Source of the DNA: a virus
Lineage: Duplodnaviria > Caudoviricetes
IMG/VR virus record: IMGVR_UViG_3300044476_000214
Location: 1 to 34,849 of that record
Strand: one strand, 5' to 3'
DNA: 34,849 bases
The stretch's first letter is position 1. Each line of letters begins with the position of its first letter. Shown one piece after another: positions 1 through 34,849 of this stretch. A program made the position numbers and the translations under genes. The notes beneath the pieces are model-generated. The model was not told where the DNA came from, made no database searches, and was given only the letters and a program-made list of their open reading frames with translations.

Positions 1-4
1 GTTA

Positions 5-484
5 GTGCTCTATTTCTTATTGATAATTGCTCTTTTAACTGCTTTATATATCCTGTATATTTTAAATTTTAGCGGAAAAAAAGTTAATATACGCACTATA
101 AGGAAAATTTCACAATTCGATAAAAAGTACTCCATAAAAGCAACAAGTCCTATAACTACTACTCTTTCTGGAACTAAACATAATGATTGCCAGCTTGTAA
201 TAACCAGGCAGATTCGTCAGAATAAAATTAAAGTCGGCACTAAAGTTATATTGGTGCCAGATACTTTAAACCTTCACGACGATACAGCAACTCGAGTTTG
301 CACTTCTGATGGATGGATGTTGGGCTGGCTACCTGATGAGAGTTGGAATAGCAACATCTATTATGATCTTCTTAATGGTAAAAAATGGGAAGCAACCATT
401 AAAGAATACCGAAGGCCATCTACAGAATTTAATTTTCATAATTTATTAATTGAATTATGGGAATATACTGAAAATCATTCATGA
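5..484 (+). CDS. Membrane-anchored HIRAN-like domain protein (start may lie outside the window)
   Basis: N-terminal hydrophobic helix; LVPDTLNLHDDTATRV...LGWLP resembles the HIRAN pattern L.pEp.N.yD.nAi.V...lGyvP. Confidence 0.6.
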   Translation: MLYFLLIIALLTALYILYILNFSGKKVNIRTIRKISQFDKKYSIKATSPITTTLSGTKHNDCQLVITRQIRQNKIKVGTKVILVPDTLNLHDDTATRVCTSDGWMLGWLPDESWNSNIYYDLLNGKKWEATIKEYRRPSTEFNFHNLLIELWEYTENHS

Positions 485-485
485 T

Positions 486-716
486 ATGAAAAAAATATTT
501 TTTCTCGCTGCATTAATCATTCTTTTTTCCTGCGAAAAAGAAGCAAAATACTGCTGGAGCTGTGTAGTAACAACTAAAACAACAAACTCTGGCAGCACTG
601 TAATTCTCAGCTCTACCAGGGAAGAATGTGATATGTCAACCCGCGAAATGGAGATATATGAACAGGGATCTACAACCGGAAATACAAAAATAAGTGCAAC
701 TTGTACGAAACTTTAA
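486..716 (+). CDS. Small Cys-rich lipoprotein
   Basis: ATG at 486 gives MKKIFFLAALIILFSC (lipobox), followed by CWSC and two further Cys. Confidence 0.7.
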   Translation: MKKIFFLAALIILFSCEKEAKYCWSCVVTTKTTNSGSTVILSSTREECDMSTREMEIYEQGSTTGNTKISATCTKL

Positions 717-732
717 TAAATAATCTACAACA

Positions 733-1170
733 ATGAGATTTAAATTAAATACAGCATTTCTTTTTATTTCAATCACTGGCCTGGCTCAAATCCCTAAAAA
801 TGCAAATACAATTATTATTACCGATACGGTATCCAAGGATCAACTATATAATAAGGTAACAGAAATTCTATTCGAGGCTGGTTATGGCATTTTAAATTCA
901 AACAAAGAGTCTGGAATCATTACTACCACAGAAAAACCTTTCAAGAAAGGAATCATTAGACTTAATCTTATGGTCCGCAACAATAAAATTATTATACGTG
1001 GTGATTTTGACATGGGTATAACATTAGATTATGGTGGTGTTTTAACAGCTCTCAACTGGTCTCCTATAGAATATTACGGGATGAAGAAAAGTCCAAATAT
1101 CATTGCATGGAACGAGATGCAGAAAATATCTGATGCCTTTCCCGGACAAAAGGAATATCTTATAAAATAA
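733..1170 (+). CDS. Secreted/periplasmic hypothetical protein
   Basis: Signal peptide ending GLA-Q (Bacteroidota-type Gln after cleavage); 145-aa ORF. Confidence 0.65.
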   Translation: MRFKLNTAFLFISITGLAQIPKNANTIIITDTVSKDQLYNKVTEILFEAGYGILNSNKESGIITTTEKPFKKGIIRLNLMVRNNKIIIRGDFDMGITLDYGGVLTALNWSPIEYYGMKKSPNIIAWNEMQKISDAFPGQKEYLIK

Positions 1171-1175
1171 CCTTA

Positions 1176-1688
1176 TCACGGCTTAAAAAACCGATAAGCC
1201 TTCCACCCTATAAACAGGAATCCTATAGCAAAAATAGCAACACAAATACTCATTGCCTGCTTATAGATCTTCGGAATGTACTTAACCGGTTCCGGAGTAA
1301 CATGAAGCTTCTCATACAATGTTTTCCAGTAATATTTTTCCTTTATTGCCTGGCGAAGCTGTATTTGTAAGGTAGTATCCTTTTGCACAAGCACAAGTTT
1401 AATAACCGGGTAGCTCCACCACGCTTCGGCATAAGCATTGTTGGTCTCAACACGTACTTTTTTAGGGACATACCAGGGAGAAGGTGGCGGACACGGGATG
1501 GGAACCGAATCGACAACCCTCTCTCCTGGAACCGAAATATATATCGTAGTATCCCTTATAATAATAGAATCCCTGGTATGCTCAATTCTAACAGTGTCCA
1601 CTGTAGTCGGAAATTTAGCATTACACTTTCGCTGGGTAACACACCCTACAGAAATGAATATAAGCACAAAAAACAGTATGGTTCTCAT
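1176..1688 (-). CDS. Putative unimolecular spanin
   Basis: ATG at 1688 gives MRTILFFVLIFISVGC (lipobox), a beta-rich middle and a C-terminal TM helix (SICVAIFAIGFLFIGW-KAYR); last gene of the lysis cassette. Confidence 0.65.
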   Translation of the reverse strand: MRTILFFVLIFISVGCVTQRKCNAKFPTTVDTVRIEHTRDSIIIRDTTIYISVPGERVVDSVPIPCPPPSPWYVPKKVRVETNNAYAEAWWSYPVIKLVLVQKDTTLQIQLRQAIKEKYYWKTLYEKLHVTPEPVKYIPKIYKQAMSICVAIFAIGFLFIGWKAYRFFKP

Positions 1689-1768
1689 AGCGTAAAGGAT
1701 AAGTAACAAAGCACCCCCATTATTACCAGAAGCAAGATCACCTCCCAATTATCTTTTATCAGTTTCAT
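1685..1768 (-). CDS. 27-aa single-TM peptide in lysis cassette
   Basis: MKLIKDNWEVILLLVIMGVLCYLSFTL; fills the endolysin-spanin gap and its stop overlaps the spanin start as ATGA. Confidence 0.45.
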   Translation of the reverse strand: MKLIKDNWEVILLLVIMGVLCYLSFTL

Positions 1769-2183
1769 TTGGTATAAGTTCAAAGTGTGGTTCATCTCTA
1801 AAATTCTCATCATTGATATCATTATCTCCGGAGAAGTCTGCTCCGAGTCTGATCCGGTGCTTGATCGATCCGATCCTGTACAGCTGGTCGGCGATACCCT
1901 TAACATAACCGGCAAAGAATAACAACTGTTCCCGGGACCAGTCAATTTTGCCATTCTCAAATGGAGCTGCATCTATTGCCATTGAAGGACTACTGTTATG
2001 CTTGGATTGTGGATAAGGTAATTTACTTTTACCTTCTGCAACCGCTTTATCCTGTTCCTTTTTATCCCTATGACCGCAAACAATAGTACAGTCAAATTCT
2101 AAAATCACATGGTTAAACAAAGTCTGCAGGTCCCTGTGACAAGTGAATAGCCTCGTTTTCGAAGTATCGCTAAAACGGTTCAT
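1749..2183 (-). CDS. Endolysin, peptidase M15 family (L-Ala-D-Glu peptidase type)
   Basis: CGHR...EQ, SKH...AIDAAP and DEPHFEL zinc-peptidase motifs; lysis context. Confidence 0.85.
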   Translation of the reverse strand: MNRFSDTSKTRLFTCHRDLQTLFNHVILEFDCTIVCGHRDKKEQDKAVAEGKSKLPYPQSKHNSSPSMAIDAAPFENGKIDWSREQLLFFAGYVKGIADQLYRIGSIKHRIRLGADFSGDNDINDENFRDEPHFELIPNETDKR

Positions 2184-2509
2184 GCAAACTTTACTATTAA
2201 TGTTGTTGCTATTGCGCTAAAGCCAATTATTCCGGAAACCCATATTGCTGCCCTTGCCCGTGATGACATTCCCTGTTTGTCCTTATAATCATCGACAGAC
2301 TTTAAGCCTTCCTGAAACTTAATTAAATCTGCAATAACATTTGTCTGTGCAGCAACAGTAGTAGTTAATGTTTCAACTGAATTTTGTAATGCAGGGAATT
2401 GAGCAGCAAGGCCAGGTTGACCATTGCCATATACCTGCTTAACCATTGTTTTTAATAGACTGTGCATTTCACCTATTACTCTTTCCTGATTACATTCGTG
2501 AGCCTCCAT
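2180..2509 (-). CDS. Membrane protein with coiled coil and C-terminal TM helix (holin-associated)
   Basis: VYGNGQPGL, coiled coil, then AAIWVSGIIGFSAIATTLIV; overlaps the endolysin start. Confidence 0.55.
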   Translation of the reverse strand: MEAHECNQERVIGEMHSLLKTMVKQVYGNGQPGLAAQFPALQNSVETLTTTVAAQTNVIADLIKFQEGLKSVDDYKDKQGMSSRARAAIWVSGIIGFSAIATTLIVKFA

Positions 2510-2531
2510 ATCGTGTTATATGAAAAAGTTA

Positions 2532-2765
2532 TTACTTAGGTTCTTTTGTTGCAAATTCGTCCTGTGAATTTGTGAGAAAATTCTTAATGATATAGGAAAA
2601 GAAAGCTATTACCGAAGCAATCAGTATTCTTTTTAACAGCGATTTGTCAAACTCTGATCCCATTTGTAACTCGTTTACAAATAGGGTCATCCCTGCTGTT
2701 ATGGTAGCAAGAATTAAACCCTTAATAAGGTCCCTGGTGTGCAGTGAAAAAAGTTTTGTTTTCAT
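2532..2765 (-). CDS. Putative holin (2 TM)
   Basis: 77 aa with two hydrophobic helices and a charged C-terminus; upstream of the endolysin. Confidence 0.6.
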   Translation of the reverse strand: MKTKLFSLHTRDLIKGLILATITAGMTLFVNELQMGSEFDKSLLKRILIASVIAFFSYIIKNFLTNSQDEFATKEPK

Positions 2766-2852
2766 GTCTTGTTATTATATTAATACTTTTATTATTACTT
2801 TCCAGGTATAAGCGGTAGTCTGGAGAATCTGGCATATAATAATAAATTTAAA

Positions 2853-3431
2853 TCATCTACGTATAATTAAAGTATCTTCATCAGCATCATAGAAAGTAAA
2901 TACCCGATAGCCTTCACCCGTGACTGCATGACCTTTCGCAGTCCATGTCAACATTGACTTCTTATAGTATGCTGAATCCTGAATTTTCGATCTTAGTCCG
3001 GGAATACTGTCTATCCATGATTGTTGCATTAGATTCTTCTCCTGTTCCGCAATTAACCGATCACCGAAATTATAAATATCCTCTACCTGTTTTAATTGAT
3101 ATGCCAGTAATGAAGGATCAATAGTCAAAACAGGCTTAATAGTATCTAAAAGAGTAACAGTAAACACAACCTGCCGGAAGTTACCTGAAGCATCTGTAAC
3201 CTTTACCGTTACTGATGCTGTTTTATTTGTCGGAGTCAAAACAAATCCGGGTGCAGGGACTTGAGTGTACGAAGCAATTTCGCAGTTATCAAATGCAACT
3301 ATCTTCAGTCTGTAATCAGGTAGGATAGCAGTGCATCCACTACCTGCATATATACGTTGTGGAGGTATCTGGCTTAATAGACAGGAGCAGCTACTAAGTA
3401 ACAATAATAAAGGGATAAGTAGTTTTTTCAT
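2853..3431 (-). CDS. Exported protein/lipoprotein with HYR/Ig-like domain
   Basis: MKKLLIPLLLLLSSC signal; AFDNC...QVPAPG...VTVKVTDASGN...FTVTLLDTIKP is HYR-like. Confidence 0.6.
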   Translation of the reverse strand: MKKLLIPLLLLLSSCSCLLSQIPPQRIYAGSGCTAILPDYRLKIVAFDNCEIASYTQVPAPGFVLTPTNKTASVTVKVTDASGNFRQVVFTVTLLDTIKPVLTIDPSLLAYQLKQVEDIYNFGDRLIAEQEKNLMQQSWIDSIPGLRSKIQDSAYYKKSMLTWTAKGHAVTGEGYRVFTFYDADEDTLIIRR

Positions 3432-3466
3432 ATCATTTGTTTATCGTGTAGTTTATATTGAAGGCA

Positions 3467-4900
3467 CTATATGTCCTTCTTTATTGGACTTATAGTATAA
3501 TTAGTTTTTGTTCTCATTTTACTGTTGTCGTCATTATTTGGCGCACCTGTCCAGAACGTATCTCTTGTTGCTAACTGATGAACCGCACCATCAAAAGCCC
3601 AGTCCCCATTATCAGAATAATAATTATTTCTATCAACCACGCACGACTGGAAGCTTGTTTTTGCTAAAGGAACAATTGCTTCTGTGCTGCAATTTAAAGC
3701 AACTCCCTTACCAAAGATATTGTTGTCAGTTATAATATGATCCTTAGACTCAAGTATAGTTCCACTATCGTCAAAATTATCAGTTACAAATCCCGCATTA
3801 ATATTATCTGTATCATTACTGATAAACGTATTCCACCTATAAGTACATTTCTGCCCTCCCTTTGAGAGCATCGGACGACTCGCTGTTACTATATTCCCAG
3901 CAATTATTGTCTTTGTAACATCCGTGCTGATTATTTTATTTACAATACCAATATTTAAACCCGAATTACCCGCAGGAACAGTTATTGTATTATTAACAAC
4001 ATAACATTCATTCATTCCCCTGCCAAGCAATAAATTATGTTGCTGAAATACCCCAGAATGGCTTAAATGATTATACCTCAAGTCAACTAATCCAAGTGTA
4101 TCTGCCGGAGTATCTCCGTCATTCATAAACTGCCAGAGTATATGATCTGAACTTTGAATACCTATAGAATCATAAATTGCAACTTTCATTCTATTGCTGT
4201 CTGTGATTTTTAATCCAATCGCATTAGCAATATTAAATGTGCAGGATTGCATTAATAGAGTAGCTGATGCAGCTTCGTTGTTAAAAACAAACACCCCGAC
4301 TGTTCCTGCCAATAACTTATTAAACGTACAATTTTCAAATTCATACCAATTATTTGCATGATAAGCTGAGTTACTTCCCTGTAATGCAAAATTTGACTCT
4401 CCCCCATTATTAGTAAGATTAAAAACGCAATTCTTCCATTTGAATATTCTGTTAGCATTGTCTGCATCATTATAAAAACATGAAACATTGTCTGCACTCT
4501 CAAATGTTATATTTTCAAATCTTAACTCAGTACTGGCATAAAGTCTTATCGTAAAACCCGAAGCACCACTATGTTGAATTTTTACTGCTGTTCTGTCATT
4601 TGCATTACCTCTAATTAGTAATGTTTTAGCAGCCTGATTTATAAAAAGATATGTTCCTGCCTCATCACCAGAATTATATGTGCCATCTACTAATTGAATT
4701 ATATCACCAGAAGATGCAGCAGCTAAAGCAGCTGTAATAGTTGTATAAGTCTGTCCAGCACCACACATCAAAACATTGCCTGCAATTACAGTATTGCGAG
4801 GAGTTACCCTTGCAATACTTTCATTTATGTAAAAGTGTTGCGTCCAGTATAAACCCCCACGATTCATCGGACTAAATTTTCTCATTAAGCTAAATTTCAT
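3467..4900 (-). CDS. Right-handed beta-helix (pectin-lyase-like) protein, candidate tailspike/depolymerase
   Basis: YTTITAALAAASSGDIIQLVDGTY entry motif, then Asn-rich repeats (FENITF, WKNCVF, FENCTF, NNTI, GNIV). Confidence 0.7.
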   Translation of the reverse strand: MKFSLMRKFSPMNRGGLYWTQHFYINESIARVTPRNTVIAGNVLMCGAGQTYTTITAALAAASSGDIIQLVDGTYNSGDEAGTYLFINQAAKTLLIRGNANDRTAVKIQHSGASGFTIRLYASTELRFENITFESADNVSCFYNDADNANRIFKWKNCVFNLTNNGGESNFALQGSNSAYHANNWYEFENCTFNKLLAGTVGVFVFNNEAASATLLMQSCTFNIANAIGLKITDSNRMKVAIYDSIGIQSSDHILWQFMNDGDTPADTLGLVDLRYNHLSHSGVFQQHNLLLGRGMNECYVVNNTITVPAGNSGLNIGIVNKIISTDVTKTIIAGNIVTASRPMLSKGGQKCTYRWNTFISNDTDNINAGFVTDNFDDSGTILESKDHIITDNNIFGKGVALNCSTEAIVPLAKTSFQSCVVDRNNYYSDNGDWAFDGAVHQLATRDTFWTGAPNNDDNSKMRTKTNYTISPIKKDI

Positions 4901-4944
4901 AGCTGTATTTTTAAAGATTGTTTAAAAACAATATTCCTTTACTG

Positions 4945-5241
4945 CTACTCAACTTCACTTAGCAATAATCCTTCAGCCCAGCCTGCACTAAACTGAATAT
5001 GATTAAAGTATTTATCTCCTCCTGCAATCATCAGGTAGCCACCAGGCATTGCAGATGGATAATTCCTTGTATTCATTACACTCTGGTTTCCTATTTGTAC
5101 GCCAACAAGAGTAGCCCCATCAGATCCAATTTCTATGTGAGTAAACTTTTTATCCGATATAGCCTGGGTACCTATGTAATGGTCACCACCTTCCCCGGCA
5201 ATCCTGCCAAGTAACTCTGAATGATTTCTAACCTGTGTCAT
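4945..5241 (-). CDS. Hypothetical protein, possibly virion-associated
   Basis: 98-aa beta-rich ORF co-oriented within the tail module. Confidence 0.55.
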   Translation of the reverse strand: MTQVRNHSELLGRIAGEGGDHYIGTQAISDKKFTHIEIGSDGATLVGVQIGNQSVMNTRNYPSAMPGGYLMIAGGDKYFNHIQFSAGWAEGLLLSEVE

Positions 5242-5260
5242 GGTATTAATTTTTTAATGT

Positions 5261-6385
5261 TTATAACTTCTCTAAATGTGCTACCACATATGCCATCTTA
5301 TGCTGTTTACAGTACTCATCAGGATAATTGGTAGTGAGCTTACACTCCCTGAATATCTTTGTATTATTAATCCTCCTGGCATACGATGCCCGGGTATAAT
5401 ACCAGAATGAGTTTTCGTTCCATAAACTCTGGGCTGTCGGATCCTGATAAGCAGCTCTTCCATCTGTGCTCGGAGTATTACTTAACAAAATTCCTCCTGG
5501 TGCCAGTACTCTGTGGATCTCTTCCATCAATGCCCGGGTATCCTTAACATACTGCAAACAATCTTTAGCGATTATAAGCCCAACTGAATTATCCGTAAGT
5601 AGCTTCAGAGTCTGAATACCTGGATTGCTAAGAGTAGTCAATCCGTTAATCTCTGCATATCTCTGGGCAAGTCCTTCAATGTTTTGATCGTACAGCCTGT
5701 TATTCGTCTCTCTTATCTGTTCACCTTTTTTAACATAGGTATTGTCGCCGGTAATACGATATACATAAAGAACCTCCTGAATTTCCTTAAACCTGGTAAC
5801 CATGTAAAGCCTGTGCATCAGATCCAGATCATCACACACTTTTAGAGAGTCGTCGTGCCCGCCAATACTCTCATACATATCGCGCCTCCATGCCCTGATG
5901 TGGTCAGGTGCAAACCATATATGCCCCAATCTGCCCGGAGTTACCGGTTGGTTATTCATAGCATACAAACTCTTCCCCTGCCATCTGAACTTCTTGCTGG
6001 TCCATCCACACTCTTCCATATATGGCCTGAAGTCCTTACTTAGTTTGGCATTTTGTGAGAATACAAAACCCACACCCTCTTCATCAAAAGCTTTTGCAAG
6101 CTTCTGCAGGCAATCTGGTGTAAGCAGATCGTCGTGGTCAACCTCTGCAATAACATCGCCGGTAGCATTCATACATGCCAGGTGTTTCAGGAAGCCAACT
6201 GAATCAGAATTAAAAGGGCACTCGATAACTTTAATTCTTTCATCGGGATTAACATTGCCATAACGGATACCATTATTAAGCAGAATAATCCACTCCCACT
6301 CCTGGTATGTCTGAGCCAGAATAGTTGTCTCCAGCTCCTGCAGGAACTTTATATTATGAGTAGGTGTAATAATGCTTATTAACAT
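5261..6385 (-). CDS. GT2 glycosyltransferase fused to a partial class I methyltransferase domain
   Basis: ISIITPTHN...EWIIL...EVDHDDLL...DDLDL (GT-A fold); C-terminal DNSVGLI...MEEIHRVLAPGG (MTase). Confidence 0.85.
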   Translation of the reverse strand: MLISIITPTHNIKFLQELETTILAQTYQEWEWIILLNNGIRYGNVNPDERIKVIECPFNSDSVGFLKHLACMNATGDVIAEVDHDDLLTPDCLQKLAKAFDEEGVGFVFSQNAKLSKDFRPYMEECGWTSKKFRWQGKSLYAMNNQPVTPGRLGHIWFAPDHIRAWRRDMYESIGGHDDSLKVCDDLDLMHRLYMVTRFKEIQEVLYVYRITGDNTYVKKGEQIRETNNRLYDQNIEGLAQRYAEINGLTTLSNPGIQTLKLLTDNSVGLIIAKDCLQYVKDTRALMEEIHRVLAPGGILLSNTPSTDGRAAYQDPTAQSLWNENSFWYYTRASYARRINNTKIFRECKLTTNYPDEYCKQHKMAYVVAHLEKL

Positions 6386-6396
6386 CTTTTTAAATT

Positions 6397-6684
6397 TTAT
6401 TTTTCAAGTAATTCAAAGCACTGCCCCATTATAAGTTGCGGCTGAAACTTCCCAACTGCTCTTTTTATAATGGATATTTGCTCTGCAGTCAGAGTAACTT
6501 CATGCTTTTCATCTCTCAAAAGTTTAAATATCTCATATTTTTCAAGCTTCTTCTTTTCATCATCTTCCTGCAGCGGAGATAATAAAGAGGTAATACAAAC
6601 ATCTCTTAGTGTTTTCGGAGTATTATCATTAATTATGTCGCTCCCATCATAATTTTTTAGTACCTCAGAAATCTTGATTTTCAT
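6397..6684 (-). CDS. Small helical phage protein following the tail fibre gene
   Basis: 95-aa ORF in operon position; possible fibre chaperone (positional inference). Confidence 0.55.
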   Translation of the reverse strand: MKIKISEVLKNYDGSDIINDNTPKTLRDVCITSLLSPLQEDDEKKKLEKYEIFKLLRDEKHEVTLTAEQISIIKRAVGKFQPQLIMGQCFELLEK

Positions 6685-6698
6685 ATTATTAATCTATA

Positions 6699-9600
6699 TT
6701 AGTGTAAGTCAGTTATTGTCATTACCCTATACCCATCATCACTCCCTCGCTGCTGTATTGCTGTTGAGCCACTCCATCTCATTTTAATAGTTACTGCTGA
6801 TCCGGGAGTTACACTTGCGATATGAGTAAGAGCATGAGGTTGGTATCCCCCTATTATATAGCTTCGCATCGTTCGTACATTACCTCCACCAACATTTATT
6901 ATAAGCCATAGAGTCTGATTATTAGAAGAAACATAAAATGAAGCACAAAATGTAATCAGTACCTTACTTCCTTTTGGAGTAAATGAGATACTCATATCAT
7001 CCATATCACCTTCACTTGCTGCACAGGTTATATTTGATGTACCAGTGGCTTCAACATGATTACCTCCAAAATCAATTTGACCAGATACTTCTAAAGAACC
7101 ATCAATTCCAACAGTTACAGGATTACCAGCTGTTCCAAAATATATTCCTGTTGTTGCCCCACCATTGATTTGAAATACTTTATTTTCTTTCCCATCATAT
7201 ACTACAAAATCTCTATAATGATCTGTGGTTCCATTATGTCCTATTCTATTAATCTTAATTCCAGAAGAATCACCATTATATGCTGGTTCATATATATCAG
7301 TATTCTTTATTGCCAAATTTTGAGTTAATCCATCAACAGTAGAAGGCTTAGTTCCTAATTCAACAACTCCTGTGGCAGTTAAGGATCCATCCTGTGTAAC
7401 TTTGAATGGAGCCGTTGCCCTATTTGCATAGGTATCTCCTGCATATATTCTTATGGAAGATGCAGAGCTTCCTTCATTTGTTATTCCTGCGGTTGGAAGA
7501 AATAGCGATCCGCTCAGATAAGCATTGTCAGACCATAGTCCATACCCCGATAATGCGCCAAATACAGCATCAGTAATGCCTGTAAGATTTCCAATTCTTA
7601 GCTTTTGTTTCCCTGCGAAACTTCCTGCTGTCACACCAGCAAGCATATCTATATACGGATTATTTGTATCAGAGGCAGTAATGTATATAAGGTTTTGTCT
7701 GGCAGAATCCCCCGAGTTTCCGATCTGCACCAATTCCATTCCATTCCATGGCGTACCGCTTATTGTGGTTGCTGTTATATATGCAGATCCATATGTGTTG
7801 TCATGATGTACCGCTGTTACTTTCCCAATATAAGAAGCAATTCCCCTTCCGGTCCATATCTGAGCACGTATATAATCATCAACTGCAAATTGAATTAATT
7901 TACTGCCGCCGTCTTCATCCATATAAATTGTGGTTCCCGATACTGTTAAACATATTCCACAAGCAACAGAAATAACAATGCCACCATTAATTGAATTTAT
8001 CTTATTAATGTCTAAATCATAAGCAGTTAATGCTTTCCTGACAACAAGCTTATCAACCGTTAAAGTATATTCCCCGCTTGTTTCATCATTCTTCCAACCC
8101 GATCCTGCGTAACCAGAACTAAACGAAGGAGAGCCGATATCACTACCCACTACTAATTCGCCGAGTCTCGTTATACCACTCCCTCCGCTAATAGTAAAAT
8201 CACCATTTGTTCTGTCACATGATAAATTTACATTTCCCCCCAGAGTTGATAAATGGAGTTCTGCCTTTGCTGCTGCATTATTTGTAAGATTCTCGACATA
8301 TAATTCTGTCGCAGCTGCCTGATCTTTTTTTACATGAACAAAATAAGAAGGAGAAACGCCAACCCCCAGGCTACCTCCATTGGTAATTACTATTAATGTT
8401 GCAGTATCAATATTGTTATTAATTTGCAAATCAGTAGCCCCTGAAAATAAAAAATGAGTAGCCGCTGTTCTGCGAAACATATTATACCCGCCTGTTGCAA
8501 CAATATATTGGTCAACAGGCAACGTAACTGTCCCTGTAAACGAAGGACTTGCTATTGGTGCATAATAACTCCCATGATTCCCGTCAAGTAAATCAGCATC
8601 CAAAGCTGAACCTGACCCATCAACTGTAAGTAAAGCATCAAGTATTTCAGCACCACCCATTATAACTTGTGACCCCGAAGAACCTCCAGTGGCTGGAGAT
8701 CCTGTGGATATTGTTTCTACTGAAACAAAAGTTACCGATTCATCGCTCCAGGCGAGGAGCTCGATGAGTGTAACTGAAAATACCTCTTCGTAAATATCCC
8801 AGATCCCTTCAGCAATCTCATACTCGCGGTTATTATTATATGTGTGCTTAATAATACTGTCGAAAGCAATGCCCGTTCCTTTTATCTCGCCCGTAAGTTT
8901 TTGCCTGGCAATTCGGTTAAGGCTGGCAAGATCATAAGCCAGATGCTGAAGTATAGATCTTTCAACAGCACTGCCTAATATATGCCATAAGGTAGTTGCT
9001 GAACCATTACTGAGCCTGGTAATATTAAAATATAAAAGGGCAGCATTTACATAATCGGGGGCATCAGCTGTAAGCAAGTCAATATCGGGGAGATCTAAAG
9101 GTTCTGAACTGTTCGTAAAAGAAGCTTCTGTTTCGATAGCTGAAGGATAAGGTCCGCCGTTAACAACAAATGTGAGATCTACATTACCAAATGCTACCCC
9201 GGTATAAGTATATTGATATGCCGGTGTGCCCTGGATGCGGTAGAGTGTTACCTGAAGAGATCCGCTGAAAGGAATCTCTTGTGTTATAAGAGACAATCTG
9301 TTCATCCGGGGAGTGCCTCCTATCTGGCTGGCTACTTCCATATCGATAGAAGTGAGTTCGTCAACCCACTCAGCTGCATAGTTTGGATATAAACCTGTTT
9401 TTGCCAGATATTTTGTATCGACACCATCGGTAAGAGCAATAACCATCTGAACATTAATCGGAATCGGAATTGGAATACCGCCATAAAGCCGGTAACCAAT
9501 GGCTCCCATATCTACTGAAAAAACAAAGTCCTCACCAGGCGCATTCTCAATGTCAAATGCCTGGTATAAACAACTACTGGCATTATCTATACCAGGAATA

Positions 9601-10550
9601 AAAGCATAAGGACCATTATCGTTGTATAACTGTTCCGCAGTAAATGAGCCGACCTGACCCCATCCACTGAATACACCAGTAGCGAACTCTGAAAAATCAG
9701 GATTAATAAGCAACGATGTTTTTCTGCCAAAGTCATGCCTGATCTTTACTTTCTTTCCTCCAGACTCAAGCGACATATTAAGGCTTCCCCTGGGAGAGAC
9801 CTCTATGCCTGCGCCCGGATAACCAAGATCGAGCACTGCCGGAGCTGCTTCAGTTGTTTCATATACTCCTGCTGAAGTATAAAGCATACGGGTGCTTTTC
9901 TTATCTGCAGCACGTGTAATTGCCCAGCGACCTCTTCGCTGTGTTATCTCAGCGTTATATTTTTTAAGTATAGCCTCAAGCACTTCATAACAATTCAGCC
10001 CGGCAAATATTTCAGACTCTTCGTATGTCTGAGCAAGAGGAGTGTAAGAATGATTATGTGTTGTTTCAAACAGGTTTATGGCAATGGAATAACCCAGGCT
10101 TAATCCAATTTTATCGATGCAATGGCGAATAATAGTGAGCTGCGAGTTTAGTCCGGTTAAAGTAAATAGTTCATTCTTTAAAAGACCTAAGCCATCGGTA
10201 GCCGTAAATGTCACATTTACTGGAGAAGGAACATAAGGCACCTGATATTGTTGTGGTAAATTATAGCCAACCCAAATAAGCGTATCGGAAGGATCATAAA
10301 GCTCTACCTTAACTTTTTTGTTGCTGTTTGTATAAAATTCCATAAACTCAAAATCAACTTCTTCACGAATTGAAAATTCAAAGGAGGTACCACGGACAAT
10401 GGCTGCTTTATCCTTTCTGAGTTTAAATGGAGATACAGGGACATTTCGATCGATCTGACTACCCTCATACCCATCGAAGTAAACCTTTGCCTTAAAAAGC
10501 CGGTTCTTACGGGTTTTACAGTATAGTTCATATTTAAGACCGAATGCCAT
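6699..10550 (-). CDS. Large tail tip/fibre protein (1283 aa)
   Basis: Directly after the tape measure gene; N-terminal tail-tip-like region (ATDGLGLLK), Gly/Ser linker, fibre motif VDGSGSALDADLLDG, and APFKVTQDGSL. Confidence 0.8.
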   Translation of the reverse strand: MAFGLKYELYCKTRKNRLFKAKVYFDGYEGSQIDRNVPVSPFKLRKDKAAIVRGTSFEFSIREEVDFEFMEFYTNSNKKVKVELYDPSDTLIWVGYNLPQQYQVPYVPSPVNVTFTATDGLGLLKNELFTLTGLNSQLTIIRHCIDKIGLSLGYSIAINLFETTHNHSYTPLAQTYEESEIFAGLNCYEVLEAILKKYNAEITQRRGRWAITRAADKKSTRMLYTSAGVYETTEAAPAVLDLGYPGAGIEVSPRGSLNMSLESGGKKVKIRHDFGRKTSLLINPDFSEFATGVFSGWGQVGSFTAEQLYNDNGPYAFIPGIDNASSCLYQAFDIENAPGEDFVFSVDMGAIGYRLYGGIPIPIPINVQMVIALTDGVDTKYLAKTGLYPNYAAEWVDELTSIDMEVASQIGGTPRMNRLSLITQEIPFSGSLQVTLYRIQGTPAYQYTYTGVAFGNVDLTFVVNGGPYPSAIETEASFTNSSEPLDLPDIDLLTADAPDYVNAALLYFNITRLSNGSATTLWHILGSAVERSILQHLAYDLASLNRIARQKLTGEIKGTGIAFDSIIKHTYNNNREYEIAEGIWDIYEEVFSVTLIELLAWSDESVTFVSVETISTGSPATGGSSGSQVIMGGAEILDALLTVDGSGSALDADLLDGNHGSYYAPIASPSFTGTVTLPVDQYIVATGGYNMFRRTAATHFLFSGATDLQINNNIDTATLIVITNGGSLGVGVSPSYFVHVKKDQAAATELYVENLTNNAAAKAELHLSTLGGNVNLSCDRTNGDFTISGGSGITRLGELVVGSDIGSPSFSSGYAGSGWKNDETSGEYTLTVDKLVVRKALTAYDLDINKINSINGGIVISVACGICLTVSGTTIYMDEDGGSKLIQFAVDDYIRAQIWTGRGIASYIGKVTAVHHDNTYGSAYITATTISGTPWNGMELVQIGNSGDSARQNLIYITASDTNNPYIDMLAGVTAGSFAGKQKLRIGNLTGITDAVFGALSGYGLWSDNAYLSGSLFLPTAGITNEGSSASSIRIYAGDTYANRATAPFKVTQDGSLTATGVVELGTKPSTVDGLTQNLAIKNTDIYEPAYNGDSSGIKINRIGHNGTTDHYRDFVVYDGKENKVFQINGGATTGIYFGTAGNPVTVGIDGSLEVSGQIDFGGNHVEATGTSNITCAASEGDMDDMSISFTPKGSKVLITFCASFYVSSNNQTLWLIINVGGGNVRTMRSYIIGGYQPHALTHIASVTPGSAVTIKMRWSGSTAIQQRGSDDGYRVMTITDLH

Positions 10551-12109
10551 TATGTTGCAATATTTATACGTGCATTTTCATTATTAAGAAGAGCCACCAG
10601 ATCTGAACCTGTTAACTTTAAAAGTACTGTGCCGTCGAGGGTAAGTTTGGTTGGATTTACAGAGGATAGCTGACCGGCTACTGCTGATCCTCCTGATGAG
10701 TAACTTGAAGAAGTCCCTCCATAAGCCATTGCAGAACGAGCATCATTTATTTGTGCAATGGATCCCTTAATTGAAGATCCAAAAGCAACCAATCCCATCC
10801 CTATTGCTATTGAAGCAACACCCCCCATTGATGCGAAAGCTGCTTTTATAGCTTCAATACCGATACCTGCTTTAATTGCCACATTACCCAGAGCAATAAG
10901 CATATCACCAAAGGCAAAGCCAACCATCTGGCGCATATCTCTGAAGCCTGCTAATCCCGAGGAGAAAGCTCCTACCCAATCAGCAAAGCCAGTAGCCAGG
11001 TTTTCTACAGACTGCTCGGTTATATTATACATATCCTGAAGCTCATTACTCACAGCTCCGAGAGTTTGTATCTGACTTTGCTGCAAGCCTTCCAGCGTGC
11101 CTGGGTTATACTTAGCCTCTACTTTTGTAATAAGATTTGCTTTCTTCTCTGCCTCAAAAGCAGCAGCCAGATCCTGGAGAGCTTTTTCCTCGTCACGCAT
11201 CTCCTTTATAAGAGAATTTTTCTGCCTGGTAAGAGAGCGCTCCCACTGGAAGGATTCTGAGACTATATTGTTGTAATTTATATAAGCTTCTGCCAGTGCA
11301 TCCTTTTTATCTCTATCCTGGGTGTCGATCTGCAATGCTGTCTGAGCATTAAGTATCTTCTCAGCTGCAAGCCTTAATGCTTCCTGGTCGAGTTTCTTTT
11401 CAATGGCAGCAGCTGCCATAAGTGCAGCAAATCGTTCTTTAGCAGACAAATCAATATCCCTGCTCTGTAATCTCAGATCTTCGAGCTTAGCCCATTGCTC
11501 TGATTTAATAACATTAAATTCACGTTCTTGTCTTATAATATCGCGATTACTCTCAGCGAGCAATTTTCCCTGGGCAGCAGCTTTAGAAGTAGCATCGGCC
11601 AGACCATACATTGCCTGGCTCATCTTCTTATAACCCTCGCTAAAGTTGCCTTTTAACATATCCCATACTCCACCGCCATACTTGCCAAGGCGTTCCATAA
11701 GTACTGTGCCTGCAGCTTTAAGTTGCCCCATGCCAACGGCAAGTTCTTTTGCCCCTGCAGTTGTTTTTGTGAAATATGTAACAAGCGATGAGAGAACCAG
11801 TATAAGAGCCCCTATACCCGTTGAAGCAAATAACCATTTCAAAGCTTTCATAGAGATGGCAAGAGTATCACCACCAGCTGCAGCACCAACAAATGACTGT
11901 TTTAAATACCCGAGAGATTTTGATGCCAGGGAAACAGCACTTGTAACCCCCGACATATTAACTCCAAACAAAGAAGAGAACTCAGAGATCTTATCTCCGG
12001 CAGCTTCTTTAAATTCGGACATGGCTTTTTCGCCATCCTTTAAACCCTTTTTAAAGTCGGACGTTTCTACCCCAAATTTTGCTTTAAGATTTGTTATTAC
12101 ATTACCCAT
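10550..12109 (-). CDS. Tail tape measure protein
   Basis: N-terminal NLKAKFGVETSDFKKGL, Ala-rich coiled coil, hydrophobic segments (STGIGALILVL); follows the tail chaperones. Confidence 0.85.
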   Translation of the reverse strand: MGNVITNLKAKFGVETSDFKKGLKDGEKAMSEFKEAAGDKISEFSSLFGVNMSGVTSAVSLASKSLGYLKQSFVGAAAGGDTLAISMKALKWLFASTGIGALILVLSSLVTYFTKTTAGAKELAVGMGQLKAAGTVLMERLGKYGGGVWDMLKGNFSEGYKKMSQAMYGLADATSKAAAQGKLLAESNRDIIRQEREFNVIKSEQWAKLEDLRLQSRDIDLSAKERFAALMAAAAIEKKLDQEALRLAAEKILNAQTALQIDTQDRDKKDALAEAYINYNNIVSESFQWERSLTRQKNSLIKEMRDEEKALQDLAAAFEAEKKANLITKVEAKYNPGTLEGLQQSQIQTLGAVSNELQDMYNITEQSVENLATGFADWVGAFSSGLAGFRDMRQMVGFAFGDMLIALGNVAIKAGIGIEAIKAAFASMGGVASIAIGMGLVAFGSSIKGSIAQINDARSAMAYGGTSSSYSSGGSAVAGQLSSVNPTKLTLDGTVLLKLTGSDLVALLNNENARINIAT

Positions 12110-12110
12110 C

Positions 12111-12814
12111 TTAAAAATTGTTTTTCAAAATTTCGTCCTGTTTATCCTGCATTTGTTTTTTCTCTTCGTCTGGTATAGTATCGGTTACCTCTTCTTTTTT
12201 GTCCCAGGGCAAAGGCCAGAGATCTTGTGGTGTTCTGGATCCGCCCTCTATGGGTTGTGTGTTTACAAAATATGTGGTTGCCAATCTTACCAGTTCTGTT
12301 ATGCTTCTTACCTTTTCTGCTTCTGCCTCATAGTACCCCGACATTGCACATAAAAAATCACCAACAAGCATCTTATCAAACCTTTCGGGTGTATATCTGA
12401 GGACACCCAGGGCAAAGCACCGAAAGAAATTATAATTGAATTTCTCTAACAGATCTTCGCTTAACTCTGTTTCCGGAAGTGGAAGAAGGGCTTGCGCCCC
12501 TTTGGCTCCGGACTTTTTTTTTGTCCGCTATTCCCGCTCTGTGAAACAAGTATCAGGGAGAAGGCTACAACATTTTCCATCGTCATAAGCCTTCCAAACT
12601 CAATCTCTGTTAATTGAAATTCTCTCCCGTCTGCGGCTTCGCCTTCAACAGCACAACACCACGCTATTGTCCGTAATGACTGAATATCAGCATTACCACC
12701 AATGAAGTCTGTGAGCTTAATATCTGTAAGCATAGATACCTGGCACACAACGTTCATGTTAAAACATATGCGCACCCGGGTGCCATCAGACAGGGTTAAG
12801 TAATCTGCTTTCAT
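12111..12814 (-). CDS. Tail assembly chaperone, long -1 frameshift product (gpGT-like, 234 aa)
   Basis: The -1 frame from the A9 run is open (KSGAKGAQALLPLPETELSEDLLEKFNYNFFRCFALGVLRYTPERFDK) and joins ORF 12111..12371. Confidence 0.8.
12461..12814 (-). CDS. Tail assembly chaperone (gpG-like)
   Basis: Lies between tail tube and tape measure genes; slippery sequence near the 3' end. Confidence 0.8.
   Translation of the reverse strand: MKADYLTLSDGTRVRICFNMNVVCQVSMLTDIKLTDFIGGNADIQSLRTIAWCCAVEGEAADGREFQLTEIEFGRLMTMENVVAFSLILVSQSGNSGQKKSPEPKGRKPFFHFRKQS
12472..12522 (-). promoter_or_regulatory. -1 ribosomal frameshift signal
   Basis: CAA AAA AAA AGT (A9, 12514-12522) followed by a TCCGGAG...TTCCGGA stem enclosing a GGGC-GCAA-GCCC hairpin. 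Confidence 0.75.
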
Positions 12815-13245
12815 TATGCCTGTGCTCCGTAGGTAAGTGTTCCTTTTTTAGCTGTAATGGTTCCACTCCAGCTGCCCATTTTCTTTTCTGAACCGCCATC
12901 TTCACTCCAGTCGGTCAGATATCCGTAACCGGTTACCTGCTGCGCACCTGTTGCCATACGTCCGTAAACGAATGCAACCTGAGCGCCCAGGGCAGAAGCT
13001 ATCCTGAGGGTTTCAAAATCTTCGTGTGTAGCTGAGAGAGATCCGTCGCGCTGCAAAGTTTTTCCGGCAATAGACATCTCAGTATCGCAATCAACAAATT
13101 CCTTACTTGCATTACCTTCGTTTTCTTTCAGCAATACCTCGTCGAAGTTTGGCTTATTCTTAAAGCCGGTTGTTTCCAACCCCTTAATCAGCTTGGTGCC
13201 ATATTTAATGGTGAGCTGATATTGATAAATCTTTGTGTCTGCCAT
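12814..13245 (-). CDS. Major tail tube protein
   Basis: 143 aa; VTGYGYLTDWSEDG...SWSGTIT...GTL tube-protein pattern; gene position. Confidence 0.75.
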   Translation of the reverse strand: MADTKIYQYQLTIKYGTKLIKGLETTGFKNKPNFDEVLLKENEGNASKEFVDCDTEMSIAGKTLQRDGSLSATHEDFETLRIASALGAQVAFVYGRMATGAQQVTGYGYLTDWSEDGGSEKKMGSWSGTITAKKGTLTYGAQA

Positions 13246-13256
13246 TGTATTGTTAT

Positions 13257-13625
13257 TTAACGTGTTAAAGTTTCTACTGTAAACCTGATATTATTTGCGT
13301 ACAGGCGCTGTTCCTGGTCGAACCCCGGATCGTCGCCTTCGTAATTTACTTGCTCAAAGGTGGTACTGTCCTTAGTTGTGCCTGCCAGTGCTTCTATTGC
13401 TGGACGTACCAGGGCAGCAAATGCATTTACATTATCAGGCAATACATCGATTATCAGGATCTCAACCAGGTAGTTATAATTCGATATCCCTTCTTTTAGA
13501 AGCGATGGAGGAAGCTCAGTTTCTGTGTGAACACAGTACGGAGTAAGAATCTTCTCGTCGCCCACCATCGAGAAGGTATTTGTAATTATCGCTTCAACTG
13601 TTGCCTGTATTGCTTCGCCTATCAT
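13257..13625 (-). CDS. Tail terminator/completion protein
   Basis: Acidic 122-aa protein with TPYCVH, located between the gp10-like and tail tube genes. Confidence 0.6.
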   Translation of the reverse strand: MIGEAIQATVEAIITNTFSMVGDEKILTPYCVHTETELPPSLLKEGISNYNYLVEILIIDVLPDNVNAFAALVRPAIEALAGTTKDSTTFEQVNYEGDDPGFDQEQRLYANNIRFTVETLTR

Positions 13626-14128
13626 TTTGCTGCGTATTTCTCAAAAAACTTTATTGTTTCCTTTTCAACTGTTTCCTCAAAATTTTTCTGTGCCTGTGCC
13701 GAACTCTGGTCCCATGCTTTTTCAATAAACATACCTGCTTTAATGCCACCTGAAGATCCTGCTGTTTTTTTCCTTCGCGGGGTAATGAATGAGTGTTCAG
13801 CGGAGCGCCCTGCCATTGTGCCGTAATTATGCCAGTAAATTAGCTGCCACGGACTCCACCTCTTTCCTCTCCGGTTTTGGTACGTAATACCTTTACTGAA
13901 GATCCCCACACCCATCTCCGGTTCCTTAGTTTTATAGGCAACTGCTTTTATCGACCTGGCGGCTCCCCTGAGGTTTGCCGGAAGATTGCTTTTCATTGCT
14001 TTTTTTACAGGTGCCGATGCTTTACGAAAGCCTGCCATAATTGGCTTACGATAACCCATTTCGGGAAACTCTTTGAATATCTTATTAAGATTTTCTATTC
14101 CCTGAAATGTTACAATTACCGCGCTCAC
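13622..14128 (-). CDS. HK97 gp10-like tail completion protein
   Basis: FQGIENLNKIF start, YWHNYGT and FIEKAWD motifs; basic. Confidence 0.75.
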   Translation of the reverse strand: MSAVIVTFQGIENLNKIFKEFPEMGYRKPIMAGFRKASAPVKKAMKSNLPANLRGAARSIKAVAYKTKEPEMGVGIFSKGITYQNRRGKRWSPWQLIYWHNYGTMAGRSAEHSFITPRRKKTAGSSGGIKAGMFIEKAWDQSSAQAQKNFEETVEKETIKFFEKYAAK

Positions 14129-14451
14129 TCTGTAATCCTTTCTGCAAGTATTTCAATGAACAATTTATTATCAGCTGCAGGCATAACCTGCAGAATGTTA
14201 TATTGAATGCTGTCGTCAACCAGTCGCATTGTTTCGTTTATGGCACTGGTAACATTAAGCGTGTATTTAAACCTGGTAGATATTGTTATGCGGTTATTCT
14301 GAAAAGCTTCGGGGGAATCGCCAACCATAACCCGCGATGCCATTCTGTAGAATAAATGGGCAAAAGTATTTATGGCAGCTCCCTGACCACTTTTTGTTTT
14401 CACGGGGTGCTTAATCTCAATCCTTCTATCCATTTTTCCTATCTGTCCCAT
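14125..14451 (-). CDS. Head closure/head-tail adaptor
   Basis: IGKMDRRIEI...MRLV...YNILQV pattern of SPP1 gp16-like proteins. Confidence 0.8.
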   Translation of the reverse strand: MGQIGKMDRRIEIKHPVKTKSGQGAAINTFAHLFYRMASRVMVGDSPEAFQNNRITISTRFKYTLNVTSAINETMRLVDDSIQYNILQVMPAADNKLFIEILAERITE

Positions 14452-14456
14452 ATCTC

Positions 14457-15050
14457 TCAGAATCTCTGTACCCTGTACTTTCTCAATATCCTTTCAGCTG
14501 CTGTCTGGCGCACACCCATACCAAAGTTCAGCATTGCATTCTCCGGGTTGAGATATCGCTCAGTAGCCAGGAGAATAATTGCATCTTTAATATCTTTCGG
14601 TATCTCAGCCGATGTTGCCCATCCGTTTGTAAACTCAATCTCCACTCCGTTTAACCGGTCGCTATAAACACTGTAAGTATTCACAAACTTTAACCGGGCA
14701 CTCAGCAGAATATTATCGAGCATATAATCGGCTGCTGCCATTGTTGTAAGCACATTGGATGAGTTATAATACTTAACTGTGCTTATTACTGCAACCGGAC
14801 CAAGTGTTATAAGCATCTCTTTCGATGCCGGAAAATCGTCGAGATATAAGGTATATGTTGCCCTGGCAAACTGGCGACCGATATCGGTCTGCACCAACTC
14901 GATAACATTATCGAGGATCTCCTGCAGATATTCATTCTGCGAGTTATCGTCCTCGTCCTGGGTACCGATACGCAAGTTGCGCTTGAACTGATCGAGCTCC
15001 AGTACACTGAATATTGGCGCAGTCTTTATCTTATATCTCGGCTCTTCCAT
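14457..15050 (-). CDS. Head-tail connector (HK97 gp6/phiE125 gp8-like)
   Basis: KRNLRI, LYLDDFP, VEIEFTNGW...IPKDIKDAIILLATERYLN. Confidence 0.85.
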   Translation of the reverse strand: MEEPRYKIKTAPIFSVLELDQFKRNLRIGTQDEDDNSQNEYLQEILDNVIELVQTDIGRQFARATYTLYLDDFPASKEMLITLGPVAVISTVKYYNSSNVLTTMAAADYMLDNILLSARLKFVNTYSVYSDRLNGVEIEFTNGWATSAEIPKDIKDAIILLATERYLNPENAMLNFGMGVRQTAAERILRKYRVQRF

Positions 15051-15064
15051 GTAGGTTAAGATCT

Positions 15065-15388
15065 CTACCCTTTCAGGTACTTGTTAATCTTTTTCAGAAT
15101 ATTGTTGCTTATGCCAATAACATCGAGCAAGCCTTCACCGGCTGCAATAACCTTATCGAGAGTATCATAACCTGCTGCAAACAACTTATCTCTTGCCGGC
15201 AGATCTGCAGGAAGAGTGTTCACAACATCTGTAGATATTACGGAAGCAGCATCGCCCTCTGCATCGGGAACCGGAAGGATATAACCCAGGGGAAGAAGCT
15301 TTTCAGCCCACTCGGGGGTAACATAACCAACATCGCCGGCGCTGTATGCAAATTTGAAATGTGCTTTTAACCACTTAACTTTTATCAT
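15065..15388 (-). CDS. Capsid-adjacent protein with C-terminal helix-hairpin-helix-like domain
   Basis: N-terminal AGDVGYV...AEKLL..GY small domain; C-terminal KLFAAGYDTLDKV...LLDVIGISNNILKKI. Confidence 0.55.
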   Translation of the reverse strand: MIKVKWLKAHFKFAYSAGDVGYVTPEWAEKLLPLGYILPVPDAEGDAASVISTDVVNTLPADLPARDKLFAAGYDTLDKVIAAGEGLLDVIGISNNILKKINKYLKG

Positions 15389-15408
15389 TGCTGTATTTTT
15401 TTGTTTTA

Positions 15409-15444
15409 AGAAAGAGTACCCCCGGAACTAAGCCGGGGGTCTCT
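15409..15444 (-). terminator. Stem-loop/terminator after the major capsid gene
   Basis: Perfect 8-bp stem ACCCCCGG (15418-15425)/CCGGGGGT (15433-15440), followed by CTCTTTCTT on the minus strand. Confidence 0.7.
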
Positions 15445-15471
15445 CCCCTAACTAACCAAACCTATGAAAAA

Positions 15472-16746
15472 CTAAGAGCCACATTTAGCATCTTTCATTG
15501 CTGCAAATGCCTCAGGACGGGTAATAGCCACATCGTAGAAAGCATTCAGTATGAGGTTAACCAGGTATGATTTTGCACCGGTTATATTATCGACAGTAAG
15601 ATCGAGAGCACCGAACTGACCAATGGTCATCTCGTTCCAGTTTCCGAATATGATTGCAGAGCAAACAGCACTCTGATTGCCTTTTGTAAGGTTATCAGGT
15701 ACCAGGCTTGTTACGCCTGCTTTATATCCCAGAAGTGTATCTCTTACAATCGGATCCCATACTCTCTGCGGGTGACCTGATTCGATGGCTGTGCTCTGAA
15801 GTTTCCAGCGAGCCTGTGGTGAGCAAAGGAATGCCAGTGCGCCAAAGTCGCAGTTATCGATAGCAACCTCGCGAATAAGGGCAAGCATGTGGGCATGTGT
15901 TGGAGCAGCTCCATCGGTTCCGCCAATTACGTTACCAATACCAGAAGTTGCAAGTAACCCTGTACATGCGTGTGTTCCGCCGGCAATAGCTCCACCCTGA
16001 AGCTTAACTGCAGTTGCAGTAATAAGATGATCCCAAAGCCTACGCTCAACATCGACTGAACTCTGAACAAGTAACAGTTTAGATACCGGTAAGAAGTTAG
16101 CAATTCTCTTCGGGGTAAGGGTGTACTTATTGAATGCACCAGCTGCATCAACACTCTCCTCGTTTTCGGGCAGCCATTCAGTTGCCGGAGCTGTGCTCAT
16201 GTATGGGAGATCCACGTTACCTGTTAATCCGCTCATTGTCTGAGCGCCAAGCTCAACAAGTAAAGTTTTAGCATACACTGCATCAATGAACCCCATTGGA
16301 GTTGTAGCCACTGTTGGGTTTGATGCTGCAACGATAGTTGCCCTGTTTGCAATGGGTTTGTGTGCGAGGATCCTGTTAGAGATACCCAGCCCCATAATAC
16401 CACCCTGGCCAATAGCTTCGTTCTCGCGTGCAGCTTCTTCACTCATCTCTGCTTCCAGTCCGGTAAGCCTGCCATTAAGGAACTCACGCAATGCCTTTGT
16501 GAGGCTGTACTTTCCGAAGTCTTTAACTTCATCTTTGCTAACATCAGCACCTTTACCTGCAGCTGCAATTCTCTGCTGACTTTCAATCTGCTCCTGGCGT
16601 GCAATCTCTTTATCGAGGTTTGCTACCAGTGTTTCGGTTTCGTCCCACCGGGTTTTTTCAGCTTCGGTGAGCTCTGCCTTATTGGCCAAAATATTCCTTT
16701 CAGCCATCAGGCCCTCTTTCTGCCTTTTTAATTCGAGACTTTTCAT
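15472..16746 (-). CDS. Major capsid protein, HK97 fold
   Basis: N-terminal coiled-coil delta domain, YSLTKALR, WLPEN, TLTPKRIA, IIFGNWNE, RPEAFA. Confidence 0.93.
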   Translation of the reverse strand: MKSLELKRQKEGLMAERNILANKAELTEAEKTRWDETETLVANLDKEIARQEQIESQQRIAAAGKGADVSKDEVKDFGKYSLTKALREFLNGRLTGLEAEMSEEAARENEAIGQGGIMGLGISNRILAHKPIANRATIVAASNPTVATTPMGFIDAVYAKTLLVELGAQTMSGLTGNVDLPYMSTAPATEWLPENEESVDAAGAFNKYTLTPKRIANFLPVSKLLLVQSSVDVERRLWDHLITATAVKLQGGAIAGGTHACTGLLATSGIGNVIGGTDGAAPTHAHMLALIREVAIDNCDFGALAFLCSPQARWKLQSTAIESGHPQRVWDPIVRDTLLGYKAGVTSLVPDNLTKGNQSAVCSAIIFGNWNEMTIGQFGALDLTVDNITGAKSYLVNLILNAFYDVAITRPEAFAAMKDAKCGS

Positions 16747-16790
16747 TTGTTTAAAAATTATTGATTATTAATAAAATAGCCTACTGGCTG

Positions 16791-17462
16791 TTATTTACTG
16801 TTAAGTATTCTCTGTAACCTTGCAATCTGTTCTTTCTGAGCGCTGTTTTCTCTTAATAAATTCTGCTTTTCTTTTTGAAGATTTGATATTAAAAGCTTAT
16901 CCTGGGAATTAAAGTCCTGTTCTGCCCGAGAAGCTTTTTCAATATCAACCATAGTTGCTCCATATGCCCCATGTACGGTACAGATTGCAACATCGTACAG
17001 AGCACTAACTTCATTTACCACATGAAGAAGTTCACCTTCCCCATCTCGTTCCCATTTTTCTCCGGTATCTTCAATGCTAAAAGCAAAAGAGCAGTCAGTA
17101 TAATCACCTCTTTTTATCATTTCCCATGTATCATTACCAGCCTGGGTATCGGGGACTGATGCTTTAAATTTTAATCCGCGGGAATCACTTGTAAGAGAAA
17201 GTGTCCCTGATATTGTCCTTGCCAGAGTAATTAATTTCTGATGGTTAATTGTAAGGACCACATCTAATTTTTCATCGACTATAACCCTGTCAAAACAACC
17301 AGGTATAAGAACTTCATGAAAAACCCTTCCCGATTCGTATATTATTCTACTGCGGGAATTATATACAGCAGCATATCCGGTAAAGTATTTTTTATTTTCC
17401 TCGCCTATTTCAGCCCTTATCAGAGGCTCCTTTTCGTCGTGCGAAATTCTTGTCTGTTTCAT
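16791..17462 (-). CDS. HK97-family prohead protease
   Basis: FTGYAAVYNS, INHQ...LART, DSRGLKF, CSFAF, LYDVAICT motifs. Confidence 0.92.
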   Translation of the reverse strand: MKQTRISHDEKEPLIRAEIGEENKKYFTGYAAVYNSRSRIIYESGRVFHEVLIPGCFDRVIVDEKLDVVLTINHQKLITLARTISGTLSLTSDSRGLKFKASVPDTQAGNDTWEMIKRGDYTDCSFAFSIEDTGEKWERDGEGELLHVVNEVSALYDVAICTVHGAYGATMVDIEKASRAEQDFNSQDKLLISNLQKEKQNLLRENSAQKEQIARLQRILNSK

Positions 17463-18691
17463 GATGTAATAGTTTTTCCTGCTTTGCCTGCATTTTCATT
17501 ACCTACTATGTTTGCCGGAGTATAAAACTCATCACCACCAGGGCGTGGGTTTTTGTTTATCAAGGCTCGTCCTTCGTTTGGCGACATTACTCCTATCTGA
17601 ACCATTTCTTTAATATGCTGAGTAACCGATGCCAGGTCGCCCCTCAGTAATGCATCGAGGTTATATCTGATTTTAATAACATTTTTTTCTTTAGGAAGCA
17701 GAAGCTTATCTTCGAGCTCCGTCTCCATGCGTTTGAGAGTTGCCCTGAAAGAATATTTTATCAGCTGCAGATCCTGATGCTCTATATTGGAGAAGGTTGA
17801 CCTGCTTAGATCGTTAAGCATATGAACAGGCAGGTTGAACCAGCGGGCAACATCCTGAATACTGAACTGGCGTGTTTGAAGGAATTGTGCTGCATCGGGA
17901 GCAATGGTGAGAGGTTTAAGTTTCATACCATACTCCAAGATGGGAGTTTCATGGTCGCCATCAATTCCGGTATAATTCTCCTGCCATCTTTTTTTCCAAG
18001 CAAGAAACTCGGGATCTGACATGTGTCCCTCGGTTTCAATAACCTGCTTCAGGTTTCCTCCCTTGCGGAAATATTTAGCACCAAACTTTTCAGCTGCAAG
18101 GCCCAGCCCGATATTATCCTTTGCAACCTGTATAGGAGATTTACCCCAAAGCCCTGTGGTTGTGAAACCCTTATAATGAATAACCTCTTCACTGAAGAAA
18201 GTTCCTTTAATACCAAGCTCCCTGTCGTTTATATCGTAAAACATCCGGCCATCGAGCAACTTAGCAGTTACTGCAGAAGGATGTACGGGCATAAGCGCTA
18301 TTGGTTTTGCTCCGCCGGATCTGTTAATAATACTTACGCCGTTACCCCAGCCATGTAACCAGGCACTCATAAGCTCGTTCCAGGTGAAGCGGTTCATTAA
18401 ACCGTTTGGATTCAAAAGCACTTCCTGAGCATCGTGTTCTATCTGGGTACGATATCCCTTTTTTTCTTCGTAAAATTCTATTGGTAGCGATGGAGGAAGT
18501 TCAGACCATATTCTCATTGCCTGCCAAACTGCAGAAAAAGCGAGAGCAGTTTCTTCGGTAACATTAACACCGCTTTCAGAGCCACCCATTAACCCGGCAA
18601 GGTTGCCTTTTAATAAACTACTGGTATCCCTGGTGTGCGGATTCCTAAAAGCATTAATACGATCTTTTAAACTTACCTTCTCATTTCGCAT
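17459..18691 (-). CDS. Portal protein, HK97 family
   Basis: TALAFSAVWQA, GKSPI, DAAQFLQTRQF, VARWFNLP, STFSNIEHQ, MSPNEGR. Confidence 0.95.
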   Translation of the reverse strand: MRNEKVSLKDRINAFRNPHTRDTSSLLKGNLAGLMGGSESGVNVTEETALAFSAVWQAMRIWSELPPSLPIEFYEEKKGYRTQIEHDAQEVLLNPNGLMNRFTWNELMSAWLHGWGNGVSIINRSGGAKPIALMPVHPSAVTAKLLDGRMFYDINDRELGIKGTFFSEEVIHYKGFTTTGLWGKSPIQVAKDNIGLGLAAEKFGAKYFRKGGNLKQVIETEGHMSDPEFLAWKKRWQENYTGIDGDHETPILEYGMKLKPLTIAPDAAQFLQTRQFSIQDVARWFNLPVHMLNDLSRSTFSNIEHQDLQLIKYSFRATLKRMETELEDKLLLPKEKNVIKIRYNLDALLRGDLASVTQHIKEMVQIGVMSPNEGRALINKNPRPGGDEFYTPANIVGNENAGKAGKTITS

Positions 18692-18777
18692 CGAAAGTTG
18701 TAGTATAAAATGTTACTACAAAATTCAGCTGATTTAACCGGTCAGTTATGGAACATTGTTTACAAGTGAGAGAATAA

Positions 18778-18802
18778 AATAAAAAAAGCGCCGGAGAGGC
18801 GC
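18778..18802 (-). terminator. Rho-independent terminator upstream of the portal operon
   Basis: Minus strand GCGCC-TCTCC-GGCGC followed by TTTTTTTATT. Confidence 0.7.
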
Positions 18803-18814
18803 ATTAAATGGGGC

Positions 18815-19213
18815 TTAATATTTTGTAATCTTTATACTCCATCCTTCTGACGAAGTAATATTCATTATGAACCCAGGATCAAAGTCTATTTCCGTCTGGT
18901 CCTTCATGCGAGTTTTATGCCTTGTCTCTTTTCGATGTTTAATGTCGTAATTGTTATGACACTTCTGGCACAGTGCTTTTAAATTTTCATCAGTACAATT
19001 CTCAGGAGTATGATCGAGATGAGCAATCGTTAATATTACCCTAATTACATCTTCATCGTCCTGTATTGTAAGCTGCCTGTCCTTGCTGTTTACCCATGCG
19101 TAATTTGGCAAACCACAAAATTCACAACAATCTTTTGCTCTTTTCAAAATGCGTGCGCGGATCTCCGACCAGTCCTCTGGGTACCTGTTCTTATTTTCGG
19201 GTTTTATAGGCAT
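18815..19213 (-). CDS. HNH-like Zn-binding endonuclease
   Basis: YPEDW, CEFC, LTIAHLDHTPEN...NLKALCQKCHN. Confidence 0.8.
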   Translation of the reverse strand: MPIKPENKNRYPEDWSEIRARILKRAKDCCEFCGLPNYAWVNSKDRQLTIQDDEDVIRVILTIAHLDHTPENCTDENLKALCQKCHNNYDIKHRKETRHKTRMKDQTEIDFDPGFIMNITSSEGWSIKITKY

Positions 19214-19222
19214 GGCGATTTA

Positions 19223-19600
19223 TTATTTTTTTGTAGGTAAAGGTGTTACTGAAATATCTAAATAATACTGGCAGTCCTCAAATCTTACCCATTCACCTTT
19301 TCTATTACCTCTGTTTAAATTAATGACATATGAATGCCTTCCGCCTGGCAGTACTGAGAAAGGAACTTCTCCATCTGTTTTTTCATAAGTCAATCCTGTA
19401 AGATATTCCTGAAATTCTTTAATCATTAATTGCTCTTTGGTAAAACAACATCTATCATCCCAGGGAACAGCAACTAAATCCAAATCCCTTTCCATGCTTC
19501 CGTGAATAAGTAGATTATACCCATATTCACGTGCAATGTCTTTAAGATATTCATAGAACATTGTATATAATCCCGGCTTAAAATGTTTAGGTTTATCCAT
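19223..19600 (-). CDS. Minimal nucleotidyltransferase-like protein
   Basis: LLIHGSMERDLDLVAVPW (GS...DxD) and a later YLDIS aspartate, as in the Pol-beta superfamily. Confidence 0.55.
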   Translation of the reverse strand: MDKPKHFKPGLYTMFYEYLKDIAREYGYNLLIHGSMERDLDLVAVPWDDRCCFTKEQLMIKEFQEYLTGLTYEKTDGEVPFSVLPGGRHSYVINLNRGNRKGEWVRFEDCQYYLDISVTPLPTKK

Positions 19601-19613
19601 AACTTTTTTAATT

Positions 19614-19850
19614 TTATTTATTTAATCTCTGTCTAAACGAATCATAGCTGCTATATCTAAACTCCTGAAACACCTCATAAAACTTCTGGTTCAGGTCGTC
19701 GAACACTTGTTTACGGGTACAATTATTATCGTGCCCCTTAGCGCGGAGCTCCTCCCAGAACACCTCTATGAAACCCTGCCTGGTAAACATCCGTATTATC
19801 TGGCTGTCAACTTCAACTTTCTTAACTTCAGGAGAAATGTATGGCTTCAT
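19614..19850 (-). CDS. Small protein coupled to terL (possible late-gene regulator)
   Basis: 78 aa; ATGA overlap with the terL stop; ends RYSSYDSFRQRLNK. Confidence 0.6.
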   Translation of the reverse strand: MKPYISPEVKKVEVDSQIIRMFTRQGFIEVFWEELRAKGHDNNCTRKQVFDDLNQKFYEVFQEFRYSSYDSFRQRLNK

Positions 19851-21541
19851 ATAGTTCTGAGTGAGTGTCCGTGATTATAAATTATTTTATCTGAGGTGCC
19901 GGAGGTGAGTGTGAGGTATTCGCCTATAGCTGTAATGGAGGCAATGGGTCCGTCGATCTTCTCACGGCTCCGCTTTTTGTCGGGCTTAATATTTTCATTT
20001 GTATCGACAAGTATTACAACATTGCGCATCATCCAGCGCATAACAGGGTTGTTAAAGTGCTCGAGCTCGCCTGAGCTTATTATTTTTTCAAACTCCTTTG
20101 TAGGAGCACTCATATTTTTTAAGCTCTGAGCATATAGGTCGAGCTGATCGACCGGGAAGCCTCCTTTCTGAATATTCTGTATAACTCCGTGGTGAGCCAT
20201 GTATGGGTCGTATGCCAGTCCCTTAACCTTATAATCTGAGAGATGCCTGAGAACATCGGCGCTTACCTGGTCGACATCGATAATACTCCCGGGCATAATG
20301 GTAATCCATCCCTGCTTCGCCCAGAGAGCATAATCGACACGGTCCTCTTTCTCTTTAACCTTATCTTCGGGGATCCAGAAGAAGAGCCTTAATGCCGGGT
20401 GCCCTTTGATATTAGGGAAGAAGAGTGCCAGCGCAATTATATCGATATGCGATGCAAGGTCGATACCGGCATAACACTCCTGAGCTGCGAGATCTTCGTA
20501 AGTAAGATTGTGGGTGCATTTCATCCAGGTTTCGTCGGGGAGCCATACGGTAGGTGCATCGACCCACAAATTAAGGTTCTTTGTTTTGAAGGCAACCTCT
20601 TTGGTACGGCTGTTAAGCGCTCCCTTAAACTCATCTTCAAACCTATTTGCCAGAACCGAAATGCCCCAGTTAGGGTTTGCCTTGCGCCACACATCGGGAT
20701 CTTTCCAATCATCCTCTTCGTCAAGGGTAAACACAATGGCAAAGGTATCATCCTGTTTTTTAATTCCTTTCAGGATATCGATGCACAGGTTACGATACTC
20801 ATAACAGGGCAGATCCTTATCTCTTCCTGATGTGGTAATGATTACCACCAACGGTTGGCGGCGGTTAACGGTTGCAGATTGTATATTCTCAAATACAAAA
20901 TTGTTCTTCCAGGTAAACACATGGTACTCGTCGATAACAGCTGCTGATGGGTTGATACCTTCCATGCTCTCGGAGTCGCGGCCCAGCGGTTCCATCTTTG
21001 AGCCGGTTGTTTGTATGCTTACATTGTTGGTTAGACACCGGGCACGCTTTGCCAGGGCGGGGCTCTTCTCAATCATCCGCTTAGCTTTGTCGAAACAGAT
21101 GTGAGCCTGCTTTTCGACAGTGGCTGCCAGGTAAACTTCTGCTTCCTCCTCGCCGTCGAAAAACAGCAGGTAATTGGCAAACACTGCAGCAAAAGTTGTC
21201 TTGCCGTTTTTCTTTGGAAGCTCGAGGTATGCATAGTTAAACCTGCGGGTACCGAGTGGCGAGGAGGTATCTTTTTTATGCCATCCGAAAATGATATAGA
21301 TGATTGCAGCCTGCCAGGGCTCGGGGTTGAAAGTAACCCAAGATCTTTTGTCGGGGGAGTGTTTGAGCAATCCGCAGAAATCGAATACCCGTTCAGCTGC
21401 TTTCTTATCGAAGTACCAGCCATTCTCAGGAGCAACACGCAGATCTGCAGCGTGCCTCTCAAAAGTAAGGCGAGTAGTAGCACTGAGGGCGATCTTCCCG
21501 GAGAGCACGTCGGCAATATATTTTTCTGCAGCGCGGATCAT
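19847..21541 (-). CDS. terL: Terminase large subunit
   Basis: PWQ motif, Walker A PKKNGKTT, Walker B VIDEYH, ITTSG, GIDLAS nuclease motif, YDPY, KIDGPIA. Confidence 0.96.
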   Translation of the reverse strand: MIRAAEKYIADVLSGKIALSATTRLTFERHAADLRVAPENGWYFDKKAAERVFDFCGLLKHSPDKRSWVTFNPEPWQAAIIYIIFGWHKKDTSSPLGTRRFNYAYLELPKKNGKTTFAAVFANYLLFFDGEEEAEVYLAATVEKQAHICFDKAKRMIEKSPALAKRARCLTNNVSIQTTGSKMEPLGRDSESMEGINPSAAVIDEYHVFTWKNNFVFENIQSATVNRRQPLVVIITTSGRDKDLPCYEYRNLCIDILKGIKKQDDTFAIVFTLDEEDDWKDPDVWRKANPNWGISVLANRFEDEFKGALNSRTKEVAFKTKNLNLWVDAPTVWLPDETWMKCTHNLTYEDLAAQECYAGIDLASHIDIIALALFFPNIKGHPALRLFFWIPEDKVKEKEDRVDYALWAKQGWITIMPGSIIDVDQVSADVLRHLSDYKVKGLAYDPYMAHHGVIQNIQKGGFPVDQLDLYAQSLKNMSAPTKEFEKIISSGELEHFNNPVMRWMMRNVVILVDTNENIKPDKKRSREKIDGPIASITAIGEYLTLTSGTSDKIIYNHGHSLRTI

Positions 21542-21831
21542 AAGTTTAACTGCATTTGACCTCCGGGAACAATCTTGTTTAAAAGTTCAACGCCAGCTTT
21601 AACTAACCTCTTGTACGAATCAAGCTGGTCGTTCTTTTCTTCTTCGGTCCATAACTGGTTATTTCTGTGCTTCGAATAAAAATCAAGCTTCATGTTATTA
21701 ACCCAAATGTGATATTCTACCAACTCCCTTCTTGGCGGAGTACCGCAGAAATTAGTTAAAATCTCCAGAACCTTTTTATCCGATATATACATATCGCTTT
21801 TAGGTAAATTTATATCTGTCATTTTCTTCAA
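21538..21831 (-). CDS. Hypothetical protein
   Basis: 97-aa ORF overlapping both neighbours (ATGA overlap with terL). Confidence 0.6.
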   Translation of the reverse strand: MKKMTDINLPKSDMYISDKKVLEILTNFCGTPPRRELVEYHIWVNNMKLDFYSKHRNNQLWTEEEKNDQLDSYKRLVKAGVELLNKIVPGGQMQLNL

Positions 21832-22111
21832 CTATTATGGTTGTAAACGGAAATTTATCTGCAGGTACCTGCTGGATAACATCGATAAGCACAGTACCCG
21901 AAGTAAACACAACATGCATTTCGTTATTGAACGAGATCTGCATGTGTAAGCACTTCCCGGTTCCCTTCTTTTTAAATTCTTCAACTTTAGAGTCAACAAC
22001 TTTGAAGTGGTGAATTACAATTTCCTTATTGAGTATTTTGGTAATCTTAATCTTATTACCCTCAAATCCTCTCTCCGGAGTTTTAATATCAAACTGACTA
22101 AACCGGTTCAT
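21800..22111 (-). CDS. RT-coupled beta-rich protein, candidate DGR accessory factor
   Basis: Overlaps the RT stop by 14 nt; alternating hydrophobic strands and VFTSGTVLIDVI...FPFTTII; not helical like Avd. Confidence 0.6.
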   Translation of the reverse strand: MNRFSQFDIKTPERGFEGNKIKITKILNKEIVIHHFKVVDSKVEEFKKKGTGKCLHMQISFNNEMHVVFTSGTVLIDVIQQVPADKFPFTTIIVEENDRYKFT

Positions 22112-23057
22112 GCAATAATTTTCTTAATAAGTTTTTACTGTTACAATGGATGGCCCAGCCTCTGTACGATGCAATAGACTGAGGATTCTTATCCCTCCGG
22201 AGCATCCGTGCAAAGCTCTGCTTAATACTCTTCCGGAGTAATGTATGTGAATGTCTGAAAACGTACCCTACAAAATCAATACCCCTGGCATCGACCGGGA
22301 ATACCTGGTAATTATCCTTAACTGTGAGCTTCAGGTTTTCCTGCAGGTACCTGCGAATCTGATCGAGGCCCTGGTGCAGATGCTCTTTACTGTCGGAGAG
22401 AATAACCATATCATCAGCATACCGGAAATAATACTTTACCTGCAGCTGCTCCTTCATCCAGTGATCGAAGTATGTGAGGTAAAAATTAGCAAAGTACTGG
22501 CTCAGGTAGTTCCCGATCGGGAGCCCGTCGGCGCTGTCAATTATACCATCCATAAGCCATAGCAGATCCTGGTCCTTAATCTTTCTCCTGAGCAGCTGCT
22601 TCAGTATCTCATGATCCACGTTTGGGTAGAACTTTTTAATGTCGAGCTTCAGGCAGAACTGAGTCCCTGCAGTATCCTTCAGAGCATTTTTTACAGCTGC
22701 TGCAGCTGCGTGTATTCCTCGTTTTTTAATACAGCTGTATGTATCTGCAGTAAACGTAGATACAAAGATTGGTTCGAGTATATTCATTACCGCATGGTGA
22801 ACTATCCGATCTGGGAAATACGGAAGCCGAAAGATGATCCGTTCCTTCGGTTCGTAAATCGTAAAGGTTGTGTACTCAGATGTCATGTAAGTTTTATTGA
22901 TCAATGCCATGTGAAGATCCTGAATGTTCTGGATCCGGTTCTGGTCGTGCCTGAGTATCCCGGGCTGATTCAATTTTCCTTTTCTGGCAATAGAATCTGC
23001 AAGCATCAGGTTTTCGATGCTGCAGATCCTTTGATATAAATTATTTATTCGTTTCAT
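22098..23057 (-). CDS. DGR reverse transcriptase
   Basis: EPKERII, DRIVHHA, LKLDIKKFY, GLPIGNYLSQ, YFRYADD, GIDFVGY; 319 aa with no maturase or endonuclease domain; adjacent template repeat. Confidence 0.96.
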   Translation of the reverse strand: MKRINNLYQRICSIENLMLADSIARKGKLNQPGILRHDQNRIQNIQDLHMALINKTYMTSEYTTFTIYEPKERIIFRLPYFPDRIVHHAVMNILEPIFVSTFTADTYSCIKKRGIHAAAAAVKNALKDTAGTQFCLKLDIKKFYPNVDHEILKQLLRRKIKDQDLLWLMDGIIDSADGLPIGNYLSQYFANFYLTYFDHWMKEQLQVKYYFRYADDMVILSDSKEHLHQGLDQIRRYLQENLKLTVKDNYQVFPVDARGIDFVGYVFRHSHTLLRKSIKQSFARMLRRDKNPQSIASYRGWAIHCNSKNLLRKLLHEPV

Positions 23058-23274
23058 GCCTTTGCCTTCCTAAGATCGCGTTCCCTTACGGTACCAGCGC
23101 TCTCGTTTATTAGTTTATTTTTTGCCATGCGGGCAAGGTTTATGCTGCAGTATGTGCATAGGTGGGAACTGACATTCGTATTCGTGTTATCGTAGTTGTA
23201 ATTCGCGTTCGAAAAACTGAGACTGGACGACAAAACTGGCAGCTCTGGCAACATACAACCTGTGTTAAAATTAT
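23058..23274 (-). ncRNA. Probable structured DGR template RNA (TR plus flanks)
   Basis: 5' flank GGTTGTATGTTGC can pair with 3' flank GCAGCATAAACC; TTGCC-CGCAT-GGCAA hairpin in the spacer before the RT. Confidence 0.6.
23154..23236 (-). repeat. DGR template repeat (TR), 83 bp
   Basis: GTTTTGTCGTCCAGTCTCAGTTTTTCGAACGCGAATTACAACTACGATAACACGAATACGAATGTCAGTTCCCACCTATGCAC; AAC/AAT-rich with 23 adenines; differs from both VRs only at A. Confidence 0.96.
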
Positions 23275-23676
23275 CTACAACATCCAATCAGCGTAATACT
23301 CTTTGCATTGTTCAAAAATGTACAATGCCTTTTCAGATGATTCAGTGCAAAGGCGGGAACCGACATCCGTAAGCGCGTAATCGCAGCCGTAATACGCGGA
23401 CGAAAAACCGAGACCGGACGACAAAACCCATGCATATGGATAATATTTTGCCTGTGATGAATCTCCCATCCTGGCCTTCCATCCATTGTTAACAGCTTTA
23501 ATGAACATCATAGTTTTAAAAATCCCGATTAAAGCCTTACCGAGATCTTCCGGAATCATAGATACATCAGGTACATTTGCCGGGTCATGATTTTCTTTCG
23601 CGCAGGCATCTTCATAACTTTTAATCGTTTTGTAATCAAATGCCAGTTTCTTTGGTGTTACTTTTTTTGTTGCCAT
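23275..23676 (-). CDS. DGR target protein 1 (133 aa)
   Basis: Start re-called at ATG 23676 (MATKKVTPKK); contains VR1 (VLSSGLGFSSAYYGCDYALTDVGSRLC). Confidence 0.9.
   Translation of the reverse strand: MATKKVTPKKLAFDYKTIKSYEDACAKENHDPANVPDVSMIPEDLGKALIGIFKTMMFIKAVNNGWKARMGDSSQAKYYPYAWVLSSGLGFSSAYYGCDYALTDVGSRLCTESSEKALYIFEQCKEYYADWML
23345..23427 (-). repeat. DGR variable repeat VR1
   Basis: 83-bp ungapped match to TR; 16 mismatches, all at TR adenines (9 A>G, 5 A>T, 2 A>C). Confidence 0.96.
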
Positions 23677-23680
23677 GGGT

Positions 23681-24160
23681 CTAATATTGAGCGTTATTAA
23701 AATCTTCAAATAATTTGGTGAAATTTTCGCCGGCATGTGTTGCTGTCTCTTCAGATTTGAAGGCAAGGCGGGAACCGACAAACGTAGACGAGTAATCGCA
23801 GTCGTAAGTCGCGTACGAAAAACCGAGACCGGACGACAAAACATCGAATATTGGCGCCCACTTCTTCTGTGTGGTATCATAGAGGTTATACTTCCAGTCC
23901 TGGTTGTAAGCCCTAGTACAAATCTTTAACCTTTCAAATGCAATAGTACTGGGGTCAAATCCTTCTCCAGTCCATTTATTATTAAAGTCAACTTCGGTTG
24001 TACCGGTTGAACGGCACAGATCATCGAAGGTTTTAAAATCCTTCCAGTCTAATTTTTTAAAACAATCAATCCCGAAAGTCTCTTCCAGAATTTTTCTCAG
24101 TCCCGACGGCGATTCATCATAGATCTCCTTTGCGGTTTCTTTTTTAATTTTTAGTTCCAT
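23681..24160 (-). CDS. DGR target protein 2 (159 aa), paralogue of target 1
   Basis: Contains VR2 (VLSSGLGFSYATYDCDYSSTFVGSRL); shares FKTFDDLC/IKSYEDAC and AYNQDWK/AVNNGWK with target 1. Confidence 0.9.
   Translation of the reverse strand: MELKIKKETAKEIYDESPSGLRKILEETFGIDCFKKLDWKDFKTFDDLCRSTGTTEVDFNNKWTGEGFDPSTIAFERLKICTRAYNQDWKYNLYDTTQKKWAPIFDVLSSGLGFSYATYDCDYSSTFVGSRLAFKSEETATHAGENFTKLFEDFNNAQY
23766..23842 (-). repeat. DGR variable repeat VR2
   Basis: 77-bp ungapped match to TR; 14 mismatches, all at TR adenines (6 A>G, 6 A>T, 2 A>C). Confidence 0.96.
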
Positions 24161-24175
24161 AGCATTAATATTTAG

Positions 24176-24760
24176 TTAGTTATGAATAAATAATGGTTTA
24201 CCAATACCAACAACACGGAGCCCGCTTTTAATACATTCTGCAGCGCATTCTTCTGCATAGATGCCGTCGGCAACTTCGACAATATGATTAAAGCCAACCC
24301 TCTTAGCCAGGTCGAGCCGGACAATGAAAGAACCCATATCGATATGCCCAACCTGAATGCGCGTATGAAGCACATCGTACCTGAGATAATTATGAATAGT
24401 GTCGCATGTAACCATTCCTACGCGCGGGTTACATGCCTCACACATCATTTCAATAAACAGCGGGACATACTGATTATCATCATTAGTAATGAGAATAAAA
24501 TCATCGGCATCACCTTTGGTATCCTGGAGAAGCATTGCTCTGTTCGGGTGCCCCCAAAAGCCGTTTATCTTTTTTGTGAAATCAAACTCGATACGCGGAT
24601 CCGCGAGTGAGGTTACAAACTTCTCAAGCCCTTCAGGAGGAGGTCCATCGTGTATTATCCTGAGTGTCCAGTTCTTATTTGTCTGGCAAAGAAAATCATA
24701 TATAAGCCGTTTCGTTTCGATAGGACGGCGGAAGGCTGTAGCTATAACGTGTAATTTCAT
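24176..24760 (-). CDS. GT2-like glycosyltransferase
   Basis: LHVIATAF...QTNKNWTLRIIHDGP...WGHPNR...ILITNDDNQY (GT-A fold). Confidence 0.8.
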   Translation of the reverse strand: MKLHVIATAFRRPIETKRLIYDFLCQTNKNWTLRIIHDGPPPEGLEKFVTSLADPRIEFDFTKKINGFWGHPNRAMLLQDTKGDADDFILITNDDNQYVPLFIEMMCEACNPRVGMVTCDTIHNYLRYDVLHTRIQVGHIDMGSFIVRLDLAKRVGFNHIVEVADGIYAEECAAECIKSGLRVVGIGKPLFIHN

Positions 24761-25473
24761 ATGACCTGTATTGCCTGTTTAATATCCCTGTCAAAATCTT
24801 CCGAGATCTTCTGTGCAGTTGCATGGTAATGAATACCCCAGCCGAGCTGTTTGTTAAGTTCGCTAAGCCGTTTATAGCTCTGCTCGTTACGATCGATAAC
24901 CCACTGCTTTGAGAGATAGCGCATGTGAAATGTTTTCATACCAACCACATGATAGAATATCACGTTACCTTCGGGGTGAGCTTCGTGACATCCGGGGTCG
25001 TAGTTTATGTTTGTAATCATTCGGGGACGAAATACATTTGTCTTACTACCACATGGAATACCGTACGTTACCTCTTCGTATATCTGCCCCTCTGTTACAG
25101 GAAATTTTTCAGAGTACATATTAAACATGCGGGGAGTAATAATTGTAGCCTCGGAAAGAGTTACATCTTTAAGTGCTTTAACTATATCGGCATGATAAAC
25201 AAGCTCATCGATGTCGCCAACAATAACCCAGTCGGCATTGCTGTTTTTCCAGCAGTTGTTTTTTATCTGAAGGTAAATATCATCGCGGATCTGGTTGCCG
25301 CTATCGTATTTAACCAGCTTTACTTTAGGGTTTGCCAGGCAGATCTCTTCGCTGCGGTCGGTAGAGTAGTTATCAAAAATTATTATCTGATCGCAGAACT
25401 GCGAGTAATGGCGCAGATAATATGGAAGCAGAGCCTCCTCGTTGTAGCATATTGCAAAAGCTTCAATTTTCAT
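24757..25473 (-). CDS. GT-A glycosyltransferase (GT2-like, 238 aa)
   Basis: Start re-called at 25473: MKIEAFAICYNEEALLPYYLRHY...IFDNYSTDRS...WVIVGDIDEL. Confidence 0.85.
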   Translation of the reverse strand: MKIEAFAICYNEEALLPYYLRHYSQFCDQIIIFDNYSTDRSEEICLANPKVKLVKYDSGNQIRDDIYLQIKNNCWKNSNADWVIVGDIDELVYHADIVKALKDVTLSEATIITPRMFNMYSEKFPVTEGQIYEEVTYGIPCGSKTNVFRPRMITNINYDPGCHEAHPEGNVIFYHVVGMKTFHMRYLSKQWVIDRNEQSYKRLSELNKQLGWGIHYHATAQKISEDFDRDIKQAIQVI

Positions 25474-25474
25474 A

Positions 25475-26617
25475 TTACCATGTTTTTGCCCAGTGATGAA
25501 TTGCATAAGTCTGATGAGTAGCACAGCCCGGATGGTACTTCTGATCGAAGTAATACGGGTAGAAATACTTTGATTTAGTAACAATAATCTCATCGAGCAG
25601 CTGGGTAGAATCTTCTTCTTTCCATCCGTACTGTTTTGCAATGTTTGTAAACATCTGAGGTCCGGTTTCAATTTCAATGCCCAGCGGTCCGGGGTTATGG
25701 AATACAAAGAGATCCATAAACTCGAGACACTTACCCAGGAACTCATGCCCGGGCATAGATCCGATAACTGCATTGTTAACCCTGTGCGGTGCTTCGCAGC
25801 CAACAAAGAACTTAGTATATAGAAGATCGTCGAAGCTCTTTACAGCTTCAATGTCGATATCGAAATATATTCCGCCGGTTGCAAATAACCTTTCGCACCT
25901 TCCATAATGCCCGGCGACGGAGAATAGTTTACGGTTTATGGCTTCCATAACGAAAGGAGACTTAACAACATTATCGAGAGAGATTTGCTCTATACGGTAA
26001 TCGGGCATCAGTACTCTCCAACCATCGATATACTTCTGAAATCTCTGAGGGAGCGGATCCGGACTCACCCATGTATAGTAAATTATCCGCGGGATCTCTT
26101 TCTTGAAGTACCAGGTTGGGTATGGGTTTCCCTCCCAGTAATCGTCGGAGGTAACATGCAGTTTATAGCCATGTTTAACACAGAACTCATCAACAGCAGC
26201 CTTCACTCCGAACTCACAACCGGCACCTTCATCTTTACTCCAGTTCAGGTAATCGTGCCCGGCAACCAGACCTCCATGCCTGACCTTCGGGAACCAGCAT
26301 TCGATATCCTGTTTGCAATGTTCGTAATCGTGGTCGGCATCGATGTACACAAAGTCGAGAGATTCATCTACAATCTTTTTTGCAGCATCAATTGAGCTCG
26401 ATTTTGTTGGTACACATCGCGGATCCGTAAGAGCTACCAGGGCAGTCTTGTAAATTTCTTCATGCTCCCACATATCAACCGATATAAGGTTGCCTTTATA
26501 CTGCGAAAGAATTAGTTTCGAGAAGTTTCCTCTTTCTACTCCTATCTCGGCACCAAGCCCAGTCTTATAAAAAGTCTGTGCCAGGTTTCCAAATTGTTCT
26601 CTTGTTGTGATTTCCAT
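25475..26617 (-). CDS. Class I methyltransferase (Methyltransf_24-like) fused to a DXD glycosyltransferase (GT32-like)
   Basis: GAEIGVERG, DFVYIDADHDYE, GGLVAGHDY; then IPRIIYYTW, GGIYFDIDIE, TGPQMFT, YAIHHWAKTW. Confidence 0.88.
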   Translation of the reverse strand: MEITTREQFGNLAQTFYKTGLGAEIGVERGNFSKLILSQYKGNLISVDMWEHEEIYKTALVALTDPRCVPTKSSSIDAAKKIVDESLDFVYIDADHDYEHCKQDIECWFPKVRHGGLVAGHDYLNWSKDEGAGCEFGVKAAVDEFCVKHGYKLHVTSDDYWEGNPYPTWYFKKEIPRIIYYTWVSPDPLPQRFQKYIDGWRVLMPDYRIEQISLDNVVKSPFVMEAINRKLFSVAGHYGRCERLFATGGIYFDIDIEAVKSFDDLLYTKFFVGCEAPHRVNNAVIGSMPGHEFLGKCLEFMDLFVFHNPGPLGIEIETGPQMFTNIAKQYGWKEEDSTQLLDEIIVTKSKYFYPYYFDQKYHPGCATHQTYAIHHWAKTW

Positions 26618-26621
26618 AGAA

Positions 26622-26921
26622 TTAGTTTTTATCTTTTACCAGGAATAAACCCATATGAAATACGCCATCGCAATAGATACTGTAGTCACCATTGCAAGAG
26701 TGAGATTCATGCATACTTACTCTAAGAGGTTTACATCTGTGAAACTCCTGATTTAATTTCTCCATTTTGTCCAATAGCTCAACTCTGAAATCCATTATTT
26801 CGTTTTCAGATAAGAGTCTGCGGTCCATTTCTCTGGCAAGGTTATGAGCTGCCTTATCAAGATTATTCCTTGCAGACCAATGGTCCGCTGTAATTCTGCT
26901 GAAGTAAATTTTCTGTGCCAT
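26622..26921 (-). CDS. Hypothetical protein
   Basis: 99-aa ORF tightly packed between terS and the GT cluster. Confidence 0.6.
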   Translation of the reverse strand: MAQKIYFSRITADHWSARNNLDKAAHNLAREMDRRLLSENEIMDFRVELLDKMEKLNQEFHRCKPLRVSMHESHSCNGDYSIYCDGVFHMGLFLVKDKN

Positions 26922-26933
26922 AGTTAGTTAAGT

Positions 26934-27407
26934 TTAAGTATCATATTTTTTGCTAATCTTTTCAAACTCATCAGCCTTTTCTGCTGCAGCTCCGCCGATC
27001 TTCTGGCTGCTCACCGGGTCGAGACCGAATAAAGCAGCGATATCCCTGTAATTTTTCTGTGCATTATTGCGGATCGACACCCAGGGAGACTGCAAATAAT
27101 TACCTTTATCACTTATATACACCTTTCCGCTCTCCTTCATCTCCCTGGTTGCTTCTTCGTAAAGTGAAAACTCCTGAGCCATCAGGATCACAAGCTGAAC
27201 ATTGGCGACATTTAAAAGCTTCTTTTCAATGAGCAGCTTGCACGCATTCTTAAAATATTTTTTTGCTCTCTCATCCATCCATACTTCCGGTTTTGGAATT
27301 ATTGAGATAGGATCGAAGTTCAATACTTCAGTACTCCTATCCTTCCGGATAGTCCCGGAGAGCTTCTTTATCGTAGCCGGTATGGCTGGTCTCCCTACAT
27401 GTGGCAT
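26934..27407 (-). CDS. terS: Terminase small subunit, P27 family
   Basis: GRPAIPATIKKLSGT, PKPEVWMDERAK, QSPWVSI, FGLDPVS; likely start MPHVGRP at 27407. Confidence 0.9.
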   Translation of the reverse strand: MPHVGRPAIPATIKKLSGTIRKDRSTEVLNFDPISIIPKPEVWMDERAKKYFKNACKLLIEKKLLNVANVQLVILMAQEFSLYEEATREMKESGKVYISDKGNYLQSPWVSIRNNAQKNYRDIAALFGLDPVSSQKIGGAAAEKADEFEKISKKYDT

Positions 27408-27409
27408 GT

Positions 27410-27500
27410 ATACCCCCCCCTTGAATTTTGACACTGGCAGACGAAGACAGGGACTACGGTCTCAAGGGCTTTTTGCCCAGAGATTTGACCCCCCCCATGC
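27410..27500 (-). other. Candidate cos/packaging-initiation region
   Basis: Two G8 runs (27413-27420, 27489-27496) bracket a GC-richer segment (GGGGGGGGTCAAATCTCTG...) just upstream of terS, the usual cos position in HNH-terS phages. Confidence 0.5.
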
Positions 27501-27656
27501 TCATACTGATTATCAGTGAGTTGACTTGTTATTGTATTCAGTGTATTGCTATGCATAGTACTATGTATATACGTGATTAACAAATACCCTCTTTCCTTAC
27601 CATCCTGCTACTCCTATAGTGCTTTATTGTCATTTTTGCCCTGTTTTGTGCGTTAT

Positions 27657-28565
27657 TTAGTATGCATCATCCATTAGCCGTATAGCAGTACCATCCCTAC
27701 CACGCTCCTCTTCCAAGGCACGCTGATAGATCATTGTTGTTTCTACCTTACTGTGTCCAAGCATTGACATCACTGCCAGTATGTCTGCACCACTCTTTAA
27801 TGCAGTTATAGCAGCTGTATGTCTGAGTGAGTGAGCAGAGACCTTAACAGTATCAATACCTATGGATCTCAGGTACCTCTTAACTATCTTGCTTATGGTT
27901 ACTGATGTTATCCTTGTGCTCTTGCTTACATACGAATGATTGAGAAACATTGGGGAATCTTCCTGAAGCATGTGCTCTCCTATGTATGCAGCAATAGGAC
28001 TTACTATCTTTGTAGTAACACCAAGAGCTCTGTCCTTTGACCATCTGCCTTTGCCTTGTATATAGAACATCCAGCGCTCATCTTCTAATCTCAGATCCCT
28101 TACATTGGCACGTGCTACCTCAATGCATCGCATACCTGTCCGGATCATCAGGTTTATTATAGCATAATCCCTGAGTCCCTGAGTAGTGCTTCTATTGATC
28201 GATGCCAGGAGAGAGTTCACCTGGTTAATTTTCAGGTACTCCTTGCTGTATCCCTGCCCCTTCTTTGGAGACTTAACGCCAACAGTTATGTTCTTATGAA
28301 TATCTTCTTCAGCAAGGTATTTAAAGAACTGTCTTACTGATGCCAGGTAATTATCAACTGTAGATGGAGATCTCCCTGATTCAATCAACCATGTCTTAAA
28401 GCTTATGATTGTTTCTCTCTGCATCTTATTAACATCACCGTTTCTTGACAGCCAACCAATAAACACATGCAGGTTATCCCGATACTTCTTCCGGGAGTTT
28501 TCTCTGATATCCTGGTTAGCCAGGAACTCATCCATCAGCTGCAGTATAGGTTTATTGCTTCTCAT
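27657..28565 (-). CDS. Tyrosine recombinase (XerC/D-like)
   Basis: LRDYAII...TGMRCIE, QGKG, HSLRHT, MLGHSKVETTMIY give the full R-K-H-R-H-Y catalytic set. Confidence 0.93.
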   Translation of the reverse strand: MRSNKPILQLMDEFLANQDIRENSRKKYRDNLHVFIGWLSRNGDVNKMQRETIISFKTWLIESGRSPSTVDNYLASVRQFFKYLAEEDIHKNITVGVKSPKKGQGYSKEYLKINQVNSLLASINRSTTQGLRDYAIINLMIRTGMRCIEVARANVRDLRLEDERWMFYIQGKGRWSKDRALGVTTKIVSPIAAYIGEHMLQEDSPMFLNHSYVSKSTRITSVTISKIVKRYLRSIGIDTVKVSAHSLRHTAAITALKSGADILAVMSMLGHSKVETTMIYQRALEEERGRDGTAIRLMDDAY

Positions 28566-28855
28566 TTCGTTATATGCACTATTTCATTACCAATCTTATA
28601 CATGTCAATAGTATGATGCATGCCTATTGATCTGAGAATAACCTTTATATCAGCCTTTGTTCCTATCCTGTATTTCCCTGGCATTATCCTGAGCACCCAT
28701 AAACGGCACTTCCTTTTCTGAGATAGAATATCTGCTTTCTGTATTGCCTTCAGCTGCATCTCTAAATCAATCTTTGCGCCTGACTTGTACTTTCTCCGGA
28801 AGTTCCACATCTGGATCTTAATCTTAATGTCTCTGAGTTTTTTAAGTAGGTTCAT
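28562..28855 (-). CDS. Basic hypothetical protein
   Basis: 97-aa ORF overlapping both neighbours. Confidence 0.6.
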   Translation of the reverse strand: MNLLKKLRDIKIKIQMWNFRRKYKSGAKIDLEMQLKAIQKADILSQKRKCRLWVLRIMPGKYRIGTKADIKVILRSIGMHHTIDMYKIGNEIVHITK

Positions 28856-29183
28856 TCGAGTGTGTTTTTTTATATTGTTTTATTAAAATCTTATCCTGTG
28901 CTGCTTTGATGTTATTATGCCTTTTACAGATCGCATCCCAGTTCCTACGGTCCCAGGGATCTTCACATATCTCAAGGGGAACCTTGTGATCGGTGACCTC
29001 CGATGGGTAAACAATCCCTTCTTCTACACATTTTGAACACAAAGGATTCTCCTGGCGAAAGAGCCTGCTCTCTTTTGTCCATCTCGATGTATGGTAAAAA
29101 TCTACTCTGACTCTTTGTGCCATTGGCGCTTGCTGTATTGCTCTTGTATTCCACGGTCTGGTTTTTGCTTTAGGTTTATCCAT
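28842..29183 (-). CDS. Packaging-associated HNH endonuclease (HK97 gp74-like)
   Basis: FYHTSRW...NPLCSKC...VTDHKVP...WDRRNWDAICKRHNNIK; start re-called at 29183. Confidence 0.85.
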   Translation of the reverse strand: MDKPKAKTRPWNTRAIQQAPMAQRVRVDFYHTSRWTKESRLFRQENPLCSKCVEEGIVYPSEVTDHKVPLEICEDPWDRRNWDAICKRHNNIKAAQDKILIKQYKKTHSNEPT

Positions 29184-29184
29184 C

Positions 29185-29526
29185 TTAAAAAAATCTTCCG
29201 CCTCGTTTAATGGGATAGCTACCTGCAAACCTTAATACCAGGTACCTGTCAATTTTTCTATGAAGATCTTCACATGCAAACAGGTTTATAAAACTGATAG
29301 TGATATCAACTCCATTAAACTCAAAAAAGGCTGATTCATCTACAAAATATGCCTCTGAATCTATTACCCCTCTATTCCTGAGCTCTTCATATAAGAATGC
29401 CGGCATAGTTAAATCGTGCTTGTATTTTTTCGGGCGAGACTTACCTCTCTGTACAACTTCAACTATAAAACCGAAAGTGTCTCTACGGCTTTCTGCTTTA
29501 ATTAGTTGCTGAGTAGTTTCTTTCAT
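29185..29526 (-). CDS. Hypothetical protein
   Basis: Start re-called at 29526 (MKETTQQ), directly after the small membrane ORF. Confidence 0.6.
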   Translation of the reverse strand: MKETTQQLIKAESRRDTFGFIVEVVQRGKSRPKKYKHDLTMPAFLYEELRNRGVIDSEAYFVDESAFFEFNGVDITISFINLFACEDLHRKIDRYLVLRFAGSYPIKRGGRFF

Positions 29527-29528
29527 AG

Positions 29529-29660
29529 CTAAAAAAATATTAGGTAAATAGCTGCGATAAATAGCATCACAGTTGCAAGCACGCCGAAAGCAATTATTAT
29601 CACCAGGCATCCTCCGCTACCAGCATAGCTGCTTATATATTCTTTCTCTGTTGTTTTCAT
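29529..29660 (-). CDS. 43-aa single-TM protein (absent from ORF track)
   Basis: MKTTEKEYISSYAGSGGCLVIIIAFGVLATVMLFIAAIYLIFF; fills the gap between flanking genes almost exactly. Confidence 0.6.
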   Translation of the reverse strand: MKTTEKEYISSYAGSGGCLVIIIAFGVLATVMLFIAAIYLIFF

Positions 29661-29668
29661 ATTTTAAA

Positions 29669-30196
29669 TTATAGGTAGTTTGTAACAAGAGGAGTTTTAT
29701 GAGCTGCAATATCTTCAGTAAGCTTTTTTAATGAGATTTTATCCCATTCGCTCCTGGTAATTTTTCCGCTATTCAGCCATTCTATCTTCTGATTAATGGC
29801 TTTTCCCATTGGATATTTACGCAGATCCATTACAATCTCTGAGGTCGGAGACTGAAGCTTTTCTTTTGCCTGGTCTCTGTTATACTCAAGGCTTATTTCA
29901 CCAAGCCAGTGATATACTGTTTTTGGTGCAAGTATTCCGGCACCATAATGCCCCAGAGAGCCCTTAACTATTCCAGAGGCTATATAACAAACAGGGATGT
30001 ATGAATAATAACTTCTTACTATCTCAACAGATCCCTCGTTTGTTTTCTCTTTAACCAGGCATCCCATATTGAGTGAGGCTTTCTCCAGGAAGAGGTTAAT
30101 AAGATACTTCATGTTATCAGCCGGCACATCCTTAACAAGCCAAGTCGAGTATACCTGGTAATTATTATCTTCCTGAAAATTGTTATTTTTTTGCAT
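29669..30196 (-). CDS. Hypothetical protein following the replication initiator
   Basis: 175 aa; overlaps the initiator stop; position of a helicase loader (inference only). Confidence 0.6.
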   Translation of the reverse strand: MQKNNNFQEDNNYQVYSTWLVKDVPADNMKYLINLFLEKASLNMGCLVKEKTNEGSVEIVRSYYSYIPVCYIASGIVKGSLGHYGAGILAPKTVYHWLGEISLEYNRDQAKEKLQSPTSEIVMDLRKYPMGKAINQKIEWLNSGKITRSEWDKISLKKLTEDIAAHKTPLVTNYL

Positions 30197-30920
30197 GTGC
30201 TAAGGGTATTGGTGGAGGAACTAATTCAACTGAAGGCTTATCAAGGTTCTCGGGCTTAAACCATACGGTATTCATCTTCTGCTTCCAGTTAATAACCTGA
30301 TGCCCATTGGTATCGTGCCAGTTTGCAAGAGCATAATGATTGAATGCTTTTACTGCAGAAGCTTCAGAGTATTCATGTTCTTTAAAAAATATAATAACTT
30401 CAGAAAGAGATGGAGGTGTGAAGTCTTTATTCTTCTTCTCTCTTTTATTTCTACTATTATCTTTTCTACTCTTCTGTACTATACTATCCTCTACTATACT
30501 ATCCTCTACTCGTTGAGCATCCGTTGAACGACCGTTGAGCATCCGTTGAACGACCGTTGAATCTGATCTTCTTTTTTCAGCAGATTTTATCCCTGCAAGC
30601 CTTCTTTGTTCTCTGAACTTACCGAGTCCTATCATCCTCTCGTTTAGCGATAAACTAAAAAAGTTATTATCTAAGTCAATTTCGAACAAACCATAAAAAC
30701 TAACAACTGTTTTCATCTTTTCTCCGCTGGTATTATATCGCCTTGCAAGTATCGGAAGAAGCTCCATCGGGTACTTATATTCTGGCTGATCCCTAAGCGT
30801 TTCAATTAAAACCCAGTAAATTCCATATCCTTCAAGTCCTAATTGATCTATCAGCTTCATCGACTTTACATCATCCTTCGCATTACTGTCGTGCGAAAAC
30901 CAAAAAGCATCTTTTTTCAT
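30183..30920 (-). CDS. Replication initiator (DUF4373/Lin1244-like N-terminus)
   Basis: WFSHDSNAKDD...GLEGYGIYWVLIETL; C-terminal FTPPSLSEV...FNHY...W...NWKQ; internal iterons. Confidence 0.8.
   Translation of the reverse strand: MKKDAFWFSHDSNAKDDVKSMKLIDQLGLEGYGIYWVLIETLRDQPEYKYPMELLPILARRYNTSGEKMKTVVSFYGLFEIDLDNNFFSLSLNERMIGLGKFREQRRLAGIKSAEKRRSDSTVVQRMLNGRSTDAQRVEDSIVEDSIVQKSRKDNSRNKREKKNKDFTPPSLSEVIIFFKEHEYSEASAVKAFNHYALANWHDTNGHQVINWKQKMNTVWFKPENLDKPSVELVPPPIPLAHAKK
30477..30561. repeat. Iteron-like direct repeats (candidate origin)
   Basis: TACTATACTATCCTC x2 (30477-30506); CGTTGAGCATCCGTTGAACGAC x2 (30511-30554); CGTTGA occurs five times at 11-bp spacing. Confidence 0.8.
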
Positions 30921-30923
30921 AAC

Positions 30924-31163
30924 CTACTGAGTTATTTGCTTCTTATTGTCAATTTCCATAAACCCGGTTGTAGGATAAAATCCGTCGAGTTTATCTTTTA
31001 CCTTTATGAAATCGATCTCTAACTTTGCTGAGTTAATTATTACCTGGCTTACATCGGCAATAGTTTTTGCCTTATCGACAGTCATTTTAGGATCGTCTTT
31101 TTTTAGCATCTCAATAGTATCAAAGAGATGGTCTCTCAGATCCTGAATTTTATTCTTTGTCAT
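30924..31163 (-). CDS. Small helical phage protein coupled to the HNH gene
   Basis: DLRDHLFDTIEML...AKTIADVSQVIINSAKLE; overlaps the HNH stop. Confidence 0.7.
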   Translation of the reverse strand: MTKNKIQDLRDHLFDTIEMLKKDDPKMTVDKAKTIADVSQVIINSAKLEIDFIKVKDKLDGFYPTTGFMEIDNKKQITQ

Positions 31164-31791
31164 TTATGGTCCGGGTTAGTTTTTTTAATATTTTCATTGT
31201 CGATCGTAACTCCTCAGGATACCTTGTTATTGAGTTTCTTAACATATGCTCCCGGCGGGTAATAATCTCCATATTACTTACATCACAGTTCATCCGGTCC
31301 GATGTCTTAAACACTACAATAAAACCCTCAGGAACGGGTCCATTTTCTTTCTCCCAGTTATATACATGAAGAGCTTTCCATACTCCCAGTGAAACTCTGA
31401 TAAATTTGTATACATGGTTATTCTTATCCTTACGAACCCTTATCTCTCCATCAGAAAGAGTATTATGCGGAAGATGCCCCTGAGCAAACCAGCTCTTTGA
31501 AATTGATTCAATCCCTTTCTGAGTCATAAACTCCTCGAGTTTTTTCCCCTTGTTGAACGGTCTCTGTCCTTTCTTAAACTGAGTTGCTGCAAAATTATGT
31601 GTGGCACGTGTTAGTCTTCCGGAGTAAACAGATCTGTTAAACTCCTCTGATTTTTTTAAATTCATTTGTCTGGCAATGTTGTATATAGAAGATATAGGTC
31701 TGTTTAAAACCTCTGTAATCTCCCTGGCTGTATAATCAGGATACAAAACACGGAGTATCTCTATTTCACTATTTGTCCAGCTCTTTTTCAT
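31150..31791 (-). CDS. HNH endonuclease-like protein with N-terminal HTH
   Basis: WTNSEIEILR HTH, TQFKKGQRPFNKG, LHVYNWEKENGPVPEG...MNCDVSNM; likely start MKKSWT at 31791. Confidence 0.75.
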   Translation of the reverse strand: MKKSWTNSEIEILRVLYPDYTAREITEVLNRPISSIYNIARQMNLKKSEEFNRSVYSGRLTRATHNFAATQFKKGQRPFNKGKKLEEFMTQKGIESISKSWFAQGHLPHNTLSDGEIRVRKDKNNHVYKFIRVSLGVWKALHVYNWEKENGPVPEGFIVVFKTSDRMNCDVSNMEIITRREHMLRNSITRYPEELRSTMKILKKLTRTINDKE

Positions 31792-32093
31792 GCTAACCTC
31801 CAGCAATGATTATCTGCACCATATTCTCCGGGCTTCATTACATCTGTTTTAATAAGCAGATTAGCCTCAGTGAGGGTGTTTATTGCCCTGCGGATACTTG
31901 TTATAGGATAATGCATCAGATCGGCTTGCTGCTGGACCTCAAATGGAGTGAAATACCCTTTCGGGTTACTAATGAAAAAGCGTATGATTTCTACACACTG
32001 ACCCCGGGCTGACTGATGCCTTTTTAACAGGTCAATTCCCTTAATATGGGTTGTGTTATAGAACAAATCGAGCTGTGGAGAGTTACTATTCAT
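31788..32093 (-). CDS. Winged-HTH DNA-binding protein
   Basis: FTPFEV...PITSIRRAINTLTEANLLIKT...W. Confidence 0.65.
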   Translation of the reverse strand: MNSNSPQLDLFYNTTHIKGIDLLKRHQSARGQCVEIIRFFISNPKGYFTPFEVQQQADLMHYPITSIRRAINTLTEANLLIKTDVMKPGEYGADNHCWRLA

Positions 32094-32674
32094 AGCCTTA
32101 CTTTCTGACCGTTAATAATGAGGTTTATTTCAATGTCGAGCGAAAGTTTTTGAGTATTGACAGGAAACATATTTGGAGGTGTTTTCTTCATATTATCCAG
32201 AGTGTCCATTAGTTTCTCATTCTCTTTCAGTAACTGTAAGATCCGTGCAGTGCTTTTATCTGCCTCTTCTTTATAATAAGAAAGCTTAATTATTGCATCC
32301 GGAGCTGGGTTTAATGGATGCATATCCGTATCTGCAACAGCAAAATGTTCATCGCTTTTAGAAAAAGTTGACTGCAGCTTCTTTCTATCAACCTTATTAT
32401 CAACTTTTACAGGCTTCTCTTTCTCTTTCGGCTTATATATCTCCTCCCCTTCAGGTATCTGAAAGTTTGCGAGTAGATCTCTTGTCTGGAACCACTCATT
32501 AAATCTATCCCATACTTTTGGTGTTATACCCTCCCATGAAGATTCATTTTTTAACATACTCACATAACACGGATGAATATTAAGCAGTCTGGCTGCTTCT
32601 CTGTTTGGCAGGCTCTCTCTGTCAATAGCTGACATCAGCTTTTCTTTAATTCCAACTCTGTCGATTGTGCTCAT
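32090..32674 (-). CDS. Hypothetical protein with N-terminal HTH-like region
   Basis: LPNREAARLLNIHPCYVSMLKN. Confidence 0.6.
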   Translation of the reverse strand: MSTIDRVGIKEKLMSAIDRESLPNREAARLLNIHPCYVSMLKNESSWEGITPKVWDRFNEWFQTRDLLANFQIPEGEEIYKPKEKEKPVKVDNKVDRKKLQSTFSKSDEHFAVADTDMHPLNPAPDAIIKLSYYKEEADKSTARILQLLKENEKLMDTLDNMKKTPPNMFPVNTQKLSLDIEINLIINGQKVRL

Positions 32675-32679
32675 ATAGG

Positions 32680-32988
32680 TTATTGTGTTAAATCATCCTC
32701 ATAAAACATCTGTAATCCGCAATACCTGGCTGTCATTTCTTCTACCTTAGATCCTTCGCTGAACTTATTATCGTTTAACAAAAGGATTCCATCGCAGTCA
32801 ACAAGTAGTGGAAGAAGTATCTTCATCGCATCTTTATTGGCAGATCCTTCCGGTACAATATCCATGGGGTTAACAAAATCGAAGGTATTCTGCATACACA
32901 GGCGCTTACCTCTTTCAAAGTTTTTAACAGCTTCAGAGCGCTTAAGGCCGGTTACTCGACCCGAAATAAATAGCTTCATAGATCTCAT
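32680..32988 (-). CDS. DUF4406-family (nucleoside deoxyribosyltransferase-like) protein
   Basis: LFISGRVTG, VNPM, LVDCDGILLL, SEGSKVE. Confidence 0.75.
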   Translation of the reverse strand: MRSMKLFISGRVTGLKRSEAVKNFERGKRLCMQNTFDFVNPMDIVPEGSANKDAMKILLPLLVDCDGILLLNDNKFSEGSKVEEMTARYCGLQMFYEDDLTQ

Positions 32989-33335
32989 ATATCAGTTAGA
33001 ATTATTGATTCTCTTATATCGTTTATTTCTTTTAATGTCTTTTTACCACAATTTTTGAGACTCAAAATATCTTCATCCGAAAACGTCATAAACTCCAAAA
33101 CAGTAAACTTTTCATCAAGAAAACCCAAAGCGTTACAAGTACGATTAGTCAGTTCAAAGTTATACCTGTTAAAAAACCATTTTTCACCTTCACCTCTGAA
33201 CCAATAAAATGGATTTCCCATACTCTCTTTTGCACTTACAGTTCTCTTTCCTTCTAAGCCATACTTTGTAGTTTCTTCATTATAAATTCTAATTATATTT
33301 AATGCATTAGAATACTGTTCTTTGGTATATTTCAT
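32985..33335 (-). CDS. Protein with RNA polymerase alpha C-terminal-domain-like fold
   Basis: ELTNRTCNAL...TVLEF...SDEDILSLKNCGKKTLKEI parallels alpha-CTD ELtvRs.NcL...ll.+.NlGkKsl.EI. Confidence 0.65.
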   Translation of the reverse strand: MKYTKEQYSNALNIIRIYNEETTKYGLEGKRTVSAKESMGNPFYWFRGEGEKWFFNRYNFELTNRTCNALGFLDEKFTVLEFMTFSDEDILSLKNCGKKTLKEINDIRESIILTDI

Positions 33336-33344
33336 AATAGGGGG

Positions 33345-33542
33345 TTATTTAGTAGTTTCAGATTCTGCTTCAGTAAGCTCTTTAATAATTATGTCGTTCA
33401 GATCCTTTACCACACCAATAAGCTTCACATTAATTGTAGAAAGCTGGGCATTGCCATTCAGGTGCACATTACAATCTTTCAGAAGCGTAACAGCATCGTT
33501 GTACAGGTCGGGAGTAGTTATTTCTTTCATAGTTAGTTGCAA
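33345..33542 (-). CDS. Hypothetical protein
   Basis: Short ORF within the early operon; start uncertain. Confidence 0.5.
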   Translation of the reverse strand: MQLTMKEITTPDLYNDAVTLLKDCNVHLNGNAQLSTINVKLIGVVKDLNDIIIKELTEAESETTK

Positions 33543-33757
33543 TAAATTACTGAATCAGAAAAATCAGCAGTAGAATAATCTTTCCGCAGTTTAGCAGCTG
33601 TATTACATTGCGGAGTACGAACTATCACTTCCATATGAAGTTTGAGCCTGAGGTTTTTCCGCTGCAGATGCCTGAGCTCTTTTTCATATGCCTTCAGAAG
33701 ATCTTCCTGGGCTTTAATCACCAGGGCTAGTCCGAGTTCTTTTTTATTAACGTCCAT
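33533..33757 (-). CDS. Hypothetical coiled-coil protein
   Basis: Start re-called at ATG 33757 (MDVNKKEL), downstream of a GC-rich hairpin. Confidence 0.55.
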   Translation of the reverse strand: MDVNKKELGLALVIKAQEDLLKAYEKELRHLQRKNLRLKLHMEVIVRTPQCNTAAKLRKDYSTADFSDSVIYCN

Positions 33758-33771
33758 CTTTATATAAATTA

Positions 33772-33828
33772 TGCCAGGCCCGGGGGCAAAACAACGCTTC
33801 AACGTTTCTTCCCCCACGGCACCCGGCA
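33772..33828 (-). promoter_or_regulatory. Long GC-rich intergenic RNA hairpin
   Basis: Nested pairings TGCCGGG/CCTGGCA, GGGGG/CCCCC and AACG/CGTT in an AT-rich background. Confidence 0.55.
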
Positions 33829-33830
33829 GG

Positions 33831-34091
33831 TTAATTATTGGCTAAGGGTTCTCCAGTCCATGCGTTTATATTAAACTTCTCAAAATAATTTTCAATCTGC
33901 TTAATCTCAAATACACGAAACGGGCGCTTACCTCTTAATTTAGCCTGGAATGTAGCTGCATTCCAGTAACACAGACTGCAGATATCTTCTTTTGCCTGCG
34001 GCATTAACTTATATGGCAGAGAATGGTAAGCCTCCTTAAATCCACCCACTTTAATCTCTCTTCCTATTTCAACTTGTTTTACACTTTCCAT
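33831..34091 (-). CDS. Small Cro-like DNA-binding protein (tentative)
   Basis: 86 aa; ICSLCYWNAATFQAKLRG...FEIKQIENYF resembles an HTH; near the start of the early operon. Confidence 0.5.
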   Translation of the reverse strand: MESVKQVEIGREIKVGGFKEAYHSLPYKLMPQAKEDICSLCYWNAATFQAKLRGKRPFRVFEIKQIENYFEKFNINAWTGEPLANN

Positions 34092-34095
34092 TTTT

Positions 34096-34620
34096 TTAAC
34101 TCTTTCTCGCTTTTTTTACTTTCAAAGTATTCATCTGGGGCTTGATCCCTATTGATAAAAATTGCTCATTATACATATCAATCAGGTGTATTTTTAATTC
34201 ACACCTGCGCTTTGTAATTGTATCTTTCCTGCAGGAAGCCTTTTCAAACATTATTCTAAAGGCACTTTTAAGCTCTTCTAAACAATTTAATATTGATTGA
34301 AATAGAATAACGTCGTGGTTAGGACTTCCTTCGTGTGAATGCATCCAGGCAAGCCTGTTTTGAATAAAATCAACAGAGTTGTTCATCATAAACTTAAACT
34401 TGAAATCTTTATCGGCCAGGTAATAAAGCCTGTAAAACTCTTCGAGTGAGTTAAACTCCTCTGTAATAAATAGAATAGACTGCTCAATCTCCTTACCGAC
34501 TCTTACAATGAAATCATTGGCTTGCCTGCGATTATTAAACGAGAATTTATTTTCGCTATCAAAATAAACGACATACTTTTTATTAAGCAGCATGGGCCGA
34601 TTAAGGATGATCTTATTCAT
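34096..34620 (-). CDS. Hypothetical protein, first gene of the leftward operon
   Basis: 174-aa ORF downstream of the AT-rich control region. Confidence 0.65.
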   Translation of the reverse strand: MNKIILNRPMLLNKKYVVYFDSENKFSFNNRRQANDFIVRVGKEIEQSILFITEEFNSLEEFYRLYYLADKDFKFKFMMNNSVDFIQNRLAWMHSHEGSPNHDVILFQSILNCLEELKSAFRIMFEKASCRKDTITKRRCELKIHLIDMYNEQFLSIGIKPQMNTLKVKKARKS

Positions 34621-34701
34621 AATTTGACATTAAAGACACTGACTTCTTTAAATATTGCTTTTTTATATTTCATTTTCATAAACTTTTGTTAATTTTTATT
34701 A

Positions 34702-34734
34702 AAACAAAAAAGCAAACCGTCGCGGGTTTGCTTT
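34702..34734 (-). terminator. Rho-independent terminator-like hairpin upstream of the early operon
   Basis: Perfect 10-bp inverted repeat AAAGCAAACC (34709-34718)/GGTTTGCTTT (34725-34734) running into TTTTTTGTTTT on the minus strand. Confidence 0.7.
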
Positions 34735-34849
34735 CCTTTAATGCTTAAAAATCGTTAAACCTATAGTCTATTGATTTTTAGCTCATTTTCTCTATTTAAT
34801 AATTTATTAATTATAGGAAAACAACCCTTCACAAACATAAAATATTATT

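Follow-up and report, generated by a model that had tools for sequence, protein, structure and literature searches.

The 34,849-nt viral stretch analysed here (the window) almost certainly carries a genuine diversity-generating retroelement (DGR), comprising a template repeat (TR), a reverse transcriptase (RT), an accessory gene, and two variable repeats (VR1 and VR2) located in two small paralogous target genes (T1 and T2; Table 1). We propose, with about even confidence, that this is an Avd-less phage DGR acting on 12 codons of each paralogue, and that these proteins are likely intracellular variable binders; their ligands would be host proteins, with defence factors as the best candidates.

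Table 1 Features of the DGR cassette (window positions; T1 and T2, target proteins).
Feature	Position	Strand	Description
Accessory gene	21800..22111	-	103 aa, predicted OB fold, putative PAG1 homolog; overlaps RT stop
DGR reverse transcriptase	22098..23057	-	319 aa; GLPIGNYLSQ and YADD motifs
Second conserved stem-loop	23077..23100	-	ahead of RT start; covarying pairs
Duplex 3' strand and hairpin	23122..23148	-	predicted; 3' strand 23137-23148, short hairpin 23122-23136, A run next
TR	23153..23237	-	non-coding; six AAY codons within 36-nt core 23174-23209
Duplex 5' strand	23248..23260	-	predicted, encloses TR; cPRT-Stop-like
Target T1	23275..23676	-	133 aa, "short" paralogue; variable residues 93-104
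VR1	23344..23428	-	85 nt; variable core 23365-23400
Target T2	23681..24160	-	159 aa, "long" paralogue, N-terminal extension; variable residues 116-127
VR2	23765..23843	-	79 nt; variable core 23780-23815

The TR and VR1 align over 85 nt without an indel and differ at 18 positions, all 18 of which fall on TR adenines (25 in the TR). Similarly, positions 23159-23237 of the TR align with VR2 over 79 nt with 16 mismatches, 16 of 16 on adenines (23 available). The chance of every mismatch falling on an adenine is 4e-13 for VR1 and 1e-11 for VR2. An earlier, sequence-only reading had described an intact two-target DGR, and both the RT motifs and the indel-free, A-only mismatches on which it relied are confirmed; its slightly lower figures (83 nt, with 16 and 14 mismatches) are reproduced once terminal A-mismatches are trimmed. 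Both VRs lie in frame within protein genes, and the non-coding TR adjoins the RT and is flanked by structured RNA. Flank letters at scaffold positions account for seven of the VR1 mismatches and six of the VR2 mismatches and, where tabulated, are invariant (G or T) throughout the family; true diversification is therefore limited to 12 codons per target. No third copy of the repeat was found in this record (~49% complete according to CheckV), the next best candidate having 28 of 56 non-A matches.

The RT matches Pfam RVT_1 (E 9e-21) and phrog_1423 (E 5e-126), and falls in a clade of Bacteroidota phage RTs in a quick tree with many open forks that we used only to assign the host clade. The TR is enclosed by a predicted RNA duplex with a 12-bp helix. 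Across 43 loci, seven of its pairs show two-sided changes and 98.9% of cells are paired, with 73 two-sided changes versus 17 in shuffles. The 3' strand of this duplex starts just 4 nt after the TR, which leaves no room for an Avd-binding hairpin; in BPP-1, this hairpin and the primer occupy ~58 nt between TR and duplex (bioRxiv 10.1101/2023.10.23.563531). The second stem-loop is a predicted RT-binding element. Overall, the window resembles BPP-1 (mtd-avd-TR-brt; same source) in its adenine-specific TR-to-VR divergence, in its RT (34% related), and in its duplex, hairpin and A run, which are reminiscent of cPRT Stop. In contrast to BPP-1, it has neither Avd nor space for the Avd-binding hairpin, no strong hairpin was found after either VR, each VR lies inside its gene, and the targets are two small proteins rather than a tail-fibre tip.

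The Avd model NF033474 has no match in the same partial record. It likewise matched none of 65 small ORFs near related RTs (the test input was 64 of 120 listed ORFs near such RTs, plus two window ORFs), while the BPP-1 Avd control was matched. The accessory gene lies within the span described by the sequence-only reading and goes unmentioned there. Its product was ruled out as Avd, and was rejected as CH1 on size and charge: CH1 proteins are acidic and 160-169 aa long, versus 103 aa and a pI of 9.1 here. No Pfam family matches this protein. Its profile does match ORFs located between target and TR in two related cassettes (L152, E 2e-7; L132, E 1e-9 in the second round), and these ORFs resemble the printed PAG1 sequences by eye. 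By this bridge of HMM matches and by-eye comparison with the paper's sequences, we identify the accessory protein as a PAG1 homolog. In structure comparisons, its model matches OB-barrel entries with Z scores of 5.0-6.3, including SSB entries at 5.0-5.6 (rmsd 2.2-2.8 over 63-68 aligned residues); Z scores below 8 may reflect merely a common barrel. Feature-based matches lead to phi29-SSB-type clusters, with PF17427 present in 44% of one top cluster. The predicted fold fits phi29 SSB-like OB-fold proteins, and the protein is a putative binder of single-stranded nucleic acid. In the openly searchable literature, we found no paper that describes an OB fold for PAG1.

Where there is room for it, the accessory gene lies directly 3' of the RT at 75 of 77 viral loci and at 54 of 75 loci from genomes. 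The archaeal viruses ANMV-1 and vir525 carry it at the same position, and their targets are long proteins in tail modules. In ANMV-1 (Paul et al. 2015, PMC4372165), the homolog AJP62065 directly follows the RT (E 4e-19), and the target, AdtA, is encoded among tail-fibre genes, unlike the window's targets. A figure legend in that paper labels one ORF Avd; none of the three small ANMV-1 ORFs tested matched the Avd model. At three loci (L075, L107, L139), the accessory is fused in frame to the RT, though, being taken from assemblies, these fusions may reflect frame errors. In crAssphage LMMB, the RT has a 94-aa tail, which does not match the accessory profile.

We consider it very probable that the PAG1-family protein serves the DGR. 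The contrary view, that it is an ordinary phage helper in single-strand binding or recombination, hitch-hiking with the RT, and that RT and RNA suffice for retrohoming, would fit its SSB-like predicted fold. Moreover, PAG genes are termed tenuous in the portion of Wu 2018 (PMC5758913) consulted, and no accessory match was found in some related cassettes that look intact (L105, L130, L134 and most of the distant entries), so the gene may be dispensable. We nonetheless judge this view improbable, since the gene stays beside the RT from Bacteroidota to archaea, whatever the target, and is kept at any of three positions: 3' of the RT, between target and TR, or fused.

Roux 2021 (PMC8144416) lists three homologous loci (L058, L077, L121) under PC_00007 "Phage_other", DGR clade 1, in the RT cluster of Alistipes shahii FP929032.1. 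The window RT shares 64-70% identity with the RTs of these loci (cluster threshold at least 50% identity), and their targets match the family profile or the window targets. Placed by sequence through these homologues, the window DGR is a new member of the catalogued class PC_00007, or lineage 3 of Wu 2018. As in the window, PC_00007 targets stand in tandem beside the RT, and in 30 rows of the catalogue their VRs lie at 0.64-0.82 of the protein, versus 0.73-0.75 here. The part of the Roux table consulted holds at least 1,694 PC_00007 targets among ~35,000 rows, about 1 in 20 catalogued DGR targets, and the window DGR is therefore less unusual than first rated. The class is recorded there as non-structural/unknown. 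Fold, function, paralogue pairing and an accessory gene are not given for PC_00007 in the sections consulted, and the word "accessory" has no match in the supplementary PDF. The comparison group in Wu 2018, lineage 3, comprises t120 (Galbibacter) and t121 (Pedobacter), with VR class CLec3. Of these, t120 is our locus L121 and is organized like the window, with the order TG-TG-TR-RT, no avd, and no stem-loop after the VR. Unlike PAG1 as presented in the consulted part of Wu 2018, the accessory gene is near-universal in the window's clade and usually sits 3' of the RT. That part of the paper leaves open how Avd-less DGRs work. The 1.5-kb unit of RNA, RT and PAG1-family protein makes the Avd-less mechanism directly testable, and could serve as a compact mutagenesis tool.

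T1 and T2 are small stand-alone paralogues rather than tail fibres, as previously noted, with 22 (T1) and 27 (T2) residues following the VR. From the end of the closest tail-fibre-like ORF (6699-10550) the distance is 12.7 kb, in agreement with the figure of over 12 kb given before. A start further upstream, giving a 201-aa T1, was rejected because of its overlap with T2 and because relatives begin at the equivalent of 23676. The proposed lack of a signal peptide or transmembrane helix fits the maximal 19-residue hydropathy (1.14 for T1, 0.68 for T2) and N-termini without a hydrophobic stretch; for the signal peptide, this is a judgement from hydropathy rather than from a dedicated predictor. 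Both proteins match phrog_11581, whose function is unassigned (E 2e-19 for T1, 6e-16 for T2), and neither matches Pfam, NCBIfam or PADLOC entries. A PDB sequence search with both profiles gave nothing significant, viral contigs scanned with T1 as a single protein gave no match, and the ESM Atlas returned only unnamed viral clusters for T1. In the openly searchable literature, including Roux 2021 apart from its figures, we found no paper on the fold or function of these targets.

The AlphaFold model of T1 is mostly helical (pLDDT 86), with the variable residues on a predicted beta-hairpin borne by the helical scaffold; residues 81-110, which include the variable positions, are its least confident part (pLDDT 64-66). 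Foldseek found no PDB match at E<=0.001 for either model, and the 50 VIA entries for T1 include no lectin (best Z 4.1, rmsd 3.2, 64 residues aligned). Against lectin-class (CLec3-type) tail targets, only the 36-column VR tip of the T1/T2 family aligns (HHalign 93%). The C-type-lectin fold expected by the sequence-only reading is thus unsupported, because the predicted fold is mostly helical and unmatched in the PDB, and shares only the VR tip with lectin-class targets. The missing lectin match does not by itself refute such a fold.

The cassette is common among Bacteroidota phages and has a conserved order of long target, short target, TR, RT and accessory gene. Among 110 dereplicated loci with room upstream, 73 have two targets, 13 have three, four have one, and 20 have none. 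Orthology follows position for both the long and the short paralogue, with the nearest neighbour at the same position in 78 of 91 and 65 of 91 cases, respectively, and the target family comprises 5,048 clusters at 50% identity. In the window and its closest relatives (L003-L009, L039), the cassette lies between TerS and TerL. The description "inside the packaging operon" therefore holds for this group and does not extend to the family, as the window's TerL is matched at only 12 of 80 viral loci: terminase placement is a sub-lineage trait, and most relatives lie among replication, methylase or head genes. Of 67 neighbour proteins sampled at 30 loci, 20 were assigned to replication, seven to methylases, nine to head, one to neck and three to ATPases, with 27 unknown or without a match.

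This genomic setting bears on whether the targets are small virion subunits, such as decorations of the capsid or neck, or receptor-binding tips that clip on, with the DGR tuning adsorption as in BPP-1. The position between TerS and TerL makes late expression and a virion role possible. Several other cassettes directly precede head-protease genes, lectin-class tail targets have a homologous VR tip, and Versailles and cr53_1 each use a single TR for a tail protein as well as for a small target homolog. However, none of the 67 sampled neighbours has a tail-fibre best match, and helicase, primase and exonuclease genes surround many of the loci. The Versailles homolog itself is encoded among recombination genes, far from the RT, and still shows an A-only match to the Versailles TR. 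No solved virion protein was matched, the top BFVD matches include no named structural protein, and 1.6% of PC_00007 is predicted to be structural in the part of Roux 2021 consulted. A virion role is thus unlikely in our assessment, and the targets are probably not virion parts. By its description in the part of Benler et al. 2021 (PMC8008677) consulted, the second target of Quimbyvirus is comparable: it lies outside the structural module, among methylases, and is proposed to be non-structural, but it is a C-type lectin encoded remotely, in addition to a tail target.

Alternatively, the targets could be variable sensors or binders expressed by lysogens against rival phages, in superinfection defence or kin discrimination, rather than against host factors. 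Many contigs of bacterial genomes carry family members, which are likely prophage-borne there, and an integrase gene is present in this record. DGRs elsewhere diversify putative conflict sensors, as stated in the consulted part of PMC10907252. Against this idea, which we consider quite doubtful, the cassette is co-oriented with lytic genes and promoter counts, like terminator counts, are at chance level. Moreover, no effector or signalling domain is fused to the targets: the best matches include only tandem copies, and a weak search for longer target forms found one tandem duplicate. Of the two roles originally suggested for the targets, intracellular binders or virion decorations, we retain the former as likely.

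In our preferred model of intracellular binders, by analogy with BPP-1, the RT would make errors at adenines when copying the TR RNA, and the error-bearing cDNA would replace the VR core. This could generate up to ~1e10 variants (15^6 x 4^5) per protein, displayed on a predicted surface hairpin. The OB-fold PAG1-family protein would substitute for Avd as the partner of the RT and hold the template RNA or single-stranded cDNA. The ligand would be a fast-changing host protein to which the phage has to bind for its replication, which is the weakest step of the model; that it is a host defence factor is possible, with somewhat less than even confidence. Should the targets indeed be intracellular binders, hypermutation in phages would serve purposes beyond host attachment, and would do so on a non-lectin scaffold. 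A bolder version, which we regard as a long shot, is that Bacteroidota phages possess a second type of DGR machine in which an OB-fold partner and a shortened RNA replace Avd, and that this machine evolves nanobody-like binders that work inside the cell and are built on a new helical scaffold. The two conserved paralogues, long and short, would pair, their two independently mutated loops forming one site against host defence proteins, as a phage counterpart of antibody diversification.

The sequence-only reading also inferred recent activity, and signs of it appear in contig and assembly data. In the probable source run, no VR variant was found in the single contig present (contigs drop rare variants). 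A look-up of the locus gave no RNA holder. A 96-nt contig from another study carries a VR1 variant with 10 listed substitutions, all at TR-A sites in the core (P ~1e-6), and is accompanied by a 197-nt contig identical to T1. The depth of the variant contig is ~2, and it contains an inserted base as well as two unlisted differences at its ends; a close relative could be its source. This low-depth variant suggests that the DGR may be active. Finally, among 64 target pairs of close relatives whose flanks are near-identical, 13 (five gene groups) have 9-13 differences in the 42 bases of the VR core.

The minus-strand cassette in the window is a genuine diversity-generating retroelement (DGR). Its template repeat (TR) aligns with the variable repeat of target T1 (VR1) across 85 nt (18 mismatches) and with that of target T2 (VR2) across 79 nt (16 mismatches); every mismatch falls on a TR adenine, a pattern with chance probabilities of 4e-13 and 1e-11, respectively, and neither alignment contains an indel. 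A sequence-only reading had claimed a DGR with two adenine-only variable repeats, and the 18/18 and 16/16 mismatches bear this out. No third copy of the repeat occurs in the record, which is a linear virus contig estimated at about 49% completeness and encodes an integrase, terminase, portal, protease and capsid.

Features of the DGR cassette
Feature	Length	Position	Strand
Target T2	159 aa	23681-24160	minus
Target T1	133 aa	23275-23676	minus
TR		23153-23237	minus
RT		22098-23057	minus
Accessory gene	103 aa	21800-22111	minus

The element adds one more member to a class that is catalogued yet lacks an explanation, so its two non-tail targets are less surprising than that reading had rated them: excerpts of Roux 2021 (PMC8144416) place homologous loci in target cluster PC_00007, “non-structural/unknown”, within an RT cluster of 208 OTUs with a PC_00007 target and 139 with structural targets. 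Excerpts of Benler 2021 (PMC8008677) describe a non-structural DGR target in phage, and those of Wu 2018 (PMC5758913) enter the Galbibacter cassette under lineage 3 as lacking both the usual helper protein Avd and any accessory gene. The window cassette brings two questions within reach of experiment: the workings of DGRs that lack Avd, and which proteins besides tails phages diversify.

An RT scan for relatives yielded 225 viral and 81 genome loci, of which we retained the best 80 viral (65-87% identity) and 80 genome loci. The genome-locus top matches are nearly all Bacteroidota, and a quick tree places Bacteroidales and Prolixibacteraceae as the nearest named hosts. After dereplication, the 110 loci with room upstream carry two small targets in 73 cases, three in 13, one in 4 and none in 20, the last including loci whose targets are long and tail-type. 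The TR-adjacent target has a median length of 133 aa (short) and the gene beyond it one of 155 aa (long), with the nearest neighbor found at the same position in 78/91 loci for the short and 65/91 for the long; this pairing by position across loci indicates that the pair is old. The target profile matches 5,048 clusters at 50% identity, tandem fusions among them. Two target domains share one open frame in L065:4111-4971, L101, L133 and proteins P0121-P0136 and P0271, each domain with a VR-type segment where read; every such frame is either a natural fusion or the product of read-through across the pair. Additional TR-matched targets lie 3-6 kb off the cassette (L012:310-759, L029:1986-2384, L050:6163-6615, L076:3838-4203), and accessory, RT or target frames are split in L071:7258-7556, L110, L146 and L098, through either decay or assembly error.

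Codon analysis of the 36-nt VR core (T1 residues 93-104, T2 residues 116-127) identified six AAY and five single-A codons, allowing up to ~1e10 protein variants for each target. Tyr, Ser, Asp, Thr and Gly are abundant in the cores family-wide, largely because of this codon design. Mismatches outside the core form a separate set of flank letters: among 174 TR-VR pairs from relatives, which were chosen on non-A match so that their low non-A rate is in part built in, the flank TR adenine stands opposite G at G106 in 160/160 and at R108 in 154/154. These letters behave as IMH/IMH* differences or as strict scaffold positions, and not as diversity. CAG-context flank adenines (23409, 23415 and 23361 in VR1) face VR G family-wide in 229/234 (5′) and 167/168 (3′) cases, and four-fold synonymous CAG sites carry G in 85/88 and A in 0, the lineages not being independent in either count. 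The synonymous sites are beyond protein selection, leaving either an RT context rule or a DNA-level TR/VR mark in both flanks.

The sequence-only reading expected a C-type-lectin fold, which our modeling did not recover. AlphaFold (110 sequences; pLDDT 86) predicts T1 helices at 21-27, 43-63 and 114-132, with the variable core as a hairpin at 93-104 and lower confidence across residues 81-110. Neither Foldseek nor VIA returned a PDB match, and the best BFVD matches are uncharacterised phage proteins. Against ten tail tips of the lectin-class CLec3 type, only 36 profile columns align. The simplest reading of model and profile is that a lectin-class VR tip was grafted onto a different scaffold, though the targets could also be a strongly reduced lectin fold.

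In 43 loci, the leader 5′ of the TR forms a 12-bp helix with sequence on the 3′ side of the TR, beyond which come a hairpin and then an A run. Pairing holds in 98.9% of cells, with 73 two-sided changes versus 17 in shuffles and ≤16 in slid controls, counts that are inflated by relatedness of the sequences. Together, duplex, hairpin and A run match the cPRT Stop of BPP-1. In BPP-1, as described in excerpts of bioRxiv 10.1101/2023.10.23.563531, TR and duplex stand ~58 nt apart, a stretch that contains the primer and the Avd-binding hairpin; in the window RNA the gap is 4 nt.

Avd was not found in the incomplete record or among 65 small ORFs near related RTs, and the accessory protein, a PAG1 homolog, is not Avd. 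Its gene lies immediately 3′ of the RT in 75/77 viral and 54/75 genome loci with room (not dereplicated), as does its homolog in archaeal viruses ANMV-1 and vir525, and is missing beside some, mostly distant, RTs. In L075:8001-9236, L107:5001-6245 and L139:5001-6266, RT and accessory are fused in a single frame of ~410-421 aa. L132 and L152 instead carry the homolog between target and TR, and by eye these resemble the PAG1 sequences printed by Wu 2018. The accessory model (pLDDT 89) is an OB barrel, with SSBs near the top of the structural matches (Z 5.0-5.6) and a RuvB-like 2 fragment first (Z 6.3). In L153, L155, L156 and L170, an acidic, more distant accessory-like ORF (second-round E 4e-4 to 0.1) follows the RT by ~400-500 nt and lies two genes past it; the DGRs concerned belong to Bacteroidales and target tails, that of phage Versailles among them.

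The A-only signature, gene order, covarying duplex and accessory-RT linkage are direct observations. By analogy with BPP-1, the RT would copy the template error-prone and the copy replace the VR core; the OB-fold protein might substitute for Avd or shield the cDNA, and the targets may act as soluble binders.

The claimed packaging-operon location holds in the window, where four genes separate TerS from the cassette and TerL lies beyond it, but not for the family: the window TerL is matched in only 12/80 viral loci, although other terminase types would escape this search. Best matches of 67 neighbor proteins (of 119 listed, 30 loci) comprise 20 replication, 7 methylase, 9 head, 1 neck, 3 ATPase and 27 unknown or none, with tail fibre in 0/67. 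Because the target genes sit among methylase and replication genes and lack an effector domain, we favor host defence proteins as candidate ligands. Remote small homologs with A-only matches to their TRs lie among recombination genes in phage Versailles (L083:6244-6350) and far from the RT in cr53_1 (L084:3907-3972); in each case a tail protein is diversified from that same TR, so a single DGR acts on both kinds of target. In the Versailles record the homolog carries the name “tail protein”, assigned by profile search and probably reflecting the common VR tip.

Recent activity, also suggested by that reading, is supported for the family and probable for the window copy. Among 64 target pairs of relatives with ≤2 differences per 210 flank bases, 13 (five gene groups) show 9-13 differences among the 42 core bases, indicating by sequence comparison that the family is active. 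The probable source run yielded no VR variant. In X3, a run from a different study, a 197-nt contig equals T1 exactly, and a 96-nt contig spanning VR1 (depth ~2) has 10 listed substitutions, 10/10 at core TR-A sites, plus one inserted base and two unlisted end differences.

Three of the four genes between TerS and the cassette (24176-26617) are glycosyltransferase or methyltransferase-glycosyltransferase-like; a fourth such gene lies near the tail genes (5261-6385), and L008 carries a homolog of one between cassette and TerL. These genes possibly glycosylate the virion or host surface. A full tyrosine integrase (27657-28565) lies beside an HNH gene, co-oriented in the gene run immediately upstream of TerS and not in a separate lysogeny module. 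Two plus-strand genes oppose the phage strand, 2-484, which encodes a HIRAN domain and weakly matches PADLOC PDC-M03B (E 1e-6), and 733-1170; they are possibly a moron or host flank.
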